64,000 nucleotides of DNA from Candidatus Aminicenantes bacterium (GTDB lineage: Bacteria > Acidobacteriota > Aminicenantia > Aminicenantales > CALLJL01), in the NCBI GenBank assembly GCA_026416195.1, contig JAOAFQ010000015.1:9332-73331 (forward strand), in the 5' to 3' direction. The position numbers were made by a program, and so were the translations under genes. Below the pieces are notes generated by a model that saw only the letters and a list, made by a program, of their open reading frames with translations, had not been told where the DNA came from and did no database searches. Shown one piece after another: positions 1-64,000 of the stretch; the first letter of the stretch is position 1; every line of letters starts with the position of its first letter.

Positions 1-2
1 AT

Positions 3-512
3 TGCCGTCTTTTTTACCAACTTTATGGACTAAGTACAGTTTGTCTGCGTTATTTCAATGTTTTCGGCCCTAGGCAAGATCCCCTTTCGCCTTATGCGGC
101 CGTTATTCCCAATTTTATTTTTCGTCTACTTCAGGGAAAGGAACCAATAATTTTTGGCGATGGCGAGCAATCCCGAGATTTTACCTATGTGGCTAATGTG
201 GTTGAAGCTAACCTCCTAACAATCAAGGCAGATGATCGAATTTCAGGCGAAGTGTTTAATATTGCCTGTGGACAACAGATTTCTGTCAATACTTTGGTCA
301 CAGAGCTCAATCGACTTCTTGGGACTCAAATTAAATCGATTCATGCTGAGCCCCGCCCCGGCGATATCCGTCATTCCTTAGCCGACATTTCAAAGGCTCG
401 AAGAATCCTAGGTTTTGAACCCCGTTACTCCTTTGAGGCAGGATTAGCCCACACATTAAATTGGTTTAAAAAGAGAATGGGCCATGAAACCCAAAATAAA
501 GTATTTTATTGA
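3..512 (+). CDS. UDP-N-acetylglucosamine 4-epimerase-like NAD-dependent epimerase (WbpP/TviC family); 5' end outside window
   Basis: Frame 3 is open from the window edge. It translates to ...LRYFNVFGPRQDP...AVIPNFIFRLLQGKEPIIFGDGEQSRDFTYVANVVEAN...PGDIRHSLADISKARRILGFEP, the C-terminal signature of extended-SDR epimerases of the TviC/WbpP type. Confidence 0.75.
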   Translation, partial: CRLFYQLYGLSTVCLRYFNVFGPRQDPLSPYAAVIPNFIFRLLQGKEPIIFGDGEQSRDFTYVANVVEANLLTIKADDRISGEVFNIACGQQISVNTLVTELNRLLGTQIKSIHAEPRPGDIRHSLADISKARRILGFEPRYSFEAGLAHTLNWFKKRMGHETQNKVFY

Positions 513-1803
513 AAGAATTAAAAGAAGAGAAGTAAAAGTTGGCGTTATTGGAATGGGTTATGTTGGTCTTCCATTGGTTAAAATTTTTCTTCAAAAGGGC
601 TTTGAAGTTAAGGGTTTTGATATTGATGAGCGTAAAGTTGTTTGTCTTAATCAAGGAAAAAGCTATATTCTTCATGTTAGCGGTGAAGACCTTAAGCCTT
701 ATCTGAATCAAGGAAAATTTCGAGCTACGGCTGATTTTTCTGAGCTAGCCCAGGTCGAGGCTATTCTGATTTGTGTGCCTACGCCTCTTGACGCCCATCG
801 CAATCCTGATCTTTCCTTTGTCATCAAGACAACAGAAACTATTGCTCAATATTTAGGGCCAGGTCAATTAATTGTGCTCGAAAGTACCACCTACCCGGGG
901 ACAACTGATGAGGTTATGTTACCTATTTTAGAAAAAAAAGGGCTTAAAGTTGGTCAAGATTTTTATTTAGCCTATTCGCCAGAAAGAGAAAACCCAGGTG
1001 ATAAACATTTTTCTACCGATAAAATTCCAAAAGTTGTGGGCGGCATAACTCCTAATTGTCTTCAAGTGGCTAAAGCTCTTTATGATGAAGTTGTGGTGAA
1101 AACGGTGCCAGTCTCTTCAACCAAAGTAGCAGAGGCTACTAAACTTCTTGAAAATATTTTCCGTTCTGTCAATATTGCTATGGTCAATGAAATGAAAATG
1201 ATTTTTGAACGCTTAGGAATTGACATTTGGGAAGTGATTGAGGCTGCCTCAACTAAGCCTTTTGGGTTTATGCCCTTTTACCCTGGGCCAGGCTATGGGG
1301 GCCACTGTATTCCGGTTGATCCCTTTTATCTTACTTGGAAGGCCAAAGAAGTTGATTATCCAACTAAATTTATTGAATTAGCTGGAGAAATAAACACCCA
1401 AATGCCCTATTATGTGGTTAATCGAACGATCGAGGCTCTTAACAGCCGAGGTAAAGCGATAAATGGAGCGAAAATTCTGGTTCTAGGCATTGCCTATAAA
1501 AAAGATATTGATGATCAACGGGAGAGTCCAGCCCTGAAAATAATCAGTCTCTTCCAGAAAAAGGGGGCTAGGGTAAGCTATCATGATCCTTATGTTCCCC
1601 ATTCCTATGGCCATCGGGAATATCCTGGATTGGATCTAAAATCAGTCCCTTTAACGGAAAAAAGACTTAAAGAATCAGATGCGGTGATTATTGCCACGGA
1701 TCATTCAGTCTTTGATTACGACTGGATTGTCCGACACAGTTCTTTAGTGATTGACACAAGAAATGCTATCAAAAAAAAATTAAAAAAAGTAGTCAAAGCT
1801 TAG
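484..1803 (+). CDS. UDP-N-acetyl-D-glucosamine/mannosamine 6-dehydrogenase (TviB/WbpA/WecC family nucleotide-sugar dehydrogenase)
   Basis: N-terminal Rossmann motif VGVIGMGYVGLPL. Overall UDP-glucose/GDP-mannose dehydrogenase-family architecture, 439 aa. Sits directly after the TviC-like epimerase. Confidence 0.8.
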   Translation: MKPKIKYFIERIKRREVKVGVIGMGYVGLPLVKIFLQKGFEVKGFDIDERKVVCLNQGKSYILHVSGEDLKPYLNQGKFRATADFSELAQVEAILICVPTPLDAHRNPDLSFVIKTTETIAQYLGPGQLIVLESTTYPGTTDEVMLPILEKKGLKVGQDFYLAYSPERENPGDKHFSTDKIPKVVGGITPNCLQVAKALYDEVVVKTVPVSSTKVAEATKLLENIFRSVNIAMVNEMKMIFERLGIDIWEVIEAASTKPFGFMPFYPGPGYGGHCIPVDPFYLTWKAKEVDYPTKFIELAGEINTQMPYYVVNRTIEALNSRGKAINGAKILVLGIAYKKDIDDQRESPALKIISLFQKKGARVSYHDPYVPHSYGHREYPGLDLKSVPLTEKRLKESDAVIIATDHSVFDYDWIVRHSSLVIDTRNAIKKKLKKVVKA

Positions 1804-1812
1804 GGGATAAAA

Positions 1813-3117
1813 ATGAAAATTGGCATTATTGGTACAGGTTATGTGGGCTTAGTTACGGCTGTTGGTTTAGCTGAATTAGGTCATCAGGTCATAGCAACAG
1901 ATAAAGATATTAATAAGATAAAAAAATTGGAACAAGGAATCATTCCTATCTATGAACCTGGACTTGAGGAGCTTTTTTCGAAAGTAAGAGCTAAAGGTTT
2001 AATCTCTTTTACTCCTGATTTATCAGCCGCTATTCGGGCAGCTGATGTTATTTTTGTGTGTGTAGGAACGCCCCCAACCGCCGACGGCTCGGCCGACATG
2101 TCTCAAATTGAAGAAGTGGCCAGAAAAATTGCAGAAAATCTTAATAATTATAAGCTAATTGTGGAAAAGAGTACGGTGCCAGTTAAAACTTCCTATTGGA
2201 TTAAAAGAACTATCAATCTTTACAAAAAAACTGAGGCGATTTTTGATATAGCCTCTAACCCCGAGTTCTTAAGAGAGGGGACGGCAGTTCACGATTTTTT
2301 AAATCCTGACCGCATTATTATTGGGGTGGAAAATGAGCGAGCCCGGGATATTCTCCTTAAAATTTATGAAAACTTTCAGGATAAAATTTTAGTGACCAAC
2401 ATTGACACGGCTGAGCTTATCAAGCATGCTTCCAATTCTTTCTTGGCTTTAAAAATTTCTTTCATCAATCTTATGGCTAATATTTGTGAAAAAACCGAAG
2501 CTGACATTGAACAAGTAGCTCTAGGAATGGGACTTGATCCGCGCATTGGTCGTGAGTTCTTAAGAGCTGGAATTGGCTATGGAGGTTCTTGCTTCCCTAA
2601 GGACATTAAAGCATTAACCAAAATAGGCGAGGAACTTGGGGTGGAAATGGGTCTTCTCCGCGAAGCAGATAAGATCAACCAAGATAGGATTCGTCTTTTC
2701 CTGGAGAAAGTTAGGCGAGCTCTATGGGTCTTAAAAGAGAAAAGAATTGCTGTCCTCGGCCTATCTTTTAAGCCTAATACTGATGATATTCGAGAAGCCC
2801 CTAGCCTAAAAATAATCGGAGAGCTGCGGCGAGAAGTAGCTTTGGTTCAACTTTATGATCCTAAGGCGATGGATAATATGAAGCAAGTTTTTCCTGAAGA
2901 GCCGCCTTATTTGGTTTATCATCCTACCCTTTACGATGCGGTTAAAGATGCTAATGCTCTTCTTATCCTAACGGAGTGGGATGAATTTCGTCAAATGGAC
3001 TTATTGAGGATCAAGAATTTAATGGCCAATCCGATTATTATTGATGGTCGAAATCTTTTTGAGCCAAGTGAAATCAGAAAATTGGGTTTTGAATACTATT
3101 GCATTGGCCGCCGCTGA
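1813..3117 (+). CDS. ugd: UDP-glucose 6-dehydrogenase
   Basis: MKIGIIGTGYVGLVTAVGLAELGHQV N-terminus, 434 aa. Catalytic region GGSCFPKDI is present. Confidence 0.85.
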   Translation: MKIGIIGTGYVGLVTAVGLAELGHQVIATDKDINKIKKLEQGIIPIYEPGLEELFSKVRAKGLISFTPDLSAAIRAADVIFVCVGTPPTADGSADMSQIEEVARKIAENLNNYKLIVEKSTVPVKTSYWIKRTINLYKKTEAIFDIASNPEFLREGTAVHDFLNPDRIIIGVENERARDILLKIYENFQDKILVTNIDTAELIKHASNSFLALKISFINLMANICEKTEADIEQVALGMGLDPRIGREFLRAGIGYGGSCFPKDIKALTKIGEELGVEMGLLREADKINQDRIRLFLEKVRRALWVLKEKRIAVLGLSFKPNTDDIREAPSLKIIGELRREVALVQLYDPKAMDNMKQVFPEEPPYLVYHPTLYDAVKDANALLILTEWDEFRQMDLLRIKNLMANPIIIDGRNLFEPSEIRKLGFEYYCIGRR

Positions 3118-3120
3118 GCG

Positions 3121-3978
3121 ATGAAAATTTTGGTTACCGGAGCTAGAGGATTGCTCGGAACTGATCTTGTACCCCTACTTCAAGCCGACGGTCATGAAGT
3201 TCTAGCTACGGACATCGATGAATTAGATATCACCGAGACAGACCAGGTAGTGGCTTTTATCTCAAGGGAAAAACCGGAAGTGGTAATTAATTGTGCCGCT
3301 TACACTCAGGTTGACAAAGCTGAGGAAGAACAAGATAAGGCCTTGGCTGTTAATTGGCTGGGAGTTCAAAATTTAGCCTTGGCTTGTTCCTTTCAAGAAA
3401 TCAAAATCTGCCATTTGAGTACTGATTATGTTTTCAATGGAGAAAAGGACGCTCCTTATACTCCCTTTGATTTTCCTCAGCCGATCAATGTTTATGGCTG
3501 GTCGAAGTGGTTAGGTGAAGAGTGCCTCATAAGAATATCTACACGTTACTTTCTGGTGCGAACCAGCTGGCTTTATGGCCGAGGTGGTTTAAACTTTGTC
3601 GACACTATTTTAAATAAGGCTAAGAACCATCCCGAAATAAAGGTGGTAACTGATCAACGAGGCTCGCCGACTTGGTCCGTCAATTTAGCCAGGTTCTTAA
3701 GTTATCTTGTCAGGAGTGAAAAATATGGTCTTTATCATGTTACGGATAAAACCAAGGGTGGCGTAAGTTGGTTTGAGTTGGCTCAAGAAGTAGTTAGGTT
3801 AGCTGGTCTTGCGACCAAAATAATTCCTGTGACAAGTGAAGAATTTCCCCGTCCGGCCCGACGGCCTAAAAATTCTGTTCTCGATCTAAGCTGGACAGAA
3901 ATCGCTTTTAATTACCCTTTTCCTGATTGGCGGGAGGCGCTTCAAACTTATCTCAAAACTAAAGGGATATTAAAATAA
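3121..3978 (+). CDS. rfbD: dTDP-4-dehydrorhamnose reductase
   Basis: MKILVTGARGLLGTDL start. 285 aa RmlD-like short-chain reductase with Y-x3-K region YVYGWSKWLGE. Confidence 0.8.
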   Translation: MKILVTGARGLLGTDLVPLLQADGHEVLATDIDELDITETDQVVAFISREKPEVVINCAAYTQVDKAEEEQDKALAVNWLGVQNLALACSFQEIKICHLSTDYVFNGEKDAPYTPFDFPQPINVYGWSKWLGEECLIRISTRYFLVRTSWLYGRGGLNFVDTILNKAKNHPEIKVVTDQRGSPTWSVNLARFLSYLVRSEKYGLYHVTDKTKGGVSWFELAQEVVRLAGLATKIIPVTSEEFPRPARRPKNSVLDLSWTEIAFNYPFPDWREALQTYLKTKGILK

Positions 3979-3996
3979 GCCCTGCTAAAGATTGAT

Positions 3997-6111
3997 TTAG
4001 CGACCCGTTACCTCAATTTTGTGGCCAATAAAGTTAGTCTCGATTTCTAAATAGGTATCTTGGCCAATTCTTTTGAGCTTAAAAGGCACAGTTTGATCGT
4101 CAAGTTTGGCCCTTAAAGGACGACTCTTTCCCCAAGGCCAGATTAACTTGACAATTCCTTGTCTTGAATCATTGCTGTTAAAAGCGAAATTGATCTGAAA
4201 TAATTTTTCATCACATTGGTATTCATAGCTATAGAAAAGGCCATTGAGGGGGAAATATATTTGAGCTTTAGCTTCGGTCTGACCAAGTCGAGGCGAAATA
4301 ATTGGTTTCTCCTCATTGACTTCGAATCCCAATAAACCTTGATAAATGGCTAAGGCCAAGGCGCCAGCACTTCCGACAAAATTTAAACTACCTCGACCAG
4401 CCCCTTCTCTAGTATCCCATTCAAAGAAAGTTCCCCTGTTAATGTTTTTGCGGGCTATTTCAAGAAGACATTGAGTTGCCTTTTGGCTAAAACCGCAATT
4501 ATACATTGCGGTAATCATTCGGCCGCCGAACCAATCCCATTGTCCACCGTTCTGATATTCATATGGTTCATCCATCAGAGGGTGCTGAAAAAAGCTAGCT
4601 GGATAAGGAGGAAGAAGACAGCCGCTAATCGTGGATAAACCGTATTGTTGTCGACGATCGAGAGCAACTTGAATGATTTTTTTAGCCTTATCATAATCGG
4701 CCAAATTAGAAAGGATAGCTAAGGTATTGCCGCCGAGAGCAAAAAGATCCTTTTCCTCAAAGTCATGGTTTAAAGAGCTCACATGTAGATGGAGCCGATA
4801 AAAGCCTCGCTCATCTTGCCAAAGGAGCTGATTGGTTCGACTTTTTATTGCCTGGGCTTTGTTTTGCCAGAAAGAAACATATTTTTTTTCACCGAGGAGA
4901 GAAAAAAGAGAGGCAAGATCAAGACAAGCCTGATAGACCATACTTTGGTCATAAATATCAGCGGTCCAAATAGAATTTTCGTCAGCATAGATGGCTTGTT
5001 GATCGGATTCACCAATTTCCACATCCCCCCAGTCAGCCGTGTGGGTTCCGATAATTAACCCTAATTTTTGGTCATAACGATGATCAAAAAGATAATTTAA
5101 TCCTTTTTGGAGTCGATCAATTATTTTTTGACCGGCGATTTTTTTCTCAAGCCATTGACGACCTTTTTCTGGCCCCATAATTCTGACTAGAAGGGAGGCG
5201 GCTTGAATGGCTGAGGCTTCTTGATCACTTTCGGTTGTATTCTTATCTACCTGGCCCGAAGCATCAACCCAATCAGGAATTGAACCATTCTCATCCTGAT
5301 AACATAGGATTTCTTCCAACCATGAAGATAGAAAGGGCTCAGGATAAAAATAGCGAGAAGCCCATAAAATTGTCGCTGAATCTCTAACCCAAATTTGGGG
5401 ATAACCTGTCCCTGCTCGAAAGCCAAAGACCTCACCGGTTTGACCTTTGAATTTAACTTCACCATGGTGAAGGGTTAAACGAATTAATTTGCCCAGATCA
5501 TTTATTTCAGACCAGTTGGTCTCAAAAAGGGTATAAGGAGTAATATCTAAACTTGGTTTTTGTTTGAATTCAGGCAGCAGGGCCGATTTAATCTTTAAAG
5601 GCCAAAGAAGAGTTTTTGAGCCATAGTCTTTAAACCAAGTCTTGCCTTCCAAGACAAGATCAAATTCAAGAAAATATTGCCCCGGAGTTAGGGGAGCAGG
5701 CAAGTTAACTTGTAATTCCATGCTTTCTCCGGGCATTATTTCTTTGGGCAGTTCGAAACGCGGATTATCCCTGCGGATCATGTTCTTATTTTTATCGAGT
5801 AGATGATAGGAGAGAAGACAGGGTGGAGATGCTGTAGATTTCCAAGGGCGCCTTCCAGCGTTGGAAAATTTAAGTTTCAATGAAATTATTTCGCCTTCCT
5901 CAGCTATAATTGGTTCTGGCTTTGTTTCCCAGAGGCAGAAATAAGGTTGGTTTCTTTGTTTTTTCATGGCTTTAGTTTCTTCTTTTGGTTGACATCGGGC
6001 AACCAATAAAATGGAAATGAAAAAAAAGCCATAAAGAATTAGTAAAAAAATTTTTTTCTTATTGCCATAGCTTAGTTTTTTCCCTGAACTCAAATTCTTT
6101 TGATTTAGCAT
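3997..6111 (-). CDS. membrane-anchored/secreted protein with a CARDB-like Ig domain and a six-hairpin (alpha/alpha)6 glycoside-hydrolase-like domain (GH63/GH116/GDE-like)
   Basis: N-terminal K-rich stretch plus a hydrophobic anchor. CARDB-like segment IISLKLKFSNAG...PGESMELQVNLPAPLTPGQYFLEFDL. Glycosidase-like motifs GTGYPQIWVRDSA, ENGSIPDW, YQNGGQWDWFGG and EWDTREG. Its start codon overlaps the hypE stop (ATGCTAA). Confidence 0.5.
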   Translation of the reverse strand: MLNQKNLSSGKKLSYGNKKKIFLLILYGFFFISILLVARCQPKEETKAMKKQRNQPYFCLWETKPEPIIAEEGEIISLKLKFSNAGRRPWKSTASPPCLLSYHLLDKNKNMIRRDNPRFELPKEIMPGESMELQVNLPAPLTPGQYFLEFDLVLEGKTWFKDYGSKTLLWPLKIKSALLPEFKQKPSLDITPYTLFETNWSEINDLGKLIRLTLHHGEVKFKGQTGEVFGFRAGTGYPQIWVRDSATILWASRYFYPEPFLSSWLEEILCYQDENGSIPDWVDASGQVDKNTTESDQEASAIQAASLLVRIMGPEKGRQWLEKKIAGQKIIDRLQKGLNYLFDHRYDQKLGLIIGTHTADWGDVEIGESDQQAIYADENSIWTADIYDQSMVYQACLDLASLFSLLGEKKYVSFWQNKAQAIKSRTNQLLWQDERGFYRLHLHVSSLNHDFEEKDLFALGGNTLAILSNLADYDKAKKIIQVALDRRQQYGLSTISGCLLPPYPASFFQHPLMDEPYEYQNGGQWDWFGGRMITAMYNCGFSQKATQCLLEIARKNINRGTFFEWDTREGAGRGSLNFVGSAGALALAIYQGLLGFEVNEEKPIISPRLGQTEAKAQIYFPLNGLFYSYEYQCDEKLFQINFAFNSNDSRQGIVKLIWPWGKSRPLRAKLDDQTVPFKLKRIGQDTYLEIETNFIGHKIEVTGR

Positions 6112-7094
6112 ATCCGCGGCAGAAGTTCTGTTGTGAGGGGTTCAAGAAGCCTTAATCCTCCAGTTTTAGTTCGTAATAATAGTTCCCCCGGTCGACCTAT
6201 TCGGTCTTCAATCTGCCCGATGATTGAAGCTTCTCGGGCCAAGGGTTGTTCTTTTAAATAGGAAAGGATTTCATCGCTTCTTTCTGCCGGAACTAAAAGA
6301 ATAGCTCGGCCTTCGCAGGCCAGGTAGAGCGGATCTATTCCCAGAAATTCAGCCACTGCCCGAACTGACGGAGAAAGAGGAATTTTTTTTTCTTCTATTA
6401 GGATAGGAAAAGGTATTTTTTCGGCTAATTCCCATAGAATTGTGGCTAGGCCGCCCCGTGTAATGTCTCTCATCCACCGAACTCCTTTTTGCCAAAGAGG
6501 CAAAAGAAAGGTTAAAGCCGCGCAATCGCTTTGAACCGGGGCTTCAAAACCAAAATCTCCTCTGGCCACAAGAATGGCCACACTATGGTCACCGATAGGC
6601 CCAGTGACGATTAATTTATCTCCTGGAACAATTAGATTAAGATTGGGGCGAGCTATAATTTGGCCAATTCCTGAAGTATTGATATATATTTTATCAGCTT
6701 GACCACGCCGAACTACTTTGGTATCGCCAGTAACTATTTGGACCCCAGCGCTTGAGGCAGCTTGCTTTATCGATTCTAGAATCCTTTTGAGATCATTCCA
6801 GGCGAAACCCTCTTCAATAATCAAGGCTAAGGAGATGAATTCTGGTTTCGCTCCAGAAACAATAAGATCATTAACTGTACCATTGATGGCTAGAGAGCCA
6901 ATATCGCCGCCAGCAAAGAAAATAGGATCGATAACATAGCTATCAGTCGTAAAAGCATAGCCTCCAGGAAGATGGCTGGCGTCAAGTAACTCCTCAAGAA
7001 TGGGATTTGCAAAATGGCTTAAAATTAAACGAGAAATAAAGTCCCGCATTAGCTGGCCACCACTGCCCAATTCTAGGCTAATTAAATCTTTCAT
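6105..7094 (-). CDS. hypE: hydrogenase maturation carbamoyl dehydratase HypE
   Basis: AIR-synthase-related fold, 329 aa. Ends with the diagnostic C-terminal motif ...LLPRIC. Confidence 0.9.
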   Translation of the reverse strand: MKDLISLELGSGGQLMRDFISRLILSHFANPILEELLDASHLPGGYAFTTDSYVIDPIFFAGGDIGSLAINGTVNDLIVSGAKPEFISLALIIEEGFAWNDLKRILESIKQAASSAGVQIVTGDTKVVRRGQADKIYINTSGIGQIIARPNLNLIVPGDKLIVTGPIGDHSVAILVARGDFGFEAPVQSDCAALTFLLPLWQKGVRWMRDITRGGLATILWELAEKIPFPILIEEKKIPLSPSVRAVAEFLGIDPLYLACEGRAILLVPAERSDEILSYLKEQPLAREASIIGQIEDRIGRPGELLLRTKTGGLRLLEPLTTELLPRIC

Positions 7095-8203
7095 TAAGAC
7101 TTTCCTCGTTGGCCAAACTTATAATAAATTAGACAGGCCCCTTCAAAAGAAACCATGCAGGGACCATAGGGGGATTCGGGTCGACAGAGGCGCTCATAAA
7201 GAGAACATTGAGTTGGTTGAATTAGCCCTCGAAGAACTTCTCCGCAGCGACAAGCGGGATTAAAGCTTTTTTTTGAGGGGATTAAATTCAAGGAGAAACG
7301 CTTCAAAGTATCAAATTCCTCAAATTGGTTTTTCAAGGTTAGCCCACTTTGTGGGATAAATCCAAGACCTCGCCAGAAAGCATCTTTGACTTCAAAAACT
7401 TCAGCCATGAGGGCTAAGGCTTTCGGATTGCCCTCGACTGAGACGGCTCGGCAATATTCAATAGCCACTTCTGGAATTCCATTAATGATTTGATCTAAAG
7501 TGGCTATGATTCCTAGGAGGATATCGTTAGGTTCAAAGCCAGTAATGGCTCCAGCGATTTTAAACTCCTCAGCAATAAAACGATAAGGAGCTGAGCCAAT
7601 AATGGCACTTACGTGGCCAGGATAGAGAAAACCATCGAGACCGACTTCACCTGATTCCAAAATGGCTCGAAGAGGGGGAGGGATCAGCCAGCAGGCGGCT
7701 AATAAAGAAAAATTTCTAAGGGAACGGGCCTGAGCTTCTTTAATCGTAAAAGCAAGCGAAGGGATCGTCGTCTCAAAGCCGGCGCCAAACAAGACAATTT
7801 CATAATCAGGATAATTCTGGGCCAACTGGAGAGCTTCGATAGGCGAATAAACAATTTTCAAAAAAGATGAGGGCGCAGGAACAGCGGTTTGCAAAGAACC
7901 TCTTGATGTCGGTACTCGAGTCATATCGCCAAAAGTAGCCACAATCATTTTGTCTCTTTTTGTTAAGAGATCAATGACTATTTCGTGATATTCATCGGGA
8001 GTTATACACACTGGACAACCAGGCCCAGAAAGAAGCTCCACCCCAGCCTCCTCAAGAAGGTTTTTAAGGCCATATCGATATACAGTCATAGTATGAGTAC
8101 CACAGACTTCCATGATTCGAACTCTGCGGCCAATGGTTTTTATCTTCTTTTTTATTGTTTTGAGGAGAGCTGAGGTTATTTCTTCTTGACGCAATTCTTC
8201 CAT
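7094..8203 (-). CDS. hypD: hydrogenase maturation factor HypD
   Basis: 369 aa. Contains MEVCGTHT (CGxH) and GPGCPVC motifs typical of HypD. Confidence 0.9.
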   Translation of the reverse strand: MEELRQEEITSALLKTIKKKIKTIGRRVRIMEVCGTHTMTVYRYGLKNLLEEAGVELLSGPGCPVCITPDEYHEIVIDLLTKRDKMIVATFGDMTRVPTSRGSLQTAVPAPSSFLKIVYSPIEALQLAQNYPDYEIVLFGAGFETTIPSLAFTIKEAQARSLRNFSLLAACWLIPPPLRAILESGEVGLDGFLYPGHVSAIIGSAPYRFIAEEFKIAGAITGFEPNDILLGIIATLDQIINGIPEVAIEYCRAVSVEGNPKALALMAEVFEVKDAFWRGLGFIPQSGLTLKNQFEEFDTLKRFSLNLIPSKKSFNPACRCGEVLRGLIQPTQCSLYERLCRPESPYGPCMVSFEGACLIYYKFGQRGKS

Positions 8204-8211
8204 GGCCTTAA

Positions 8212-8445
8212 TTAAAGGTCAGTCTTTTCCCCTGTAGCGATTTCACGGAGGAGATTCAGGGTTTCTTGGGCTTCCTCTTCCTTGAGGCGAGTAATAGCAA
8301 AGCCGGCATGGATAATAACCCAGTCGCCAACTTGAACCTGATCAAGTAGGCTTAGGTTGACTCTTATTTTTGTTCCGAGATAGTCAACTCGCCCAAAATA
8401 ATCGTTTTCAATGGCGACGATTTTAGCTGGAATACCGAGACACAT
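8212..8445 (-). CDS. hypC: hydrogenase maturation factor HypC
   Basis: 77 aa. N-terminal MCLGIP is the HypC/HupF signature. Confidence 0.85.
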   Translation of the reverse strand: MCLGIPAKIVAIENDYFGRVDYLGTKIRVNLSLLDQVQVGDWVIIHAGFAITRLKEEEAQETLNLLREIATGEKTDL

Positions 8446-8490
8446 AGTCTTTAAATTATAACAAAATGGATTCTTTTTTGTTAGCTCAGA
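8446..8490 (-). promoter_or_regulatory. putative hypC promoter
   Basis: Minus-strand TATAAT (plus coordinates 8455-8460) lies only 9 nt upstream of the hypC ATG. There is no Shine-Dalgarno sequence. Confidence 0.3.
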
Positions 8491-8543
8491 GATAGATTTT
8501 TTTATTTAAAGAGCACAACGGGTCATTTTTTTAAGAGCAATTT

Positions 8544-8572
8544 TTGACAGGGGCAGATAAGCCGCCTATAAT
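8544..8572 (+). promoter_or_regulatory. consensus sigma70-type promoter TTGACA-17 nt-TATAAT upstream of uppS
   Basis: TTGACA at 8544-8549, a 17-nt spacer, and TATAAT at 8567-8572. The in-frame ATG at 8580 sits at the expected transcription start, which would make the transcript leaderless. Confidence 0.5.
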
Positions 8573-8579
8573 GAGGACT

Positions 8580-9368
8580 ATGGAGGATCGACTCAAAGAT
8601 TTTGTTGCGCCAGGGAGTGAAGAAGAAGCTCTTCTCCACCATTTGGATTTTTCTCGTTTGCCCCTGCATATCGCTATCATCATGGATGGTAATGGTCGAT
8701 GGGCCGAAAAAAGAAATTTGCCTCGCATTGAAGGCCATAAGGCCGGTTCAAGAGCGGTTAAGGAAGCCGTTGAATCCTGTTTCCGTCTGGGAATAAAATA
8801 TCTGACTCTTTATGCTTTTTCCAAAGAGAATTGGCGACGTCCAGCCTCGGAAGTGAATATGCTCTGGGAGCTTCTCTACGATTATTTACGAAAGGAAGAT
8901 AAGGAATTGGTTAAGAATAAAATTAAGTTGAAAGTAATTGGCCAGCGAGAAGGAATTCCGCCTAAAGTTTGTCAGGAATTGGCAAGGGTCGAAGCCTTGA
9001 CCAGAGATTTTGAATCCATGGTAGTTCTTTTAGCTTTGAATTATGGGGGACGAACAGAAATTGTTGAGGCAGTAAAAAAGATTATTAAAGAAAATAAACT
9101 AAAACCCGACCAAATTGATGAAAATACTTTTAGTCAATATCTTTACACAGCGGGCATTCCTGACCCTGATTTACTTATCCGAACGAGTGGCGAGCTTCGA
9201 GTGTCCAACTTTTTGCTTTGGCAAATTGCTTATGCTGAAATCTGGATTACTCCTGATTACTGGCCAGATTTCAGTCGGCGCCATCTTCTTCAAGCGCTTA
9301 TCGATTATCAGAAAAGGGAAAGGAGGTTTGGAGCTGTTCGGCATCCTTCGGCCCAAAGTTTACCCTAA
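8580..9368 (+). CDS. uppS: undecaprenyl-diphosphate synthase (cis-isoprenyl transferase)
   Basis: HIAIIMDGNGRWA motif. The ORF-track start at 8544 is a TTG inside the -35 box; the start was moved to the ATG at 8580. Confidence 0.9.
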   Translation: MEDRLKDFVAPGSEEEALLHHLDFSRLPLHIAIIMDGNGRWAEKRNLPRIEGHKAGSRAVKEAVESCFRLGIKYLTLYAFSKENWRRPASEVNMLWELLYDYLRKEDKELVKNKIKLKVIGQREGIPPKVCQELARVEALTRDFESMVVLLALNYGGRTEIVEAVKKIIKENKLKPDQIDENTFSQYLYTAGIPDPDLLIRTSGELRVSNFLLWQIAYAEIWITPDYWPDFSRRHLLQALIDYQKRERRFGAVRHPSAQSLP

Positions 9369-9397
9369 ATGAATAAACCTTTGATTTAGGTTGGTGG

Positions 9398-10207
9398 ATG
9401 GATTTCCGAAAGAGAGCAATCACCGCCATTATTTTACTTGCTTTGGTTTTGACCGTCATTCAATGGTCATCGCCGCTAATTTTTTTTATCTTTCTGCAAC
9501 TTCTTATTCTGGCCTCAATCTTTGAATTTTATGGACTGGTGCAACGGAGAAATATAAAAGTTCATCCTGGGTTGGGGCTTTTTTCGGCTTGGCTTATTAG
9601 TTTTTCCTTCCTTTGGCCTCAAAAATTTTCTCTTGGTCTGGCTATGGTTCTTATTCTTCTAATTCTCAGTAGCTATTTTCTAATTTATACTAAATCTATA
9701 GAAAAAGTAATGATTTTTCCTGTTTCAGTGGCATTAACCTTTCTGGCCCCTTTATACATCAGCTTTCCCCTTAATTTTTTTTATTGGCTTAGATCTGAAT
9801 ATGGTCCGAAGGGAATTTACTTCCTCTTCATGATTATTTTTTTGGGGGATACAGGAGCCTATTTAATTGGTCACCAATTTGGCCGACATCGTTTAGTCCC
9901 TCTGGCCAGTCCAAAAAAGACGGTGGAGGGAGCCATCGCTGGTCTCATCTGGGCGGCAGCGGGAGCCTTTCTTGGGCAGCTCCTTTTCTGGCCATCTCTT
10001 TCTTTTTGGCTATCTTTTTTTCTTGGTTTGGTTACTCACGCTGTGGCCCAAATAGCTGATCCCTTTGAATCGCTTTTTAAGCGAGCCGCCGGAGTTAAGG
10101 ACTCTTCTAATCTTCTCCCTGGCCATGGAGGCTTTCTTGACCGCCTTGATAGCTTCCTTTTGGCTACTCCGGTTTATTACTATCTTCTTTATTTCTTTCG
10201 GCCATGA
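9398..10207 (+). CDS. cdsA: phosphatidate cytidylyltransferase (CDP-diglyceride synthase)
   Basis: Multi-TM protein with the C-terminal CTP-transferase signature GHGGFLDRLDS. Confidence 0.85.
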   Translation: MDFRKRAITAIILLALVLTVIQWSSPLIFFIFLQLLILASIFEFYGLVQRRNIKVHPGLGLFSAWLISFSFLWPQKFSLGLAMVLILLILSSYFLIYTKSIEKVMIFPVSVALTFLAPLYISFPLNFFYWLRSEYGPKGIYFLFMIIFLGDTGAYLIGHQFGRHRLVPLASPKKTVEGAIAGLIWAAAGAFLGQLLFWPSLSFWLSFFLGLVTHAVAQIADPFESLFKRAAGVKDSSNLLPGHGGFLDRLDSFLLATPVYYYLLYFFRP

Positions 10208-11376
10208 CATCCTTATTGAGACAAAAGATTATTATTCTTGGATCAACGGGTTCGATTGGTCGAATGACCTTGGAAGTAGTTGAAAGACTGAGCCATCAAT
10301 TTGAAATTGTTGGGTTGGCCGCTGGAACTAATGCCCAACTACTTCTAGAGCAAGCAATTTTATTCCGGCCTCAAATGGTAGCCATAAGCCAAGAAAAAAG
10401 AATTGAGCCCTTTAAAGAGGAATTTGAGCGTTTGAAAATAAAAGTTTTGGTTGGGCCTGGGGCTGCTCAGAAGCTTTTGGAAGAAATTGAAGCTGATATT
10501 GTCGTCGCTGCTATTACTGGAATTGAAAGTTTGAAACCAACTTTGGCTGCTACTCGAAGAGTCAAAAGAATAGCTTTGGCTAATAAAGAAGCGATGGTAG
10601 TGGCTGGGCAACTGGTGATGGAAGAAGCTCAAAGATGGCAAGCAGAGATTATTCCCATCGATTCCGAGCATTGCGGCATCTTCCAGTGTTTACGAAAGGA
10701 AAAAAAGGAGGATGTCTCTCGAGTAATTCTAACGGCTTCAGGTGGTCCTTTTTTTCAGACCCCCTTAGAAGAATTAGCCAATAAAAAGGTTGAAGAAGCT
10801 CTAGCCCATCCCCGCTGGAAGATGGGTAAAAAGATAACTATCGATAGTGCCACTTTAATGAATAAAGGGTTAGAACTCATTGAGGCTCGCTGGCTTTTTA
10901 ATTTGAAGCCAGAGCAGTTGTCAATTCTTGTTCATCCACAAAGCATTGTTCATTCTTTAGTTGAATTAGTTGATGGCTCAGTTTTGGCCCAGCTCAGTGT
11001 AACTGATATGAGACTTCCCATTCAATTTGCTCTTTGCTATCCTAAACGAGGCGAAAGGCTTGTGCCTTCCCTGAATTTAAGTGAAGTTAAACAGCTTGAG
11101 TTTTTCGATGTTGATGAAGAGCGATATCCTCTTATTCGATTGGCATTTTTGGCCTTAGAAAAAGGAGGAAGTTTGCCGGTAGCGCTCAATGCGGCCAATG
11201 AAGTGGCCGTTGATTCCTTTATGAAAGGAAAGATTGCTTATCCAGAAATAGTCACGGTAATTAAAGAGGTGATTGAAAACCATATATGGCGGCCAGTAGC
11301 AACTCTCGAAGAGATTATGGCGGTTGATGAAGAGTCAAGGGAAAGAGCCAAAAAAATAGTTAATCAGAGGAGTTAA
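10204..11376 (+). CDS. dxr: 1-deoxy-D-xylulose 5-phosphate reductoisomerase
   Basis: IIILGSTGSIGRMTLEV N-terminus, 390 aa. Overlaps cdsA by 4 nt. Confidence 0.9.
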   Translation: MTSLLRQKIIILGSTGSIGRMTLEVVERLSHQFEIVGLAAGTNAQLLLEQAILFRPQMVAISQEKRIEPFKEEFERLKIKVLVGPGAAQKLLEEIEADIVVAAITGIESLKPTLAATRRVKRIALANKEAMVVAGQLVMEEAQRWQAEIIPIDSEHCGIFQCLRKEKKEDVSRVILTASGGPFFQTPLEELANKKVEEALAHPRWKMGKKITIDSATLMNKGLELIEARWLFNLKPEQLSILVHPQSIVHSLVELVDGSVLAQLSVTDMRLPIQFALCYPKRGERLVPSLNLSEVKQLEFFDVDEERYPLIRLAFLALEKGGSLPVALNAANEVAVDSFMKGKIAYPEIVTVIKEVIENHIWRPVATLEEIMAVDEESRERAKKIVNQRS

Positions 11377-11377
11377 G

Positions 11378-12709
11378 ATGGTAACGATTTTGGAAACGAT
11401 TTTTGCCTTTACCATAGTTTTTGCCATTTTGGTTTTTATCCATGAATTTGGCCATTTTTTTATGGCGAAATTGGTTGGAGTGAGGGTTGAGGTTTTTTCT
11501 TTTGGCTATGGTCGCCGTCTCTTTGGTTTTAAGCGCGGAGGGACAGATTATCGAGTGAGTCTGATTCCCATGGGGGGGTATGTCCGCCTTTTGGGTGAAG
11601 GAATGTTTGAGCGACGGGAAAACCTTTCGCCTGAAGATTTTATGGCTAAAAAAAGGTGGCAGCGAGTTTTAATCCTAGCTATGGGTTCCATCATGAATCT
11701 TTTATTAGCTTTTTTTCTAGTGGCCATAATCAACATGGCTGGGGTTAATTCTCCAGAATATTTAGATCAGCCCCCAATAGTTGGCTGGATTGAGCCAGGT
11801 TCGCCGGCTGAAAAGGCCGGGTTAAGGGTAGGTGATCTTATTCTTTCGATAAGCGGCCGTAAAGTGAAGACTTGGACTGAGGTTGAAATTGCTATTAGTT
11901 CCAAACCTGATAAGCTGCTTTCTCTTGAAGTGGAGCGAGAAGGCAAACGCTTAACCCTGTTTCTTAAAACAGAGAAGCGAACTCGCTATGGAATGGGTTA
12001 TGCTGGTTTTATGGCCCGTTCACTAACTCAAATTAGAATGGTGACGCCCAATTCACCCGCTGAAAAGGCAGGACTAAAGCCAGGTGATGTTATTTTAACC
12101 GTCAATGGTCAGGCGGTTTATTTCTTTGAATTTGTCCGGGTCATTGAAGCTAACCCGGAGAAAGAACTTGAGTTGCTTATCCAAAGAGGCCAAGAAACAA
12201 TGAGCTTAAAGGTTACCCCTCGCCGAGAAGGCCAAGTAGGTAAAATTGGTATTCTTCAGGAGCCAAAATCAATTATCAAAAAATATGGCTTTGTAGAAGC
12301 CTTTATTCGGAGTTTCAAGGAAAATATTAGAAATGCCTTTTTGGTTATCCATTTTATTGCTGATCTTTTCGCGGGTGAAGCTTCCACTAGGCAACTCGGG
12401 GGACCCTTAGAAATCGCTAATTTTTCCTATGCAGCCATGCGTTTGGGGTTTTTGGCTTTATTAAATTGGATAGCGCTAATTAGCCTGCAATTAGGAATAA
12501 TTAATCTATTTCCAATTCCGGTTTTCGATGGCGGGCAAATTTTTGTTCTTTTTATCGAGGGCCTTATAAGACGAGATTTAAGTCCGCGGTTGCGACAGAT
12601 TTGGATGCAAATTGGCTTAGTTATTTTCATTGTCCTAATCGTTTTTATTATCCTTAATGACATTGTCAAAAGAATGCCCAATGGTTGGGAAAGTCTTCTT
12701 CCATGGTAA
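11378..12709 (+). CDS. rseP: RIP zinc metalloprotease RseP (site-2 protease, M50 with PDZ domains)
   Basis: HEFGHFFMAK HExxH motif in TM1, two PDZ-like segments (GSPAEKAGL..., NSPAEKAGLKPGD), 443 aa. Classic position after dxr. Confidence 0.85.
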   Translation: MVTILETIFAFTIVFAILVFIHEFGHFFMAKLVGVRVEVFSFGYGRRLFGFKRGGTDYRVSLIPMGGYVRLLGEGMFERRENLSPEDFMAKKRWQRVLILAMGSIMNLLLAFFLVAIINMAGVNSPEYLDQPPIVGWIEPGSPAEKAGLRVGDLILSISGRKVKTWTEVEIAISSKPDKLLSLEVEREGKRLTLFLKTEKRTRYGMGYAGFMARSLTQIRMVTPNSPAEKAGLKPGDVILTVNGQAVYFFEFVRVIEANPEKELELLIQRGQETMSLKVTPRREGQVGKIGILQEPKSIIKKYGFVEAFIRSFKENIRNAFLVIHFIADLFAGEASTRQLGGPLEIANFSYAAMRLGFLALLNWIALISLQLGIINLFPIPVFDGGQIFVLFIEGLIRRDLSPRLRQIWMQIGLVIFIVLIVFIILNDIVKRMPNGWESLLPW

Positions 12710-13812
12710 ATTCCATGGTAAATAAATCGCCATTTCAATTGCCTCGTCGCCAATCGAAGCCAATAAAAATTGGCCAGGTGATAGTCGGCGGCGGCGCGCC
12801 CATTGTTGTTCAATCTATGACCAAGACTAAGACTAAAGATATAACCTCAACGATCCAACAAATTCAAAGCTTGGCAAGAGTGGGTTGTGAGATCGTCCGA
12901 GTAGCTATTCCTGATAAAGAAACGGCCATTTCATTAAAAAAGATTTGCCAGGAATCACCCCTGCCGATAATTGCTGATATTCATTTTGATTATCGGTTAG
13001 CCTTAGCAGCAATTGAAGCTGGCGCCAATGGTCTGCGAATCAATCCAGGAACAATTGGCTCCAAAGAAAAAATAAAAATAATTGTTCGTGAAGCTCGGGA
13101 AAGAGGAATTCCTATCAGAATTGGTCTTAATTCAGGTTCACTGGAAAAATCAATTCTCAAAAAATATGGGCGACCTACGGCTGAAGCCTTAGTTGAAAGC
13201 GCTCTTAATTGCGTTCATTTCTTTGAGGACCTCGGTTTTGATTTGATCAAAATTTCCCTCAAGGCTTCAGATGTTCTAACCACACTTCAAGCTTATCGCC
13301 TTATGGCTGAAAAGGTTGATTACCCTTTTCATGTGGGCATTACGGAAGCAGGGCCACTTTTAATTGGGTCCGTTAAGTCAGCGGTTGGTTGTGGACTTCT
13401 AATTTACGAAGGCCTGGCTGATACACTTAGAGTCTCCCTTACTGCCCCACCTGAAGAAGAAGTTCGAGTCGCCTATCTTATCTTATCGAGTTTAAACCTT
13501 AGAAAAAAAGGGATAGAGCTTATTTCCTGTCCAACCTGCGGGCGAATTCAAGTTGATTTACTTCGCCTTGTGGCCCAGGTTGAAAAAGAGCTTTCCCGCC
13601 TTGAAGTGCCGTTAAAGGTAGCTTTAATGGGTTGCATGGTCAATGGTCCTGGTGAAGCCCGAGAAGCTGATATTGGCCTAGCTTGTGGCCGTGGTCAAGC
13701 CGTCATTTTTAAAAGGGGACGAGTTTGGAAAAAGATTAAAGAGGAGGCGATGATTCCTATTTTTATCGAAGAGGTTCATAAATTGGCCAAAAAGAAGGAG
13801 GAGAGAAGCTGA
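12703..13812 (+). CDS. ispG: 4-hydroxy-3-methylbut-2-enyl diphosphate synthase (flavodoxin), IspG/GcpE
   Basis: RRQSKPIKIGQVIVGGGAPIVVQSMT N-terminus and C-terminal Cys cluster CPTCGR...GCMVNGPGE. The ORF-track TTG start at 12685 overlaps rseP; the ATG at 12703 or 12715 is the likely true start. Confidence 0.9.
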   Translation: MVNSMVNKSPFQLPRRQSKPIKIGQVIVGGGAPIVVQSMTKTKTKDITSTIQQIQSLARVGCEIVRVAIPDKETAISLKKICQESPLPIIADIHFDYRLALAAIEAGANGLRINPGTIGSKEKIKIIVREARERGIPIRIGLNSGSLEKSILKKYGRPTAEALVESALNCVHFFEDLGFDLIKISLKASDVLTTLQAYRLMAEKVDYPFHVGITEAGPLLIGSVKSAVGCGLLIYEGLADTLRVSLTAPPEEEVRVAYLILSSLNLRKKGIELISCPTCGRIQVDLLRLVAQVEKELSRLEVPLKVALMGCMVNGPGEAREADIGLACGRGQAVIFKRGRVWKKIKEEAMIPIFIEEVHKLAKKKEERS

Positions 13813-13854
13813 TCAATCTAAAAATGAATAATTTTTAAAGGATAAATCCTAAGA

Positions 13855-14751
13855 ATGAAAAAGAAATTAAAGAGAAAAAATGAAAAAGGAAAAGAAAAAA
13901 TAAAATTAAATAAGTCTAAATCGATCCTTTCAAAAATAGCTATGGTCAAATATCAAAGATTAAAGAAAACTTTGGCTTCAATGCCAGGAGCAGTGGTGGC
14001 CTTCTCAGGAGGGGTGGATAGTACTTTTCTTTTGCGGGTGGCCTCTGAGGTTTTAAAAGATAAGGTTTTGGCCGTCGTGGCTTCCTCGCTTACCTATCCT
14101 CAAGATGAGGTTCAACAAGCCCTTAACTTAGCCCGAGAAATGGAAGTCCGAGTACGGCTTATTGAGACCAAAGAAGTAGCCAACCCTATTTTTTCAGCTA
14201 ATCCACCTGATCGCTGTTACTATTGCAAGCAAGAGCTTTTTGCTCAACTCAAAAAAATTGCCCTCGAAGAAAATTTCCCTTTTATTCTCGATGGGACAAA
14301 TTATGATGATCGCCAAGATTATCGACCAGGCCTCAAAGCAGCCAAAGAATGGGGGGTTCGTTCTCCTTTAGCTGAAGTCAAATTGAAAAAAGAAGAAATA
14401 AGAGAACTTTCTCGATGGCTTGGTTTGACCACCTGGGATAAGCCGTCTATGGCTTGCTTAGCTTCCCGTTTTCCCTATTTTATGGAGATCAAACCGGAAA
14501 GATTGGAAAAAGTAGCTAAAGCTGAAAATTTTCTTCGTCAGGCCGGATTTAAACAAGTTAGAGTTCGTCATCAGAGCGATGAGCTTGTTCGCATCGAAAT
14601 TTTGCCTGAGCAATTTCCGTTAATTATTAATCCAGCCACAAGAGAAAATTTAGTCAACCAACTCAAATCACTGGGATATATTTATATAACTTTTGATCTT
14701 GAGGGTTACCGCCAAGGAAGTCTTAATCTCCTTCTTAAAAAGGTCAAATGA
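13855..14751 (+). CDS. PP-loop ATP pyrophosphatase, LarE/TIGR00268-like (ATP-dependent sulfur transferase family)
   Basis: PP-loop VAFSGGVDSTFLL, with a conserved ACLASRF region. About 30-aa Lys-rich N-terminal extension; an alternative start lies at the ATG at 13942. Confidence 0.6.
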   Translation: MKKKLKRKNEKGKEKIKLNKSKSILSKIAMVKYQRLKKTLASMPGAVVAFSGGVDSTFLLRVASEVLKDKVLAVVASSLTYPQDEVQQALNLAREMEVRVRLIETKEVANPIFSANPPDRCYYCKQELFAQLKKIALEENFPFILDGTNYDDRQDYRPGLKAAKEWGVRSPLAEVKLKKEEIRELSRWLGLTTWDKPSMACLASRFPYFMEIKPERLEKVAKAENFLRQAGFKQVRVRHQSDELVRIEILPEQFPLIINPATRENLVNQLKSLGYIYITFDLEGYRQGSLNLLLKKVK

Positions 14752-14764
14752 AAGATCGATTGTC

Positions 14765-14793
14765 ATCTCTATTAGAGATAATTTAAATTTTTT
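14765..14793. terminator. weak bidirectional hairpin between convergent genes
   Basis: ATCTCT-ATT-AGAGAT stem-loop followed by an AT-rich run ending in T6, between the LarE-like gene and the 2-hydroxyacid dehydrogenase. The stem is AT-rich and therefore weak. Confidence 0.25.
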
Positions 14794-15754
14794 ACCAAAC
14801 TAAGTTATCTGGTCTTTGACCCGAAAGCCCCTGGAGCAAATTGCGGACAGCGGTCATGGCCATTTGGAGACGGGTGGTTCTAGTAGCACTACCAATGTGA
14901 GGCAGAAGGACAACGTTTTCTAAGGAAAGCAGTTTATTTTCAATCTCTGGTTCTCTTTCATAGACATCAAGGCCGGCTCCCCAGATTTTTCCGTCTTTTA
15001 AAGCTGAGGCTAAAGCAGCTTCATCGACAATTGGGCCGCGGGCAACATTGATAAGAATCGCTGTTTTCTTCATTAAGGAAATTCTTTCCTGATTAATCAG
15101 ATGGTAGGTTGAAGGATTAAGGGAAGTATGGATGGTGATAATGTCGGACCTCTTTAAAAGTTCATCAAGAGGTAAATAAGTAGCTTGAAGATTTCTTTCT
15201 TCCTCGGCTGATAATCTTTTAAGATCATAATAAAAAATTTTCATAGAAAAACCTAAAGCCCGACGAGCCACAGCTTGGCCGATGCGGCCGAAGCCAATTA
15301 TTCCTAAAGTCTGGCCATAAACTTCTTGGCCAAGAAAAAGATCAAGGGCCCAGCCCCGAAAACGACCTGCTCGGGTAAAAAGGTCCGCTTGAGGAATCTT
15401 TCTGGCCACTGCCAGAATGAGGGCCCAGGTTAAATCAGCCGTAGCCTCAGTAAGTACCCCAGGAGTATTGGTGACAAAAATTCCCCTTTGTCGGCAAAAA
15501 TCCACATCAATATTATCATAGCCTACCGCACAATTAGCGATTATTTTGAGTCTTTTGGCCCGTTCGATTATTTCACGGTCAATTTGGTTGACCAGCAGGG
15601 TTAGAAGACCATCTTTGTCCTCCACTGCTTTCAAGATTTCTTCTTTTGAAAGGGGAGCCTCTGCCTGCCCACCTTCGACCTCTGCCTCTTGCTTTAGCCA
15701 TTCGAGAGCTTCGGGAAAAATACGTTGGGTAACAAAAACCTTTGGTCTCACCAT
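14792..15754 (-). CDS. D-isomer-specific 2-hydroxyacid dehydrogenase (glyoxylate/hydroxypyruvate reductase-like)
   Basis: GxGxxG NAD site GIIGFGRIGQAVARRA. Catalytic-domain architecture of the GhrB/D-glycerate dehydrogenase family, 320 aa. Confidence 0.8.
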   Translation of the reverse strand: MVRPKVFVTQRIFPEALEWLKQEAEVEGGQAEAPLSKEEILKAVEDKDGLLTLLVNQIDREIIERAKRLKIIANCAVGYDNIDVDFCRQRGIFVTNTPGVLTEATADLTWALILAVARKIPQADLFTRAGRFRGWALDLFLGQEVYGQTLGIIGFGRIGQAVARRALGFSMKIFYYDLKRLSAEEERNLQATYLPLDELLKRSDIITIHTSLNPSTYHLINQERISLMKKTAILINVARGPIVDEAALASALKDGKIWGAGLDVYEREPEIENKLLSLENVVLLPHIGSATRTTRLQMAMTAVRNLLQGLSGQRPDNLVW

Positions 15755-15834
15755 CTTTAGTTCCTCCTTTCTTAGTATTTCCTCTTTTTTGAATTGAAAT
15801 TAGTTGATTGACTTTAATTTGGCCAAGTGATTTC

Positions 15835-16575
15835 CTAGCTAAAATCGAGTAAAGGATAAAAATAATTTCGACAATTAGTCCAAAGGGACGGATAGGAAAA
15901 GCCCGAACGCCAACGAAAAGAGAAAAGTTCATCGCTAATGAGCAGGAGGGCAGCAGCCCTTAGCCTATAAAATTTGGCCAACGCTAACCAAGCTGAGGTT
16001 TCCATATCCACCGCTTCTGCCCCCTTTTTCTGGGCTCTTAAAAGCCAGTTTCTAGTCTCTCGATAAGGAGCATCTGTGGAAATAACAACAGCCCGCCGAA
16101 TCTCTAATCCCTGTTCTTCTAACCTTTTTTCTATCCTAGCAGTCAGTTCCTTGGAAGAAGGGATGATCTCCTGAAGGGGTAAATAATGTCGAGAGGTTCC
16201 TTCGTCGGCAATGGCTTTTTCGACCAAAATGGCTTGACCAATTTTAAGACTAGGAGAAAGGGAACCAGCAAAACCTAACAGAATAATTTCTTGCCCTCCT
16301 GAAGCAATAAGTCTTTCTCCAACCATAATGGCTAGAGGGGCACCTATGGCCCCATAAATGAGAACATTCCGAGGCAACAAATATAAGGTAAAGCCCTCAA
16401 ATTGCTTAAATTTGATGGCCCTTTTTTGAATTAAAGAAATTAAATCTACCTTAGGGGGAAGATAAGGAAGATGGATTATCAATTTACGGTGGAAACCGTG
16501 AACTGGTTGTGGCTTAATGATGGGCCTTTCCTTTTTTTCATTTTTCACGGGAGCAAAATAGCAAAAAAGAGGCAA
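15835..16575 (-). CDS. PNP/UDP-1 family nucleosidase (MTA/SAH/5'-deoxyadenosine nucleosidase or futalosine hydrolase-like)
   Basis: NVLIYGAIGAPLAIMVGERLIASGGQEIILLGFAGSL and VDMETSAWLALAKFYRLRAAALLLISDEL match the MtnN/Pfs-family core. The ATG at 16575 is only 17 nt from the divergent neighbour; an internal TTG near 16482 is the likelier start. Confidence 0.6.
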   Translation of the reverse strand: MPLFCYFAPVKNEKKERPIIKPQPVHGFHRKLIIHLPYLPPKVDLISLIQKRAIKFKQFEGFTLYLLPRNVLIYGAIGAPLAIMVGERLIASGGQEIILLGFAGSLSPSLKIGQAILVEKAIADEGTSRHYLPLQEIIPSSKELTARIEKRLEEQGLEIRRAVVISTDAPYRETRNWLLRAQKKGAEAVDMETSAWLALAKFYRLRAAALLLISDELFSFRWRSGFSYPSLWTNCRNYFYPLLDFS

Positions 16576-16592
16576 AATGAAAAGATGAGGAT

Positions 16593-17591
16593 TTGCTAAG
16601 TAAGGCCAAGCTATTTACAATGAAAAGGATGAAACTCCTTACAGTTTGTCTAGAAGCTATCAATCTTAAAGAGAAAAAATTTTGTCTTTCTCCTTTTATT
16701 GACTATCAGAAATTAGTTCCATCTATTGCCCGAGTAGGCTTACTTGTTCCTCCCCTTGTAAAATCAATTGATAATGGTCTGATGGTAATTTCAGGCTGGC
16801 GACGAGTCTTAGCTTGTTATGATTTAAAAATCGAGACGATCCCAATTTTATTGACTTCGGCAGAAGCCACTGATCTTGACCTCTTGGTCCAGGTTATCGA
16901 GGAAAATGTTACTACCCGATCTTTAAGCTTGGCAGAGAAGGCTGAAGCTATTTCTAAGCTTCAACAATTTGGCCTTTCTGAAGCAAAAATTATGGCTGAT
17001 TTTTTCCCCCGCTTTTCTTTGCCCCAAAAAAGAGAATATTTTCAACTTTTAACTCAAGTCGCGACTCAAGGATCTGAAGAATTAAAAAGATTTCTCCATC
17101 AACAAGAAATTTCAATGGAAGCCTTGGCAATATTTTTAACTTTTCCGCCCGAAGCTCAGAAAAAATTGATTCCCTTTCTACAAACCTTAAGTTATAGCCA
17201 ACGACGAGAAATTGTTTTTTATTTTCAGGAGATAGCGTCGAGAGACGGTTGTTCAGTTGAAGATCTTCTAAAAAATAAGGAAATACTAGCTTTTTTTGAT
17301 CATTCAGAAGTTTCGTCTCGCTCAAAAAGCGAAGCTCTGATTGAGTGGTTACGCCAAAAACGTTATCCTTTAATTACTAGTTGGAAAAAGGAAATAGACC
17401 AGACTTTAAGGGAGCTTTCCTGGCCCCAGGAGGTTCACCTGGCATACGATCCTACTTTTGAGCGTCCAGAAATCAAAGTTTGTTTTTCTTTTTGTAATCA
17501 GGCTCAATTTCTCTTCCTTTTGGATAAGTTGAAAAAAATTGGCGAAAGGCCAGCCTTTCGAAGACTTTTTCGAAGAACTTTTGAGGAATGA
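16593..17591 (+). CDS. ParB/Srx-like N-terminal domain protein (ParB-like nuclease/CTP-binding fold) with unknown C-terminal domain
   Basis: ParB-N-like segment LVPPLVKSIDNGLMVISGWRRVLACYDL (GxRR motif), followed by an HTH-like SLAEKAEAISKL. Possible later start at M10 or M13. Its stop overlaps the next gene (ATGA). Confidence 0.5.
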   Translation: MLSKAKLFTMKRMKLLTVCLEAINLKEKKFCLSPFIDYQKLVPSIARVGLLVPPLVKSIDNGLMVISGWRRVLACYDLKIETIPILLTSAEATDLDLLVQVIEENVTTRSLSLAEKAEAISKLQQFGLSEAKIMADFFPRFSLPQKREYFQLLTQVATQGSEELKRFLHQQEISMEALAIFLTFPPEAQKKLIPFLQTLSYSQRREIVFYFQEIASRDGCSVEDLLKNKEILAFFDHSEVSSRSKSEALIEWLRQKRYPLITSWKKEIDQTLRELSWPQEVHLAYDPTFERPEIKVCFSFCNQAQFLFLLDKLKKIGERPAFRRLFRRTFEE

Positions 17592-18685
17592 CTCGTTTTG
17601 ATTTTAAGATAATTTTTATCCATAAACAGGCCTTAAAATATCCGTTGACAGCCCGAATTTTGGCCCGTTTGCAAGTTCCGACTGAAATTATTGATGATTC
17701 TTTAGTCATTCGAGAAGAAATTGAAAAATCACCTGATCCTATAGCCGCAGGTAAAAAAATTCTTTATTTAGCCCAGCAAAAAGGAAAATTTATTAAACCT
17801 TGTCCTTGTACGCCTCGAATGATTCGTTGTGGTTATCTAATTATTAACTCAATTTTAGGGTGTCCAATCGATTGTTCCTACTGTATCCTTCAGGCTTATC
17901 TTGATGATCCTTGGATAACCATTTTTGTCGATGAAGATAAACTCGAAAATAGCTTGAGGCCCTTGCTTAAGGCATCTTTACCAGCCGGCCTAAGAATTGG
18001 TCCGGGTGAATTAACGGATTCCTTAGCTTTAGAGCCTTACACTAGACAAGCTGAAAGATTAGCCCAACTTTTTTATAGAAGTTCCCGCACAATTTTAGAA
18101 TTAAAAACAAAGACGACTAATATTGACTCTTGGCTTGACTGGCCACCGTCACCTAATATTGTCTTCTCCTGGTCTCTTAATGCTGAAACTATTGCTAAAG
18201 AGGAGGAGAAAGGGGCGCCACCAGTGGGTGAGAGAATCAGAGCTGCTGCTCAGCTCGCAATCAGAGGCCATCAGGTAGGTTTTCATTTTGATCCCTTGAT
18301 TTATTTTGAAGGTTGGGAAAGGGAATATGAAAAAGTTATTAAAGAGCTCTTTGCCTTAATTCCATCTAAGCTTATCCGTTGGATTAGTCTTGGAGCATTA
18401 CGCTACCCTCTTAATTTCCGAAAAATTATTCTTTTGAGATTTCGCCACAAAGCCATTTTTGCTAGCGAAATGATTATCGGCCGAGATGGTAAATTTAGAT
18501 ACTTTAAGCCTTTACGCATAAAACTTTATACCCGCATTTATGAGATGATCAGAGATTATGGGGGAGAAAACCTACCACTTTATCTTTGTATGGAAGATGA
18601 GGAAGTTTGGGAGTTAATTTTAAAGAAAAAACCGGAGAGGAGAAAAGACCTTTTTCTTCTTTTCTCCCCTCCGGTAAATAATTAG
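17588..18685 (+). CDS. radical SAM protein, spore-photoproduct-lyase (SplB/COG1533 DNA repair photolyase) family
   Basis: CxxxCxxC motif GCPIDCSYCILQAYL at about residue 92, 365 aa. Overall SplB-like size and motif placement. Confidence 0.65.
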   Translation: MTRFDFKIIFIHKQALKYPLTARILARLQVPTEIIDDSLVIREEIEKSPDPIAAGKKILYLAQQKGKFIKPCPCTPRMIRCGYLIINSILGCPIDCSYCILQAYLDDPWITIFVDEDKLENSLRPLLKASLPAGLRIGPGELTDSLALEPYTRQAERLAQLFYRSSRTILELKTKTTNIDSWLDWPPSPNIVFSWSLNAETIAKEEEKGAPPVGERIRAAAQLAIRGHQVGFHFDPLIYFEGWEREYEKVIKELFALIPSKLIRWISLGALRYPLNFRKIILLRFRHKAIFASEMIIGRDGKFRYFKPLRIKLYTRIYEMIRDYGGENLPLYLCMEDEEVWELILKKKPERRKDLFLLFSPPVNN

Positions 18686-18697
18686 GCTAATTTAAAA

Positions 18698-19120
18698 TCA
18701 ATCAGCTTTGGTTGTTTTCTTTTCGGCAATGATGCCCACGACTTCAATCCCTGCATCTTTAATGATGTCAATGAGATCGACAATTTTGCCATATTCGAGA
18801 TCTTGATCAGCCCGTAAGTAGAGCTTTTTCTCCTTGGCATTCAAAAAAGCTTCTTCAAGCAAAGTCTGAAGATTTTCTACGGTAGCCTTATCTTGGTTAA
18901 CATACATCGTTCCGTCTTTCTTAATCGCTAGGACAACTTCCGGGTTGTCAGGCATGCTGATGGTGTTGAGGGCTGAAGGTAACTTAACATCAACGCCTTT
19001 TTGAACGAGCGGAGTGACAATCATAAAGATGATAAGAAGAACTAGCAACACGTCGCAGAGGGGAACGACATTTGGTTCGGCCTGATATTTATCTTCCTTG
19101 CCTGGAATTGAGACCGCCAT
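18698..19120 (-). CDS. exbD: biopolymer transport protein ExbD/TolR
   Basis: 140 aa, single N-terminal TM (VPLCDVLLVLLIIFMIV) plus a periplasmic domain. Downstream of exbB and tonB. Confidence 0.8.
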   Translation of the reverse strand: MAVSIPGKEDKYQAEPNVVPLCDVLLVLLIIFMIVTPLVQKGVDVKLPSALNTISMPDNPEVVLAIKKDGTMYVNQDKATVENLQTLLEEAFLNAKEKKLYLRADQDLEYGKIVDLIDIIKDAGIEVVGIIAEKKTTKAD

Positions 19121-19183
19121 TTTTTCTACTCCTCCTCTTCAGGTTAATCTCTTAACCTGAAGATAAGTATATCCCCAAATTAA

Positions 19184-19864
19184 TTATTTCTTTTCCTGAC
19201 GGACAAAGAAGTCAACGATTTGTGAAGTCGTATTGCTCATTTCGGCTTCATAAACTTCGATCCGAGCGTTGAGCAAGTTATAGAACCAAAGCGCGATAAC
19301 TGCCACAGCGATCCCGAAAGCTGTAGTAACGAGAGCTTCAGCGATACCCGCCGCCACCGCTCCTATACCTCCAGATCCAGTCAGAGCCATTCCTCGGAAG
19401 GCATTAATGATGCCAAAAATTGTTCCGAAAAGGCCAATAAATGGAGCCGAGGTGGCGATAGTAGCCAAAACGCTCATGCCTCTCTTCAATTCTTGAGAAA
19501 AGATGGCTGCAGCCCGTTCGCAGCCTCGTTGAGCTGATTCGATTCTTTCCTCAAGACTGAGATTAGCTTCGCTGCTTTCAAGGAATTCTTGAATACCGCC
19601 AGCCGTAACTCTGGCCAGATGACTACCTCTATTTTCCTTTTTGCTGGCTAGAGTCAGAGCTTCCTTAAGCTGTCCATTCTTAAGGAGATCAGCTAGTTTA
19701 GGCGCTACTTGCTTGGACTTGTTCCGAGCTCGGACGAAAGTTAAATTTCTTTCAATTAGCAGGTAAAGAGAAACAACCGAAAGAAAGATGAGAATAATGG
19801 CTACAGTTTTGGCCACAGCACCCATGGCCTGCCACATCTCGATCAAACCGAATTGCATATGCAT
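19184..19864 (-). CDS. exbB: MotA/TolQ/ExbB proton-channel protein
   Basis: 226 aa, three TM segments with the conserved C-terminal TM pair (GIAEALVTTAFGIAVAV). Confidence 0.8.
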   Translation of the reverse strand: MHMQFGLIEMWQAMGAVAKTVAIILIFLSVVSLYLLIERNLTFVRARNKSKQVAPKLADLLKNGQLKEALTLASKKENRGSHLARVTAGGIQEFLESSEANLSLEERIESAQRGCERAAAIFSQELKRGMSVLATIATSAPFIGLFGTIFGIINAFRGMALTGSGGIGAVAAGIAEALVTTAFGIAVAVIALWFYNLLNARIEVYEAEMSNTTSQIVDFFVRQEKK

Positions 19865-19901
19865 TTAGATACCTCCTTTTTAATCTTGGAAAGTCTATTT
19901 T

Positions 19902-20657
19902 TTATTTCAGCTGAAATCTTACCGTTACTGTAAAGATAACGGGCCTTGGCCGTCCGTTGATGATCATTGGCTCATAAACCCATTGTCTGACAGCATCAAT
20001 CGCGGCTTGGTCGAGAAGAGGAATGGAGCGGAGAACTTTAACCTCGCGGACGCGACCATAAATATCTGTAGTGCATTCAAGAATGACAATTCCTTCTACT
20101 CGGGCTTGTCGAGCGATTTCAGGATAAACTGGGTCGACTTTATGGATAAGTTTAGGTGGTTTAATTTCACCAATAGCTCTAACAGGAGCTTCAACTTCAC
20201 CCACAACTCCCCCCAGGACACCACCAACCACGCCGCCCAGAACGCCACCAACAACACCGCCCTCAACGCCACCTTCAACCCCGCCTTCGACGCCGAAATC
20301 AGAGAGTTGTTCTTCCGCAATTTCTTGAGGTATTTCGACTGGAGCAATCAGTTTGCCCGGCTGAATAGTTGTCTGCGTTTGAACCGGTTTTATTCTGGTT
20401 TTGGCTTCAGATGATCTTTTTTTAGCTGGAGGCGGAGGTGGAGGTGGAGGTGGTGGTGGAGGGGCCAAGAAAGCACTATAAACTTCAACCTTAGGTAATT
20501 GGCCAGTTGAAAGAAGAGGAATAACAATCATAGCCAAAATAAGAATCGCATGAATAACTATTGCAATCGGAAAAGCCAAGGCTTTACGGCCGGTTGCTTT
20601 CTCACTATGGTAAAAAGAATCTTTAAAGAGGCGCGGGATTTGATTTTTCTCAGCCAT
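19902..20657 (-). CDS. tonB: energy transducer TonB
   Basis: N-terminal TM anchor, Pro12 linker, (GGVx)8 repeat, and C-terminal TonB domain ARVEGIVILECTTDIYGRVREVKVLRSIPLLDQAAIDAVRQWVYEP. Confidence 0.8.
   Translation of the reverse strand: MAEKNQIPRLFKDSFYHSEKATGRKALAFPIAIVIHAILILAMIVIPLLSTGQLPKVEVYSAFLAPPPPPPPPPPPPAKKRSSEAKTRIKPVQTQTTIQPGKLIAPVEIPQEIAEEQLSDFGVEGGVEGGVEGGVVGGVLGGVVGGVLGGVVGEVEAPVRAIGEIKPPKLIHKVDPVYPEIARQARVEGIVILECTTDIYGRVREVKVLRSIPLLDQAAIDAVRQWVYEPMIINGRPRPVIFTVTVRFQLK
20199..20294. repeat. imperfect 12-nt tandem repeats encoding (GGVx)8 inside tonB
   Basis: Plus strand reads ...CACCACCAACCACGCCGCCCAGAACGCCACCAACAACACCGCC..., giving the protein GVEGGVEGGVEGGVVGGVLGGVVGGVLGGVVG. 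Confidence 0.6.
20427..20462. repeat. (GGN)12/(CCN)12 triplet repeat encoding the Pro12 linker of TonB
   Basis: Plus strand reads ggaggcggaggtggaggtggaggtggtggtggagg. Confidence 0.6.
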
Positions 20658-20740
20658 TTTAAACCTCTTAATTAAAGTAATAAACCATCTTCATGTTAAA
20701 GTATAGATTAAAAAATTTTTTTTTACAAGTCTATAAATAT

Positions 20741-21901
20741 TCATTTTAATCTTTTTTTGGGCTGAAAGATCTTATGCCAGTAAAGGACGAGGGGGCAGGA
20801 TTGGTAAACTGAAGAATAAGTGCCTATGATTAAACCTATGAGAAGAGTAAAGGCAAAATCGTTGATTACTTTGCCGCCGAATAAAAATAAAAATAAAACC
20901 GCTACCAAGGTTGTCCCAGCCGTCAGAACAGTTCGGCTTAATGTCTGATTAATACTGATATTCATGAGCTCTTCTAGGGGTAATTTTCTTAAAATTTTTA
21001 AATTTTCTCTAACCCGATCAAAAATAACAATCGTATCGTTGATCGAATAACCAACAAGAGTAAGGATGGCGGCGATGATGGGCAAATTTATTTCCCTATC
21101 AGTAAAGGAATAAATACTAAGAGTGACTAAAACATCGTGAGCTAAAGTCAGAACACCAGCCACTCCATAAGCTAATTTAAAACGAAGAGCTATATAGACT
21201 AGCATACCAATTAAAGCCCAAACCGTGGCCAAAATAGCTTTTCTCCTTAGTTCTTTTCCAGCTTGAGGGCCAACCGTCTCTCGGCTAAGAACACAGAGGG
21301 AACCAAGAAAACATTTTTCTTGAAGATATTTGATTATTTCTTGTTTAAGACCAATTTGTCGTAGATCCTCAAAGGTGTCAATTATTCCCTTTTCATCCCT
21401 TAAGGCAATTATTTTCTTGGCTGCTTCTTCGGCTTCTTCGGGGAAAGTAGGCAATAGAAGGTTAATTAATTCTTTTTGATCAACCGAATTAAGATCTTTA
21501 AATCCCTTAGCTATTTGAGCTGCATCTTCAGGTTTTTGAAGGGCTTCAACCACCATATTGCCAATAACTACATGCGTCTCAATTTCTTCGGGTTTTTCTT
21601 CGCCTCTTTTTATCAGGCCAGCAGTTCTAATCTGATATTCTTTATGTCCCCTTTCTATTTCCTGAATGATGCTATTGCCAAGACCTTTTGGGGTTAAACG
21701 AGCCCTGATTTCCTCAGTGGTTATAGGTTCGCGGAATTTAAGGCGAATGAAAGTGCCACCAGTAAAATCAATCCCAAATTTTAATCCTTTACCTAGGGTT
21801 ATATTCAATAAGCCTGCCAAGATGATTAGCCCTGAAAGGGCAAAAGCAAAATACTTGTATTTTAGAAATTTGATATTTGGTTGCTTGAATAAGGTAACCA
21901 T
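20741..21901 (-). CDS. secF: protein-export membrane protein SecF (with enlarged periplasmic loop)
   Basis: SecD/SecF C-terminal 6-TM core. 386 aa, with about 185 aa between TM1 and TM2. Directly downstream of secD. Confidence 0.85.
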   Translation of the reverse strand: MVTLFKQPNIKFLKYKYFAFALSGLIILAGLLNITLGKGLKFGIDFTGGTFIRLKFREPITTEEIRARLTPKGLGNSIIQEIERGHKEYQIRTAGLIKRGEEKPEEIETHVVIGNMVVEALQKPEDAAQIAKGFKDLNSVDQKELINLLLPTFPEEAEEAAKKIIALRDEKGIIDTFEDLRQIGLKQEIIKYLQEKCFLGSLCVLSRETVGPQAGKELRRKAILATVWALIGMLVYIALRFKLAYGVAGVLTLAHDVLVTLSIYSFTDREINLPIIAAILTLVGYSINDTIVIFDRVRENLKILRKLPLEELMNISINQTLSRTVLTAGTTLVAVLFLFLFGGKVINDFAFTLLIGLIIGTYSSVYQSCPLVLYWHKIFQPKKRLK

Positions 21902-21903
21902 CT

Positions 21904-23451
21904 TTAAATACTCAACCTATCCGGTCTTTTCTTCTTCAAGAGAATAAAATCGAAAATCAGTCGTGAGACAAAAACGGCAGTAAACATGCTAGCCAAAATA
22001 CCAATAATCAAAGTGACGGCAAAGCCTTTGACTGGACCAGTGCCAAATTGGAAGAGAAATATAGCGGCAATAATTGTGGTCAAATTGGAATCAAGAATTG
22101 TTCGAAAGGCTCGAGAAAAACCAGCGGCCACCGAATTAATAACTCCTTTGCCAGCCGCTAGTTCCTCCCTTATCCTTTCAAAAATCAAAATATTGGCATC
22201 AACCGCCATACCGATTGTCAGAATAATTCCAGCTATTCCGGGGAGAGTCAGGGTAGCTCTGAAATAACCTAAGCCTCCAAAAATGATAATCATATTTAAA
22301 ATTAGGGCAACTACGGCATTAATTCCTGAAAGCCGATAATAATAAACCATAAAAATCATGACGACTACCAGAGCGATAATTCCAGCCCTAAGCCCTTTAC
22401 GGATTGAATCGAGGCCAAGGGCAGGGCCTACTGTTCTTTCCTCAAGATACCTTATAGAAGCTGGTAAGGCTCCAGCCCGCAGAACTAGGGCTAAATCTTC
22501 AGCTTCTTCAATAGTAAACCGGCCATGAATGATCCCACTATCGGAAATTCTATCTTGGATTGTTGGGGCTGATTGGACTCGGCCATCGAGCACAATGGCT
22601 AGAGGCTTGCCAATGTTTTCGCTAGTGACTTTTTCGAAGCGACGAGCCCCATCTGGACTAAGAGAGAAAGCAACCGCTGGATTATTCCATTCATCCACTG
22701 AGCGACGAGCCGTTCTCAAATCTTTGCCAGTAATAGCCGCTACTTTGCTAACCAAATAATACCCCCCGGATGTTCTTTTTGGATCGCCGCGGACGACTTC
22801 AGCATCTTCAGGGATTTCCCCTCCAAATTCTTTGAGCAGGGTCTCTTCATCAGGAGCTGGGCCGGCCTTGACTAATTTAAACTCAAGGAGAGCCGTGGTT
22901 CTAATTATATTTTTAACTCTTTCTGGATTTTCGACTCCGGGTAATTCGACAATAATTCTTTCGCCAGCTAAACCCTGTCTTTGAATGGTGGGTTCAGCGA
23001 CTCCAAACTGATCAATACGGTTCCTAATGGTCTCCAAAGCTTGATTTACGGCTTGATCTCGAATATAGCGATCTACCTCGGGCCGCAAATTGAGGGTGAC
23101 AGCTTGCCCGCTAAAAGAATAATTCCAGTCTCGGAAAAAATCGTCCAAGATCTCTCGGATTTTACCTTCATCGTCTATCTTGATTCCTTCAGCTCGAAAA
23201 TGGCCAGGATTAATTTTGCTAATTTTCTCAAAAGCAATTTCTTTTTTCTTTAGTTGTTCCTGCAAGCGAGCAATAGCCTGATCAGTCTCGATATTCACCG
23301 CATCGTCAGTCATTACTTGAAGAGCCAAATGAACCCCTCCTTTAAGATCAAGACCGAGCCTGATTTTTTCTTTCGGGGGAATGACTAAAAAAATTGATAA
23401 ACCAATGACTAAAAGTGATAGGAGGGCACGCCAACCTAAACTTCTTTTCAT
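21904..23451 (-). CDS. secD: protein-export membrane protein SecD
   Basis: 515 aa, large periplasmic P1 domain and SecDF TM core (GLDLKGGVHL...). Confidence 0.9.
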   Translation of the reverse strand: MKRSLGWRALLSLLVIGLSIFLVIPPKEKIRLGLDLKGGVHLALQVMTDDAVNIETDQAIARLQEQLKKKEIAFEKISKINPGHFRAEGIKIDDEGKIREILDDFFRDWNYSFSGQAVTLNLRPEVDRYIRDQAVNQALETIRNRIDQFGVAEPTIQRQGLAGERIIVELPGVENPERVKNIIRTTALLEFKLVKAGPAPDEETLLKEFGGEIPEDAEVVRGDPKRTSGGYYLVSKVAAITGKDLRTARRSVDEWNNPAVAFSLSPDGARRFEKVTSENIGKPLAIVLDGRVQSAPTIQDRISDSGIIHGRFTIEEAEDLALVLRAGALPASIRYLEERTVGPALGLDSIRKGLRAGIIALVVVMIFMVYYYRLSGINAVVALILNMIIIFGGLGYFRATLTLPGIAGIILTIGMAVDANILIFERIREELAAGKGVINSVAAGFSRAFRTILDSNLTTIIAAIFLFQFGTGPVKGFAVTLIIGILASMFTAVFVSRLIFDFILLKKKRPDRLSI

Positions 23452-23494
23452 TAGGCCATCATCCTGTCCATGAGATCGATCGAAGAAGAGAAAA

Positions 23495-23845
23495 TTAACT
23501 TTCGGTTTTTGCTTCCGGCTTTTGTCTTTCTAGAATAACCGCCACTGCGCTCTTTGTTATATCAATTTTAACGTTAGCGGCTATCTTTAATTCAATCCGG
23601 TCAGGATAAACACCCATCACAGTGCCAAAAATTCCTCCCGTCGTTATAATCCTATCTCCAGGTTTAAGTGATTCCACCATTTGCATATGCTTTTTCTGTC
23701 GCCTTTGTTGAGGAAGAATAAGGAGTAACCAAAAAATGACGAGAACAATAATAAAAGGAAAGAGAGCGGTCAGAAGACCCGGTCCTTTAGCTTGGGATGG
23801 TGGCTGAGCTTGAGCCATCAACTGAACTAAATTAATTAAATTCAT
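23495..23845 (-). CDS. yajC: preprotein translocase subunit YajC
   Basis: 116 aa, single TM, and GDRIITTGGIFGTVMGV motif. Confidence 0.85.
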   Translation of the reverse strand: MNLINLVQLMAQAQPPSQAKGPGLLTALFPFIIVLVIFWLLLILPQQRRQKKHMQMVESLKPGDRIITTGGIFGTVMGVYPDRIELKIAANVKIDITKSAVAVILERQKPEAKTES

Positions 23846-24966
23846 TCCTCCTTTTCCTTATCGGCTTCTGAGAGACTTGCTTTCAGAGAGCCAAAAGAAT
23901 TAGACGCTATAGATTGCCGTATTTTGCGGAAGATGTCAAGATAAAAATGAAGATTATGGATTGTATTTAGAATGGAGGAAGTTATTTCTTGTCGTTCATA
24001 AAGATGGCGAAGATAAGCTCGTGAAAAATATCGACAGGTATAACAAGAACAATGTTCATCAATTGGCCGTTTATCCTCAGCATATTTTTTTTGCTTAATT
24101 ACAATTTTCCCATGGCTAGTGAAAAGAGTTCCGGTTCTGGCGTTACGAGTCGGCAGAACACAATCGAAGAAATCAATTCCTTGGCTAACCGCCTCAAGAA
24201 TATCACTGATATAGCCCATGCCCATTAAATAACGTGGCTTGTCTTCTGGGAGAAGTTGGACACAATTGTTGATAATTTTTATTAATTCAGTTTTTGGTTC
24301 ACCTAATCCAAGCCCTCCGAGAGCATAGCCATCAAAGTCAAGTTTAAGAAGAAATTCAAGACTTTGACGCCGAAGATCAGAGAAGGTTCCTCCTTGGCAA
24401 ATTCCCCAAAGTTGTTGGGTCGTTTCCTTTTTCTTAAATTCTTCTTTCGATCTTTTTGCCCAGAGTGAGGTTATAGAGACAGCCTCTCGATGCTGGTCAA
24501 AGGGGGCTGAATAAGGAACAAAATAATCGAGAACCATCATTATGTCTGTTCCCAAACGGAGCTGAAGATTAACGACATCTTCAGGCCGGAGGAAAATCTT
24601 CTGACCATCTAGGTGAGAAGAAAAATAGACACCATCAAGTGAAATTTTAGCTAAAGGCGAATGACTGTAGATTTGAAAACCACCACTATCGGATATAATA
24701 GGTTTTGGCCAAGAAATAAAGGAATGAAGCCCGCCCATTCTTTCAATAAGTTCAATTCCGGGGCGAAGATACAAGTGATAGGAATTGACCAGTATAACCT
24801 GAGCGCCTAATTCTTCCAATTGGGCAAAGGTTAAGGCCTTAACTGTGCCTTGGCTAGCTACAGGGGCAAACGCAGGGGTTTCGATCGGCCCATGAGGGGT
24901 AAGGATAAGACCGAGCCTGGCTTGGCTCTGGCTATCCCGGTGGGTTACTATAAATCCTTTTCTCAT
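23842..24966 (-). CDS. tgt: queuine tRNA-ribosyltransferase (tRNA-guanine transglycosylase)
   Basis: DSGGFQ motif and zinc site CSCYTCRYFSRAYLRHL. Canonical tgt-yajC-secDF arrangement. Confidence 0.9.
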   Translation of the reverse strand: MRKGFIVTHRDSQSQARLGLILTPHGPIETPAFAPVASQGTVKALTFAQLEELGAQVILVNSYHLYLRPGIELIERMGGLHSFISWPKPIISDSGGFQIYSHSPLAKISLDGVYFSSHLDGQKIFLRPEDVVNLQLRLGTDIMMVLDYFVPYSAPFDQHREAVSITSLWAKRSKEEFKKKETTQQLWGICQGGTFSDLRRQSLEFLLKLDFDGYALGGLGLGEPKTELIKIINNCVQLLPEDKPRYLMGMGYISDILEAVSQGIDFFDCVLPTRNARTGTLFTSHGKIVIKQKKYAEDKRPIDEHCSCYTCRYFSRAYLRHLYERQEITSSILNTIHNLHFYLDIFRKIRQSIASNSFGSLKASLSEADKEKEE

Positions 24967-26033
24967 GAGGTAAAACGAAAAGTGACTACATCGCCATCGC
25001 GAATTAGATAATCTTTTCCTTCAAGACGAAGTTCCCCTTTTTCTTTAACTGCTTGAAGCGAACCATAAGCTAGAAGGCTCTCAAGGGCCACGACTTCAGC
25101 TCGGATGAATCCTTTTTCCATATCTGAGTGAATGTAACCAGCTGCTCGTTGGGCTGGGGTATTTTTTGGCAGGGGCCAGGCCCGAACCTCATCCTTACCA
25201 ATAGTAAAGAAGAAAATAAGATTTAGCCACTGGGGCAATAGAGAAAAGAAAGCCGCTTGGCAACCACAACCACAACCATATTCCTCAAGAAAAGCCTTTC
25301 TATCTTCGGGATCAAGCTGGGCAATTTCACTTTCGATCAAACCAGCAAAGATCAAAAAAGGCGAACTAATTTTCTCCTTAAATAGCCAGGAATTAGCTGT
25401 TTTTAGTCTTTTCTCATCCACATTGATTAAGTGGAGCAAAGGTTTTTGACTCAAGAAAGCATAACTGCGAACTGTTTTTTCTTCTTGGGGAGTTAAAGTA
25501 AAAGTCCGAATTGGTTGTCCTTCCATTAAGCCAGCTTGTAATTTCAAGAGAAGTTCTTTTTCTTGATGAAGCTCAGTCGGGCTTCCTCGTTTTAATTCTT
25601 TTTCGATTTTGCCAAGTCGATTTTCGATGACTATTAAATCAGCAACCATAAGTTCTTCTTCCATAAAGCTAATATCCTTTAAAGGATCAATCTCGCCTCG
25701 AAGATAGGGTAGTTGAGTTGATTCGAAAGCCCGAACAACATGAAGCAAACCGTTAGCTCGCCTTAAAGTGGCCAAGGTTTTTCCAGCCTTGATATCACCG
25801 TAAGCAACTCCTGGAAGATCCACAATTTCAACGGTCGCTTCTATTTTTCTTTTTTCTGGATAAAGAGCGGACAGTTGATCCAACCGAGGGTCAGGAATTG
25901 AAATTGTTCGTTGATGAAGGCTATCTTTTAATTCTTTATGAGCTCCAATCTCACCCTTAGTTCCACTGAGTAAATTAAATAAGGTGGTTTTCCCAGTTTT
26001 GGGATAACCAAAAATCGTTAAAATCATAAGCAT
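24963..26033 (-). CDS. ychF: Obg-family GTPase/ATPase YchF-like (divergent)
   Basis: P-loop GYPKTGKTTLFN. C-terminal TGS-like EKGFIRAEVVALESLL...DGDVVTFRF resembles the YchF C-terminus. Confidence 0.65.
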   Translation of the reverse strand: MLMILTIFGYPKTGKTTLFNLLSGTKGEIGAHKELKDSLHQRTISIPDPRLDQLSALYPEKRKIEATVEIVDLPGVAYGDIKAGKTLATLRRANGLLHVVRAFESTQLPYLRGEIDPLKDISFMEEELMVADLIVIENRLGKIEKELKRGSPTELHQEKELLLKLQAGLMEGQPIRTFTLTPQEEKTVRSYAFLSQKPLLHLINVDEKRLKTANSWLFKEKISSPFLIFAGLIESEIAQLDPEDRKAFLEEYGCGCGCQAAFFSLLPQWLNLIFFFTIGKDEVRAWPLPKNTPAQRAAGYIHSDMEKGFIRAEVVALESLLAYGSLQAVKEKGELRLEGKDYLIRDGDVVTFRFTS

Positions 26034-26110
26034 AGTAAACTCTCTCTTCCGAGATCTGTCAAGGGCTATCTCTTGATTTTCTTTTCTTAAATTGATTATA
26101 TTAACGACTC

Positions 26111-26740
26111 ATGGAAGAGCAGAAAAAGAAAAAAAGAGACAAGAATATTGTCCGTGAGTATTTTGAACTCATAGCAGAAACAGCGGTTTTTGTTTTTTTT
26201 GTTATGACTTTTGTTGTTCAGGCTTTTCAGATTCCCACAGGCTCAATGGAGCCAACCCTTCTGGTAGGCGATTTCCTTTTGGTCAATAAAATGGTTTATT
26301 CTCAACCAATCTATGGCCTGGAGAGAATTCTCATTCCTAGACGCGAGATCCGACGACATGATATCGTTGTTTTTAAATTTCCTCAGGATTTGAGCCGAGA
26401 TTTTGTCAAGCGAGTTATTGCTCTTGAAGGCGAAAAATTAGAAATCAAAGACAAGCAAGTTTTTATCAATGATCAGCCTCTTAATGAGCCTTACAAAGTT
26501 CATAATGACCGTAATGTTTATAATAGAGAAAATTACTATCATTATGATGATTTAATTCGAGATAATTTCGGGCCAGTAATTGTTCCTAAGGGACATCTTT
26601 TTGTGATGGGAGACAATCGCGATAATAGTTTGGATTCAAGGTATTGGAGTTTTCTTCCTATCAAATATATTAAAGGTAGGCCGTGGGTAATTTATTTTTC
26701 CCGACGTCACTTAGGTCGGATTCTCAAGGTTATCCATTGA
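26111..26740 (+). CDS. lepB: signal peptidase I
   Basis: S26 catalytic boxes GSMEPTL and GDNRDNSLDSRYW. A possible promoter TTGATT-17-TATATT lies upstream. Confidence 0.85.
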   Translation: MEEQKKKKRDKNIVREYFELIAETAVFVFFVMTFVVQAFQIPTGSMEPTLLVGDFLLVNKMVYSQPIYGLERILIPRREIRRHDIVVFKFPQDLSRDFVKRVIALEGEKLEIKDKQVFINDQPLNEPYKVHNDRNVYNRENYYHYDDLIRDNFGPVIVPKGHLFVMGDNRDNSLDSRYWSFLPIKYIKGRPWVIYFSRRHLGRILKVIH

Positions 26741-28390
26741 TTAACGGACACCTGGCTTAATTGAGACTTCTTCATAAGAAGAAATATAAAAAACCGGATT
26801 GGTCTGGGAAAACTCAGGTCGAAAGGCTGAACTACAAACTAGACCATCCATATCCCTAGCTACAGGCAAGCCTAAAAGATAAAGAAGGGTGGGGCCAATA
26901 TCAACTAATCTAACTTTTTCCAAAGATTGTCCCCTGATAACGTCTCGGCCATAAAAAAAGATAACCCCCTCAGGCGCAAACTCAAAATGACCCGAGACAA
27001 GAGGATTGCCTAAAGCCCACTCTACCAATCTTTTCCAAATAGGTAGAGGTTCCATCCCGTGAGTTGAAAAGATAATTAGGAGCTCATCTTCTCTTAAGTT
27101 GGCTAAATATTTGCCAATAAGCTGGTCGTAATAAATATAATATTTTTGAATAATTGGTCCGTACCGATTTATCTCGCTTTGGTCAATATTTCCGAAGAGG
27201 TGAGGAAAGCTATATTTATAAAAAAATGTCTTCACTTGATTGAGACCATCTAAGAATAAAGCAAAGACTTGGGGTGAAGATTGCCCCTTTTCTTGAAAAG
27301 CCTTTTCTTCAAGACTTATATCCTGCCCAAGCGCTTGCCTCGCTAGCTGTAAAAGACCATTATTAGCTGATGGGTCACCAAAAAAACTGGCCAAAATTTT
27401 TTCGGCCTTTGGGCTAAAAGAAATATCAGCTTGAGCCTTTTCTTCAGGCTCAAAAAGAGCAATTTTAAAATTCATTTCCGTTAATATTTGCCAGATATCT
27501 TTGCCAGGCTGGCAACTTACAGGTTGAGGGATTAATATTTTAAATCGGGTTAGCTGTTTAAAAAGCATAAATCGAGGTAAAGCTTCTAAAAAAGGTTTTT
27601 TCCCCCAAAAACTAAAGCTTTGAGAAGTCAGACAACGGTGACCATAAGGATTTTTGCCGGTTAAAAGTGATTTTTTGAGGACGAAGGGGTCGGTGGGAGA
27701 CAGGGTCTGAAGTCTGGCCCAACTCCCATTTTCCATGAGCCAGGAAAAGTTAGGTAGCTTTCCTTCATGGATTAAAGGAATTAGGAAATTGAAGGAGAGG
27801 CCTTCAAGATTAAGTAAGGTGGCTCTTCTTGGGCTTGGAAAGCTAATCAAGATTGTCTTAGGTCGAACGTACTTTGGCTGTGGAAAGGCTGAACGACTCC
27901 AGAACATTAACCCCAGCCCGATAAAGAAAAAGATGAAAGCTAAAATAAAATAAATAGATAAAGGCCGATGACGATGATAACGCCAGAAGAAAACCAGGCC
28001 ATTTAAAATTAAAACTAAGCTGATGATCCCCTGAAGTTTAAGGGAAGAAAGCATGGTTGGGGAGAAAAAGGACCGATAAAAACTTTGGTTCAAGCGGAGT
28101 AAAATGAAGAAGAATAAAAAACAAGTCGAGAAGCTCAAAGAAAGAAAGGAAGGCGAAATTAATTTGATTTTAAAGGCTCGGCCAAAAAGAAATTCAATCA
28201 AAAAACTTGACGCTAAAAAAAATAGAGCTGAGGCCAGGCCGTAAATAGAACTGATAAAAAGGGTGAGTCGAAGATAAAATTGCCAGTTGGGTAAAATATT
28301 AATATTAAGGTTAGCCACCAAGAGGGCAATAAGCAAAGAAAAGAAGATTCCACTGATCAATGAATTAGTTAGATTACGAAAAATTCTCAT
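26741..28390 (-). CDS. polytopic membrane protein with C-terminal alkaline-phosphatase-superfamily domain (LtaS/EptA- or phosphodiesterase/NPP-like)
   Basis: About 5 N-terminal TM helices, then a soluble domain ending ...LIIFSTHGMEP (SDHG-like metal/His motif). Confidence 0.45.
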   Translation of the reverse strand: MRIFRNLTNSLISGIFFSLLIALLVANLNINILPNWQFYLRLTLFISSIYGLASALFFLASSFLIEFLFGRAFKIKLISPSFLSLSFSTCFLFFFILLRLNQSFYRSFFSPTMLSSLKLQGIISLVLILNGLVFFWRYHRHRPLSIYFILAFIFFFIGLGLMFWSRSAFPQPKYVRPKTILISFPSPRRATLLNLEGLSFNFLIPLIHEGKLPNFSWLMENGSWARLQTLSPTDPFVLKKSLLTGKNPYGHRCLTSQSFSFWGKKPFLEALPRFMLFKQLTRFKILIPQPVSCQPGKDIWQILTEMNFKIALFEPEEKAQADISFSPKAEKILASFFGDPSANNGLLQLARQALGQDISLEEKAFQEKGQSSPQVFALFLDGLNQVKTFFYKYSFPHLFGNIDQSEINRYGPIIQKYYIYYDQLIGKYLANLREDELLIIFSTHGMEPLPIWKRLVEWALGNPLVSGHFEFAPEGVIFFYGRDVIRGQSLEKVRLVDIGPTLLYLLGLPVARDMDGLVCSSAFRPEFSQTNPVFYISSYEEVSIKPGVR

Positions 28391-28577
28391 CTGATTTGAC
28401 TCAGCTTCTTATTTTAAGCCAATTGCTCTTGAAAAGTAAGAAATTTCTTGAGACGAAATTTGGATGATTTTCTTTGGTAATTTAAGAAAACTTAGAAAAG
28501 GAGTTTTTTCGGTTTAAGGAACTTCAGGTATAAGAAACATTGACCAGTAGGGGCCGTTCAAAGTATGATTGAGGCAA

Positions 28578-29402
28578 ATGAAGGGAACGTTAATTGCTTT
28601 GCTTACAGATTTTGGGTTGAAAGATTATTTTGTAGCCGCCCTGAAGGCAGTTATTTTAACCATTAATCCAAAAGCTCAGATAGTAGATATTAGTCATGAA
28701 GTAGAATCTTTTAATCGAGTCGAAGCTGCTTATCTTCTAAAAAGCGTTGCTCCCTATTTTCCAAAGGGAACAATTTTTATAACAATCGTCGATCCTGGCG
28801 TTGGTTCTTCTCGGAAAATCCTTTTAATTAAAGGTAAAAAACATTTTTTTATTGGACCTGATAACGGGGTTTTAATTCCAGCGGCCGAAGAAGAAGGGAT
28901 AATCGAAATCCGCCAGCTTGAGGCTAAAGAGTATTTTCTTCCTTCTTCGAGTCGAACATTTGAGGGACGGGATAAAATGGCTCCTGTGGCTGGCTGGCTT
29001 TCTCGAGGACTTCAGCCTGAAAATTTTGGGCCAGTGGCTTCTACTTGGGAAAAATTTTCTTTGCCCCAACCCTTGTACTTAGCCCATGAGATCAGAGCTG
29101 AAGCGCTCCATCTTGATAAATTCGGGAATATAATTACTAATATCCCTTATAAAAATTTTTTAGAGTGGTTAAAAAGTCAAAAGGCAGAGGAGATATTTTT
29201 AGTTACCCGCAAAAAACAAAGACGACTTGAATTTACTTCGACCTTTGCAAGTGGCTCAGCCAAATTACCCCTACTTATAGCTGGAAGCAGTAATTATATG
29301 GAGATTGCCTGGAAGGAAGATTCAGCTGCCCATCGACTTGAAATAAAACCAGGCGATAAAATAAGGATAAAAATCGTAAAAGCAAGAAGAAACAAAAGGT
29401 AA
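28578..29402 (+). CDS. SAM hydroxide adenosyltransferase (DUF62; fluorinase/chlorinase-like SAM hydrolase family)
   Basis: N-terminal IALLTDFGLKDYFVAALKAV is the DUF62 hallmark. The ATG at 28578 is preferred over the TTG at 28569. Confidence 0.7.
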   Translation: MKGTLIALLTDFGLKDYFVAALKAVILTINPKAQIVDISHEVESFNRVEAAYLLKSVAPYFPKGTIFITIVDPGVGSSRKILLIKGKKHFFIGPDNGVLIPAAEEEGIIEIRQLEAKEYFLPSSSRTFEGRDKMAPVAGWLSRGLQPENFGPVASTWEKFSLPQPLYLAHEIRAEALHLDKFGNIITNIPYKNFLEWLKSQKAEEIFLVTRKKQRRLEFTSTFASGSAKLPLLIAGSSNYMEIAWKEDSAAHRLEIKPGDKIRIKIVKARRNKR

Positions 29403-29408
29403 AAGGAA

Positions 29409-31583
29409 GTGGAAGAACTCGAAGGAACGGTTGATCAAGTAGTCTATTACAATCCCGAAAATGGTTATTGCGTCTGTCGCTTTCTTCTTGAAGATGAAGA
29501 AGTAATTACAATCGTCGGTTATTTTCCACCGCTTTCAGCCGGTGAAGTTTTGCGGATTAATGGTACTTGGGAATTAAATTCTAAATATGGGCGTCAGTTT
29601 CGAGTAAACTCTTTTGTTCCGGTGCTTCCTTCTTCAGTTCGAGGAATACAAAGATTCCTTTCGTCAGGATTAGTAAAGGGTATCGGCCCTGTTCTGGCCA
29701 AGAGAATAGTTGATCATTTTGGCTCGCAAACAATGCAAGTTCTTACTACCTGCCCAGAGAAATTATTAGCTGTGGAAGGCATTGGGCCAAATAAGTTGCA
29801 AGAAATAATCCGTTCTTGGGAAGAAAATAAAAGAATTAGAGATTTAATTATTTTCCTCCAAGAATATGGAATTTCTACCTCTCTAGCTACCAAGATTTAT
29901 CGCCATTACGGGGATCAAACTTTTAAGGTCCTGCGAACAAATCCTTATCAGCTCTGCCTTGATGTTTGGGGGATAGGTTTTCGAACAGCAGATCAAATGG
30001 CTTTAAGATTAGGTTGTGATCCGTCTTCCCTCGAAAGAATTGCCGCCTTTATTCATTATTATCTTGAAAGGGAAAGCGAACAGGGTCATCTTTTTAGTTA
30101 TCGGCCTGAGGTGGTCGAAGCTGCCTCTAAAGAATTGGCTGTGTCTGCGGAAGGCGTAGAAGAGGCTCTTGAGCAGTTAATTAGCCAAAGGAGAGTTTTG
30201 ATTGAAGTAACTTCTTCTGGACAGGCAATTTATCTTCCTTATCTTTATCGGGCTGAAGAAACAGTAGCTAGAGGCATTATTCAGTTAGCTTCGACGCCCC
30301 TCTTAGTTCCAGGCCTTAATCTCGACGAAACTATAAAGAAGGTCGAAAGTCAGCTTGGGGTAAGTTTTTCCCACGAGCAGAGAAAAGCTATTGAGGAAAG
30401 CTGGCGTCAAAAAATTTTGATCATCACTGGTGGCCCGGGAACTGGGAAAACCACTTTAATTCGAGCTATTGTTGAAATTTATGAGCAGTGGGGAAAGAGG
30501 GTGCTTTTGGCTGCTCCGACTGGCCGAGCCGCCAAACGATTGGCCGAAGCGACAGGTAGAGAAGCTAAGACCATCCATCGGTTACTTGAATATAATCCCA
30601 AGGAGGAGGGCTTTCGACGAAATGAGAAGTATCCGCTCGCTGGTGAGGTTCTGATCATTGATGAGTTTTCTATGGTGGATATTTTATTGATGGAAGCGTT
30701 GATAAAAGCTATTCCTTTGGGCATGCGCCTTATTTTGGTTGGTGATAGCGACCAATTACCTTCGGTTGGGCCTGGAAATTTACTGAGAGATTTAATTGAA
30801 AGCCAACGAATTAAAGTGGTTCGGCTGACTGAGATTTTTCGTCAAGTTCGGGGAAGTCTTATTGTTCTCAATGCCCATCGAGTCCAGCAAGGTCTTGGAC
30901 TGATTTATTCCAGGAGCAGTGAGGCTGATTTTCTCTTTATTGCCCAGGAAGAAGAAGAAAAGGCTTTCGAGTTAGTCATGGACATGGCCTGTGACAAGGT
31001 ACCAAGTAAGCTCAGGTTGCCGCCGTTAAATTCCCAGATTCAAGTAATTACTCCTATGTATCGAGGCTTGTGTGGGGTGGAGAATCTTAACCGACAGTTA
31101 CAGGCCCGCTTAAATCCCCAAAATAAGGGAATCAAATTAGGTCAAAATGAACTTCGGGTCGGGGATAAGGTCATGCAGATCAGAAATAATTACGATAAAG
31201 AAGTATTCAATGGTGATTTAGGTACCATCGTTTCAATTGATCCGGAAAAATGGCAGATCATCGTGGATTATGATGGCCGCTCTGTTCTCTATGAAAGAGA
31301 TGAACTTGGAGAAATCACCTTAGCTTACGCTATCTCAGTCCATAAATCCCAAGGAAATGAATATCAAGGAGTTATTATGCCCCTTCTTATCCAACATTAC
31401 ATTATGTTACAGAGAAATCTTTTTTATACAGCGTTAACCAGAGCCAAAAAGTTTTGTGTCATTATCGGTTCTTTTCGAGCTCTCCACATTGCTATAAAAA
31501 ACGATAGTCCAATTAGAAGGAATGGTTTGCTTAAGGATAAACTTCAAGCTAGATTAGCCAGTCCTATCCAGGAGGGAATATGA
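29409..31583 (+). CDS. recD2: ATP-dependent RecD-like DNA helicase (RecD2, SF1B)
   Basis: Walker A GGPGTGKTT and Walker B LIIDEFSMV. N-terminal HhH region and C-terminal SH3-like region, 724 aa. GTG start. Confidence 0.8.
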   Translation: MEELEGTVDQVVYYNPENGYCVCRFLLEDEEVITIVGYFPPLSAGEVLRINGTWELNSKYGRQFRVNSFVPVLPSSVRGIQRFLSSGLVKGIGPVLAKRIVDHFGSQTMQVLTTCPEKLLAVEGIGPNKLQEIIRSWEENKRIRDLIIFLQEYGISTSLATKIYRHYGDQTFKVLRTNPYQLCLDVWGIGFRTADQMALRLGCDPSSLERIAAFIHYYLERESEQGHLFSYRPEVVEAASKELAVSAEGVEEALEQLISQRRVLIEVTSSGQAIYLPYLYRAEETVARGIIQLASTPLLVPGLNLDETIKKVESQLGVSFSHEQRKAIEESWRQKILIITGGPGTGKTTLIRAIVEIYEQWGKRVLLAAPTGRAAKRLAEATGREAKTIHRLLEYNPKEEGFRRNEKYPLAGEVLIIDEFSMVDILLMEALIKAIPLGMRLILVGDSDQLPSVGPGNLLRDLIESQRIKVVRLTEIFRQVRGSLIVLNAHRVQQGLGLIYSRSSEADFLFIAQEEEEKAFELVMDMACDKVPSKLRLPPLNSQIQVITPMYRGLCGVENLNRQLQARLNPQNKGIKLGQNELRVGDKVMQIRNNYDKEVFNGDLGTIVSIDPEKWQIIVDYDGRSVLYERDELGEITLAYAISVHKSQGNEYQGVIMPLLIQHYIMLQRNLFYTALTRAKKFCVIIGSFRALHIAIKNDSPIRRNGLLKDKLQARLASPIQEGI

Positions 31584-32059
31584 AGAAAGTTTTCTTAGGG
31601 ATAACTTTATTAATTGTTTTTATCTTAGGATTTTCTGCTTCTGAGATTTTGGTCATAAAGGTGCAAACGACAGCCTTGCGAACAGAACCCAGGTTTTTTG
31701 CTTCAGTTAAGAGCCTATTAACCTTTGGTGATCAGATGGAAAAAGTGGGTTTTCAGGAAGGATGGTATCAGGTTAAAACTCTAAGAGGGGTTTCCGGATG
31801 GGTTCATAGTAGTGCTGTTCAACCTCGGCCATCGAAATTGGCCGCGTTGACTCAAGGACCAAGAGCTCAGCCTACAGCCAGTGAAGTAGCTTTAGCTAGC
31901 AAAGGCTTTAATCGCCAGGTCGAATCAGCTTACCGCAAAAGGCATCCTGAAATAGATTATTCTTGGGTCGATCGGATGCTTAGCTTTAAGGCCGATCAAG
32001 CTGCCATTGAAAAATTTCTTCGAGAGGGTCGACTCGGAGAGTGGAAGGAGGTCAAGTGA
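31580..32059 (+). CDS. secreted SH3b-domain protein
   Basis: Signal peptide plus SH3_3-like LRTEPRFFASVKSLLTFGDQMEKVGFQEGWYQVKTLRGVSGWV. Confidence 0.45.
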   Translation: MKKVFLGITLLIVFILGFSASEILVIKVQTTALRTEPRFFASVKSLLTFGDQMEKVGFQEGWYQVKTLRGVSGWVHSSAVQPRPSKLAALTQGPRAQPTASEVALASKGFNRQVESAYRKRHPEIDYSWVDRMLSFKADQAAIEKFLREGRLGEWKEVK

Positions 32060-32973
32060 CTAATCAAAGAAAAATAGCTGTTATCTTTTTCTTGTCTTGC
32101 CTTTTGATGGCTAGGTGTGCCAGTCTGAAAGAGGAAGGTCAGGTTATCCTTTCCCAAGTTGATCAAATCTCCGAAAAAGACAAAAAGTTGATTACTATGA
32201 CAGGTGAAACCCTGCGAACTTCCTTCCAAGATCTAACCGACGAAGAGGAATATTATCTTGGCCGCTCGGTTTCGGCCTTAATATTGTCTCGTTATAAAGT
32301 CTGGGATAATCAAAATGTCACCAATTATCTTAACCTTCTTACTCAAGCTCTTTGCCTTTACTCTGAGCGGCCTGAAATCTTTGCTGGCTACCATGTTCTT
32401 CCTCTTGATTCAGAAGAAATCAATGCTTTGGCTGCACCGGGTGGATTTATTTTTGTTACCCGGGGGTTACTTCGCCTTTGCCTCAATGAAGATACTCTAG
32501 CCGGAATAATTGCTCATGAAATAGGCCACATCAGTGCTCGCCATGGTCTGCAAGCTATTAAGAAATCGAGGCTATTGGAGGCTTTTAAGCTATTAGCCAC
32601 GGAAACAGCTGAACGTTTAGCTCCTGATAAAATGGCTCAATTAACTAACCTTTTTGAAGGAGCTCTAGATGATATTCTTATTCAACTAGTAGAAAGGGGT
32701 TATGATCGGCGAGCTGAAGATGAAGCTGATGAGTTGGCCTTAAAAACTTTGAAAAAAGCAGGTTATTCTCCCCTTGGCTTTGTGGCTTTTATCGAAGAAT
32801 TGGCCCGACAAAAAACCAAAACCAGCGGTCTTAAAGGTTGGTTCAGCACCCATCCCGATCCCCAAGAAAGACTAAAAAAAATTAAAAAGGAGATTTCAAC
32901 CTGGGGAAAGGAGATAAAAATTTCTCCAAACCGCTTGGTTCGGTTTCAGAAAATAACTTCGACTTGGAAATAG
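32041..32973 (+). CDS. M48-family zinc metalloprotease (BepA/YcaL-like)
   Basis: IAHEIGHISARHG HExxH motif, N-terminal lipoprotein-like signal (LSCLLMARCAS), 310 aa. Confidence 0.75.
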   Translation: MEGGQVTNQRKIAVIFFLSCLLMARCASLKEEGQVILSQVDQISEKDKKLITMTGETLRTSFQDLTDEEEYYLGRSVSALILSRYKVWDNQNVTNYLNLLTQALCLYSERPEIFAGYHVLPLDSEEINALAAPGGFIFVTRGLLRLCLNEDTLAGIIAHEIGHISARHGLQAIKKSRLLEAFKLLATETAERLAPDKMAQLTNLFEGALDDILIQLVERGYDRRAEDEADELALKTLKKAGYSPLGFVAFIEELARQKTKTSGLKGWFSTHPDPQERLKKIKKEISTWGKEIKISPNRLVRFQKITSTWK

Positions 32974-32988
32974 ATTGATGGGCTAAAA

Positions 32989-35070
32989 GTGTTGAGGAAA
33001 AAATGGATAAGGGGTTTGGTTTGCGGCGGAGGGGCCTTTCTGCTCGCCTTTTTCTCTTCCCTATTATCTTTTTTTCAGATTCTTGAATGGAAAAGCTGGG
33101 ATTTAAGAACTAAATATCTCTGTCGTCGAGAGGAAGCTTCATCTCAAATTGTTCTTATTTTGATTGATCAACCCAGTCTTGATTTTTATGCTAGTCAGGG
33201 AGTTTCATGGCCTTGGCCGCGACAGATGTATGCGGCAGTCTTAGATTTTCTTCGAATAAGCCAAGCCAAAGCCGTTATCTTGGATCTTATCTTTAGTGAG
33301 CCTTCTGTTTATGGGGTTGAAGATGATTTTCTCCTTGCTGAAGCTATGCGAAGAAATGGTAAAACTTTTTTGGCCGCGGCTTTCTCAAGGAATCCTCCAG
33401 TCATAGAAAAAGCGGATTGGTCCGAGCTTATGAAATTTTCCCTCAAAGAAATCAATGATAAAAAGGCGGCTATTATTGAAGCCAATTCGGTTGTTCTCCC
33501 AATACCTAAGCTTCTTGAAGCTGCCTGTGGTTTAGGCAATGTCCTCTTTCCACCCGATGATGACGCTATTTTCCGGCGATTACCCCTTTATTGTCGCTTT
33601 CAAGGAAAGTTATTCCCATCTCTTCCTTTATCCGTATCTCTTTATCTTCAGAGTGAGAATTATCATTCGCCTCGCCTCGATGACCAGGGTCGAATGGTTC
33701 TTTACTTTTTTGGACCTTCAGGCACATATAAAATTTATTCCATTGCCAGGGTTATTAATTCTTGGCTTCAGATAGAAAATAAGGAAATTCCCCAAATTCA
33801 ACCTAGTGAATTTTTTGATAAGATTGTTTTTATTGCTTCGAATGCTCCTGGTTTGCTTGATTTAAGACCAAGCCCAGTAAGTGCAGTTACTCCTGGAGTT
33901 GAGATTCAGGCCACGGCTTTAGATAATCTTCTTCAAAGAAAAAGTGTGGGCTTCTTGCCCCGCTTTGTTTCCATAGTTTTAATTTTATTTTTTGGTCTAA
34001 GTGTAGGTGTAGCTGTCTCCTATTCAACCAAAATAGGAATGACTCTTTTGTTTCTTCTTTTAGGACTTTCTGGTCCATGGCTTGCGGCGGCAGTAGCTTT
34101 TAAGCAAAGTTTTTGGCTGGAAATAATCCCCTCAGAAGTGGCTGTCATTACCGCCTTTAGTTTGGCCGCGCTTTTTAACTATAGTTTTGAAGGCCGAGAG
34201 AGAAGATTTATTAAAAATGTCTTTCGCCATTACCTCAGTCCTGAAATAATAGAAAAAATCTTAGCTAATCCTTCTCTTTTAAGGCTTGGAGGAGAAGAAC
34301 GGGAAATAACTTCTTTTTTTTCTGATGTGGCTGGTTTTTCTTCGATTGCCGAGAAGCTAACTCCCCAGAAGCTTGTGACTTGGCTCAATGAGTATCTGTC
34401 GGCGATGACAGAAATTATTTTAGAAGAAGGTGGGACCTTGGATAAATATGAGGGGGATGCCATCATTGCCTTTTGGAATGCTCCCCTTGACCAACCTGAT
34501 CATGCCTTAAAGGCCTGTCGGGCTGCCTGGCGTTGCCAGCAAGAACTTACCCGCCTTAATTCAGAATTAGAAAAAATCGGTGGCCGACCGGTCAGGATGC
34601 GCATAGGACTTAACTCCGGGTTGGCCGTGGTCGGCAATATGGGCTCAAGGAGACGCTTCGATTACACAGCCATGGGTGACACAGTTAATCTTGCTTCAAG
34701 GCTTGAGGGAGCGGCCAAATTTTATGGAGTTTCCATTCTGCTGAGTGAGAATACGCTGCGACAAGCCCAAGGACATCTCATTGTTAGACCAGTGGACATC
34801 GTTCAAGTCGTAGGTAAAAGTCAGCCAGTCACCATTTATGAATTACTTGGTTTCCAAGAAGATTTTCCGCCAGAAAAATTACTTGAACTCCAAATTTTTA
34901 TCCAGGCATGGCAAGCCTATTCAAACCGCAATTTTAAAGAAGCGCATCGCCTTTTTTCTTCTCTCCCTGAAGACAATTTGATCCGGCTTTATCTTAAAAG
35001 ATGTCAAGAATTCATTAATTCGCCGCCTCCGGCTAACTGGGATGGAGTTTTTATCTTAAAAGAAAAATAA
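32989..35070 (+). CDS. adenylate/guanylate cyclase with N-terminal CHASE2 sensor domain
   Basis: Periplasmic CHASE2-like region bounded by TM segments, then a class III cyclase domain with FFSDVAGFSS and downstream metal- and substrate-binding segments. 693 aa. Confidence 0.8.
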   Translation: MLRKKWIRGLVCGGGAFLLAFFSSLLSFFQILEWKSWDLRTKYLCRREEASSQIVLILIDQPSLDFYASQGVSWPWPRQMYAAVLDFLRISQAKAVILDLIFSEPSVYGVEDDFLLAEAMRRNGKTFLAAAFSRNPPVIEKADWSELMKFSLKEINDKKAAIIEANSVVLPIPKLLEAACGLGNVLFPPDDDAIFRRLPLYCRFQGKLFPSLPLSVSLYLQSENYHSPRLDDQGRMVLYFFGPSGTYKIYSIARVINSWLQIENKEIPQIQPSEFFDKIVFIASNAPGLLDLRPSPVSAVTPGVEIQATALDNLLQRKSVGFLPRFVSIVLILFFGLSVGVAVSYSTKIGMTLLFLLLGLSGPWLAAAVAFKQSFWLEIIPSEVAVITAFSLAALFNYSFEGRERRFIKNVFRHYLSPEIIEKILANPSLLRLGGEEREITSFFSDVAGFSSIAEKLTPQKLVTWLNEYLSAMTEIILEEGGTLDKYEGDAIIAFWNAPLDQPDHALKACRAAWRCQQELTRLNSELEKIGGRPVRMRIGLNSGLAVVGNMGSRRRFDYTAMGDTVNLASRLEGAAKFYGVSILLSENTLRQAQGHLIVRPVDIVQVVGKSQPVTIYELLGFQEDFPPEKLLELQIFIQAWQAYSNRNFKEAHRLFSSLPEDNLIRLYLKRCQEFINSPPPANWDGVFILKEK

Positions 35071-35081
35071 AAGGAAGAAAG

Positions 35082-35891
35082 ATGAAAGTTACTTTTTGGG
35101 GCGTTAGAGGCTCCTTTGCTGTTCACGGAAGGCCATACCTCCAGTTTGGCGGATCAACCAGTTGCGCTTCTCTTGAGATTAATCAGAATCATTTGATCAT
35201 TATTGATGCTGGAACTGGCCTAAGAGATTTAGGCCGTTTTTTACTTTCCCAAAAGATTCGACCAAAAATAAGCCTATTTATTACCCATTTTCACCTTGAT
35301 CATATTATAGGTTTGCCCTCTTTTCAGGCTCTTTACGATCCGGAAATAATTCTTCATCTTTATTCGCCTTTAAAAAGCCACGAAACGTTGAGGCTTTTTG
35401 ATAGCCTAATGGGGGGACGTTTTTTTCCGGTTATTTTTTCCAAAACCCCATGCCGGAAAGAAATTCATTCCATCGAGGAAAGAATGGAAATTGAGGGAAT
35501 TGTGATTAAGGCTCACCACTTGCCTCATCCCGGAGGCAACTTAGCTTTGCGCTTTGAAAAAGATGGAAAAAGCCTTATTTTTGCGACCGATGTTGAACCT
35601 CTTAATGAAAAATGGGATGAAAAGATGGTAGCTTATGCGTGGAAGGCCAATTATCTTATCGGAGAGGCTATGTTTACTCCCGAAGAATACACCCAAGAAA
35701 AAAAAGGCTGGGGCCATTCAAGCTGGCGAGTTACGCTTCAATTAGCCCAAGCCGCCAGTTGCGAAAATTTAATTTTTTCCCATTGGAATCCTGATTATGA
35801 TGATCGAAAAATTAAGGCTATTATCGCCATGGCCAAGAAGGAATTTCCCAGGGTATTTGGAGCTAGGCCAGGTTGGAAAATAGAGTTATAA
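35082..35891 (+). CDS. MBL-fold metallo-hydrolase (possible cyclic-nucleotide phosphodiesterase)
   Basis: THFHLDHIIGLPSF matches the HxHLDH core of the class-II cAMP phosphodiesterase signature. 269 aa, 11 nt after the cyclase gene. Confidence 0.65.
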   Translation: MKVTFWGVRGSFAVHGRPYLQFGGSTSCASLEINQNHLIIIDAGTGLRDLGRFLLSQKIRPKISLFITHFHLDHIIGLPSFQALYDPEIILHLYSPLKSHETLRLFDSLMGGRFFPVIFSKTPCRKEIHSIEERMEIEGIVIKAHHLPHPGGNLALRFEKDGKSLIFATDVEPLNEKWDEKMVAYAWKANYLIGEAMFTPEEYTQEKKGWGHSSWRVTLQLAQAASCENLIFSHWNPDYDDRKIKAIIAMAKKEFPRVFGARPGWKIEL

Positions 35892-35913
35892 AAAATTAAT
35901 TAGAGGTTTAACG

Positions 35914-37575
35914 ATGAGCTTCTCCTTAGATCCAAATCTTTGGTCAATATTATTGTTTTTCCTCTTTGGCTTGTTAATCTTTCTTACTATCTATTTCAGC
36001 CTCAAAATTTTTCTTAAGCTGTTTCTCCTTTTGAAATTGACATCTGTTTTTAATCTTTTCAAGAAAATTACGTTTCCAGGAGTGGCCATTATTGTTTTTT
36101 ACTGGATGAAGACGCTCAGTTCAAAATTTATTACTCCTTTACCCGAAAAATGGCTTTTGACCTTGGAGGCTGGTTTAGTCTTTTTTATTGTTGTTTTCTT
36201 TTTTCGACTCCTAGATGGAATTATTTCTGTCATCTATCAACAGAAAAAGAAGCCTTTTCCCTTGCCGCGAGTTCTTCATGGTTTCATCTTAGCCGTCATT
36301 TACCTCGTTGTCTTTTTTGTCGTCTTAAGATCAATTCTTCGAGTTAATCTTACTCCTTTCCTGGCTACCTCAGCTTTATTAACCGCTATTTTAGGCTTAG
36401 CCTTTCAAGGCGTCTTAAGTAATGTTATTGCTGGCCTTTCCTTGCATTTTTCTCGATCTTTTAATCGAGGGGATTGGGTCAAAATTGGTTCCTATGAGGG
36501 AATTGTTCAAGAAATGAACTGGCGAGAAACGATCCTCTTGGATCGTCAATCCAATTTGGTTATCTTACCCAATAACGTTGTTGCCTCAGAGAAAATAATC
36601 AATTTTTCTCGACCAGATAAGGCTTCGGCTTTAATTTTAGAAATAAAAATCAACTATGGTATTAAACCTTCTTTGGTTTTAAAGAAACTCCTTGAGGCGG
36701 CTGATGAAGTCAGCGAAGTTTTAAAAAATCCAGCTCCTCAAGCTTTTGTGGCTAGCTATGATCATCTAGGCCTGACCTACTGGCTAAAATTTTGGATAGA
36801 AGATTTCAGCCGAAAGAATTTAATCCTGGGAGAAGTTGGCCGCCAAGTTTGGTATAAGTTCCAACGACATGGAATCAGACTCTCTTTACCCTTAAATGAA
36901 ACCTTGAAGGAAGTTTTAACTACTTTTGAACCGCAAAAAGCCCTCTCTGAAGCCAAAGCTGAACAGGAAGTTAATTTTGCTTATCTTCTTAACTCTAATT
37001 TCCTTCGCTATGAAGAAGGCGAGAAAGCTGGCGAGCTCATTCTGCCTATTGAAGAAATTATGGCTCTTGCCTCCAGAGTCAAACGAGAGCATTATTCTAA
37101 AGGTGAAATTGTTTTTCGTCAGGGAGAGAAGGGAGAGAGTTGTTATCTTGTGGCCAAAGGAAAATTGAGAGGAGAAATCCTGTGTGAGGAAAAGGGACGA
37201 CAGTATTTATCTGAATTTGAAGTCAATGAAGGGGAGATTGTGGGGGAAATGTCTCTGTTCACTGGTTTACCTCGAACAGCTACCATTTTTGTAGTTGAGG
37301 AGACTGAACTTATCCGCATCACGTCCTCTGATTTTGCTCAATTATTAGAAAAACACCCTCATCTGAGTGAGGTTATAGCGGAAATAGTCAGCGAGCGAGC
37401 TCGAAAAAATCAGGATTTTCTGCAAAAAGTTCAATACCTTTCCAGCCAAGACATTGAAGCTTCTTGTAACCCTCGATCCATCATTGAAAGATTTCGACAC
37501 CTTCTTGTTCTTCTTAGGGAAGGGGAGGAGGAGCGACAAAAAAAGAAGATTGTCCGACCTGAAAAAGTTAGCTAA
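35914..37575 (+). CDS. MscS-family mechanosensitive channel fused to a C-terminal cyclic-nucleotide-binding domain (bCNG-type)
   Basis: N-terminal TM helices plus an MscS beta-domain (SNVIAGLSLHFSRSFNRGDWVKI...). C-terminal cNMP-binding motifs GEIVGEMSLFTG...PRTATIFV. 553 aa. Confidence 0.8.
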   Translation: MSFSLDPNLWSILLFFLFGLLIFLTIYFSLKIFLKLFLLLKLTSVFNLFKKITFPGVAIIVFYWMKTLSSKFITPLPEKWLLTLEAGLVFFIVVFFFRLLDGIISVIYQQKKKPFPLPRVLHGFILAVIYLVVFFVVLRSILRVNLTPFLATSALLTAILGLAFQGVLSNVIAGLSLHFSRSFNRGDWVKIGSYEGIVQEMNWRETILLDRQSNLVILPNNVVASEKIINFSRPDKASALILEIKINYGIKPSLVLKKLLEAADEVSEVLKNPAPQAFVASYDHLGLTYWLKFWIEDFSRKNLILGEVGRQVWYKFQRHGIRLSLPLNETLKEVLTTFEPQKALSEAKAEQEVNFAYLLNSNFLRYEEGEKAGELILPIEEIMALASRVKREHYSKGEIVFRQGEKGESCYLVAKGKLRGEILCEEKGRQYLSEFEVNEGEIVGEMSLFTGLPRTATIFVVEETELIRITSSDFAQLLEKHPHLSEVIAEIVSERARKNQDFLQKVQYLSSQDIEASCNPRSIIERFRHLLVLLREGEEERQKKKIVRPEKVS

Positions 37576-37637
37576 CTGGCTGGCCCAATTGAAAAGGAGT
37601 TTAGGTTTGATTTATATTGTAATTGTTCATAAAGAGT

Positions 37638-37712
37638 ACGCCTGTAGCTCAGTAAGGATAGAGCGAGGGATTCCTAATCCCTAGGTCGTGGGTTCGAATC
37701 CCACCAGGCGTA
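37638..37712 (+). tRNA. tRNA-Arg (anticodon CCT)
   Basis: Hand-folded cloverleaf: acceptor ACGCCTG/CAGGCGT, D-stem GCTC/GAGC, anticodon stem AGGGA/TCCCT with loop TTCCTAA, T-arm GTGGG-TTCGAAT-CCCAC, discriminator A. 75 nt, no encoded CCA. Confidence 0.9.
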
Positions 37713-37737
37713 CTTTAAATTTAATGAGGAGATTAGA

Positions 37738-38409
37738 ATGAAAAGGCGGGAGCGTAGACACTTGAAAGAGGATGAATTTGTTTCCACGATAACCAAGATC
37801 GTTCGCTTCTTTCGGCAGTATCAACGAGAAATAAAAATAGTGGCTGTCTCGTTAATAGCGGTAATTCTTTTATTGGTCCTTATCCGGGTTATCCAGGTTC
37901 GAGGTGTTAATCAAGCTAATCAGCAACTGGCGACTATATTAAAACTTAGTGAGAACCTTAGAGAAAAAATAGCTTCAGGTGAGGAAAATCCAAGTGAACT
38001 TAAAGAGTTGGAAAAAATGGCTGGGACGGGTCGCTATGGACGTTTAGCTTATATTCATTTAGCTAATTATTGGGTTGCTAAGAATGATTTGCTTCGAGCG
38101 CAAGCCTTTCTAGAGAAATTTCCAGCTCAACCCCGCGATTTGTTTTATTACCAAGCAAAAGATTTGCTCGGAGAAATTCTAATTTGGCGACAAGAGTATG
38201 ATCAAGCTATTAAGCTCTATGAATCTCTGGAAAAAGAAAAAAAAATTCCTTATATAAGAGACTCTGTTTTAATTCATTTGGCTGAGGCTTTCGAAAAGAA
38301 GGGAGACAAGAAAAAAGCTCTCGAAATTTATCGCCAATTGCAAAGTGAATTTCCCTATTCTGCCTATATCTGGAATATAGCCGACCGAATTCGTCGACTA
38401 GGAGGTTAA
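37738..38409 (+). CDS. membrane-anchored TPR-like repeat protein (YfgM-like)
   Basis: N-terminal basic region plus one TM (VAVSLIAVILLLVLI), then helical repeat segments. GAGGAG ribosome-binding site. Confidence 0.4.
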   Translation: MKRRERRHLKEDEFVSTITKIVRFFRQYQREIKIVAVSLIAVILLLVLIRVIQVRGVNQANQQLATILKLSENLREKIASGEENPSELKELEKMAGTGRYGRLAYIHLANYWVAKNDLLRAQAFLEKFPAQPRDLFYYQAKDLLGEILIWRQEYDQAIKLYESLEKEKKIPYIRDSVLIHLAEAFEKKGDKKKALEIYRQLQSEFPYSAYIWNIADRIRRLGG

Positions 38410-38423
38410 TCGAAAGCCAAGCC

Positions 38424-38451
38424 TTGCCAATTGTTAAAAATAGATTATAAT
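38424..38451 (+). promoter_or_regulatory. putative sigma70 promoter for the ferredoxin gene
   Basis: TTGCCA-16 nt-TATAAT, followed by a GGAGG ribosome-binding site at 38471 and the ATG at 38483. Confidence 0.4.
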
Positions 38452-38470
38452 AATCGCATAATTTTTCTGA

Positions 38471-38731
<261 letters not shown>

Positions 38732-38765
38732 TTTCCTTAATTAATTTTTTCTTGATATCCGAGGG

Positions 38766-39725
38766 ATGGAGGAAGGGGGGGAGAATTCCCTTCTGAAAAT
38801 GCTTATAGGGAAGAGGAAAAGCGTATGGCTTAATGTTGGTCTCTTCATTTTGACTATCTTTTCGACCTTCTTGGTCGGTCTTTCCTGGGGAACAAGTTTT
38901 GAATTGGCTGAAGATTTGGCTGTTTTACCGGCGAGTGAAATTGATTTTAATTTATGGCTAAATTCTAAGGTATTTTGGCTAAGTGGGCTTTACGTTTTTG
39001 TTCTTATGACTATTTTAGTGGGCCATGAGCTTGGCCATTATTTAACTTGTCGCCGCTATCAGCTTGAAGCTACCTTGCCTTATTTCATTCCAGCTCCTAC
39101 CCTTGTGGGGACTTTGGGGGCCTTTATTCGGATTCGATCTCCCATCACTCGAAAAAGTCAACTTTTTGATATCGGTTTGGCAGGCCCTCTTACTGGATTT
39201 TTCCTTTCTGTTCCTGCTTTGGTTTATGGAGTGGCTAATTCGAAATTGGTGCCGTCTTTACCTCAAGAGGGAACCATCTATTTTGGCGAGCCTCTTTTAC
39301 TTAAAGGGGTAGAGAAGCTTCTTTTCGGAACTATTTCAAATGATTATGACTTAGTTCTTCATCCAGTCGGTATAGCCGGCTGGGTAGGTATTTTAATAAC
39401 GGCTTTCAATCTTTTTCCAGTGGGGCAATTGGATGGTGGTCATATCGCCTATGCCCTTTTAGGAGCTAGATCTCGAAAATTAGGCAGATTTGTCTTAGGT
39501 CTTTTCATTATAATGGGTCTCTTTCTTTGGGTTGGTTGGCTTGTCTGGGCCGCCTTAATTTTTGTTCTTGGTTTAAAACATCCCCAGGTAACAGATGAGT
39601 TAGAAAAATTGAGTCCTGGTCGGCGAATCCTAGGTTGGGTAGCAGTGGCTATTTTCATCCTTTCCTTTATTCCTGATCCAATCAAGGGATACAGTTTTCT
39701 TGATATAATCAGAGCCAGAAGATAG
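38766..39725 (+). CDS. M50-family site-2 protease-like membrane metalloprotease
   Basis: HELGHY HExxH motif in a TM helix, second metal-ligand region NLFPVGQLDGGH, multi-TM, 319 aa. Confidence 0.75.
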   Translation: MEEGGENSLLKMLIGKRKSVWLNVGLFILTIFSTFLVGLSWGTSFELAEDLAVLPASEIDFNLWLNSKVFWLSGLYVFVLMTILVGHELGHYLTCRRYQLEATLPYFIPAPTLVGTLGAFIRIRSPITRKSQLFDIGLAGPLTGFFLSVPALVYGVANSKLVPSLPQEGTIYFGEPLLLKGVEKLLFGTISNDYDLVLHPVGIAGWVGILITAFNLFPVGQLDGGHIAYALLGARSRKLGRFVLGLFIIMGLFLWVGWLVWAALIFVLGLKHPQVTDELEKLSPGRRILGWVAVAIFILSFIPDPIKGYSFLDIIRARR

Positions 39726-39911
39726 AAAGGATAGGATGGTCGAGATTTTCACAAAAATTGTGGAAAAACTGTGGAAAAGGGCAGGTGATTAAGCCCAAAA
39801 CAATCGGAAATTCTTGAGATTATGGCAAAGTGCACAGAAACTCGTCACTTAACAGGGGAAAGATCGGATTAATCTGTAACTTATTGAAAATAAATAAATT
39901 AAAGAAAAGAT

Positions 39912-40631
39912 ATGGAAACAGATAAGACTCTAGAGATTAGACTTAAGAAGCTAAGACTAGAATTTAATCGTTTAAAGCAACTTTATCACGAAGGTAAATT
40001 AAGCCAAAGGGAGTTTGTGGCCGAATTGAAGAGGCTGAGAGTCAAGGATTACGAAGGAAAGTATTGGACAATAGGCGCTCAAAGTGGCCGATGGTATTAT
40101 TTTAATGGTCTTCACTGGGTTCAAGCTGAGCCGCCCGTAAGGGACGAAATTGACCAAGAAGGACTTGATTCAGAATTATTAAGGGAAAATTCAGCTTTTT
40201 TAGGAAGAAACGAGCCTGAAGAGGTTGGCGGAATCTCAGAGTCCTTGCTTATTTCCCCCGAAGAAGCCTCTTTAAATTTAATCTCTAAAGAAATAGAACC
40301 AAGAAAACAAAAATATTTGCTTGTGGCCCTTCCTTTAGCTCCCACCGCTCTTTTTTTCGGCGGTCTAGGGTTAATTTTCGGAATTATCGCCGGAGCAATT
40401 GCTGGTTCAACCCAATTTTTTCTTGATTCCTTAAGTTTTCTGCCACTTTTCCTTCAGGAAATTATGGGTAAATTAACTGGTGGAGTTATTTTAGCTGTCG
40501 GAGGTGGTTTGACCGGTTTTATCGCCGGTTCAATAGCTGGATTCCTACTTGCCTTTCTCTTTAACCTTACTTCATCCTTTACGGGTGGTCTAATGTTCAA
40601 GGTAAAAGTTAAGAGGTTGGAAAAAGAATAA
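39912..40631 (+). CDS. hypothetical membrane protein (coiled-coil N-terminus, GYF/DUF4339-like W-rich motif, glycine-zipper TM C-terminus)
   Basis: KYWTIGAQSGRWYYFNGLHWVQAEPP motif. C-terminal G/A-rich hydrophobic segments GGLGLIFGIIAGAIAGS...GGGLTGFIAGSIAGFLLAF. Confidence 0.4.
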   Translation: METDKTLEIRLKKLRLEFNRLKQLYHEGKLSQREFVAELKRLRVKDYEGKYWTIGAQSGRWYYFNGLHWVQAEPPVRDEIDQEGLDSELLRENSAFLGRNEPEEVGGISESLLISPEEASLNLISKEIEPRKQKYLLVALPLAPTALFFGGLGLIFGIIAGAIAGSTQFFLDSLSFLPLFLQEIMGKLTGGVILAVGGGLTGFIAGSIAGFLLAFLFNLTSSFTGGLMFKVKVKRLEKE

Positions 40632-40640
40632 ATTACTTTT

Positions 40641-43016
40641 TTACCTTACCTGTTGCTTCAATTGGCAAAGAGCATAATATATTTGGCCAAGGGAAAGGGA
40701 TTCGTCGTTGGGAGAATAACGTAATGGCCGGAGGACCTGGAAGCCCTCGTGGCGGAGCAATTCAGTAGTCATCATGGTCAGCCATCGATTCAAAAAGACC
40801 CCACCCCCTATAACAATAACTTGAAAATGGAAATCTTGATAGAGATGTCGGCAAACATCAACTATAATCTCGGCTAAGGTTCGATGAAATTTTGTGGCCA
40901 TCTTTTCTAAAGACTCTCCTTTATGTCTATCTCTGATGATGGCTTCAAATAATGGGGCCAAGGAAATCTCCCAGGGATAATTATTTTTTTTGATTTTATA
41001 GGGATAAACTTCATTACTCTGGGCTGAAGCCAAAGTCTCAAGCCTCATGGCCGCTTCGGCCTCGAATTCTAATTCTTCAGGAGCAACTCCTAGAAGCCAA
41101 GCCACCGCATCAAAAAGACGCCCACAGCTTGAAGTCAAAGGAGAATTGATCTTTTTTCTGATAGCTTCGAGAACAATCTCGATTTTGGATTTTTCTACCT
41201 TAAGTAAAGAGGCGAGACGATTTGATTCTGGCTCCATAAAGGTTAAAAGATGAGCCAGAGCCATGCGCCAGGGCTGTCGAGCCGCTAAATCACCTCCTGG
41301 TAGAGGCACGTAAGCAAAATGAGCAAGGCGCTTGAATTCAGCGCCAGTCGCTAAAAGAAATTCGCCACCCCAAGCAGCACCGTCTGTCCCATAACCGTAG
41401 CCATCAAAAGAGATACCCAAAACTCTTGTTTCTGGAGGCAATCGATGTTCTAAAAAGGAAGCTAAAATATGGGCGTAATGATGTTGGACTTGAAAATGAG
41501 GTAAACCTGTTTTCCGGGCATAGAGGGTAGTTCTAAAATTGGGATGGAGATCGCTGACGATAACAAGGGGTTTAAAATCAAAAAGTTTGAAAAAGTGGTT
41601 AATTGTTTCTTCGAAATATAAATAATTTTCATATTCATCAAGATCGCCAAGAAATTGGCTTGTGACCACCGTTCCCTTCTTATAAATAGAGATCGTAACC
41701 TTTAATTCCCCACCAACTGCAAGAATGGGTGTATCAATTTTGAAAAGGGAATCTATTCTTTCTGGATAAGGAACAAAACCTCGAGCTCGCCGAAGAAAAA
41801 GGGGTTCATTGGCTACAATTTTAAGAACAGAATCATCAGCCCTCATGGCAATCGGTCGGTTATGAGTCAATAAGTAATCGCAAAGTTCAGCAATCCCTTC
41901 TTTTTCCTCTTTAATAATTGGAGCATCTTTTCGATTGGAGCTTGTGGCCACCACCAAATCGATTTCCTGAAGAAGGAGATGGTGGAGAGGGGTGTAGGGT
42001 AACATCAGGCCAATTTCTTTAAGATGCGGAGCTATTCCAGGTAATTCTTCTTTTTTTTGAAGGAGAATTATTGGTCTTGAAGCCGAGGTTAACCATTCCT
42101 TTTCTGTCAAGTTGACCAGAGCGATTTTTTCGACGACTGAAAAATCCCGAGCCATAAGAGCTAAAGGCTTAAAGCGGCGAGCTTTAATTTGGCGGAGTCG
42201 GCCAATGGCTTTTTCGTTTCGAGCATCGGCCATCAAGTGAAAACCACCAAGGCCTTTGACTGCGACAATAAAGCCATCTTTGAGGAGCTGAGCTGCCTTT
42301 GATATCCCTCCAGATATTATCTGTCCAGAAGCGGCCTCAACAAGTTGAACCTGTGGTCCACAAATAGGGCAAGCAATTGGTTGGGCATGAAAGCGGCGAT
42401 CAAGGGGATTATGATATTCTTCAGCGCAAGACGAACACATGGGAAAAGAGGCCATAGTAGTTCTTGACCGGTCATAGGGGAGGTTTTCAACAATAGTGTA
42501 TCGTGGGCCGCAATTGGTACAGTTAGTAAAGGGATAGCGATAACGCCTTTCGGCCGGGTCCATAATTTCTTGATAGCAGTCATCACAAGTAGCTACATCA
42601 GGAGAAATGAAGGCAAAAGTTTCCTCAGATTTAGAAGTCGAAATGGAAAAATTCGGCCAATTTTCATAATTATCAGGCTCAAGATTAATTTCTTCTAGAC
42701 TAGCTAAAGGTGGTTTGTCCTTTTTTAAGGCGGAAAGAAATTCCAAGAGCCGCTGAGCATCAAATTTTTCAAGATGAATTTCTACCCCTTGCCCTGTATT
42801 TCTGACCCAGCCAGTAAAAGCCAGCCTTTCGGCCAGGCGATGGATAAATGGACGGAATCCGACCCCTTGAACTACTCCTCGGATAATTATTTTTATGGCC
42901 TGGAGAGAAGCCAATTGGTCAAACTTAAGGAAATTGAATTCAGAATTTGTCTCTTTTGGACCCACTTTCTTGAGCCTTCTTTTTCTGTTTTTCCAGATAA
43001 CTATATAGGCAGCCAC
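40641..43016 (-). CDS. hypF: carbamoyltransferase HypF
   Basis: Acylphosphatase motif VQGVGFRPF, paired CxxC zinc fingers (CTNCGPRYT..., CSSCAEEYHN..., CPICGP...), YrdC-like and Kae1-like C-terminal domains. 791 aa. The annotated GTG start overlaps queH; an internal TTG near 42914 is the likelier start. Confidence 0.9.
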   Translation of the reverse strand: MAAYIVIWKNRKRRLKKVGPKETNSEFNFLKFDQLASLQAIKIIIRGVVQGVGFRPFIHRLAERLAFTGWVRNTGQGVEIHLEKFDAQRLLEFLSALKKDKPPLASLEEINLEPDNYENWPNFSISTSKSEETFAFISPDVATCDDCYQEIMDPAERRYRYPFTNCTNCGPRYTIVENLPYDRSRTTMASFPMCSSCAEEYHNPLDRRFHAQPIACPICGPQVQLVEAASGQIISGGISKAAQLLKDGFIVAVKGLGGFHLMADARNEKAIGRLRQIKARRFKPLALMARDFSVVEKIALVNLTEKEWLTSASRPIILLQKKEELPGIAPHLKEIGLMLPYTPLHHLLLQEIDLVVATSSNRKDAPIIKEEKEGIAELCDYLLTHNRPIAMRADDSVLKIVANEPLFLRRARGFVPYPERIDSLFKIDTPILAVGGELKVTISIYKKGTVVTSQFLGDLDEYENYLYFEETINHFFKLFDFKPLVIVSDLHPNFRTTLYARKTGLPHFQVQHHYAHILASFLEHRLPPETRVLGISFDGYGYGTDGAAWGGEFLLATGAEFKRLAHFAYVPLPGGDLAARQPWRMALAHLLTFMEPESNRLASLLKVEKSKIEIVLEAIRKKINSPLTSSCGRLFDAVAWLLGVAPEELEFEAEAAMRLETLASAQSNEVYPYKIKKNNYPWEISLAPLFEAIIRDRHKGESLEKMATKFHRTLAEIIVDVCRHLYQDFHFQVIVIGGGVFLNRWLTMMTTELLRHEGFQVLRPLRYSPNDESLSLGQIYYALCQLKQQVR

Positions 43017-43527
43017 AATAATCCTGGCGATAAAGTCCCAATTCTCGACTTAAAGCGACACTCTTAATGAAGCCATCCTTTTTTTTAAAATCAGCTTTAA
43101 GGAAATTGATTTCGTATTTTTGAGCCAGATTGTCGCCAAGAAAATTCAGGGTCTGACTTTTTTTCCAGGGGCTCAAACTCATGACTGTAGTAAAAAAAGG
43201 AAATTTATCAGCCAAAGCTCTGAGAGCGGTTTTCTCTAATCTTAAAGCATAGCAGACTTCACAGCGACGACCCATTTCTGGCTCATCTTTTAAATTTTCT
43301 GTAAGCTGAAGAAAATTTTCAAAATCGGGTTTTTCTTCAATTAAGGGAACCTTGAGCCAATTGGCTACCTTGACCATTTCCTGATAGCGAAGAGAGTACT
43401 CTTCAGGGGGATAAATATTGGGATTATAGAAAAAAGCAGTAGGTTCATAATTTTGCTGGAGTAGGCGAAGTACGTAGGCCCCATCTGGAGCACAGCACAC
43501 ATGGACGAGAATTCTTTCTCGCGTCAC
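42940..43527 (-). CDS. queH: epoxyqueuosine reductase QueH (DUF208)
   Basis: N-terminal ILVHVCCAPDG (CCAP motif) and C-terminal Cys pair. 195 aa. Confidence 0.75.
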   Translation of the reverse strand: MTRERILVHVCCAPDGAYVLRLLQQNYEPTAFFYNPNIYPPEEYSLRYQEMVKVANWLKVPLIEEKPDFENFLQLTENLKDEPEMGRRCEVCYALRLEKTALRALADKFPFFTTVMSLSPWKKSQTLNFLGDNLAQKYEINFLKADFKKKDGFIKSVALSRELGLYRQDYCGCLYSYLEKQKKKAQESGSKRDKF

Positions 43528-43534
43528 TTTTCCA

Positions 43535-44224
43535 TTATAAGGGAAAAATGAAAACTGTAAAGAGATTAAGACGTTGCTCGAGATAGCTAAGCTTAGCTTT
43601 GGTAATGTCTATTTTATCGTAAAGAGGAAGCAATTCTGGGTGGCTAACCCGTTGAGTGTCGGTGATTTTGCCTAGAGTAATTAACAATGTTGTAGTTCGT
43701 TTTTCCAAAGCATTGAGCTTATGTTCCAACTTCGCCCTTTTTTTTGGCCAAAAATAGGGAAATTTTAAGCTCAGCTTATCTTCAGAGAGAGATTTTATCG
43801 GGGAATTATTTGAGTAAGGAAATTTCCTCTTTTGATCGACTTGGGGATGGTCTGATGGGGAAGATAATTGAGCTAGAATTTCCTCCTTTTTCCTTTCAAG
43901 GACTTTAAGGCTTTTTACCAAAGCTTCGGTGCCCACAACGTTCAGCTCATTTTTATAGGCAATTTTTCCAACTTCCAGCCAAAGCTTTTCTTTTCTTTTG
44001 TTCTCTCTTTTCATTTGTTGTTGAAGATGAATCTGTAGGGAACGCTTCTTTGTCCTAAGAAAGAAAAAATCAATTCGTCGTCTTAGCTCTTTATTCCGGA
44101 GAAAAATGAAAAAAAATAAGAGGCCAATTAAACTAAGAAGAAACCAGAAAAGCCAGAAAGGTAAGCCCTCGTTATAAGGGCTGGACTCTATTGGGTAAAT
44201 ATAGGGTAAACTAACTACGGTCAT
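43535..44224 (-). CDS. hypothetical membrane-anchored coiled-coil protein
   Basis: One N-terminal TM (WLFWFLLSLIGLLFFFIFL) followed by a K/E/R-rich helical region. No recognisable catalytic motif. Confidence 0.35.
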   Translation of the reverse strand: MTVVSLPYIYPIESSPYNEGLPFWLFWFLLSLIGLLFFFIFLRNKELRRRIDFFFLRTKKRSLQIHLQQQMKRENKRKEKLWLEVGKIAYKNELNVVGTEALVKSLKVLERKKEEILAQLSSPSDHPQVDQKRKFPYSNNSPIKSLSEDKLSLKFPYFWPKKRAKLEHKLNALEKRTTTLLITLGKITDTQRVSHPELLPLYDKIDITKAKLSYLEQRLNLFTVFIFPL

Positions 44225-44257
44225 TGCCTAAATTTTGAATGTGACCGGTCAATGGTC

Positions 44258-45622
44258 TCAATTTTTTCTCCGCTTAATGTCTTTGATTAATTGATTCACC
44301 CCCAAGGTATCTTCTTTTTTTATCTTTTCAGTCAATCGACCGTTAATAATAAATTCATAATTATCAATACCCCATTGAATTAAATCAAGGGCAGCTCTTA
44401 AATTTTCTTCAAAAATAGGTTGGATATCACTTTCGCTGTTAAAAAAACCCCCATAGAGGATATCGATCGGGGGTAGCTCAACGGTGAAAGCAGGAATCCC
44501 AGCTACTCCATAGGCCCAATCAGTGGTGTCACCATTAGTCAAATAGAGGAGAGAACTTGCCTGACCAAAGGCATAATATCTTCCATAGACACTGGTCATC
44601 AACTCAGACATTCTTTTAGCTAAATTGAATAGAAGCTGGAATTTATCAGCTGGGTTGGTGGTAAAACCCCAGGGGAAAAGAATCACTTGGGAGTAGCTAT
44701 GGTAACTAACTAACGCTTGAAAAGGAATTCTTAGGAAAAGATCGCGAACGGCTCTGGTTTCTGGCTCAGAAAAGGGAGCTGTTCCTCGATAAATTTCTGA
44801 GGCCGGATTGGGGCTTGAACCTTTATTGTCTATTCCCCAGTTAAAGCCGTAATTACGATTGAGATCTACTCCAAAGGAGCCATCACTATTTAAGCGACGA
44901 TTCTTTCGCCAATAACGGTAAAATTTAATGGAATACTCAAGGCCATCAGGATTAACCAGAGGCACGATCCAGATCTGACTATTATCAATTAATTTTTGGA
45001 TAAGAGGATTGAGAGAATAGTTATTAACAAGATACCGGCCAAGATAAAGAGGAACTTCAACGGAAATCCATTCCCGAGCATGATGACAACCAAGAAAGAG
45101 GATTCCAGGCTCAGCTTCGTTGAAAGCTGCTTTATCACTTATCTTTAGAGCAAAGATAGATCGACCCTCAACACTTTGGCCAATTTCTTCGAGTTGACAA
45201 ATACTGGGAAATTTCTGAGCCAGGCTTTTTAGTTCATTGGCCAGTTCACTGTAAGAATGATAAGCTCCATTGCCTCCTGAAAAAGGAGAGAAGGTTGAAA
45301 GGTTGGGCTTGGCCGGGGGAAAAAAGGTAGTTTCGAGGGTATAGCGCAGACCCAAATTTTGAAAATATGTTAAATCTTGAGGTTTAGCCACCAAATAAAG
45401 GCGAGTTGGGGTTTCCATGAGAAAATCCAGGAACTCAGGAAAAGAGGCAAGAATCGCCAAATTTGTTGGTGATTTTTCAAGGCTAATGATTTCAACACTT
45501 GGGAGTTCTGATTTTGAAGAGGCTGACAAAGTTAAAGCTATTAAGAATTTATCTAAGATAAACCATAATAAAAAGCCAAATAAACAAAATCTTATTTTTT
45601 CCTTTACTTTCATAATCGTCAT
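44258..45622 (-). CDS. M14-family zinc carboxypeptidase
   Basis: Signal/TM N-terminus. Zinc-binding GCHHAREWIS (HxxE) and downstream His/Glu regions typical of the carboxypeptidase A fold. 454 aa. Confidence 0.75.
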   Translation of the reverse strand: MTIMKVKEKIRFCLFGFLLWFILDKFLIALTLSASSKSELPSVEIISLEKSPTNLAILASFPEFLDFLMETPTRLYLVAKPQDLTYFQNLGLRYTLETTFFPPAKPNLSTFSPFSGGNGAYHSYSELANELKSLAQKFPSICQLEEIGQSVEGRSIFALKISDKAAFNEAEPGILFLGCHHAREWISVEVPLYLGRYLVNNYSLNPLIQKLIDNSQIWIVPLVNPDGLEYSIKFYRYWRKNRRLNSDGSFGVDLNRNYGFNWGIDNKGSSPNPASEIYRGTAPFSEPETRAVRDLFLRIPFQALVSYHSYSQVILFPWGFTTNPADKFQLLFNLAKRMSELMTSVYGRYYAFGQASSLLYLTNGDTTDWAYGVAGIPAFTVELPPIDILYGGFFNSESDIQPIFEENLRAALDLIQWGIDNYEFIINGRLTEKIKKEDTLGVNQLIKDIKRRKN

Positions 45623-45649
45623 TATTCTTTACATTTATTATTTTAAAAT

Positions 45650-46879
45650 TCAGAATAGGGCATTCAAAGCGAGAGCACTTCGGATAGTTTGAAGAGAAGA
45701 GCCTGAACCCTTTTCTTGGCTCCAGGAAGCACCTAAGTCAAGTCGAAGCCACTTCCAGTGAAGTCCAAGCCCACTTGTTAACCCATAATAGGTTGACCGA
45801 GGAATTTTCATCGGTTGAGGATCGATCAAGAAACCCACTCTGGTAATCAAAATAAAAGATTGATGAAATAGAGTTAAAGATTGGCTGGTTTCAAGAGCCG
45901 CAGCTAGACGAAGTATATCGCGAAAATTCCTTGTTTCTTCCTGGGAAAACCATGTCAATTTATATTTTGACCAGTTAAAAAAGATAGCTTCAGCTAAGAG
46001 GAGCCATCGTTCTTTCCAAAGATAGCTCCCAGCTAAACTAATTTGAAAAGGCTTCATAAGAAAATCTTTAGCTTCATCTTCAATCGAGATTACTGTCTTT
46101 GTCGTCTCTGCTGAATATTTGACTCGACTCTGGCTTTCTTTAGTTAATTTATGGGAAGGTTCAAAGGTTAGACTGATTTTCAAGGAATTAGTTATCGAAG
46201 CTTTAAGCCCAAAACGCAGATAGAGATCTTTTAAGGAGCCCTCTTTTGAATCTAAAATTGAAATTTGATTTAGTGGCCAGGCTTCTTCTGTTTTTCTCTT
46301 GATTTTTCCTTGGGAATAATTGAAAGATAGGCCAACGGCTAGAAAATTTCCTATTTTTCGAGCTAAAGAAAAATTATAAGTTCGCAGAAAGCCTTCCTGG
46401 TTGAAATTAATCCTGTAAGTTGTTTTTCCGCCAGAGATAGATTCAGCTGAAGCTGTTGGCCGATCATAATATTCCTTTATGGCTGCACCGAAACTCAAGG
46501 ACCAAGAATTTAATTTCAAGGCTAGGCCAGCCCCATCCAATGCCATTATTTTAACCCATAAATTTTGGTTTGATTTGAGGACACCAGTGTTGACTATAGC
46601 AAAACGGAAAAGGGAAGCTTGATTAATTGAGCCGTTAAAAAAGAGGCTAAGGCGAGGTAAATCAGTAAGAAGAGAAGGATTAGAAAAAGCTACGGCCGGA
46701 TTATCAGCTCTAATGGTCATTATTTCCGCTCGACCTAATCCAGAAGCTGGAATAAAACCAGAGATGTTCCAGGATTTGAGAGGCGCCTCCTCTTCATATT
46801 GGCCAATTATAGTTTGGCCTGAGATTATCCAGGGAAAGAACAAAAGACCAAGGATTAGTAAAATCTTCTTTTTTACCAT
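45650..46879 (-). CDS. putative outer-membrane beta-barrel protein
   Basis: Signal peptide MVKKKILLILGLLFFPWIISG. Alternating amphipathic beta-strand pattern and a C-terminal aromatic residue (...ALALNALF). Confidence 0.45.
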   Translation of the reverse strand: MVKKKILLILGLLFFPWIISGQTIIGQYEEEAPLKSWNISGFIPASGLGRAEIMTIRADNPAVAFSNPSLLTDLPRLSLFFNGSINQASLFRFAIVNTGVLKSNQNLWVKIMALDGAGLALKLNSWSLSFGAAIKEYYDRPTASAESISGGKTTYRINFNQEGFLRTYNFSLARKIGNFLAVGLSFNYSQGKIKRKTEEAWPLNQISILDSKEGSLKDLYLRFGLKASITNSLKISLTFEPSHKLTKESQSRVKYSAETTKTVISIEDEAKDFLMKPFQISLAGSYLWKERWLLLAEAIFFNWSKYKLTWFSQEETRNFRDILRLAAALETSQSLTLFHQSFILITRVGFLIDPQPMKIPRSTYYGLTSGLGLHWKWLRLDLGASWSQEKGSGSSLQTIRSALALNALF

Positions 46880-46993
46880 GTTGACTAAAAATCATTTTAC
46901 TTATTTCGAATTTATTTTAAAGATTCCATCATTCAATTTTTTTTAGGAAGGGATTTGCAAACAGGTCAGGGCTATGCTATAGAGGATAAAACT

Positions 46994-47998
46994 ATGAGGA
47001 TGACGATGGAGAAGACAAAAAGACGGGTAAAAATAAGTTCCATTGGTGTTTATGTTCCACCAAAAATTCTTACCAATGCTGATTTGGAAAAAATGGTGGA
47101 CACGTCGGACGAATGGATTATAACTCGAACTGGAATTAGAGAGCGCCATCTGGCTGATGAATCTCAAGCGACTTCAGATCTTTGTCTTGAAGCTGCTCGC
47201 CGCGCTCTCGATCAAGCTTCTTTAAAGATAGATGATGTTGACCTAATTTTAGTGGCTACCTCAAGTCCAGATACTCTTTTTCCCTCCACCGCTTGTTGGG
47301 TTCAAAAAGGTTTAGAAGCTACTGAAATTCCTGCCTTTGATCTTTCAGCGGGTTGCACGGGATTTCTATATGGAATGATTGTGGCGGAGAGCTTAATTTT
47401 AAATGGTACTTGTCGCCGAGTTCTTCTTATTGGAGGAGAGCTTCTATCTAAGATAACTAATTGGAAGGACCGGGCTACCTGTGTTCTTTTTGGGGATGCG
47501 GCCGGTGCAGTTATTCTTGAAGAGAGCCCGGATGAGTCAGGAATCATTTCTTTTTTCTGGCAAGCTGACGGTCGTCTAGCTGACCTTCTCTATCTTCCAG
47601 CCGGGGGAACGAGAAGACCAGCATCTGAGGAAACAGTTCGACAAGGATTACATTATATTTCTATGAAGGGAAATGAGGTTTTTAAGCACGCTGTGCGGCG
47701 GATGGGGGAGGCAGCTTTGGAGGCTCTAAAAAGAGCTGGCTTAAAACCTGAGGATGTTACTCATTTTATTCCCCATCAAGCTAATATTCGAATTATTGAA
47801 GCTACCGGTGAGAGACTGAAACTGCCACCGGAAAAAGTTTATACTAACATTGATCGTTATGGTAATGTATCGGTGGCTTCTATTCCCCTTTGCCTGGAAG
47901 AGCTTAGGGCAGGAGGAAAATTAAAAAAAGGCGATATTATTCTCATGGATGCCTTTGGGGCTGGCTTTACTTGGGCAGCTATCGTTTATCGTTGGTAA
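46994..47998 (+). CDS. fabH: 3-oxoacyl-[ACP] synthase III
   Basis: Active-site Cys region DLSAGCTGFLYG, plus His/Asn regions (IPHQANIRI, GNVSVASIP). A GAGGA ribosome-binding site sits 7 nt before the ATG at 46994; the ORF-track TTG at 46955 was rejected. Confidence 0.85.
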   Translation: MRMTMEKTKRRVKISSIGVYVPPKILTNADLEKMVDTSDEWIITRTGIRERHLADESQATSDLCLEAARRALDQASLKIDDVDLILVATSSPDTLFPSTACWVQKGLEATEIPAFDLSAGCTGFLYGMIVAESLILNGTCRRVLLIGGELLSKITNWKDRATCVLFGDAAGAVILEESPDESGIISFFWQADGRLADLLYLPAGGTRRPASEETVRQGLHYISMKGNEVFKHAVRRMGEAALEALKRAGLKPEDVTHFIPHQANIRIIEATGERLKLPPEKVYTNIDRYGNVSVASIPLCLEELRAGGKLKKGDIILMDAFGAGFTWAAIVYRW

Positions 47999-48041
47999 AG
48001 AAAATAACTTATATCTTGTAAAAACATAAGAGATAGCCCAC

Positions 48042-48560
48042 TTAATTCTCTGCTTTGAGCTTTCGAAAATAGTTAAGAAGAGTGTCTTTATTGAGAAGAC
48101 CAACATGCTTATATCTAATTTGACCATTCTTATCGATAAAAATAGTGGTTGGAATGTACTGACCTGGTTGGAAGTCGCGAATTATTTCTTCGGTAGCTAA
48201 AGCAATTGGATAATTAATCTTAAATCGGCGAACAAAATCTCGGAGTTCTTGGGGAGAAAGGTTATCCACTGACAAGCCAAGAATGGCTAAGCCATTGTCT
48301 TTTTCTGTGGCATAAATTTCAATGAAATCGGGAATTTCAGCCCGACAAGGTGGACACCAAGTTGCCCAAAAATTAATCAGCAAAATTTTTCCTCGATAGT
48401 CACTCAAAGTATGGACCTTGCCTTCCAGATCGCTTATTTTGAAATTCGGGGCTGGCTGAGAAACCAAACTTGGTCTTCCCTTTCCCAGTCCAAGGAAAAA
48501 AAAGAAAGAAAAGGCCGCTCCGATTATTAAAAGATAAAGGCTACCTTTCTTTAATTTCAT
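48042..48560 (-). CDS. TlpA/ResA-like periplasmic thiol-disulfide oxidoreductase
   Basis: Signal/TM anchor plus thioredoxin motif WATWCPPCRAE. 172 aa. Confidence 0.8.
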   Translation of the reverse strand: MKLKKGSLYLLIIGAAFSFFFFLGLGKGRPSLVSQPAPNFKISDLEGKVHTLSDYRGKILLINFWATWCPPCRAEIPDFIEIYATEKDNGLAILGLSVDNLSPQELRDFVRRFKINYPIALATEEIIRDFQPGQYIPTTIFIDKNGQIRYKHVGLLNKDTLLNYFRKLKAEN

Positions 48561-48715
48561 TTACTAATATCTCCTTTTTTCTTATTTTCTCCATTATTTT
48601 CCTTTTAAGAGTTGTGGTCATTTTTGCTTAATAAACCTCTCGCTTTACCATGCCTTTTAAATTATGATTGATTTCAAACAATATTATATTTTTTTTATAT
48701 TAAAATTCAAGAGTA

Positions 48716-49639
48716 TTACTCTCCCCCAACAGAAAGCTTTTCCCTTTCTGAGGCAAGACGTAGGAGCCGGTGCCATTGCCGATCGATTCCTGCTTGAATA
48801 AGCTCAATTTCTTTTTCTGTCAAATGGCTAAATCTACCTTGAAGGCGAAGATAATCGACTACTGGCTTTTTCTCTTTTGGTTTGATGTTAATTGTATATT
48901 TTTCCCCCCATTCAACTTCAAATAAAGGAAAATAGCAGGTTTGAACAGCTAATCGAGCTAATTTGATTGTGTCTTCGGGTCGGCTTCTCCAGCCCGTTGG
49001 GCAGGGAGCAAAGATGTGGAAGAAGCGTGTCCCCTTAATTTCTTTAGCTTTTTTCATTTTACGAAAGAGATCTTCAGGATAAGCGACACTCGCGGTCGCT
49101 AAATAAGGAATTCGGTGAGCGGCCATGATGGCGACAATATCTTTTTTTGGTTGATCTTTGAAATGTTTAACGGGGGTTGTCGTTGTCCAGGCGCCATAAG
49201 GAGTGGCTGAACTTCGTTGAATCCCAGTATTCATGTAGGCTTCATTGTCATAACAAACGTAAATAATATTATCATTTCTTTCGGCTGCTCCTGAAAGAGC
49301 CTGAATTCCGATGTCAAAAGTGCCACCATCGCCAGCCCAGGCCACCACAGTAGTCTCTTTGTCCCCAACCATTTCAAGACCAGCTTTAACCCCAGAAGCT
49401 GAAGCCGCCGCTGTTTCAAAGGCACAATGAAAAATAGGTACATCAAGACAGGAATAAGGGAAAGGCCCATCGATAACCGACCAGCAACAGGCAGGAATAC
49501 ATAATACAGTTTTTTGGCCTAAAGCTTTAAGTACATAGCGCATAGCAAGGGTAGCGCCGCAGCCTTGGCAGGCCAAATGCCCGGGATTCATATATTCTTC
49601 TATTGGCAAGCTGAGCTTCATGGTCCTGGCTTTTTTCAT
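48716..49639 (-). CDS. porB: 2-oxoacid (pyruvate-type):ferredoxin oxidoreductase beta subunit (TPP-binding)
   Basis: TPP motif AGDGGTFDIG and N-terminal Cys ligands. 307 aa, last gene of the G-D-A-B order. POR, VOR and KOR specificities cannot be distinguished by eye. Confidence 0.8.
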   Translation of the reverse strand: MKKARTMKLSLPIEEYMNPGHLACQGCGATLAMRYVLKALGQKTVLCIPACCWSVIDGPFPYSCLDVPIFHCAFETAAASASGVKAGLEMVGDKETTVVAWAGDGGTFDIGIQALSGAAERNDNIIYVCYDNEAYMNTGIQRSSATPYGAWTTTTPVKHFKDQPKKDIVAIMAAHRIPYLATASVAYPEDLFRKMKKAKEIKGTRFFHIFAPCPTGWRSRPEDTIKLARLAVQTCYFPLFEVEWGEKYTINIKPKEKKPVVDYLRLQGRFSHLTEKEIELIQAGIDRQWHRLLRLASEREKLSVGGE

Positions 49640-50787
49640 TTTTTAACTCCTATCCAGATAATTTCAGCCTCTGGTGTCTCATGGCTGAAGGTGTAATCGA
49701 TAATTTCCTCGAAGGTTTCAGGAGTAATATCCCGACCCCCCAGGCCCGCGATAAAACCGAAGATAGGAACTGAACTAAAACCGTAAAGGGCAGATTTTGT
49801 TTCTTGATAAAAAATACCATGATGCCCATACGAAATATTGCGATCCACTACGGCCACTTTTTTGGCTCGTCTTAAGTAATGCCGAACAATTTCAAAGGGA
49901 AAAGGCCGAAAGAGACGAATTCGCAGATTGCCAACTTTAAGCCCTCTTTTTCTTAATTTATCGACCGCAACTTTGGCCGTGGAACCAGCAGTTCCAGAAG
50001 TTACGAGGATGAGGTCAGCGTCGTCAACTTGATAAGCTTCGACCGCTCCCAGATAACGACCAAACTTTTTTTCATATTCTCGGCCAGTTTCTTCAATTAT
50101 TTCGGGCACATTTTCCATAGCTTTCTGAAGTTTATACCGCAGTTCAAAATAATAATCAGGTGAGGTCAAGCCGCCAAAAGCATGGGGCTCATCAGGGGTT
50201 AAACGAAAAGCTGGTTTAAAAGGAGGCAGATAGGCATCAACTTGAGATTGTTCAGGAATGTCTACCACTTCGTAGGTATGAGAAAGACTAAAAGCATCTA
50301 GAATGATCATGGCCGGAATATACAATCTTTCCGCTACTTTGTAAGCTTGAATGACTGAATCTAAAACTTCCTGGTTATTAGCGCAATAAAATTGCATCCA
50401 ACCCGTGTCGCGTTGGGAGAGACTGTCATTTTGATCAGCCCAAATATTCCATCCTGGAGCTAAAGCTCTATTAATATTACCCATGACAATAGGTAAGCGA
50501 CCTCCAGCGGCCCAATGAAGAAGTTCATGCATTAAGGTCAACCCGTGGGCCGAAGTGGCGGTAAAAGTTCTTGCTCCAGCCAAAGAGGCGCCGATCAGAG
50601 CCGCCATAGCTGAATGCTCCGATTCAACTTTGATAAATTGGGCCTCAAGAGCTTTACTCGCACACATTTCGGAAAGAAGCTCAACCACCTGGGTTTGAGG
50701 AGTTATAGGATAGGCGGAGATAACTTGAACTCTAGCCAGCATTGCTCCATAAGAAAGAGCATGGTTGCCCATGATAACTTTTTTCAT
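49636..50787 (-). CDS. porA: 2-oxoacid:ferredoxin oxidoreductase alpha subunit
   Basis: 383 aa, typical N-terminus MKKVIMGNHALSYGAMLARVQVISAYPITPQT. Confidence 0.8.
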   Translation of the reverse strand: MKKVIMGNHALSYGAMLARVQVISAYPITPQTQVVELLSEMCASKALEAQFIKVESEHSAMAALIGASLAGARTFTATSAHGLTLMHELLHWAAGGRLPIVMGNINRALAPGWNIWADQNDSLSQRDTGWMQFYCANNQEVLDSVIQAYKVAERLYIPAMIILDAFSLSHTYEVVDIPEQSQVDAYLPPFKPAFRLTPDEPHAFGGLTSPDYYFELRYKLQKAMENVPEIIEETGREYEKKFGRYLGAVEAYQVDDADLILVTSGTAGSTAKVAVDKLRKRGLKVGNLRIRLFRPFPFEIVRHYLRRAKKVAVVDRNISYGHHGIFYQETKSALYGFSSVPIFGFIAGLGGRDITPETFEEIIDYTFSHETPEAEIIWIGVKK

Positions 50788-51086
50788 TTAACTTCCTCCT
50801 CCATAGTGATACATTTGGCCGGACATTCTTCAGCACAAAGACCGCATCCTTTACAATAATCGTAATCAATAACAGGGAACTCATTCTCAATAACAATAGC
50901 CGCATCAGGGCAGAATTTCCAGCAGATACCACATTGAAGGCAGTTATTTAAATCAATAAGAGGACGAATATTTCTCCAGGACCCAGTGAGGTTGAAAGCC
51001 ATGGACCCAAGAGACATGGGGGTAATCGGCATGTCTTTTTCTGAATTAAATATAATTTTTTCGGCTTTTCTCTTTTTATTTTTCAT
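50784..51086 (-). CDS. porD: 2-oxoacid:ferredoxin oxidoreductase delta subunit (2x[4Fe-4S])
   Basis: CLQCGICWKFCP and CKGCGLCAEECP. 100 aa. Confidence 0.85.
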   Translation of the reverse strand: MKNKKRKAEKIIFNSEKDMPITPMSLGSMAFNLTGSWRNIRPLIDLNNCLQCGICWKFCPDAAIVIENEFPVIDYDYCKGCGLCAEECPAKCITMEEEVK

Positions 51087-51169
51087 TGTTTTTCACCTTA
51101 ATTCCATTATAGACTCATGATTTGAGATTTTTGAAAAAATTGTGACCCTTTTTATAAGGCAATGAAAAT

Positions 51170-51724
51170 TTAAAGCAGAGTTTTGGCTTTTTCATAGGCT
51201 TCAGTCGCGGCGCGGATATTATCTTCGGGTTTTATGGGGACTCCCTCTCTGATAGCCTCCACTAAGGATTCAAGTCGGCAAAGATTAAGAATCTTGATGA
51301 CCGCGCCAACAATGGCTGTATTGACAATAGGGGTGGCTAAAGTTCCAAGCTTATATTTAACGGCAATATCGGTGGCGTTAATAGTTGCCACCCGATAAAT
51401 TTCTTGAAATCTAAAATCTTCAGGTTCACGGTCTGAGTTAATAATAATTATCCCCCCTGGTTTAAGGCCAACAGTAACATCTATGGCCTCAACAAGGGTT
51501 GGGTCAACTACAACCACATGATCTGGGGTGTAAATCCGACTTTTATCGTAGATGGGCTTATTATCAATCCGGATGAATGCATAGACAGGGGCCCCTCGTC
51601 TTTCCACTCCGAATTCAGGATAAGCTTGGACATAATTACCTTCTTTGGCCAGGGCGTCAGCTAAAATCTTGGAAGCGACAACTGTTCCCTGTCCGCCTCG
51701 TCCGTGAAAACGAATTTCCATCAT
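51170..51724 (-). CDS. porG: 2-oxoacid:ferredoxin oxidoreductase gamma subunit
   Basis: MMEIRFHGRGGQGTVVASKILA... (GRGGQG motif). 184 aa. Confidence 0.85.
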   Translation of the reverse strand: MMEIRFHGRGGQGTVVASKILADALAKEGNYVQAYPEFGVERRGAPVYAFIRIDNKPIYDKSRIYTPDHVVVVDPTLVEAIDVTVGLKPGGIIIINSDREPEDFRFQEIYRVATINATDIAVKYKLGTLATPIVNTAIVGAVIKILNLCRLESLVEAIREGVPIKPEDNIRAATEAYEKAKTLL

Positions 51725-51848
51725 CTCTTTATCTCCCTTTAAGTTAAAAAGAATAGCTTTCCCATCACCTCAAGTCAAATTGATCCATTTTTTAACACCT
51801 ACGAAGAGAAAAAGCCTCTTGGAAAAAAAGAGTTCGCTCAATCTAAGA

Positions 51849-52706
51849 TTAAAGCTCAAAACTCAGAACTCGGTGGGCATGACATTCGATATTGACTGCG
51901 GCTGGCATGGAAGCTATATGACAAGGAAAAACCTCCACATGAACAGCTAAAGCTGTTACTCGGCCACCCATACCCTGAGGTCCAATCCCAAGTTTGTTAA
52001 TTCTCTCAAGAAGTCGTCTTTCCATTTCAGCATAGAAAGGATCAGGGTGATGACTCCCAAGAGGTCGCCTCAAAAGAGCTTTTTTAGCCAACCAAGCGAC
52101 ATATTCAAAATTACCACCTATCCCAACGCCCACAATTATGGGCGGACAAGGATTGGAACCAGCTTTATCGACTGTTTCGACAACAAAATCCTCAATCCCT
52201 TCTAACCCCGCGGCCGGCGCAAACATGCGGATAGCACTCATGTTTTCAGCTCCCCCGCCTTTAGCAATGAAAGTGACTTTAAAAACGTCGCCAGGTACAA
52301 CTTCCCAATGGATAAATGCCGGGGTATTATCGCTGGTATTTTTTCGACGAATAGGATCTTCCACTACTGATTTTCGGAGATAGCCCTCAGCATAACCTTG
52401 CCTGGTCCCTTCATTAATGGCTTCTCGAAGGCTGGAGAGTCCATCATCTTTCTTAAATTGGATTTCTTCACCCATTTCAACGAGAAACACTGCAAGACCG
52501 GTATCCTGACAAATACCTAGTTTTTCTTCTCGAGCAATGAGAGCGTTTTCTTTGAGTTGCCGGAAAACCTCAAGACCAGCTGGTGATTCCTCTAATTTTT
52601 CCATCGTTTCAAGAGCGGTCTGCACATCTTCCTGAAGAACAAAATTCGCTTCCTGAACGAGATTCTTGATTTTGTCTCTAACTTCAGCCAGACTTATTAA
52701 CTTCAT
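51849..52706 (-). CDS. Fe-S hydro-lyase alpha subunit (class I fumarate hydratase / L(+)-tartrate dehydratase alpha)
   Basis: ICQDTGLAVF motif plus a Cys-rich C-terminal segment. 285 aa. No beta subunit is adjacent. Confidence 0.75.
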   Translation of the reverse strand: MKLISLAEVRDKIKNLVQEANFVLQEDVQTALETMEKLEESPAGLEVFRQLKENALIAREEKLGICQDTGLAVFLVEMGEEIQFKKDDGLSSLREAINEGTRQGYAEGYLRKSVVEDPIRRKNTSDNTPAFIHWEVVPGDVFKVTFIAKGGGAENMSAIRMFAPAAGLEGIEDFVVETVDKAGSNPCPPIIVGVGIGGNFEYVAWLAKKALLRRPLGSHHPDPFYAEMERRLLERINKLGIGPQGMGGRVTALAVHVEVFPCHIASMPAAVNIECHAHRVLSFEL

Positions 52707-52748
52707 TATGACCTCCTCTTCAATAAATCAATAAATAAGGAAATTCTT

Positions 52749-52777
52749 AGTTTATTTCCCCCTTTTCTAGGTGTCAA
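52749..52777 (-). promoter_or_regulatory. putative promoter for the fumarase-alpha gene, with flanking inverted repeat
   Basis: Minus strand reads TTGACA-17 nt-TAAACT, then GAGGAGG, then ATG. An imperfect palindrome AATTCTTAG...CAAGAATT brackets the -35/-10 region. Confidence 0.35.
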
Positions 52778-52888
52778 GAATTAAAAGGCCATTCGTTCAG
52801 AGCAATTCAAAATAATTTTAGAGAAGGAGAGCAAAAAATATTCGTTAAATTTTCTAGAAAAGATTTAATAATTTAAAGACAGAAAAGA

Positions 52889-53602
52889 TTAGTCTATTTG
52901 GCTTTCTTCTTTGGTTTCTGAGTTAAGTAAATTATAATAGACCTGAATAAAGCGGCGGTTATTTTCAAATCCCCAGTGTTTATTTTTAATAAGATCTTTA
53001 ATGGCCTCTTTGTTCTTTTCCTTAAAAAATTTGATAAGCTGGCGATGCTCTTCAATGCATTTTTCTTCCCATTCGGGAATTTTAAGCATGATCCTGGGAA
53101 AATCGTAAAGCCGCTTTTTGAGCTGATTAACAATGTTGACGAGAACTTCATTGCCGCACAATTTAAGATGAATATTATGAAGACTAAGATTTATATCCAT
53201 ATATTTTTTAAAATCATCTTTAGCTAAAGCCTCAACCATCTGGTCATAATCTTTTTCCATTTGGGCTAAATCTTGGGAGGTCATCCGGTCACAGGCTATT
53301 ACGGCCGCTTCTGATTCCAAGGCTCCAATTACCTGATAAATATCTTCAATTTCTTTTAAAGATAATTTTTTAACCCGGATACTTTTTCGGGGTGAGATTT
53401 CGATAAAACCTTCTTTTTCTAACTGGATTAAAGCTTCCCGAATAGGAGTGCGACTAACGCCTAATTTTTGACATATTTCCTTTTCATTGATTCTTTCGCC
53501 AGGCTTGAGATTTCCTAATTCCATTTCCTGTTTTAAATAATCCATAACACAGTCTTTAAGGGAACGATATTGAAAAGTTAATTCAGCCATCTCTTTCCTC
53601 AT
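52889..53602 (-). CDS. GntR-family transcriptional regulator (FadR/FCD-type)
   Basis: Winged HTH ICQKLGVSRTPIREALIQLEKEGFIEI plus a helical C-terminal FCD-like domain. 237 aa. Confidence 0.8.
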   Translation of the reverse strand: MRKEMAELTFQYRSLKDCVMDYLKQEMELGNLKPGERINEKEICQKLGVSRTPIREALIQLEKEGFIEISPRKSIRVKKLSLKEIEDIYQVIGALESEAAVIACDRMTSQDLAQMEKDYDQMVEALAKDDFKKYMDINLSLHNIHLKLCGNEVLVNIVNQLKKRLYDFPRIMLKIPEWEEKCIEEHRQLIKFFKEKNKEAIKDLIKNKHWGFENNRRFIQVYYNLLNSETKEESQID

Positions 53603-53707
53603 TTAAAAATTGTCTTAAAAATTTCTGTTAAATCATATACCAAAAAAATGTATTTTTTTTCAACTTTTTAAGTTATTGCAATTTCCTTTATTTTTTTAAC
53701 TCAACTT

Positions 53708-55132
53708 TTATTTTAAATTTAAAACTAGGAGCTTTAATTCGGTCATTTCTTCAATGGCATAGCGAATTCCCTCTCGACCGGTGCCACTTTCTTTAACTCC
53801 CCCATAAGGCATATGATCAATTCGGTAAGTGGGAATATCATTTATGATGACTCCGCCGACCTCTAAGGCTTCAAAGGCTCGCCAAGCCTTGTTAAGATCC
53901 CGGGTAAAAATCCCAGCTTGAAGTCCATAGATGGAATAATTAACCTCATCTAGCACTTTATCGAAATCGTCATAGGCATAAACAACGACAATAGGAGCAA
54001 ATGCTTCCAGCCAGGAAATTCTCCATTCAGGTTTGACATTTTCTAAAATCGTGGGTTCAAAAATGGCCCCTTGACGTCGACCGCCACAAAGAATTCGCGC
54101 TCCTTTTTCCGCTGCTTCTAAAACCCATTCTTCAATTTGTCGAGCAGCCCCTTCGTTGATCATTGGACCAACATCGGTCGATTCATCTAAGGGATCCCCC
54201 ACTCTTAAAGCTTTTGTTTTAGCCAAAAAGTCAGCCATAAAACGGTCATAAATTTTTTTATGGAGGAAAAGACGCTGAATGGAGATACAGATTTGGCCAG
54301 CATAAGAGAAGGCGCCAGTCACGGCTCGAGTAACAGCGAAATCAAGGTCGGCATCGGGTTCAACCACTAAGGCCGCATTGCCACCAAGTTCTAAGGTAAC
54401 CCTTTTTTTTGGAGCTTTGGCTTTTATTTCCCAGCCCACAGACGAACTTCCGGTAAAAGTAATCTTTTTTATTTTGTCATCGGTAAGGAGACTTTCAGCG
54501 GCCCGATAATCACAAGGAATGACATTGAAAATTCCAGCCGGCAAGCCAGTTTCAGCAACAATTTCGGCCAATAGGAGCGAAGTTATGGGGACTTGGGAAG
54601 CAGGCCTCAAAAGAAGGGTATTACCTGAAGCCAGCGCTGGGGCTACTTTGTGGGCGACCAAATTAAGAGGAAAATTGAAGGGGGTAATGGCCGAAATGGG
54701 ACCGAGGGGAAATCGTCTGATTAAGCCCCAGCGGTTAACACTAAAAGCATTAAGATCAAGGGGGATGATTTCGCCTCCAATTCTTTTAGCTTCTTCACTA
54801 GCCAAATCAAAGGTCATGGTCGCCCGAGCAACTTCTGTTCTGGAGTCACGGATGGGTTTGCCAGCCTGGAGAGCAATAGAACGAGCGATTTCTTCACGTC
54901 TTTTTTTAAGGCCAACGGCAATTTCTTCTAAAATTCTTGCTCTTTCATAACTGGGCATTTTTCGTGCTTGGTCAAAGGCCTTAAAGGCTGCGTCAATTGC
55001 CTCTTTGACTTGAACCGGCTGGGCAAAGAAGACTTGACCCACCACTTGGCCATCATAAGGGGAAATAATTTCTTTTAAAGAATCTGATTCCCGCCATTCA
55101 CCATTGATAAATAAAGGGTAAAGTTTTTTCAT
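53708..55132 (-). CDS. NAD(P)+-dependent aldehyde dehydrogenase
   Basis: ALDH motifs GEIIPLDL..., catalytic Cys region GQICISIQR, and ELGGNA (written LELGGNAALVV). The start was moved to MKKLYPLFINGEW, which has a GGAG ribosome-binding site; the ORF-track start lies 45 aa upstream. Confidence 0.85.
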   Translation of the reverse strand: MKKLYPLFINGEWRESDSLKEIISPYDGQVVGQVFFAQPVQVKEAIDAAFKAFDQARKMPSYERARILEEIAVGLKKRREEIARSIALQAGKPIRDSRTEVARATMTFDLASEEAKRIGGEIIPLDLNAFSVNRWGLIRRFPLGPISAITPFNFPLNLVAHKVAPALASGNTLLLRPASQVPITSLLLAEIVAETGLPAGIFNVIPCDYRAAESLLTDDKIKKITFTGSSSVGWEIKAKAPKKRVTLELGGNAALVVEPDADLDFAVTRAVTGAFSYAGQICISIQRLFLHKKIYDRFMADFLAKTKALRVGDPLDESTDVGPMINEGAARQIEEWVLEAAEKGARILCGGRRQGAIFEPTILENVKPEWRISWLEAFAPIVVVYAYDDFDKVLDEVNYSIYGLQAGIFTRDLNKAWRAFEALEVGGVIINDIPTYRIDHMPYGGVKESGTGREGIRYAIEEMTELKLLVLNLK

Positions 55133-55151
55133 CAAAATTTCTCCTAAATTT

Positions 55152-56051
55152 TTAAAAAAATTTTTTTGATTTTTCTTTATAGGCAAGATAGAGATTTTGT
55201 AAGCAGAGAGCATCGGCTTCAAGACTGGGACTTTCGCAGATGACTCGGCCTGCCACGCCGCGATCATGAAGGGCCATTATCCATTCTTCCCAGCGAAGAT
55301 CAGCTTCTTTAAGATTTAAATGTTTTATTTCCCCCTTTTCGCCAAATTCAATTCCCGAAATATGAAGGTGGAGATCATGAAGGACATCTTCGCCAAGTTT
55401 CTTCGCCACCTTATTAAGGACCCGCGAGAACTGTTGATAGCCATTGAGTTCGCCCTCCCGAGCATAGAGATGGGAAAAATCGAGACATGGTTGAAGCTCC
55501 TCGATTTCTTGACAGAGACTCAGGATTTCCTCGAGAGTCCCAAATTGAGATTTCTTGCCCATCGTTTCGAGGCGCAAGATAACTCTATTTTTTTCAGAAC
55601 GCAAAATGGAAATTATATTTTTTAGGGTTTCGCTGAGAATTTCCAGAGCTTTATCAGGTGGATTGGTGCCATAAAAGCCACCATGAAAAACTAAATTACG
55701 AATTCCGCAGAGTTCGGCCAACCTAGCTGAGCTTAAAAGCTGTTCCTGAGAAGATAATCTTTTTCCCGGTTCAGCTGATAAAAAATTGATAGAGTAGGGC
55801 GCATGGGCACTTAAAATAATTCCGAGTTCCTCTGCCCGACGGCGGATAGCCATAGCTGTTTCCCGGGAGAAACGAAAACCTCGCACCAATTCAACTTCAA
55901 GACAGGAAAGACCAAGCTCTTTAAGACGGTCAAGGGCATGAAGGGTTGAAGCTGGTGAGGTACTTAGAGGAATACCCGCCGTGCCGAAGATAAGACCTTT
56001 AAAAGCAGAATTCATCGGCCTTTCCACGGGAGTCGAGAAATTGACGGACAA
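55152..56051 (-). CDS. xylose-isomerase-like TIM-barrel protein (sugar phosphate isomerase/epimerase family)
   Basis: 299 aa, AP-endonuclease-2/XI-like TIM-barrel pattern (LEVELVRGF..., HAPYSINF, HGGFYG). The start is uncertain, as it overlaps the thiC 3' end. Confidence 0.55.
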   Translation of the reverse strand: MSVNFSTPVERPMNSAFKGLIFGTAGIPLSTSPASTLHALDRLKELGLSCLEVELVRGFRFSRETAMAIRRRAEELGIILSAHAPYSINFLSAEPGKRLSSQEQLLSSARLAELCGIRNLVFHGGFYGTNPPDKALEILSETLKNIISILRSEKNRVILRLETMGKKSQFGTLEEILSLCQEIEELQPCLDFSHLYAREGELNGYQQFSRVLNKVAKKLGEDVLHDLHLHISGIEFGEKGEIKHLNLKEADLRWEEWIMALHDRGVAGRVICESPSLEADALCLQNLYLAYKEKSKKFF

Positions 56052-57306
56052 TTCTCATTGCACAGTATTTGCCGCACATGGAACAAGCTTCGGTCTTGGA
56101 AGAGCGACGGCGACGAATTTCATCGTACTTTTTAGGGTCAATGACAAAACGGCGTTGGGCCTCCCAATCTAAGGCTTTTCTGACTTTAGATAGCTGGAGA
56201 TCTCTCTCTTTAGCTCCAGGAATTCCTTTGACGATGTCAGCCGCATGGGCAGCAATACGAGCCGCAATTAGGCCTTCCTTGACATCCTCTACCGTCGGCA
56301 AGCCAAGATGCTCGGCTGGAGTAACATAGCAGAGAAAGTCAGCTCCAGCCGCCGCGGCTATGGCACCTCCAATAGCTGAAACGATATGGTCATAACCTGG
56401 AGCAATATCAGTTACTAAAGGCCCGAGAACATAAAAAGGAGCCTCGTGACAGAGTTTTTTTTCGAGCTTAACATTCATTTCGATTTGATCAAGGGGAAGG
56501 TGACCTCGTCCTTCAATCATTACTTGAACATCCCATTCCCAAGCCACCTTAACCAACTCCCCTAAAGTTAGGAGTTCTTCAACTTGCGGTCGATCAGTCG
56601 CATCAGCAATCGCGCCTGGGCGAAGCCCATCTCCTAAGCTGAGGGTAATATCGTAACGGCGCGCGATTTCGAGGAGACGATCAAAAGAAGCGAAAAGAGG
56701 ATTTTCCCTGTCATGATGGAGCATCCAGGCCACATGAAAGGCTCCACCCCGAGAAACGACATCGGCTATTCGACCCTGTTTCTTCAAACGTTCCAGGCCG
56801 CGGAGAGTCAAACCACAATGGACAGTCATAAAGTCAACGCCTTCTTTAGCCTGAGCTTCAATAACAGTGAAGAGATCGTCTTCAGTCATAGCCACAATGG
56901 AACCGCGACGGTCGATGGCCTCAATGGCTGCCTGGTAAATAGGAACAGTGCCAACAGGCAAAGGAGAAGCAGCTAGGATTTGGCGTCTGATTTCTTGAAG
57001 ATCACCGCCCGTACTCAAGTCCATAAGAGTATCGGCTTCATATTCAATGGCCACTTTAACTTTTTCGAGCTCAGTTTCAAGGGATGGAAAATCCAGGGAA
57101 GTCCCCAGATTAACATTGACTTTAGTTCGGAGTTTTGAGCCAATACCAATGGGTTGACGCAAATGGTGGCGAGGGTTATGGGGGATAACAATTTTACCAG
57201 CTATAAAGAGCTCAGCTAATTCTTCAGGAGATATTTTTTCCTGTTTAGCGACTTTTTTTAAGGCTGAGGTTAGCTGCCCTTTTCTTACTTTTTCTCGATG
57301 GGTCAT
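55999..57306 (-). CDS. thiC: phosphomethylpyrimidine synthase ThiC
   Basis: 435 aa radical-SAM-type ThiC with C-terminal CSMCGKYCAMR. Conserved core throughout. Confidence 0.9.
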   Translation of the reverse strand: MTHREKVRKGQLTSALKKVAKQEKISPEELAELFIAGKIVIPHNPRHHLRQPIGIGSKLRTKVNVNLGTSLDFPSLETELEKVKVAIEYEADTLMDLSTGGDLQEIRRQILAASPLPVGTVPIYQAAIEAIDRRGSIVAMTEDDLFTVIEAQAKEGVDFMTVHCGLTLRGLERLKKQGRIADVVSRGGAFHVAWMLHHDRENPLFASFDRLLEIARRYDITLSLGDGLRPGAIADATDRPQVEELLTLGELVKVAWEWDVQVMIEGRGHLPLDQIEMNVKLEKKLCHEAPFYVLGPLVTDIAPGYDHIVSAIGGAIAAAAGADFLCYVTPAEHLGLPTVEDVKEGLIAARIAAHAADIVKGIPGAKERDLQLSKVRKALDWEAQRRFVIDPKKYDEIRRRRSSKTEACSMCGKYCAMRIVRQFLDSRGKADEFCF

Positions 57307-57497
57307 GGTTAAATATTCTTATTTAAGATTATAGCTTAATTGACGCTCTAAACCCTGTCAAGGAAATCGCTTCGAAAAAAATTTATTCCTAAGCTGAGTA
57401 GCAAGCCTCTCTTAAAAATTAATTCGCTAAGAAAATTTTTTTAAAAAAATAATTAAAACTAATCTTTTTCCCGAAATAAGCTATAATAAGTTCGACG

Positions 57498-58103
57498 ATG
57501 AAACCTTTGGCTTTCCTTAAGGGCTTTCAATTATATATATTTATCATCTTAATTGAACTTCAAGCTACTTTCTTAGCCTGGGCTTTCGAAAAAGAGGTTA
57601 GTCCGTCTCAACTCGACTCAAAAGTTAAAAGAGTCCTCGAAATAATTGCTCAAATGGAGAAGGCCAATCTAAGTTCTCAGTCCCGACCGCTTAAAGAAGC
57701 GATAGTAACAGAGGATGAGCTTAATGCTTATCTTGCTTATCGGATCAAAACTGAACCCTTAGAAATGGTTCAGGAAGTTAAGCTTAAGCTTTTTGAGGGA
57801 AACTATATTGAAGGACGGGTGATTCTCGATTTAAATCAGGAAAAATTGCCTGATTTTGTACCCAAAATCGCTGTCCTTTTTTTTTCGGCTACTTTCAAGA
57901 TTGAAAGCGGAAAAATTTATTTTGATTTTAAAAAAATCTTTCTTGGAGCCCAAGAACTTCCAGTTAATTTTGTTTCAGAAATCATTAAGCAGATTGACCT
58001 GGCTCATGGAAATTCGCCTGAAGGTCTAAACCGATCTTATGTTTTGCCTTTTGGTCTTAAAGATATTAAGTCCAAAAAAGGTTTAGCTATTTTTTATTAT
58101 TGA
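57498..58103 (+). CDS. hypothetical secreted protein
   Basis: N-terminal signal-like hydrophobic segment, no recognisable motif. 201 aa. Confidence 0.4.
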   Translation: MKPLAFLKGFQLYIFIILIELQATFLAWAFEKEVSPSQLDSKVKRVLEIIAQMEKANLSSQSRPLKEAIVTEDELNAYLAYRIKTEPLEMVQEVKLKLFEGNYIEGRVILDLNQEKLPDFVPKIAVLFFSATFKIESGKIYFDFKKIFLGAQELPVNFVSEIIKQIDLAHGNSPEGLNRSYVLPFGLKDIKSKKGLAIFYY

Positions 58104-58109
58104 GGAAAC

Positions 58110-58751
58110 ATGTTGAGAATAATTGGAGGCGAGAAAAAAGGACAACGGCTTAAAATGATTAATGACCCCAAGATCAGACCAATGCCAGCCAAGTTAAGAG
58201 AAGCTCTCTTCAATATTATTCAGACCAAAGTTATTGGAGCAACCTGCCTTGATGGTTTCGCCGGTAGCGGGGCTATTGGTCTCGAAGCCTTAAGTCGGGG
58301 AGCCGCTAAAGTTGTTTTTATTGAAGAATACAGTCCAGCGATCAGAATTATCCGACAAAATGTTGAAAAATGCGGTTTTCAAGACAGAACCAGGATAATT
58401 CAAGAAGAATTTAACCGAGGGGTTATTCGCTTAGCCAAGGAAAAAAAGTCTTTCGATCTGATTTTCATCGACCCGCCTTATGAGCTTCTCAAAGAAAGAA
58501 ATCCTCTTAAAGTAATAAAAAAAAGAGGAATTTTAAAGCCTAATGGTTTGGTCATTCTTCGTCATTTTAATAAGATTGTGCCTGATCTTCGTTTTTTTGA
58601 ACGGTTTCGTTTAGTTCGCTATGGCGATGATGTTATTTCCTTTTTCCGCCATCGCCACGAGGAAAAGAAGGAGTTAAATCAGGGGAGAGAAAGAGAGGCT
58701 GAAGGGGTTGACCCGGAAAAAATGAGACAAGAGTCAAAGGAGATAAATTAA
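58110..58751 (+). CDS. rsmD: 16S rRNA (guanine966-N2)-methyltransferase RsmD with charged C-terminal extension
   Basis: MLRIIGGEKKGQRLKM N-terminus, SAM motif LDGFAGSGAIGLEA, DPPY motif. About 30 extra K/E-rich C-terminal residues. Confidence 0.75.
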   Translation: MLRIIGGEKKGQRLKMINDPKIRPMPAKLREALFNIIQTKVIGATCLDGFAGSGAIGLEALSRGAAKVVFIEEYSPAIRIIRQNVEKCGFQDRTRIIQEEFNRGVIRLAKEKKSFDLIFIDPPYELLKERNPLKVIKKRGILKPNGLVILRHFNKIVPDLRFFERFRLVRYGDDVISFFRHRHEEKKELNQGREREAEGVDPEKMRQESKEIN

Positions 58752-58766
58752 AGTCAAAAAGGGGAA

Positions 58767-59660
58767 TTGAAAGTGGAAGATGATAAGACAAAAAGAGAGA
58801 CTCAAGGGGAAAATTTATCTTTTGAATTGAGGGGAGATGAAATCCTAGCCAATTTGGTGGAAAAGGCTGGACCGAGTCTTTTTCTTGGCCGATATAGCCT
58901 CTTCGAGGTTAAAGCATTATTAGCCAGAAAGAATTTTTTTAAAGAAGCTCGGCGTCGAGGCCTTTGGCCCTTGGAGTTTTCCCTTGATTCTTCTGAATAT
59001 CCGGTGCAAAGAATTCAGATTTATTGGGAGAAAAAAGTCCAAGAAAGACTTATTGTTGATCTCAAAATTAAGGAAGGGCCTTTTCCTCTGACCTCAAACC
59101 GCAATTTTCATCCGATTTTAGAAAAAGGAGCCTTCCTCCATTTAGAATGGCTGACGTTGCAAAATCCAAAGCTTGATTTTAATAAGTCGAGACCAGCTTT
59201 GCCTGGTCAAGCGCGGCCTGGACTAGGTTTAGGGAAAAAAGTAGTTGATCTTTTCGTTTACTTAGCTCGTCTTCTTGACTGTGATGGGATCTTAGCATTT
59301 CCAGCTTATTTTCATAACGCTCTTCTTTTTTCCCGATATTTTCATTTTATTAACCCGGCCAAAGAAGGTGAAATCCTTGCTATTAGAACCGGTTTAGCCT
59401 CCATTCCCTTTAAACAGCTAGCCTGGATTGTTTTCCTCAACTGCTTGCGGCTTGATGGTCGAATTTATGAATGGCGGGCTGAAGAACAGGTTCTGCCTCT
59501 TGTTGATGAATTAAAGGAATATTTCTTGAGTAAGAAATATCGGTTTGAGGTGATAAAAGCCAGCCAAAACCGACTGGTTGAAGTTGATTGGGAAAGTTTT
59601 AAGCGTTATCAGATCTCAATTTCGGGTGAAGTCTCCAGTCTCATTGCTGATGAGAGTTAG
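58767..59660 (+). CDS. hypothetical protein
   Basis: 297-aa ORF with no motif I can place. Embedded between rsmD and rpmE. Confidence 0.4.
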   Translation: MKVEDDKTKRETQGENLSFELRGDEILANLVEKAGPSLFLGRYSLFEVKALLARKNFFKEARRRGLWPLEFSLDSSEYPVQRIQIYWEKKVQERLIVDLKIKEGPFPLTSNRNFHPILEKGAFLHLEWLTLQNPKLDFNKSRPALPGQARPGLGLGKKVVDLFVYLARLLDCDGILAFPAYFHNALLFSRYFHFINPAKEGEILAIRTGLASIPFKQLAWIVFLNCLRLDGRIYEWRAEEQVLPLVDELKEYFLSKKYRFEVIKASQNRLVEVDWESFKRYQISISGEVSSLIADES

Positions 59661-59693
59661 ATTTGTTATAATTTTTATCTTAAGGAGAGAATT

Positions 59694-59906
59694 ATGAAAG
59701 AAGGAATTCATCCTGCTTATGATGAATGTACAGTTATTTGTGCATGCGGTAATACCTTTAAAACTCGCTCAACCAAAAAAGAAATTCGAGTAGAAATTTG
59801 TTCTCAGTGTCATCCCTTTTTTACGGGTAAACAGAAAATAGTTGATACGGCTGGTCGAGTGGAAAAATTTAAGAGGAAATACCGCCAGGCCCGTCTTGGA
59901 AAATAA
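59694..59906 (+). CDS. rpmE: 50S ribosomal protein L31
   Basis: [22 protein letters not shown]...[10 protein letters not shown]. 70 aa. Confidence 0.9.
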
Positions 59907-59910
59907 GCCG

Positions 59911-60990
59911 ATGCTGGCTGAACTTGATCGATTAGAGAAAAAATATCAAGAACTTCTTAATTTGCTCGCTGATCCAAACCTGGCGACCAATCCTCAAAAA
60001 ATAAAAGAAGCGGCCAAAGAAAAAGCTGAGCTGGAACCTATTGTTCAGAAATACCAAGAATACAAGCGCTTGCGTCAAGCCTTGGCCGAATCCAAAGAAA
60101 TTCTTGATGACCCTAAAGCTGATCCTGATCTTAAAGATCTGGCTGAAGCAGAAATTAAGGAGTTGTCCCGCGAAGAAAAAAAGGTAGAAGCTGAACTTCG
60201 CCAAATGTTATTACCTCGAGACCCTTATGATGGTAAAAATGTTTTTTTAGAGATTCGGGCTGGCGCTGGGGGAGATGAAGCTACCCTCTTTGCTCAGGAT
60301 CTTTGTCGAATGTATGCTCGCTATGCTGAAAGTAAAGGTTGGGAATGGGAAATAATGGACCAAAGTCTGAGTCCTATCGGTGGTTTCAAAGAAGTTATTC
60401 TCAGCATTAAAGGGAGAAATGCCTATTCGTTTTTAAAATATGAAAGCGGAGTTCATCGAGTTCAGCGAGTTCCGAAGACTGAAGCTAGCGGTCGCATTCA
60501 TACTTCTACGGTAACGGTGGCCGTACTGCCTGAACCAGATGAAGTTGAAGTTAAGATAGATCCTAAGGACTTAAAAATTGAAGCCTTTGGGGCTTCTGGC
60601 CCCGGAGGACAGAATGTAAACCGGAATTACACGGCCATTAGAATTACTCACAAACCAACTGGTATCGTCGTCAGTTGTCAAGATGAAAAATCACAACATC
60701 GGAATAAAGAAAAAGGTCTGCGGATTCTTCGGGCTCGTCTTTTTAATTTAGCCAAGAAGAAGCAAGAAGAAGAACTGGCCAAGGCAAGACGAGCTCAGGT
60801 AGGAACTGGTGAAAGAAGTGAAAAGATAAGAACTTATAATTTCCCGCAAAATAGGGTAACTGACCATCGCCTTGATCTGACCTTTCATAATTTACAGGCT
60901 ATCCTTGATGGCGAGCTCGATGACTTGATTGAAAAGTTAGTTCTTCATTTTCAGATGAGAGAAATCGATCAGCGAGCCTCTTTTATTTGA
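59911..60990 (+). CDS. prfA: peptide chain release factor 1
   Basis: PxT-region and GGQ motif SGPGGQNVN. The start was moved to the ATG at 59911 (MLAELDRLEKKYQEL); the ORF-track start overlaps rpmE. Confidence 0.9.
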   Translation: MLAELDRLEKKYQELLNLLADPNLATNPQKIKEAAKEKAELEPIVQKYQEYKRLRQALAESKEILDDPKADPDLKDLAEAEIKELSREEKKVEAELRQMLLPRDPYDGKNVFLEIRAGAGGDEATLFAQDLCRMYARYAESKGWEWEIMDQSLSPIGGFKEVILSIKGRNAYSFLKYESGVHRVQRVPKTEASGRIHTSTVTVAVLPEPDEVEVKIDPKDLKIEAFGASGPGGQNVNRNYTAIRITHKPTGIVVSCQDEKSQHRNKEKGLRILRARLFNLAKKKQEEELAKARRAQVGTGERSEKIRTYNFPQNRVTDHRLDLTFHNLQAILDGELDDLIEKLVLHFQMREIDQRASFI

Positions 60991-61853
60991 TCTTAAGAAC
61001 CTTGATCAAAACTATCCGAGATCTCTGGAAACAGGGTTATGAGGAGCTTAAATTTTTTTCTCGGCCTGATCTTGAAGTTCGATTACTTTTAGAAAAAGCT
61101 GCTTGTTGGGATTTAAAAGATATTTTTCTTCATCTTAATGATCCTTGCCCATCTGATCTAGCCCGTCGCTTCAAGCGACTTTGTCTTCAAAGGAAAAAGG
61201 GTTATCCATTGGCCCTTCTCCTCGGTTGGAAGGAATTTTGGTCAATGCCTTTTAGAATCAAAAAAGGAGTTTTTATTCCTCGACCTGAAACCGAAACATT
61301 GGTGGAATTAGCTCTCCAATTGCCTTGGCCCGAAAATGGACTGGTCGCTGATATTGGAACAGGTTGTGGGACTATCGCTTGCGCGATAGCTAAAGAAAGA
61401 CCAAAGGCTAAAATCATCGCCACGGATATTTCTCGGCGAGCTATCCGCTTAGCTCAAGAAAACGCTAGGCATCTTCATTTGAAAAATATAGCTTTTTTTT
61501 CTGGCTCTCTTTTTAATTGCCTGTCTTCCCATGGCTTGGGAAAAGAATTTGATCTTATTATTTCTAACCCTCCTTATGTAGCCGAATCCGAGTGGTCATC
61601 TCTTTCCCTTGCGGTTAGAAATTATGAGCCTAAAAGAGCTCTAGTGGCTGGCCCGACTGGACTTGAATACATTTTCAAATTGATCGAAGGAGCTCCCTTT
61701 TTTCTCCGACCGGGAGGCTTTTTGGCTTTTGAATTCGGTTTTGGTCAGTTGGAGGCTATATTAACTTTTTTAAAAAAACAAGGTTGGAGAGAAATCCAAT
61801 GGAAAGAAGATTTGGCGGCTGTTCCCCGAGCTCTGGCCGCTCGCTGGGGTTAA
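60987..61853 (+). CDS. prmC: release factor glutamine N5-methyltransferase PrmC/HemK
   Basis: NPPY motif (ISNPPYV) and SAM-binding DIGTGCGTIA. Overlaps prfA by 4 nt. Confidence 0.85.
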   Translation: MILRTLIKTIRDLWKQGYEELKFFSRPDLEVRLLLEKAACWDLKDIFLHLNDPCPSDLARRFKRLCLQRKKGYPLALLLGWKEFWSMPFRIKKGVFIPRPETETLVELALQLPWPENGLVADIGTGCGTIACAIAKERPKAKIIATDISRRAIRLAQENARHLHLKNIAFFSGSLFNCLSSHGLGKEFDLIISNPPYVAESEWSSLSLAVRNYEPKRALVAGPTGLEYIFKLIEGAPFFLRPGGFLAFEFGFGQLEAILTFLKKQGWREIQWKEDLAAVPRALAARWG

Positions 61854-62995
61854 TCTTGATCAAGAAACGCAAGATTATCAAAAGCTGGTAAAACCTTAGT
61901 TGTTTCAAATCTTATTTTTTCCCATTCTTTTAATTCAATTGAACAGAAAGCATTAACAATAGCTGGATCAAATTGATGGCCCTTGGCGGCAATAATTTCC
62001 TTTTTAGCTGCCTCAAAACTTCTTGGCTGACGATAAGGACGATAGGAAGTTATTGCATCCAGCGCATCAGCCAGAGCAAATATTCTGGCTTCAATCGGGA
62101 TTCTATTGTTTTTTAAACCAAAGGGATAACCACTTCCATCATAGCGTTCGTGATGATAAAGAACAATATGACCAACCGTTTGGTCCAGATTGATTTCCTT
62201 AATTAGCCCATAGCCGACGGTAGGATGAAGTCTGATTTTTTCCCATTCGGCCCCAGTGAGTCGATCAGGTTTTTTCAGAATAGAGTCAGGAATAGCAATC
62301 TTGCCTACATCATGAAGTAAGGCTCCTTGATGAATATAATTGAGATGCTTGCGGTCATTGATCCCTAAAAGTCGAGCTAAGGCCAAGCAATACCGAGCAA
62401 CAATTTTTGAATGGCCGAAAGTTTCGACATCTCTCATATCCAAAGCAGTCATGAGATTTTCTAAGGTGGCATTATAAATACCTTGAAGCTCCTCCATTCG
62501 GTTGATGGTTTTCTGTCTAATCAAATTGATTTGCCTTAATTCTATTTTTTTTTGAGCCAGTTGCCGTTTTAAGCTTTCTTTTTGAATTTCATTTTGCACT
62601 GCCGCAAGTAAAGCAGGCCAATGATCCAGACTGACGACTTGATTGACCAATCCTTCTTTAATTAATTGAATGATCTTTTGGCTTGGGTTAGGCGGAGCGA
62701 CTAAAATTAGGGTGAGATGACCAAAGATTTTTCGAGCTTTGGTGATGACCTCAGGCCAAAAATTTTTAAGGTGATTGACTGTCCAGATGATAATTAAGAA
62801 ATTTTTTTTCTCAGGATTTAGCTTAAATAAATCTAAAGGCGAAGAAGGAAGACGAACCTCAAATCCCTGAGAAGATAGAAAATCTTCAAGCTGTTTTGCT
62901 CTTTTTTTTTCACCATCAATAAGATAGAGAAGAGGCACAAAATTTATTTCTAAATAATTGACTTCGTTCATTTTGCTCGGGTTGTTTTTATTCAT
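61850..62995 (-). CDS. HD-GYP domain phosphodiesterase with N-terminal receiver-like domain
   Basis: HD motif LHDVGKIAIP and HHERYDGSGYP (HD-GYP signature). 381 aa. Confidence 0.8.
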   Translation of the reverse strand: MNKNNPSKMNEVNYLEINFVPLLYLIDGEKKRAKQLEDFLSSQGFEVRLPSSPLDLFKLNPEKKNFLIIIWTVNHLKNFWPEVITKARKIFGHLTLILVAPPNPSQKIIQLIKEGLVNQVVSLDHWPALLAAVQNEIQKESLKRQLAQKKIELRQINLIRQKTINRMEELQGIYNATLENLMTALDMRDVETFGHSKIVARYCLALARLLGINDRKHLNYIHQGALLHDVGKIAIPDSILKKPDRLTGAEWEKIRLHPTVGYGLIKEINLDQTVGHIVLYHHERYDGSGYPFGLKNNRIPIEARIFALADALDAITSYRPYRQPRSFEAAKKEIIAAKGHQFDPAIVNAFCSIELKEWEKIRFETTKVLPAFDNLAFLDQD

Positions 62996-63003
62996 ACCTT
63001 CAT

Positions 63004-63210
63004 TTATACTTTAGAAAGGGAATCGATATCAAGAAAAGAAAAATATTCCACCCCCCTAGGTGAGATGGGAAAAAAGAAATCATCCCTGTAATCGCCTCCA
63101 AAGGTGATTGCTAAACTATTTTTTATCGGGCTATATTTGGCTAAAAGATATTGGAGATTCAAATCCAGAAGGGAAGGTGAAAAGAGTTTAGTGAGGTCGA
63201 TTTTACCCAT
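63004..63210 (-). CDS. small hypothetical ORF upstream of the HD-GYP gene
   Basis: 68-aa ORF on the same strand as the HD-GYP gene. No Shine-Dalgarno sequence and no motif; may not be real. Confidence 0.2.
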   Translation of the reverse strand: MGKIDLTKLFSPSLLDLNLQYLLAKYSPIKNSLAITFGGDYRDDFFFPISPRGVEYFSFLDIDSLSKV

Positions 63211-63240
63211 AATGGATATTTAAAAAAGGAGGTATACTTA

Positions 63241-64000
63241 TGGAGGGAAAAGATGTTAATCCTACCTTGAAGATTCCTTTGCTCGAAGAGGTAGAAAAAA
63301 GGTTAAATGAGTTGTTGAGACAAAAAAAGGAAGCTATAGAGAAAGAGCTTGAGGAGAAAATCAGGCGAGAAAGGGAAGAAGCCGAAAAAAAGATAAGACA
63401 AATTGAAGAGGAATTTAATAAAGGAAAAGAGCTTCTTGAGGATTATCATCAGATTTTGGCTGACTTTGAAGCCGAGAGACAGCGACTTCAGAAAGAAATA
63501 AAAGAACATTTCGAACGGGTAATTAAACACCAAACCGAAATTGAGAAGCTGGCCTCTTTGACCCTTGAAGAAATCAAAGAAGTGGAGATCTTGAACAAGC
63601 AGTTGGAAACTTTAGAAAAGAAAAGTGGAGAAAAAATTACTCTTATTCGCCAACAAATAGAAGAGAAGTATGGCTTAGTTACTGAAATTCCAGAAATTCC
63701 GGCTGAAGAAGAATTTAAATTTAATCTTGAAAAAGAATTAGCTCGCCTAAAAAAAATAAAAGAGTTGTTAGCCGAAGAGAAGTTTTCGGTAACCCCAATT
63801 GAAGAAAGTCGGGCAGATCTGTCAGGGCCAGCCTTGGCCGAAGAGACGGTGTTAGCTGGAGAAGTTCCTCTTATGGAAGAAGAACCAGAAGCTCTAACTA
63901 AGAACAATTTAAGTGGCCAGACTTCTTTAGTCGATTTGGACAGAGAACTTCCCAAAAAAGAACTGACAATAGCTCAAGAGGAGATGGCTGCCGTTGAAGA
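63241..64000 (+). CDS. K/E-rich coiled-coil protein (3' end outside window)
   Basis: AAGGAGG ribosome-binding site 8 nt upstream of the ATG at 63241. The frame stays open to the window end. Heptad-like K/E-rich sequence EKELEEKIRREREEAEKKIRQIEEEF.... Confidence 0.55.

Follow-up and report, generated by a model that had tools for sequence, protein, structure and literature searches.

Spore photoproduct lyase (SplB; TIGR04070; PDB 4FHC-4FHG, 4K9R, 4RH0) is the closest described relative of the radical SAM enzyme presented here. In the Gt enzyme (Gt-SPL) K174 and S195 bind SAM, whereas R273 and K309 hold the intra-lesion phosphate (PMC3467042). SAM is regenerated in SPL through a Cys140/Tyr98 relay, and the Bacillus mutants Y99F and C141A form 5'-dA in a 1:1 ratio per repair (PMC3742179). 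Genetic coupling of a radical SAM enzyme with a dedicated PNP_UDP_1 nucleosidase is found in HpnH/HpnG (with an unidentified reductase and the GT2 glycosyltransferase HpnI; bacteriohopanepolyol) and in MqnE/MqnB (futalosine pathway). ParB/Srx domains are present in the CTP-dependent clamps ParB, Noc and KorB; Q52 and E93 are the hydrolysis residues of Myxococcus ParB (mutants Q52A and E93A; PDB 7BNR, 7O0N).

Here, we describe a system that combines these elements. The window, i.e. the whole stretch of 64,000 nucleotides analysed from a Candidatus Aminicenantes MAG, contains one copy of a widespread system that is linked by operons and fusions across several phyla. No earlier description of a ParB-adaptor/SPL-like/nucleosidase system was found in the literature and it is apparently undescribed. 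Its core is an SPL-fold enzyme with a dedicated helical adaptor module of ~80 amino acids. In Aminicenantes, KSB1 and Schekmanbacteria this module forms the C-terminal part of a ParB-like protein, which has the nucleotide-binding boxes of ParB/Srx domains and an HTH of the ParB/Noc/KorB type; its gene is located directly upstream of the enzyme gene and translationally coupled to it. DNA-directed radical chemistry with stoichiometric use of SAM, performed by a so far uncharacterised radical-SAM system, is the most likely reading, although we hold it with slightly less than even confidence.

Organisation of the locus

13855..14751, plus strand: LarE-family PP-loop ATPase (TIGR00268, 327.6 bits, cutoff 150)
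14792..15754, minus strand: D-2-hydroxyacid dehydrogenase, glyoxylate-reductase-like (NCBIfam NF009714, 390 bits, cutoff 455)
15835..16575, minus strand: PNP_UDP_1-family nucleosidase with a TTG start (246 aa), oriented away from the ParB-like gene
16576..16628, no strand: short divergent intergenic region
16629..16928, plus strand: N-terminal ParB/Srx domain of the ParB-like protein, aa 1-100 (profile searches, alignment, structure match)
16929..17183, plus strand: central helical (HTH-like) region of the ParB-like protein, about aa 101-185 (AlphaFold model aligned with ParB, Noc and KorB)
17184..17417, plus strand: adaptor module of the ParB-like protein, aa 186-263 (hhalign and HMM match to N-extensions of fused SPL-like proteins)
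17418..17591, plus strand: C-terminal alpha/beta tail of the ParB-like protein, aa 264-320, with stop codon (alignment, AlphaFold model)
17588..18685, plus strand: SPL-family radical SAM enzyme, 365 aa (PF20903, Foldseek, residue mapping)

All features of the initial annotation are present where it had placed them. Counted from TTG, the ParB-like open reading frame (16593-17591, plus strand), which holds GLMVISGWRRVLACYDL, encodes 332 aa; NCBI annotation and homologues favour a start at Met13 (16629, 320 aa) or at Met10 (16620). A sigma-70-like element (TTGCTA-17-TACAAT, 16593-16621) ends 7 nt ahead of the ATG at 16629, and several related loci have a TAgAAT-like hexamer 5-9 nt ahead of the ParB-like ATG; the number of promoter-like sites in the intergenic region is not above chance. 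At the junction with the SPL-like gene (GAGGAATGACTC) the TGA of the ParB-like gene (17589-17591) and the following ATG (17588-17590) form the ATGA overlap that had been noticed before.

The ParB-like protein

Profile searches give 20.2 bits for ParB_N (gathering score 26.3) and, in support, E 4e-8 for TIGR00180; the protein scores below both the Pfam and the TIGR00180 cutoffs. The alignment of its AlphaFold model (pLDDT 88.5) with CTP-bound ParB, Noc and KorB extends over about 250 columns and includes both the N domain and the HTH (DNA-binding) domain, and the top structural matches of this predicted fold are the CDP- or CTPgammaS-bound forms of these proteins. Thus, the assignment of a ParB/Srx N-terminal domain followed by an HTH-like segment is correct, and with both domains complete the protein is no degenerate fragment.

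The same three nucleotide-binding boxes as in the clamps (SI..G...P..V, GxRR and ENxxR) are found here as SIarvGLLvPPLV, G56-W57-R58-R59 and E91-E92-N93...R97-x-LSLAE, and a helical domain of HTH type follows the N domain as in ParB, Noc and KorB. There are clear differences from these proteins. In the alignment the Gln of box I (Q52 of Myxococcus ParB) is replaced by Val and the Glu of the GERR motif (E93) by an invariant Trp. Instead of the canonical C-terminal dimerisation domain of ParB there is the SPL-adaptor module, with the motifs ...RREIvfyfqEIasRD... and ...WLRqkRYPL..., and an alpha/beta tail with invariant W-P...D-P-x-F-E and LFRR motifs. Unlike in ParB systems, an adjacent ParA partner is absent. 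ParB/Srx-domain proteins inside operons of enzymes that act chemically on DNA are also represented by DndB and DpdB; those systems perform phosphorothioation and 7-deazaguanine insertion with an enzymology unrelated to that of the SPL-like system. To our knowledge neither of them has a radical SAM SPL-like partner or the adaptor module, and PADLOC gave no matches.

The SPL-like radical SAM enzyme

The open reading frame of the enzyme holds CPIDCSYCILQAYL and the cluster motif C92-x3-C96-x2-C99 (nt 17861-17884). It was annotated from the beginning as a radical SAM protein matching spore photoproduct lyases, in agreement with its score for SPL PF20903 (78 bits, gathering score 27) and with the Foldseek comparison of its model (pLDDT 92.3) with SPL 4FHE (E 3e-23, TM 0.79/0.84, about 346 columns). 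The next family follows at E 9e-5; among families with a solved structure the protein groups with SPL alone, not with one acting on substrates other than DNA. Like SplB it has the CxxxCxxC cluster with the SAM-contacting Tyr (CxYC) and a beta-hairpin in equal position, which is 2 aa shorter. K175, S196, R272 and K302 correspond to K174, S195, R273 and K309 of Gt-SPL and are kept among 150 representatives in 150, 144, 150 and 148 cases, respectively. Thus, the modelled protein retains the SPL fold together with the residues for binding SAM and phosphate.

In contrast, overall identity with SplB is only ~20-22% and the TIGR04070 score (103.7 bits) is far under the equivalog cutoff of 400. The position of Gt Cys140 is occupied by Glu in 147/150 representatives, that of Gt Tyr98 is variable (Tyr in just 29), and the Tyr at the hairpin tip is Asp in 139. 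Clade-specific invariant residues are C72, C81, E141, H233, D235, D300 and C334-M-E, the latter within a C-terminal extension of ~40 aa. Because the Cys140/Tyr98 relay is absent and the clade has its own invariant residues, these enzymes are not orthologues of spore photoproduct lyase. They also differ in the adaptor module, which always accompanies them, and in lacking splA.

The nucleosidase

The divergent gene belongs, as annotated, to the PNP/UDP-1 family (PF01048, 102 bits, gathering score 25.1, E 3.5e-29) and shows the motifs GF(A/C)GS, VDMETSA and (I/V)SD. Its MtnN/Pfs-like designation has to be abandoned, since the score of 27.5 bits is far from the cutoff of 169 (NF004079). All other NCBIfam equivalogs, of which DeoD, AMP nucleosidase and HpnG match best, are likewise far below cutoff, MqnB included, and the protein represents a distinct PNP_UDP_1 subfamily. 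It shares with MtnN/Pfs the fold, the DME and (I/V)SD motifs and the lack of the Arg that binds phosphate in phosphorylases (e.g. DeoD); removal of 5'-dA is plausible for it. While MtnN is a housekeeping enzyme, this nucleosidase is dedicated to one radical SAM enzyme, to which it is fused in at least two, probably three lineages. Identity is 38% with the Schekmanbacteria neighbour, and 27% when P0206 (Elusimicrobia) and P0227 (another lineage), two PNP-module-SPL fusions, are compared in their N-terminal domains; a weaker case of PNP-like+SPL fusion is seen in Fusobacterium.

Genomic linkage and distribution

Among 55 informative metagenomic loci (at least 1 kb of upstream sequence) the ParB-like gene is located directly upstream on the same strand in 45, with junctions mostly between -8 and +6 nt in those of Aminicenantes type. 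All Aminicenantes loci examined have the same flanking genes over >12 kb and therefore conservation within this phylum alone is uninformative. In KSB1 and Schekmanbacteria the ParB-SPL pair is found again between other flanking genes, and the adjacency extends to many unassigned lineages; in rearranged Aminicenantes loci (L041, L043, L049) the genes for PNP, ParB and SPL are still together. The carriers are non-sporulating anaerobes of sediments, aquifers and guts.

Elsewhere, SPL-like enzymes carry the module directly as an N-terminal fusion. The N-extensions of 15 such proteins match the ParB-like alignment in hhalign (96.8% probability, E 2.3e-10), and an HMM built from them alone finds the ParB-like protein of the window at aa 186-267 (E 1.2e-15). 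P0174 unites a whole ParB-like and an SPL-like protein, including a match to the C-terminal tail. Fusions thus connect the enzyme with the ParB-like protein as well as with the nucleosidase, which is stronger evidence than was anticipated, and the three proteins are functionally linked independently of phylum-wide synteny. Membership of the nucleosidase has to be restricted: it is supported by the fusions and by its position beside ParB-SPL in 15 of 16 Aminicenantes-type loci, yet the gene is absent from all 22 loci of other type with at least 2.5 kb of upstream sequence. Should those lineages require it, the gene must be located elsewhere or a housekeeping enzyme must take over.

Proposed function and alternative explanations

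We suggest that the ParB-like protein would bind DNA and CTP, the latter probably with poor hydrolysis, and as a CTP-dependent switch would hold or deliver the radical SAM enzyme via the adaptor module. The enzyme would flip out a pyrimidine-type target to be attacked by the 5'-deoxyadenosyl radical, its Lys/Ser pair presumably binding SAM and its Arg/Lys pair acting as the intra-lesion phosphate holders do in SPL. Since the relay for SAM regeneration is missing, each turnover should leave an adenosyl-containing product. From this product the nucleosidase (divergent here, fused elsewhere) would cleave adenine, and the adjoining NAD(P)-oxidoreductase might handle the released deoxy-sugar. It counts against this model that the carriers live in dark and anoxic habitats, which makes the classic UV spore photoproduct improbable as a substrate. 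The DNA-directed cassette proposed initially is supported in part: linkage, fusions and the HTH fold speak for the ParB-like partner, whereas the evidence for DNA as substrate is circumstantial. Clearance of a by-product by the nucleosidase, which is linked or fused to the enzyme in some lineages, is one of two readings, the other being that it may trim an adenosylated product by analogy with HpnG and MqnB.

Several observations count against DNA-directed radical chemistry with a ParB-like partner. Besides the missing nucleosidase genes, 4 of 35 loci have no ParB-like gene near the enzyme gene; as some lineages lack it or possess the module only, targeting to DNA through ParB is not a general feature. 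The invariant C72, C81 and C334 may bind a second metal centre and give a chemistry unlike that of SPL. A GT2 gene is found directly upstream in 18 of 25 ParB-containing loci of non-Aminicenantes type and also beside SPL-like genes without ParB, so that outside Aminicenantes its linkage is at least as strong as that of ParB, which a simple repair model does not explain. Finally, the DNA-acting neighbours, which taken at face value favour a DNA context, could be lineage-specific synteny: the SPL-like stop codon is overlapped by a Y1/HUH protein gene in one lineage and by the gene of an SNase that carries an Ada-type Zn domain in a second one, and an SSB gene follows ~100 nt downstream in a third.

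All recurrent partners together would be covered by radical adenosylation, an explanation that we consider rather unlikely. Here the 5'-deoxyadenosyl radical would be added to an sp2 carbon of the substrate (e.g. C6 of a DNA pyrimidine) without H abstraction, possibly for DNA hypermodification in which the nucleosidase strips adenine and the ribose, once reduced by the NAD(P)-oxidoreductase, yields a polyol that GT2 glycosylates, by analogy with HpnH, HpnG, the reductase and HpnI or with MqnE/MqnB. The coupling to GT2 and a reductase in some lineages and the adjacent or fused nucleosidase resemble these pathways, and sub-threshold matches of the nucleosidase include HpnG (2.5e-11) and futalosine hydrolase, the latter also matched by the N-domain of the Fusobacterium fusion. 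Three unrelated oxidoreductase families recur: 2-Hacid_dh in Aminicenantes, AKR in KSB1, Elusimicrobia and the P0162 locus, and SDR in L059, L064, Fusobacterium and MT835514. Loss of the H-donor/Tyr relay with gain of invariant E141, H233 and D235 fits a changed chemistry, and the DNA-acting neighbours suggest DNA as acceptor. The system differs from the HpnH/HpnG and MqnE/MqnB pathways in its DNA-binding and DNA-cleaving partners and in the lack of hopanoid or menaquinone genes. It speaks against adenosylation that no such member of the SPL family is known and that HpnH and MqnE belong to other radical SAM subfamilies (MqnE matches the SPL-like model weakly, E ~6e-3 in Foldseek). The nucleosidase is lacking in most GT2-containing loci (0/22), the full trio is seldom together with Schekmanbacteria as single clear case, viral contigs, in which DNA hypermodification systems abound, gave no member of the clade, and a saturated C6 adduct would break base pairing. 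Similarly improbable is a pathway outside nucleic acids, in which the enzyme, alongside GT2 and oxidoreductases, would modify an envelope precursor, a sugar or a sugar nucleotide, with the ParB-like protein as KorB-like transcription factor or nucleotide-binding scaffold. GT2 resembles the polysaccharide glycosyltransferases TuaG, EpsD and WcaA (each score under its cutoff), the P0162 locus has upstream genes for sugar epimerases, dehydratases and an AKR, SerK, SbnI and sulfiredoxin (kinases/non-DNA enzymes, lower in the fold-search list) also have ParB/Srx domains, and many lineages do without the ParB N and HTH domains. Fusion of the module to the enzyme points to physical partnership rather than regulation, and DNA-binding CTPases, HTH included, as top structural matches, SPL residues for the dinucleotide phosphate kept in 148-150 of 150 representatives and recurrent downstream nucleases and SSB argue against this pathway.

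It is very unlikely that the enzyme is a true spore photoproduct lyase (or a closely equivalent thymine-dimer lyase) for the repair of 5-thyminyl-5,6-dihydrothymine in non-sporulators, with a clostridial-type upstream Cys as H donor and the ParB-like protein as DNA-scanning helper only. The fold is SPL throughout, JGI labels many members accordingly, Y98 (Gt Y96) is kept in 148/150 representatives besides the phosphate-holding R272 and K302, and in the alignment the invariant C72 is offset by no more than one residue from the Cys that donates H in the clostridial enzymes (Gt Ser76; PMC3467042). Against this stand the low TIGR04070 score, the frequent loss of a Tyr that is strictly conserved in SPL (Gt Tyr98; PMC3467042), the Asp at the hairpin-tip position (Tyr305), the new invariant E141, H233, D235 and C334 with the C-terminal extension, carriers without sporulation, SASP/A-DNA context or splA, and GT2, nucleosidase and oxidoreductase partners with no role in SP repair. 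Adjacency without function, i.e. three genes kept as neighbours by frozen Aminicenantes synteny (dxr, rseP, ispG ... secDF, yajC, tgt), is hardly credible. It would account for the identical flanks in that phylum but not for the unrelated flanks in KSB1 and Schekmanbacteria, nor for the persistence of the trio through local rearrangements; the ParB-SPL, module-SPL and PNP-module-SPL fusions rule it out for ParB-SPL and to a large extent for PNP.

Neighbouring genes

The cassette is not as small as first described, since outside Aminicenantes GT2 glycosyltransferase, NAD(P)-oxidoreductases and DNA nucleases occur within the operon. In the window the gene of the D-2-hydroxyacid dehydrogenase follows that of the nucleosidase in the same orientation, and its product is probably an accessory oxidoreductase: the dehydrogenase gene abuts or overlaps the PNP gene in L014, L016, L033 and L034 and after rearrangement in L048 is still beside ParB-SPL, while oxidoreductases of other families (AKR, SDR) recur beside SPL-like genes in other phyla. 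The LarE-family ATPase is a syntenic neighbour of uncertain membership. Its gene is co-directional with PNP-ParB-SPL and abuts them in L043 and L049, and in Schekmanbacteria a ThiI-like PP-loop gene adjoins the PNP gene.

Organisation of the locus

The initial annotation had placed a PNP_UDP_1 nucleosidase (PNP), a ParB-like protein and a radical SAM enzyme resembling spore photoproduct lyase (SPL) next to each other, and ORF listing together with profile searches confirms the three genes at this place:

15835-16575, minus strand: PNP_UDP_1 nucleosidase, 246-aa ORF
16593-17591, plus strand: ParB-like gene, 332-aa ORF counted from TTG
17588-18685, plus strand: SPL-like radical SAM gene, 365-aa ORF

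The claimed overlap of the ParB-like stop with the SPL-like start is found as well (TGA at 17589-17591, ATG at 17588-17590; junction sequence GAGGAATGACTC). The window comes from a Candidatus Aminicenantes MAG. The length of 332 aa is valid for the ORF from TTG, but the alignment of homologues and the NCBI annotation favour a start at Met13 (16629), or possibly Met10 (16620); the identical protein P0001 comprises 320 aa in the NCBI annotation.

Family assignment

The individual domains of the three proteins belong to known families. In public annotations the related genes are called "hypothetical protein", "radical SAM protein", "spore photoproduct lyase" or "ParB N-terminal domain-containing protein".

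Profile scores of the three window proteins (bits) and the threshold of each model
Nucleosidase, PNP_UDP_1 (PF01048): 102; gathering score 25.1
Nucleosidase, MtnN equivalog NF004079: 27.5; cutoff 169
Nucleosidase, HpnG TIGR03468: 43.6; cutoff 187.1
Nucleosidase, futalosine hydrolase TIGR03664: 20.5; cutoff 124.7
ParB-like protein, ParB_N (PF02195): 20.2; gathering score 26.3
ParB-like protein, TIGR00180: 33.1 (E 4e-8); cutoff 58.45
SPL-like enzyme, SPL PF20903: 78.1; gathering score 27
SPL-like enzyme, TIGR04070: 103.7; equivalog cutoff 400
SPL-like enzyme, TIGR03886: 33.1; cutoff 437.55

The earlier assignment of the radical SAM protein to the SPL type is supported by PF20903 and by the Foldseek match to SPL, and that of a ParB/Srx-type N-terminal domain by TIGR00180 and Foldseek matches to ParB, Noc and KorB. 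ParB_N stays just under its gathering score; further support for a ParB-like protein comes from the models for Noc and RepB and, among PDB entries, from Thermus Spo0J. Concerning the nucleosidase, described as a PNP/UDP-1 family member with an MtnN/Pfs-like core, fold and motifs of the family could be retained but the MtnN equivalog is clearly missed, and TIGR01704 gave no match in a profile list running to E = 1. From HpnG and MqnB the window protein differs in lying far below both family cutoffs. Its residues V189-D190-M191-E192-T193-S194 and S214-D215 do not vary among 6 homologues and presumably represent the (D/E)ME motif for ribose binding and, within (I/V)SD, the catalytic Asp, with the roles taken over from the PNP_UDP_1 family.

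The SPL-like enzyme

The AlphaFold model (pLDDT 92.3, pTM 0.92) superimposes in Foldseek on Geobacillus SPL 4FHE over about 346 columns (E 3e-23, TM 0.79/0.84, rmsd 3.1 A), and the next family after SPL, the PFL-activating enzyme, follows with an E of only 9e-5 and a TM of 0.44. Residues were mapped from the roles described for SPL (PMC3467042, PMC3742179) and counted over 150 cluster representatives.

Positions with a role in SPL (Gt, Geobacillus; Bs, Bacillus numbering) and their counterparts in the window enzyme
Cluster Cys, [4Fe-4S] ligands: C92, C96, C99; kept in 148-149/150
Gt Tyr96, SAM contact: Y98; kept in 148/150
Gt Lys174 and Ser195, SAM carboxylate binding: K175 and S196; K 150/150, S 144/150
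Gt Arg273 and Lys309, intra-lesion phosphate binding: R272 and K302; 150/150 and 148/150 (from the alignment)
Gt Cys140, H-atom donor: E141; Glu in 147/150
Gt Tyr98 (Bs Tyr99), radical relay: I100; I 62, F 44, Y 29, V 10 of 150
Gt Tyr305, tip of the beta-hairpin: D300; Asp in 139/150

With SPL the enzyme thus has in common the CxxxCxxC motif, PF20903, the fold and the Arg273/Lys309 pair, but it scores under the equivalog cutoff and differs at the Tyr98 relay and at Tyr305; it possesses an SPL fold, yet is no SPL orthologue. Its beta-hairpin is 2 residues shorter than that of SPL. The relay tyrosine Tyr98(Gt)/Tyr99(Bs) is strictly conserved in SPL (PMC3467042, PMC3742179), and Bacillus SPL mutants Y99F and C141A yield one 5'-dA per repair event (PMC3742179). 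Since both relay residues are naturally absent from the SPL-like clade, the analogy with these mutants suggests that SAM is a co-substrate here.

The clade has near-invariant residues of its own, namely C72 (145), C81 (146), H233 (150), D235 (150) and C334-M-E (149 of 150), the last of which sits in a C-terminal extension of about 40 aa that genuine SPLs lack. The H-donor cysteine of SPL is Cys140/141 in the Bacillus type and an upstream Cys77 in clostridia (PMC3467042). C72 is located one residue off the clostridial donor (= Gt Ser76), in an alignment beside a 6-residue insertion, and judged from this position it could be an H donor. Another possibility is that a second metal centre is bound by C72, C81 and C334.

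The ParB-like protein

Among 12 homologues (40-62% identical) the three ParB boxes are invariant or nearly so: box I reads SI..xG.L.PP.V, box II G-W-(R/K)-R and box III E-E-N-x3-R-x-L-S-L-A-E. In the window protein the GxRR and ENxxR boxes correspond to G56-W57-R58-R59 and E91-E92-N93...R97, and the C-terminal 200 aa contain about 30 more residues invariant in the same set. The protein appears complete and specialised. In Foldseek its AlphaFold model (pLDDT 88.5) finds structures of Myxococcus ParB, Noc, KorB and Spo0J with bound CDP or CTPgammaS (7BNK, 7NFU and 8QA9 at E about 1e-6, probability 1.0). These alignments extend over some 200-260 columns from the N domain into the helical, putatively DNA-binding domain, with an rmsd that is high from domain orientation.

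Gln52 (box I) and Glu93 (GERR) of Myxococcus ParB are replaced by Val and by an invariant Trp, respectively. The residues affected in the Myxococcus mutants Q52A and E93A reportedly serve CTP hydrolysis. Because of these replacements we infer that the ParB-like protein may bind a nucleotide with little or no hydrolysis. According to PDB titles both Myxococcus mutants were crystallised with nucleotide. No ParA-like gene adjoins the trio in any locus examined, and no shared inverted repeat resembling a parS or operator palindrome was detected in the intergenic regions between the nucleosidase and ParB-like genes. Compared with CTP-binding ParB, Noc and KorB clamps, N-terminal fold and boxes are common property, whereas the curated cutoffs are not reached, the hydrolysis residues are exchanged and ParA/parS are missing.

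Gene order in Aminicenantes

Every Aminicenantes locus shows the order dxr, rseP, ispG, larE, then 2-Hacid_dh and the nucleosidase on the opposite strand, the forward ParB-like and SPL-like genes, and exbD, exbB, tonB, secF, secD, yajC and tgt again on the opposite strand, down to 46% SPL-like and 32% ParB-like identity. As the flanking order is the same throughout, adjacency within this group is uninformative on its own and could be plain synteny. Rearranged loci hold the genes together independently of synteny: L043 and L049 read larE > PNP > ParB-like > SPL-like, L041 reads PNP > ParB-like > SPL-like and L048 larE > 2-Hacid_dh > ParB-like > SPL-like. A scan of reference-genome contigs with the ParB-like alignment returned just 3 loci, all from close relatives, owing to the excessive specificity of the back-translated patterns; taxonomic breadth was drawn from the cluster-representative search and cluster look-ups.

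The larE gene encodes a LarE-family PP-loop sulfur transferase (window 13855-14751, plus strand; TIGR00268 327 bits, cutoff 150). In L043 and L049 it abuts the trio co-directionally after the rearrangement, and a ThiI-like PP-loop gene lies beside the nucleosidase gene in Schekmanbacteria (L026).

Extent of the clade, fusions and the adaptor module

An exhaustive profile search of 1.84 billion cluster representatives revealed 2842 relatives, 932 of them at E <= 1e-30, so that the clade comprises at least 932 clusters at 50% identity below this threshold. Carriers are non-sporulating, mostly uncultured anaerobes. Word-seeded searches with the ParB-like protein gave 13-19 hits and missed most partners, since this protein evolves much faster than the enzyme, and are no measure of its rarity.

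Among the best 150 representatives one (P0174, 705 aa) is a full fusion of ParB-like protein and SPL-like enzyme with a low-complexity linker, and two (P0206, P0227) join a PNP_UDP_1 domain, an adaptor module and the SPL-like enzyme. The nucleosidase parts of the latter score 42.3 and 36 bits (Pfam gathering score 25.1) and match the Aminicenantes nucleosidase profile with E 1e-11. At least 10 of the same 150 carry only an N-terminal extension of about 100 aa, which is homologous to aa 186-263 of the ParB-like protein (hhalign 96.8% probability, E 2.3e-10). An HMM built from the extensions alone finds the window ParB-like protein (E 1.2e-15), those of KSB1 and Schekmanbacteria (about 1e-10) and the nucleosidase fusions (1e-20 to 1e-24). 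From this homology it follows that the ParB-like protein carries a dedicated SPL-adaptor module.

The nucleosidase fusion P0206 belongs to Elusimicrobia, and other close clusters to Acidobacteriota, KSB1 and Schekmanbacteria. Outside Aminicenantes a family-2 glycosyltransferase (GT2, of the generic type) and oxidoreductases are found among the neighbours.

Gene order outside Aminicenantes
KSB1: GT2 > ParB-like > SPL-like ... AKR > ispH
Schekmanbacteria: dxr, PP-loop, nucleosidase on the opposite strand, then GT2 > ParB-like > SPL-like
Elusimicrobia: ATP-grasp > PNP-module-SPL > AKR (overlapping)
P0162 locus: Pyr_redox > GT2 > module-SPL (4-nt overlaps)

Custom HMMs were run over 80 metagenomic loci, and the 55 with at least 1 kb of upstream sequence were counted. 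A ParB-like gene is located directly upstream on the same strand in 45/55 (20/20 Aminicenantes-type, 25/35 others). The remaining ten comprise one with the module fused to the enzyme, two with a ParB-like gene nearby but non-adjacent, three with GT2 directly upstream without ParB and four with neither. In 18/25 non-Aminicenantes-type loci a GT2 gene stands ahead of ParB. Where at least 2.5 kb upstream was available, the nucleosidase was present in 15/16 Aminicenantes-type loci and in 0/22 others. In the SPL-family loci of Deinococcus, Aureimonas, C. botulinum and B. velezensis neither ParB nor PNP is a neighbour, and the association is therefore specific to the SPL-like clade. In L091 the ORF of 340 aa that immediately precedes the SPL-like gene was rejected as ParB-like (probability 0.1).

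Two distant ParB-like proteins (P0139, L012:539-1474; P0138, L015:706-1641; 22-24% identical) also contain the adaptor module (HMM E about 1e-6), but do not neighbour an SPL-like gene; they are flanked by an HU gene on one side and by convergent ribD-nrdR on the other. Either the module may have partners besides the SPL-like enzyme, or these genomes may encode the enzyme at another place.

The Fusobacterium branch

In Fusobacterium vincentii SB055 (NZ_CP084075.1) a 623-aa ORF (L019:4107-5978) has a C-terminal half with PF20903 (E 1e-16) that is 28% identical to the window enzyme. Several weak, mutually independent matches of the N-terminal half comprise MTAN (1e-4), nucleosidase (4.5e-4) and futalosine hydrolase (5.6e-4) models, an hhalign E of 3e-3 over 133 co-linear columns and a BLASTP hit (2e-5) to one Aminicenantes nucleosidase. 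By these similarities the protein is probably a third, more distant PNP-SPL fusion with a degenerate PNP_UDP_1/MTAN-like domain. The extension HMM detects no adaptor module in it, and a ParB-like partner is absent too; the ORF of 435 aa divergent from it, which contains a DGHHK motif, does not resemble the ParB-like protein (hhalign probability 0.2). An SDR gene follows at 6191-6907. The accession is listed in PLSDB as a 2.1-Mb "plasmid" but clearly is a mislabelled chromosome. As Fusobacterium can be cultivated, it offers a practical experimental entry to the nucleosidase question.

Further partners

Near the SPL-like gene NAD(P)-oxidoreductases are met repeatedly, and they belong to three unrelated families: 2-Hacid_dh in Aminicenantes, AKR in KSB1, Elusimicrobia and the P0162 locus, and SDR in L059, L064, Fusobacterium and MT835514. 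A Y1/HUH protein resembling REP-associated tyrosine transposases (L059:6051-6611) overlaps the SPL-like stop by 4 nt. An ORF of 185-206 aa stands right after the SPL-like gene in 8 loci (L059, L068, L081, L098, L099, L101, L105, L108), the identity being known from the L059 copy and the other seven matched by ORF size and position. This fixed position gives the impression of a domesticated HUH nuclease, not of a mobile element. In another lineage (L060, L102) the gene overlapping the SPL-like stop encodes an SNase nuclease that has a weak Ada-type Zn domain, and in L095 an SSB gene is found about 100 nt downstream of the SPL-like gene. All three neighbours are proteins of DNA-acting types.

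PADLOC-DB v2 contains no match at E <= 1e-3 to the nucleosidase, ParB-like, SPL-like, GT2 or Y1 proteins; on this result and the housekeeping, phylum-wide syntenic location a defence system was rejected. A phage origin was likewise dismissed: the clade is absent from 2.9 million viral contigs, and only two distant, unverified phage records match, one of which looks bacterial. In the unannotated phage record L113 (MT835514.1, "UNVERIFIED: Bacteriophage sp.", human faeces) an SDR gene, orf160 and a Fusobacterium-type SPL-like gene follow each other, with cation-efflux-like and B12/radical SAM-like genes nearby; the record has the look of a bacterial contig, not of a phage.

Possible function

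Among radical SAM enzymes, SPL alone is known to repair DNA directly, and it is seen as a speciality of endospores. Here, a large sister clade of SPL is found in anaerobes that include Aminicenantes and other Acidobacteriota, KSB1, Schekmanbacteria and Elusimicrobia; a branch of the SPL family in Fusobacterium is further removed. Its own invariant active-site residues and its partner module raise the question which radical chemistry could act on DNA in the dark. One may further ask whether a ParB-type CTP switch can be an enzyme-targeting subunit and whether the nucleosidase fusion is there for by-product clearance or for trimming of an adenosylated product. The combination of an SPL-fold enzyme and an obligatory adaptor module, usually on a ParB-like protein, appears to be undescribed, and so do the recurrent nucleosidase fusions and GT2/oxidoreductase partners across several phyla. 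No description of the ParB-like/SPL-like pairing was found in the full-text literature, a scope that excludes most subscription journals and makes this absence no proof.

What is observed comprises gene linkage, domain architecture, fold and residue pattern; the mechanism built on them here is inferred. The best-supported reading, to which we grant nearly an even chance, is a DNA-directed radical SAM system that includes nucleosidase and reductase. The ParB-like protein would act as a nucleotide-gated DNA binder and dock the enzyme via the adaptor module; the SPL-like enzyme would attack a flipped-out pyrimidine-type target and consume SAM stoichiometrically; the dedicated nucleosidase would take adenine off the adenosyl product, and the reductase would deal with the sugar left after its removal. 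The main rival, which we regard as rather unlikely, is a radical adenosylation pathway following the logic of HpnH, HpnG, reductase and HpnI. It would explain nucleosidase, reductase and GT2 together, and if it were combined with the DNA-acting partners, a new DNA hypermodification would be implied; should adenosylation be the right reading, the system could be categorically new. Still less probable is a DNA (or RNA) adenosylase which, by analogy, would add the 5'-deoxyadenosyl radical onto a pyrimidine, after which the fused or neighbouring nucleosidase would trim adenine, a reductase would open the sugar and GT2 would glycosylate it, with the CTP-binding ParB-like protein picking the DNA site. 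If true, several anaerobic phyla would have in their chromosomes a C-linked polyol- or glycosyl-hypermodified base, a DNA modification of a new class that follows the logic of the bacteriohopanepolyol side chain.

A pathway not acting on nucleic acids, with the ParB-like protein as a regulator, also seems unlikely to us. A true spore-photoproduct lyase is quite improbable despite the common fold, as the enzyme departs from SPL in equivalog score and residues and its hosts are dark-living, anoxic and non-sporulating. That the genes are adjacent without any functional relation is hardly conceivable, this being essentially refuted by the fusions.

Minor sequence features

A -10-like hexamer (TACAAT or TAGAAT) occurs 5-9 nt 5' of the ParB-like ATG in several loci (window 16616-16631 and the upstream regions of L040, L044, L045, L050 and L052), and this short distance suggests a leaderless or near-leaderless transcript. 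Promoter and terminator scans gave counts no higher than the shuffled expectation. In L045 and L050 the region between the nucleosidase and ParB-like genes has grown from about 50 nt to 300-430 nt by tandem copies of a REP-like element (GATTGCCGCGC...GCTCGTAATGACA), and the divergent promoter region hence tolerates insertions. A perfect 7-bp GC-rich hairpin (CGAAAGG-CCAG-CCTTTCG, window 17543-17560), followed by a T-rich stretch, is placed in the 3'-terminal part of the ParB-like gene, 28 nt ahead of the SPL-like start. It could affect read-through or coupling, or alternatively it could be a by-product of the conserved ...RPAFRRLFRR peptide. Downstream of ExbB and ExbD, a TonB-like protein (window 19902-20657, minus strand) contains a run of 12 prolines and GGV(E/V/L)GGV repeats, a low-complexity region that is ordinary for TonB linkers.

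Follow-up and report, generated by a model that had tools for sequence, protein, structure and literature searches.

A conserved Aminicenantes operon predicted to encode a cAMP circuit with a bCNG-type channel

Can a single operon carry everything that a cAMP signal needs, from its input to its removal and its effect at the membrane? The question is raised by a stretch of 64,000 nucleotides from a Candidatus Aminicenantes contig (the window, meaning the whole stretch of DNA analysed), for which an earlier note, made from the sequence alone, proposed that adjoining genes encode signal input, messenger synthesis, messenger removal and an ion-flux output together. Domains, residues and synteny lend this reading support in silico, and a complete cAMP circuit, with activities that are predicted, is probably the best explanation of the cyclase-MBL-channel operon. 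The features of the locus are as follows.

31580..32059, plus strand: gene for an exported SH3_3-domain protein (159 aa; Pfam SH3_3)
32041..32973, plus strand: gene for an exported M48 zinc metalloprotease (310 aa; HEIGH motif; Pfam Peptidase_M48)
32989-35070, plus strand: CHASE2 cyclase gene (ORF of 693 aa, GTG start)
35082-35891, plus strand: MBL-fold hydrolase gene (ORF of 269 aa)
35914-37575, plus strand: MscS-like/bCNG-type channel gene (ORF of 553 aa)
37638-37713, plus strand: tRNA-Arg(CCT) gene (ARAGORN)

Gene order and its conservation

The ORF listing gives exactly the three consecutive plus-strand genes described earlier, with gaps of 11 and 22 nt; Pfam matches all of the domains expected of them (CHASE2 and Guanylate_cyc, Lactamase_B_2, MS_channel and cNMP_binding), and the motifs FFSDVAGFSS, THFHLDHIIGLPSF and GEMSLF...RTATIF are all found in the translations. 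Every part of the operon is a member of a known protein family. Shine-Dalgarno-like sequences (AGGAAG and GAGG) lie 7-8 nt upstream of the ATG codons of the MBL and channel genes, and the M48 protease gene ends 15 nt before the cyclase gene. Since a scan for promoters and terminators at the operon gave signal no better than chance, it is the spacing of the genes that suggests their co-transcription.

Synteny was counted over 56 species-level (species-representative) Aminicenantes loci having both flanks. The trio of CHASE2 cyclase, MBL and channel (arrangement A) is found together and in the same gene order in 49 of the 56, and its contiguity holds across Aminicenantes down to 36-40% MBL identity; this recurrence indicates that the arrangement is more than chance. 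Six further loci carry a swapped module (arrangement B) around the same MBL family, consisting of an FHA-GAF cyclase, a CNBD-only protein, an AI-2E transporter and the MBL, and a cyclase and a CNBD protein both adjoin the MBL in 55/56 loci. The core trio of the cassette thus stands as described, but the conserved unit begins two genes earlier, with the SH3_3 (31580) and Peptidase_M48 (32041) genes, which precede the CHASE2 cyclase in 50/50 loci, counting two ORF-calling artefacts; at locus L073 the M48 protease and the cyclase are read as a single ORF. The M48 protease strictly co-occurs with the CHASE2 cyclase, and the SH3_3 protein is absent from arrangement-B loci. As for the longer co-directional run said to start at the DUF62 gene, the upstream SAM_HAT ('DUF62') and RecD2 genes are indeed syntenic but less constant than the block, RecD2 accompanying it in 30 of the 51 loci with enough upstream sequence. 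On the 3' side the conserved operon is bounded by the tRNA-Arg(CCT) gene, which follows the channel gene in 8/8 related loci checked, including locus L005 with its different downstream protein genes; this tRNA gene is a marker, with no functional part in the circuit.

Such conservation might reflect inherited synteny only, with the cyclase serving other cAMP receptors and the channel following the global cAMP pool or mainly membrane tension. It should be noted that all arrangement-A loci are from Aminicenantes, so that part of the synteny is due to shared ancestry in one lineage, and that the unrelated SAM_HAT, RecD2 and type I phosphodiesterase genes are also syntenic in many loci; moreover, a title cited in a review (PMC13591265) reports tension gating for one published bCNG channel, Ss-bCNGa. 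We nevertheless regard this explanation as very unlikely, because the core remains contiguous while its flanks vary (L005 lacks SAM_HAT and has its downstream genes replaced), the gene junctions in other genomes are 2-24 nt or overlapping, and the 64-kb window holds no cyclase, CNBD or MBL genes besides those of the trio. The replacement module, too, again combines a cyclase, a CNBD protein, a membrane transport protein and an MBL, although arrangement B is not fully independent evidence because it sits in the same chromosomal slot.

An adenylate-type cyclase and a cyclic-nucleotide-binding channel

Pfam and topology agree with the earlier description of a sensor cyclase having a periplasmic CHASE2-like domain, TM segments and a class III core. 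CHASE2 (PF05226) covers residues 18-337 (8.7e-50) and Guanylate_cyc (PF00211) residues 438-615 (4.6e-20), and TM segments at ~10-32 and 326-395 give the order TM1, extracytoplasmic CHASE2 domain, three TM segments and cytoplasmic catalytic domain. In structure-sequence alignments, K486 aligns with the Glu of the guanylate cyclase Cya2 (2W01) and T560 with the Thr of the adenylate cyclases CyaB (3R5G) and CyaC (1WC1), while the metal-binding D446 and D490 are in place, as are N567 and R571; the specificity, metal and Asn/Arg residues are kept in 59-60/60 orthologues. These residues indicate a class IIIb cyclase of the adenylate type, whose putative substrate is ATP because it carries the Lys/Thr specificity pair.

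The two proteins encoded upstream face the same side of the membrane as the CHASE2 domain, each having a single N-terminal hydrophobic segment (residues 8-26 in the SH3_3 protein; residues 11-29 in the M48 protease) consistent with export. Pfam matches SH3_3 at 1.2e-9 and Peptidase_M48 at 1.6e-27, the latter with AHEIGH in the translation. The SH3_3 protein would be part of the extracytoplasmic input side, and together with the M48 protease it may feed the sensor.

The 553-aa channel had been described as MscS-like with a C-terminal cNMP-binding domain, and Pfam recovers both modules (MS_channel_2nd, PF00924, 8e-17; MS_channel_3rd, 7e-9; cNMP_binding, PF00027, residues 392-481, 2.4e-20). Its residues 107-320 align to MscK/MscS structures. 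From the N-terminus, TM helices are followed by the MscS pore helix TM3, the beta and alpha-beta domains, and a linker that leads to the cNMP-binding domain. The phosphate-binding cassette (G444, E445 ... R454, T455, A456) is intact and, like the TM3 motif L-A-x-Q-G-x-L-S-N, kept in 58-59/59 channel orthologues. Gating of this channel by cAMP, like the direction of any such effect, is a prediction.

A cyclase beside a CNBD-fused membrane protein also resembles the layout of Pycsar, an anti-phage cassette in which a cyclic (pyrimidine) nucleotide made on infection would activate the CNBD membrane protein as abortive-infection effector, and PADLOC matches the cyclase to the PycC model PDLC00734 (3.9e-30) and the channel CNBD to Pycsar effector models (1e-13). 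What these matches reflect, however, is homology common to class III cyclases and CNBDs in general; PDLC00734 even includes a CNBD. The conserved Lys/Thr residues are of the adenylate cyclase type, the cyclase has its CHASE2 sensor on the extracytoplasmic side, the would-be effector is a complete MscS-type channel, and a co-encoded cNMP hydrolase would oppose a defence signal. In ~50 species the locus occupies a fixed, syntenic place in the core genome among housekeeping genes, unlike a patchy defence island, and a role in defence is therefore highly improbable.

The MBL-fold hydrolase and its probable substrate

The 269-aa protein matches Lactamase_B_2 (PF12706, 4.6e-15) and Lactamase_B (2.6e-10), has zero hydrophobic segments, as expected of a cytoplasmic protein, and is modelled by AlphaFold with a pLDDT of 95. 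H69, H71, D73, H74, H149, D170, H212 and H234 are invariant in 38/38 family members, so that, as read from sequence, the active site is a complete one of the di-metal phosphodiesterase type. Among solved structures the closest folds are RNase Z/BN, BA1088/YhfI, PhnP, yeast PDE1 and Apyc1, and within the RNase Z/YhfI/PhnP phosphodiesterase clade the protein falls in a large, uncharacterised branch, which at 50% identity and E<=1e-30 counts 2,483 clusters.

The earlier note saw in this protein the core of the signature of class II 3',5'-cNMP phosphodiesterases. The HxHLDH core is present, but membership of the canonical class II is rejected, PF02112 matching the 15-residue metal motif alone (E 0.069, 12.7 bits vs a cut-off of 23.7). 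T68-HFHLDH74 fits [T/S]HxHxDH, the motif of the 'atypical class II' cAMP PDEs Rv1339/CpdA/YhfI (PMC9293780), which the protein fits better than the canonical class. An NCBIfam model named 'cyclic nucleotide-degrading phosphodiesterase' gives a weak full-length match (5e-10), and the CpdA/Rv1339-type equivalog NF041851 scores 39 bits vs a cut-off of 400.

The cyclase and channel could form a cAMP pair while the MBL cleaves another phosphodiester (RNA/tRNA 3' trailers, 2',3'-cyclic nucleotides or another messenger) and owes its place in the operon to something else. Across the family, 'HST' and 'HEAT'-like motifs resembling those of RNase Z (GWGH212S/T and D/E-A-M-F-T-P-E-E-Y) are invariant, relatives are labelled PhnP or RNase BN by JGI, the tRNA-Arg gene 60 nt past the operon end is without encoded CCA, and the PilZ fusions seen more widely in the family suggest that other messengers may be involved. 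Identity as RNase Z is rejected, however: every model for RNase Z, PhnP or RNase BN scores far below its cut-off, and from motif II to the HST motif the protein has ~41-47 residues fewer than RNase Z, whose tRNA-binding flexible arm lies in that region. No phn genes are present near the operon. YhfI, an equally close structural relative, is a phosphodiesterase shown by experiment to prefer cAMP/cGMP (PMC9117128).

Further evidence comes from the family's contexts. Recurrent MBL-REC-adenylate cyclase fusions, found in Che-like operons in at least 9 clusters and also in a split version, carry an MBL domain 36% identical to the window protein (E 3e-44), which makes them much closer relatives. The operon, arrangement B and these fusions are thus three contexts that tie the family to cAMP, placing its members time and again next to adenylate cyclases and CNBD proteins, or in fusion with them. 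Of the 150 nearest family representatives, 30 carry further domains by fusion (mainly REC, histidine kinase, STAS, PilZ and GAF); in view of the PilZ/STAS fusions, subfamilies may not all share the same substrate or regulation. The gene neighbourhoods of two PilZ/STAS-type relatives were uninformative. We consider a different substrate unlikely, and we infer that the MBL is the cAMP-degrading enzyme of the module.

The proposed circuit and its relation to known systems

In the preferred reading, a cAMP circuit, an extracytoplasmic cue would act on the CHASE2 domain outside the cell, probably sensed with the help of the exported SH3 protein and M48 protease, and the cyclase would produce cAMP in the cytoplasm, where both its catalytic domain and the MBL are located. 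By binding to the C-terminal CNBDs, cAMP would change the gating of a heptameric MscS-like (bCNG) channel and alter ion or solute flux across the membrane, and the soluble, co-translated MBL phosphodiesterase would hydrolyse cAMP to 5'-AMP, keeping the signal local and transient and resetting the channel. Taking this whole mechanism together, the locus is likely to be an operon for cAMP signalling that is fixed in the Aminicenantes chromosome.

The cyclase shares its CHASE2 extracytoplasmic sensor, TM segments and class III domain with CyaD1/CyaD2/CyaK of S. meliloti and with Synechocystis Cya2 (2W01). The catalytic domain of Cya2 is the top match among natural, non-engineered solved structures (3.3e-34), but Cya2 is a guanylate cyclase (Glu/Gly in place of Lys/Thr). 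In S. meliloti, cAMP goes to Clr, a CRP-type transcription factor, whereas the output here is a channel; rhizobial CHASE2 cyclases perceive a signal of protein nature via an envelope protein (PMC13001267), and their partner is NsrA rather than an SH3 protein and an M48 protease.

The atypical class II cAMP PDEs (M. tuberculosis Rv1339, C. glutamicum CpdA and B. subtilis YhfI) share with the window MBL a PF12706 MBL fold of ~250-270 aa (PMC9293780), the [T/S]HxHxDH motif and di-metal ligands, and the shortening relative to RNase Z, to which all are related. Identity is only 16-18%, and the window MBL falls in a separate large clade whose members, unlike them, are often joined to REC, histidine kinase, STAS, PilZ or cyclase domains. 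They are global cAMP PDEs, and an operon partnership with a cyclase and channel is absent from PMC9293780. The canonical class II PDEs (PF02112: yeast PDE1, Vibrio CpdP and Dictyostelium PdsA) differ from it, with only 15 residues matched, and the Dictyostelium class IIb MBL-type PDEs GbpA/GbpB (PMC11988041) have fused CNBDs, whereas in the operon it is the adjacent channel that carries the CNBD. From Pycsar and phage Apyc1 (PMC9117128) the operon differs in its purine (ATP) residues, core-genome locus and extracytoplasmic sensor, and in a hydrolase that is host-encoded in the same operon.

That MBL-fold hydrolases had not been characterised as off-switches for bCNG channels is accurate for the pairing, since no report of an MBL-fold PDE with a bCNG channel, nor of such an operon, was found in the literature searched; MBL-fold cAMP PDEs themselves are already known. 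The bCNG class (Caldwell et al. 2010 and Malcolm et al. 2012, as cited in the review PMC13591265) has the architecture of the Aminicenantes channel, namely an MscS pore helix, beta/alpha-beta domains and a C-terminal cNMP-binding domain. Its published examples are mostly cyanobacterial, of unknown role and without structure, and gave E. coli no hypo-osmotic shock protection (2026 review PMC13591265), whereas the Aminicenantes channel has a conserved operon with a sensor cyclase and a putative PDE, which suggests a signalling pathway for this poorly understood channel class.

Gene layout and conservation of the locus

The earlier note, made from the sequence itself, had described three closely packed plus-strand genes encoding a CHASE2 sensor with a class III cyclase core, an MBL protein and an MscS-like channel with a C-terminal cNMP-binding domain (CNBD). 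The ORF listing bears out this layout, with intergenic gaps of 11 and 22 nt and with Shine-Dalgarno-like sequences ahead of the MBL and channel genes. Every motif quoted in the note is found in the translations, and the Pfam search that it called for recovers the CHASE2, Guanylate_cyc, Lactamase_B_2, MS_channel and cNMP_binding domains.

Genes and features of the locus (window coordinates; the three trio genes as in the ORF listing)
26741-28390, minus strand: type I phosphodiesterase/nucleotide pyrophosphatase protein, 549 aa (PF01663 at 7e-12)
28569-31583, plus strand: SAM_HAT (formerly DUF62) and RecD2 helicase genes, leading directly into the SH3 gene
31580-32059, plus strand: SH3_3 protein
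32041-32973, plus strand: Peptidase_M48 protein
32989-35070, plus strand: CHASE2 cyclase, 693 aa
35082-35891, plus strand: MBL protein, 269 aa
35914-37575, plus strand: MscS-CNBD channel, 553 aa
37638-37713, plus strand: tRNA-Arg(CCT), inside the 162-nt gap that follows the channel

The RecD2 and SH3 genes share a 4-nt overlap, and the co-directional run previously traced back to 28578 is real, but it probably reflects synteny and lies outside the circuit. Synteny of the SAM_HAT and RecD2 genes extends to many loci without being universal (RecD2 in 30 of 51). Upstream of the run, the divergent 549-aa protein has about six N-terminal TM segments and is syntenic in most related loci. On the other side, the tRNA-Arg(CCT) gene has an acceptor stem with no encoded CCA after it and is preceded by a promoter-like TTGAAA-18-TATATT (37589-37618). 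It directly follows the channel gene in 8/8 related loci checked, including one (L005) with different following protein genes, and may therefore mark a recombination or integration boundary. Apart from this promoter-like site, a scan for promoters and terminators across 28000-39000 was left out of the evidence; its 20 promoters and 18 terminators, against shuffled expectations of 19.3 and 12.6, are not above chance.

Homologues at 59%, 56% and 43% identity have the SH3_3, Peptidase_M48, CHASE2 cyclase, MBL and MscS-CNBD genes consecutive, with junctions that overlap by up to 8 nt or leave gaps of up to 24 nt. To follow this order more widely, one genome per GTDB species was scanned, and the best 80 of 380 relatives (nearly all Aminicenantes, 36-51% identity) yielded 56 loci with both flanks, in which arrangements were counted by ORF calling and phmmer with the window proteins. 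A cyclase and a CNBD protein both adjoin the MBL gene in 55 of these 56 loci, which present two arrangements.

1. The CHASE2 cyclase, MBL and channel genes stand together. The trio that the earlier note had put forward as a unit is conserved in 49 of the 56 loci, comprising 46 strict cases, two with ORF-extension artefacts (L068 and L079) and one with a frameshifted cyclase (L045); the channel is absent from a single locus (L029). The SH3 and M48 genes lie ahead of the CHASE2 cyclase in 50/50 loci (48 strict, one ORF artefact in L026 and one single-ORF case in L073) and are missing in every locus without a CHASE2 cyclase, a strict linkage that offers a lead on what CHASE2 senses. Both proteins have one N-terminal hydrophobic segment by hydropathy, and so are probably exported.

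2. A swapped gene set surrounds the same MBL family. This arrangement accounts for 6 of the 56 loci and occurs in L018 (6225-10819), L019, L020, L025, L028, L053, L069 and L072, always in the same chromosomal slot, flanked by SAM_HAT-RecD2 and TPR-Fer4-M50 genes, with the MBL gene inverted relative to both. Its contents are a divergent FHA-GAF-cyclase, a CNBD-only protein of 169 aa, an AI-2E family transporter of 374 aa and the MBL protein. Compared with the first arrangement, both the membrane protein and the sensor domains have changed; the logic of a cyclase, a cNMP receptor, a membrane transport protein and an MBL protein is kept. That the trio genes are syntenic with no functional coupling we regard as very unlikely.

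Several loci show peculiarities. In L029 (10819-14500), the SH3-M48-cyclase-MBL order is kept and unrelated genes stand where the channel would be expected; frameshifts break the cyclase of L045 (7891-9888) into three ORFs; and in L035 RecD2 is immediately ahead of the MBL gene at a contig end. These three represent lineage-specific decay or variation. An N-gap interrupts L054. In L073 (6940-10155), a long-read MAG, one uninterrupted ORF spans the M48 peptidase and the CHASE2 cyclase, owing either to a genuine fusion or to an error of sequencing; a genuine fusion would link the protease directly to the sensor. Two further loci (L052, 13936-18329; L065, 13021-17415) have a second cNMP cluster downstream, about 1.5 kb from the channel gene, in which a small CNBD protein is accompanied by a cyclase that lacks CHASE2 and by a large protein (~770 aa) that also contains a CNBD.

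The sensor cyclase and the channel

The sensor and cyclase assignments hold at the domain level. CHASE2 (PF05226) matches at 8.7e-50 over residues 18-337 and Guanylate_cyc (PF00211) at 4.6e-20 (score 72 bits, cut-off 21.9), and the protein aligns with solved structures 2W01 (3e-34) and 3R5G (1e-30). Hydropathy places an N-terminal TM segment at about 10-32, followed by a CHASE2 region of roughly 300 residues; three more TM segments (326-395) separate this region from the catalytic domain. CHASE2, set between transmembrane segments, therefore faces outward and the catalytic domain is cytoplasmic.

An adenine-specifying Lys paired with Thr (or Asp) was taken to mark adenylate cyclases; guanylate cyclases have Glu/Gly or Glu/Cys at these positions. 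In the alignment, K486 corresponds to Glu in the guanylate cyclase Cya2 (2W01), and T560 to Thr in the adenylate cyclases CyaB (3R5G) and CyaC (1WC1) and to Gly in Cya2. The metal-binding D446 and D490 and the transition-state residues N567 and R571 line up with their equivalents in CyaB and CyaC. Conservation is nearly complete: K486 and T560 are each found in 59/60 orthologues and the other four residues in 59-60/60. The protein carries a class IIIb adenylate cyclase signature, and so we infer cAMP as the messenger of this predicted adenylate cyclase.

These residues also bear on a defensive role. PADLOC matches suggest a Pycsar-like defence cassette, but the matches are generic, the conserved Lys/Thr pair is of the adenylate type and not pyrimidine-specific, the cyclase has a sensor domain, and the locus holds a fixed syntenic position in the core genome (49/56 species loci) instead of the patchy, mobile distribution of a defence island. 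Because specificity residues, sensor domain and core-genome synteny all contradict the PADLOC suggestion, we reject this reading as very unlikely indeed.

The channel likewise conforms to its earlier description. Pfam identifies MS_channel_2nd (PF00924, 8e-17), MS_channel_3rd (PF21082, 7e-9) and cNMP_binding (PF00027, 2.4e-20), and residues 107-320 align with MscK (7UW5, 1e-19) and MscS (7DLU, 3.5e-18) across TM3 together with the beta and alpha-beta domains, with a TM3 motif conserved among orthologues. The C-terminal domain matches the CNBDs of Epac, CRP, PKA, PKG and SthK, and its cassette residues G444-E445...R454-T455-A456 are kept in 58-59 of 59 orthologues. With an MscS-type pore helix followed by beta and alpha-beta domains and a PF00027 domain bearing the cassette residues, the predicted architecture is that of a bCNG channel. 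According to a 2026 review (PMC13591265), bCNG channels, known since 2010 and mostly from cyanobacteria, did not protect E. coli against hypo-osmotic shock and have no structure; their physiological role and the effect of cNMPs on gating are still listed there as unknown.

The MBL protein and its wider family

The MBL protein matches Lactamase_B_2 (PF12706) at 4.6e-15, and its hydropathy profile contains no hydrophobic segment. An NCBI entry under the name Candidatus Aminicenantes has a sequence 100% identical to it. Invariant features of 38 aligned family members include the metal ligands H69, H71, D73, H74, H149, D170 and H234, together with H212 in G-W-G-H-S/T and an E/D-A-M-F-T-P-E-E-Y motif; H149 and D170 are spaced just 21 residues apart. 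The HxHLDH core of the class II phosphodiesterase (PDE) signature, noted previously, is present (H69-F-H-L-D-H74), but canonical class II membership was rejected: the PF02112 match (E 0.069; 12.7 bits, cut-off 23.7) covers only the metal motif at residues 64-78. Under the name 'atypical class II PDEs', Thomson et al. group Rv1339, CpdA and YhfI, PF12706 proteins that carry [T/S]HxHxDH and are related to RNase Z (PMC9293780); T68-H-F-H-L-D-H74 fits this definition. When the 150 nearest family representatives were searched for [TS]HxHxDH, the commonest classes were motif-containing variants only. Among the top family matches (P0126-P0261) the majority have xHxHWDH, compared with THFHLDH in the window protein.

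RNase Z and PhnP had been named as the homologues that would speak against a PDE, and the MBL protein falls below the cut-offs of each: 67.5 bits against 293 for RNase Z (TIGR02651), 27 against 564 for RNase BN (TIGR02649) and 27 against 272 for PhnP (TIGR03307), with phn genes absent among the neighbours. It is also 41-47 residues shorter than RNase Z from motif II to the HST-like motif, a stretch that in RNase Z contains the tRNA-binding flexible arm; the arm itself, the tRNA-binding exosite between metal motifs III and IV of RNase Z, is lacking. Membership of these families is rejected because of the low scores and the residues missing relative to RNase Z. The NCBIfam equivalog for 'cyclic nucleotide-degrading phosphodiesterase' (NF041851) is matched over its full length (MBL residues 1-255, model positions 1-238 of 253) at 39.1 bits, below the cut-off of 400.

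The AlphaFold model of the MBL protein is confident (pLDDT 95), and its nearest solved structures share 15-23% identity. These structural neighbours, with their scores, are the YhfI-type BA1088 (1ZKP, 27.7), ELAC1 (25.6), the PhnP family (about 25), yeast class II PDE1 (22.7) and Apyc1 (20.5). YhfI itself (6KNS) gives a Foldseek target TM of 0.82, and nucleotide-bound Brucella MBL proteins are likewise among the neighbours. Hobbs et al. found that YhfI strongly prefers cAMP and cGMP and that Apyc1 is relaxed (PMC9117128).

An exhaustive profile search returned 2,483 clusters of the MBL family (50% identity, E<=1e-30). Among the best 150 representatives, 30 exceed 330 aa, and fusion partners include STAS and PilZ (six representatives each), REC (five), histidine kinase (three), GAF (two), and DUF6901 and a class III cyclase (one each). 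The fusion of MBL, REC and cyclase domains is recurrent: at least nine 90%-identity clusters, drawn from three data sources and lying on contigs of up to 104 kb, contain it, and its cyclase has a Lys...Asp adenylate pair. In one locus (L089, 6001-8004) the fusion is the terminal gene of a Che-like operon, and in another (L088, 6001-8393) adjacent MBL and REC-cyclase genes form a split version at the operon end; both operons encode MCP, CheW, CheR, CheW, CheA and CheB, with the fusion or split pair at the output end. C39-peptidase ABC exporters follow both operons, and L089 also has a cNMP_binding gene nearby.

The MBL domain of the fusion is 36% identical to the window protein along its entire length (E 3e-44), and no characterised enzyme comes nearly as close. 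The fusion is Rosetta-stone evidence that the MBL family has a role in the metabolism of cyclic nucleotides. Fusions to PilZ and STAS mark the wider family as a predicted general signalling output domain, and leave room for different substrates in other subfamilies; an MBL-PilZ relative (L090) and a 417-aa relative (L091) have no cyclase or GGDEF/EAL genes in the neighbourhoods checked. For the window protein, RNA or another phosphodiester as substrate is unlikely, though less so than the defence reading. The literature searched yielded no description of the MBL clade as a signalling domain, or of its fusions.

A predicted cAMP pathway and its relation to known systems

Taken together, we consider it likely that the locus encodes a four-step pathway. 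A cue in the envelope, which the M48 protease and the SH3 protein may generate or remove, would act on CHASE2; the cyclase would raise cAMP; the CNBDs of a heptameric MscS-like channel would bind cAMP and alter flux; and the co-expressed MBL protein would hydrolyse cAMP to reset the system. We hold the cyclase and CNBD-binding steps with more confidence than the model as a whole, and the MBL substrate with less. The conserved operon would equip a bCNG-type channel with a receptor cyclase of its own and with a probable PDE, a defined and testable pathway whose proteins could be reconstituted.

The MBL family is large, its members recur beside or fused to adenylate cyclases and two-component domains, and it is a candidate PDE family without annotation. 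If it is indeed a family of cAMP PDEs, many genomes encode, as an 'MBL fold metallo-hydrolase', an unrecognised messenger-removal enzyme. A broader reading, which we offer tentatively and think somewhat more doubtful than not, is that the clade (~2,500 clusters at 50% identity) consists of signal-transduction PDEs forming a third bacterial route of cAMP removal, apart from the CpdA-type and Rv1339/YhfI-type routes, and serves in Aminicenantes with an SH3/M48-assisted CHASE2 sensor in a dedicated pathway from envelope cue through cAMP to an MscS-type channel. If true, this would be the first physiological pathway for bCNG channels.

No description of a cyclase-MBL-bCNG operon was found in the literature searched. 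The earlier remark that MBL hydrolases are uncharacterised as off-switches for bCNG channels holds for that pairing only, since MBL-fold cAMP PDEs are already known; all components come from described superfamilies, and no known principles are overturned. The [T/S]HxHxDH motif is common to the Rv1339, CpdA and YhfI enzymes and to the window protein (T68-HFHLDH74), which suggests that the putative MBL PDE, while outside the curated-family cut-offs tested, may work like these enzymes and may be their distant kin.
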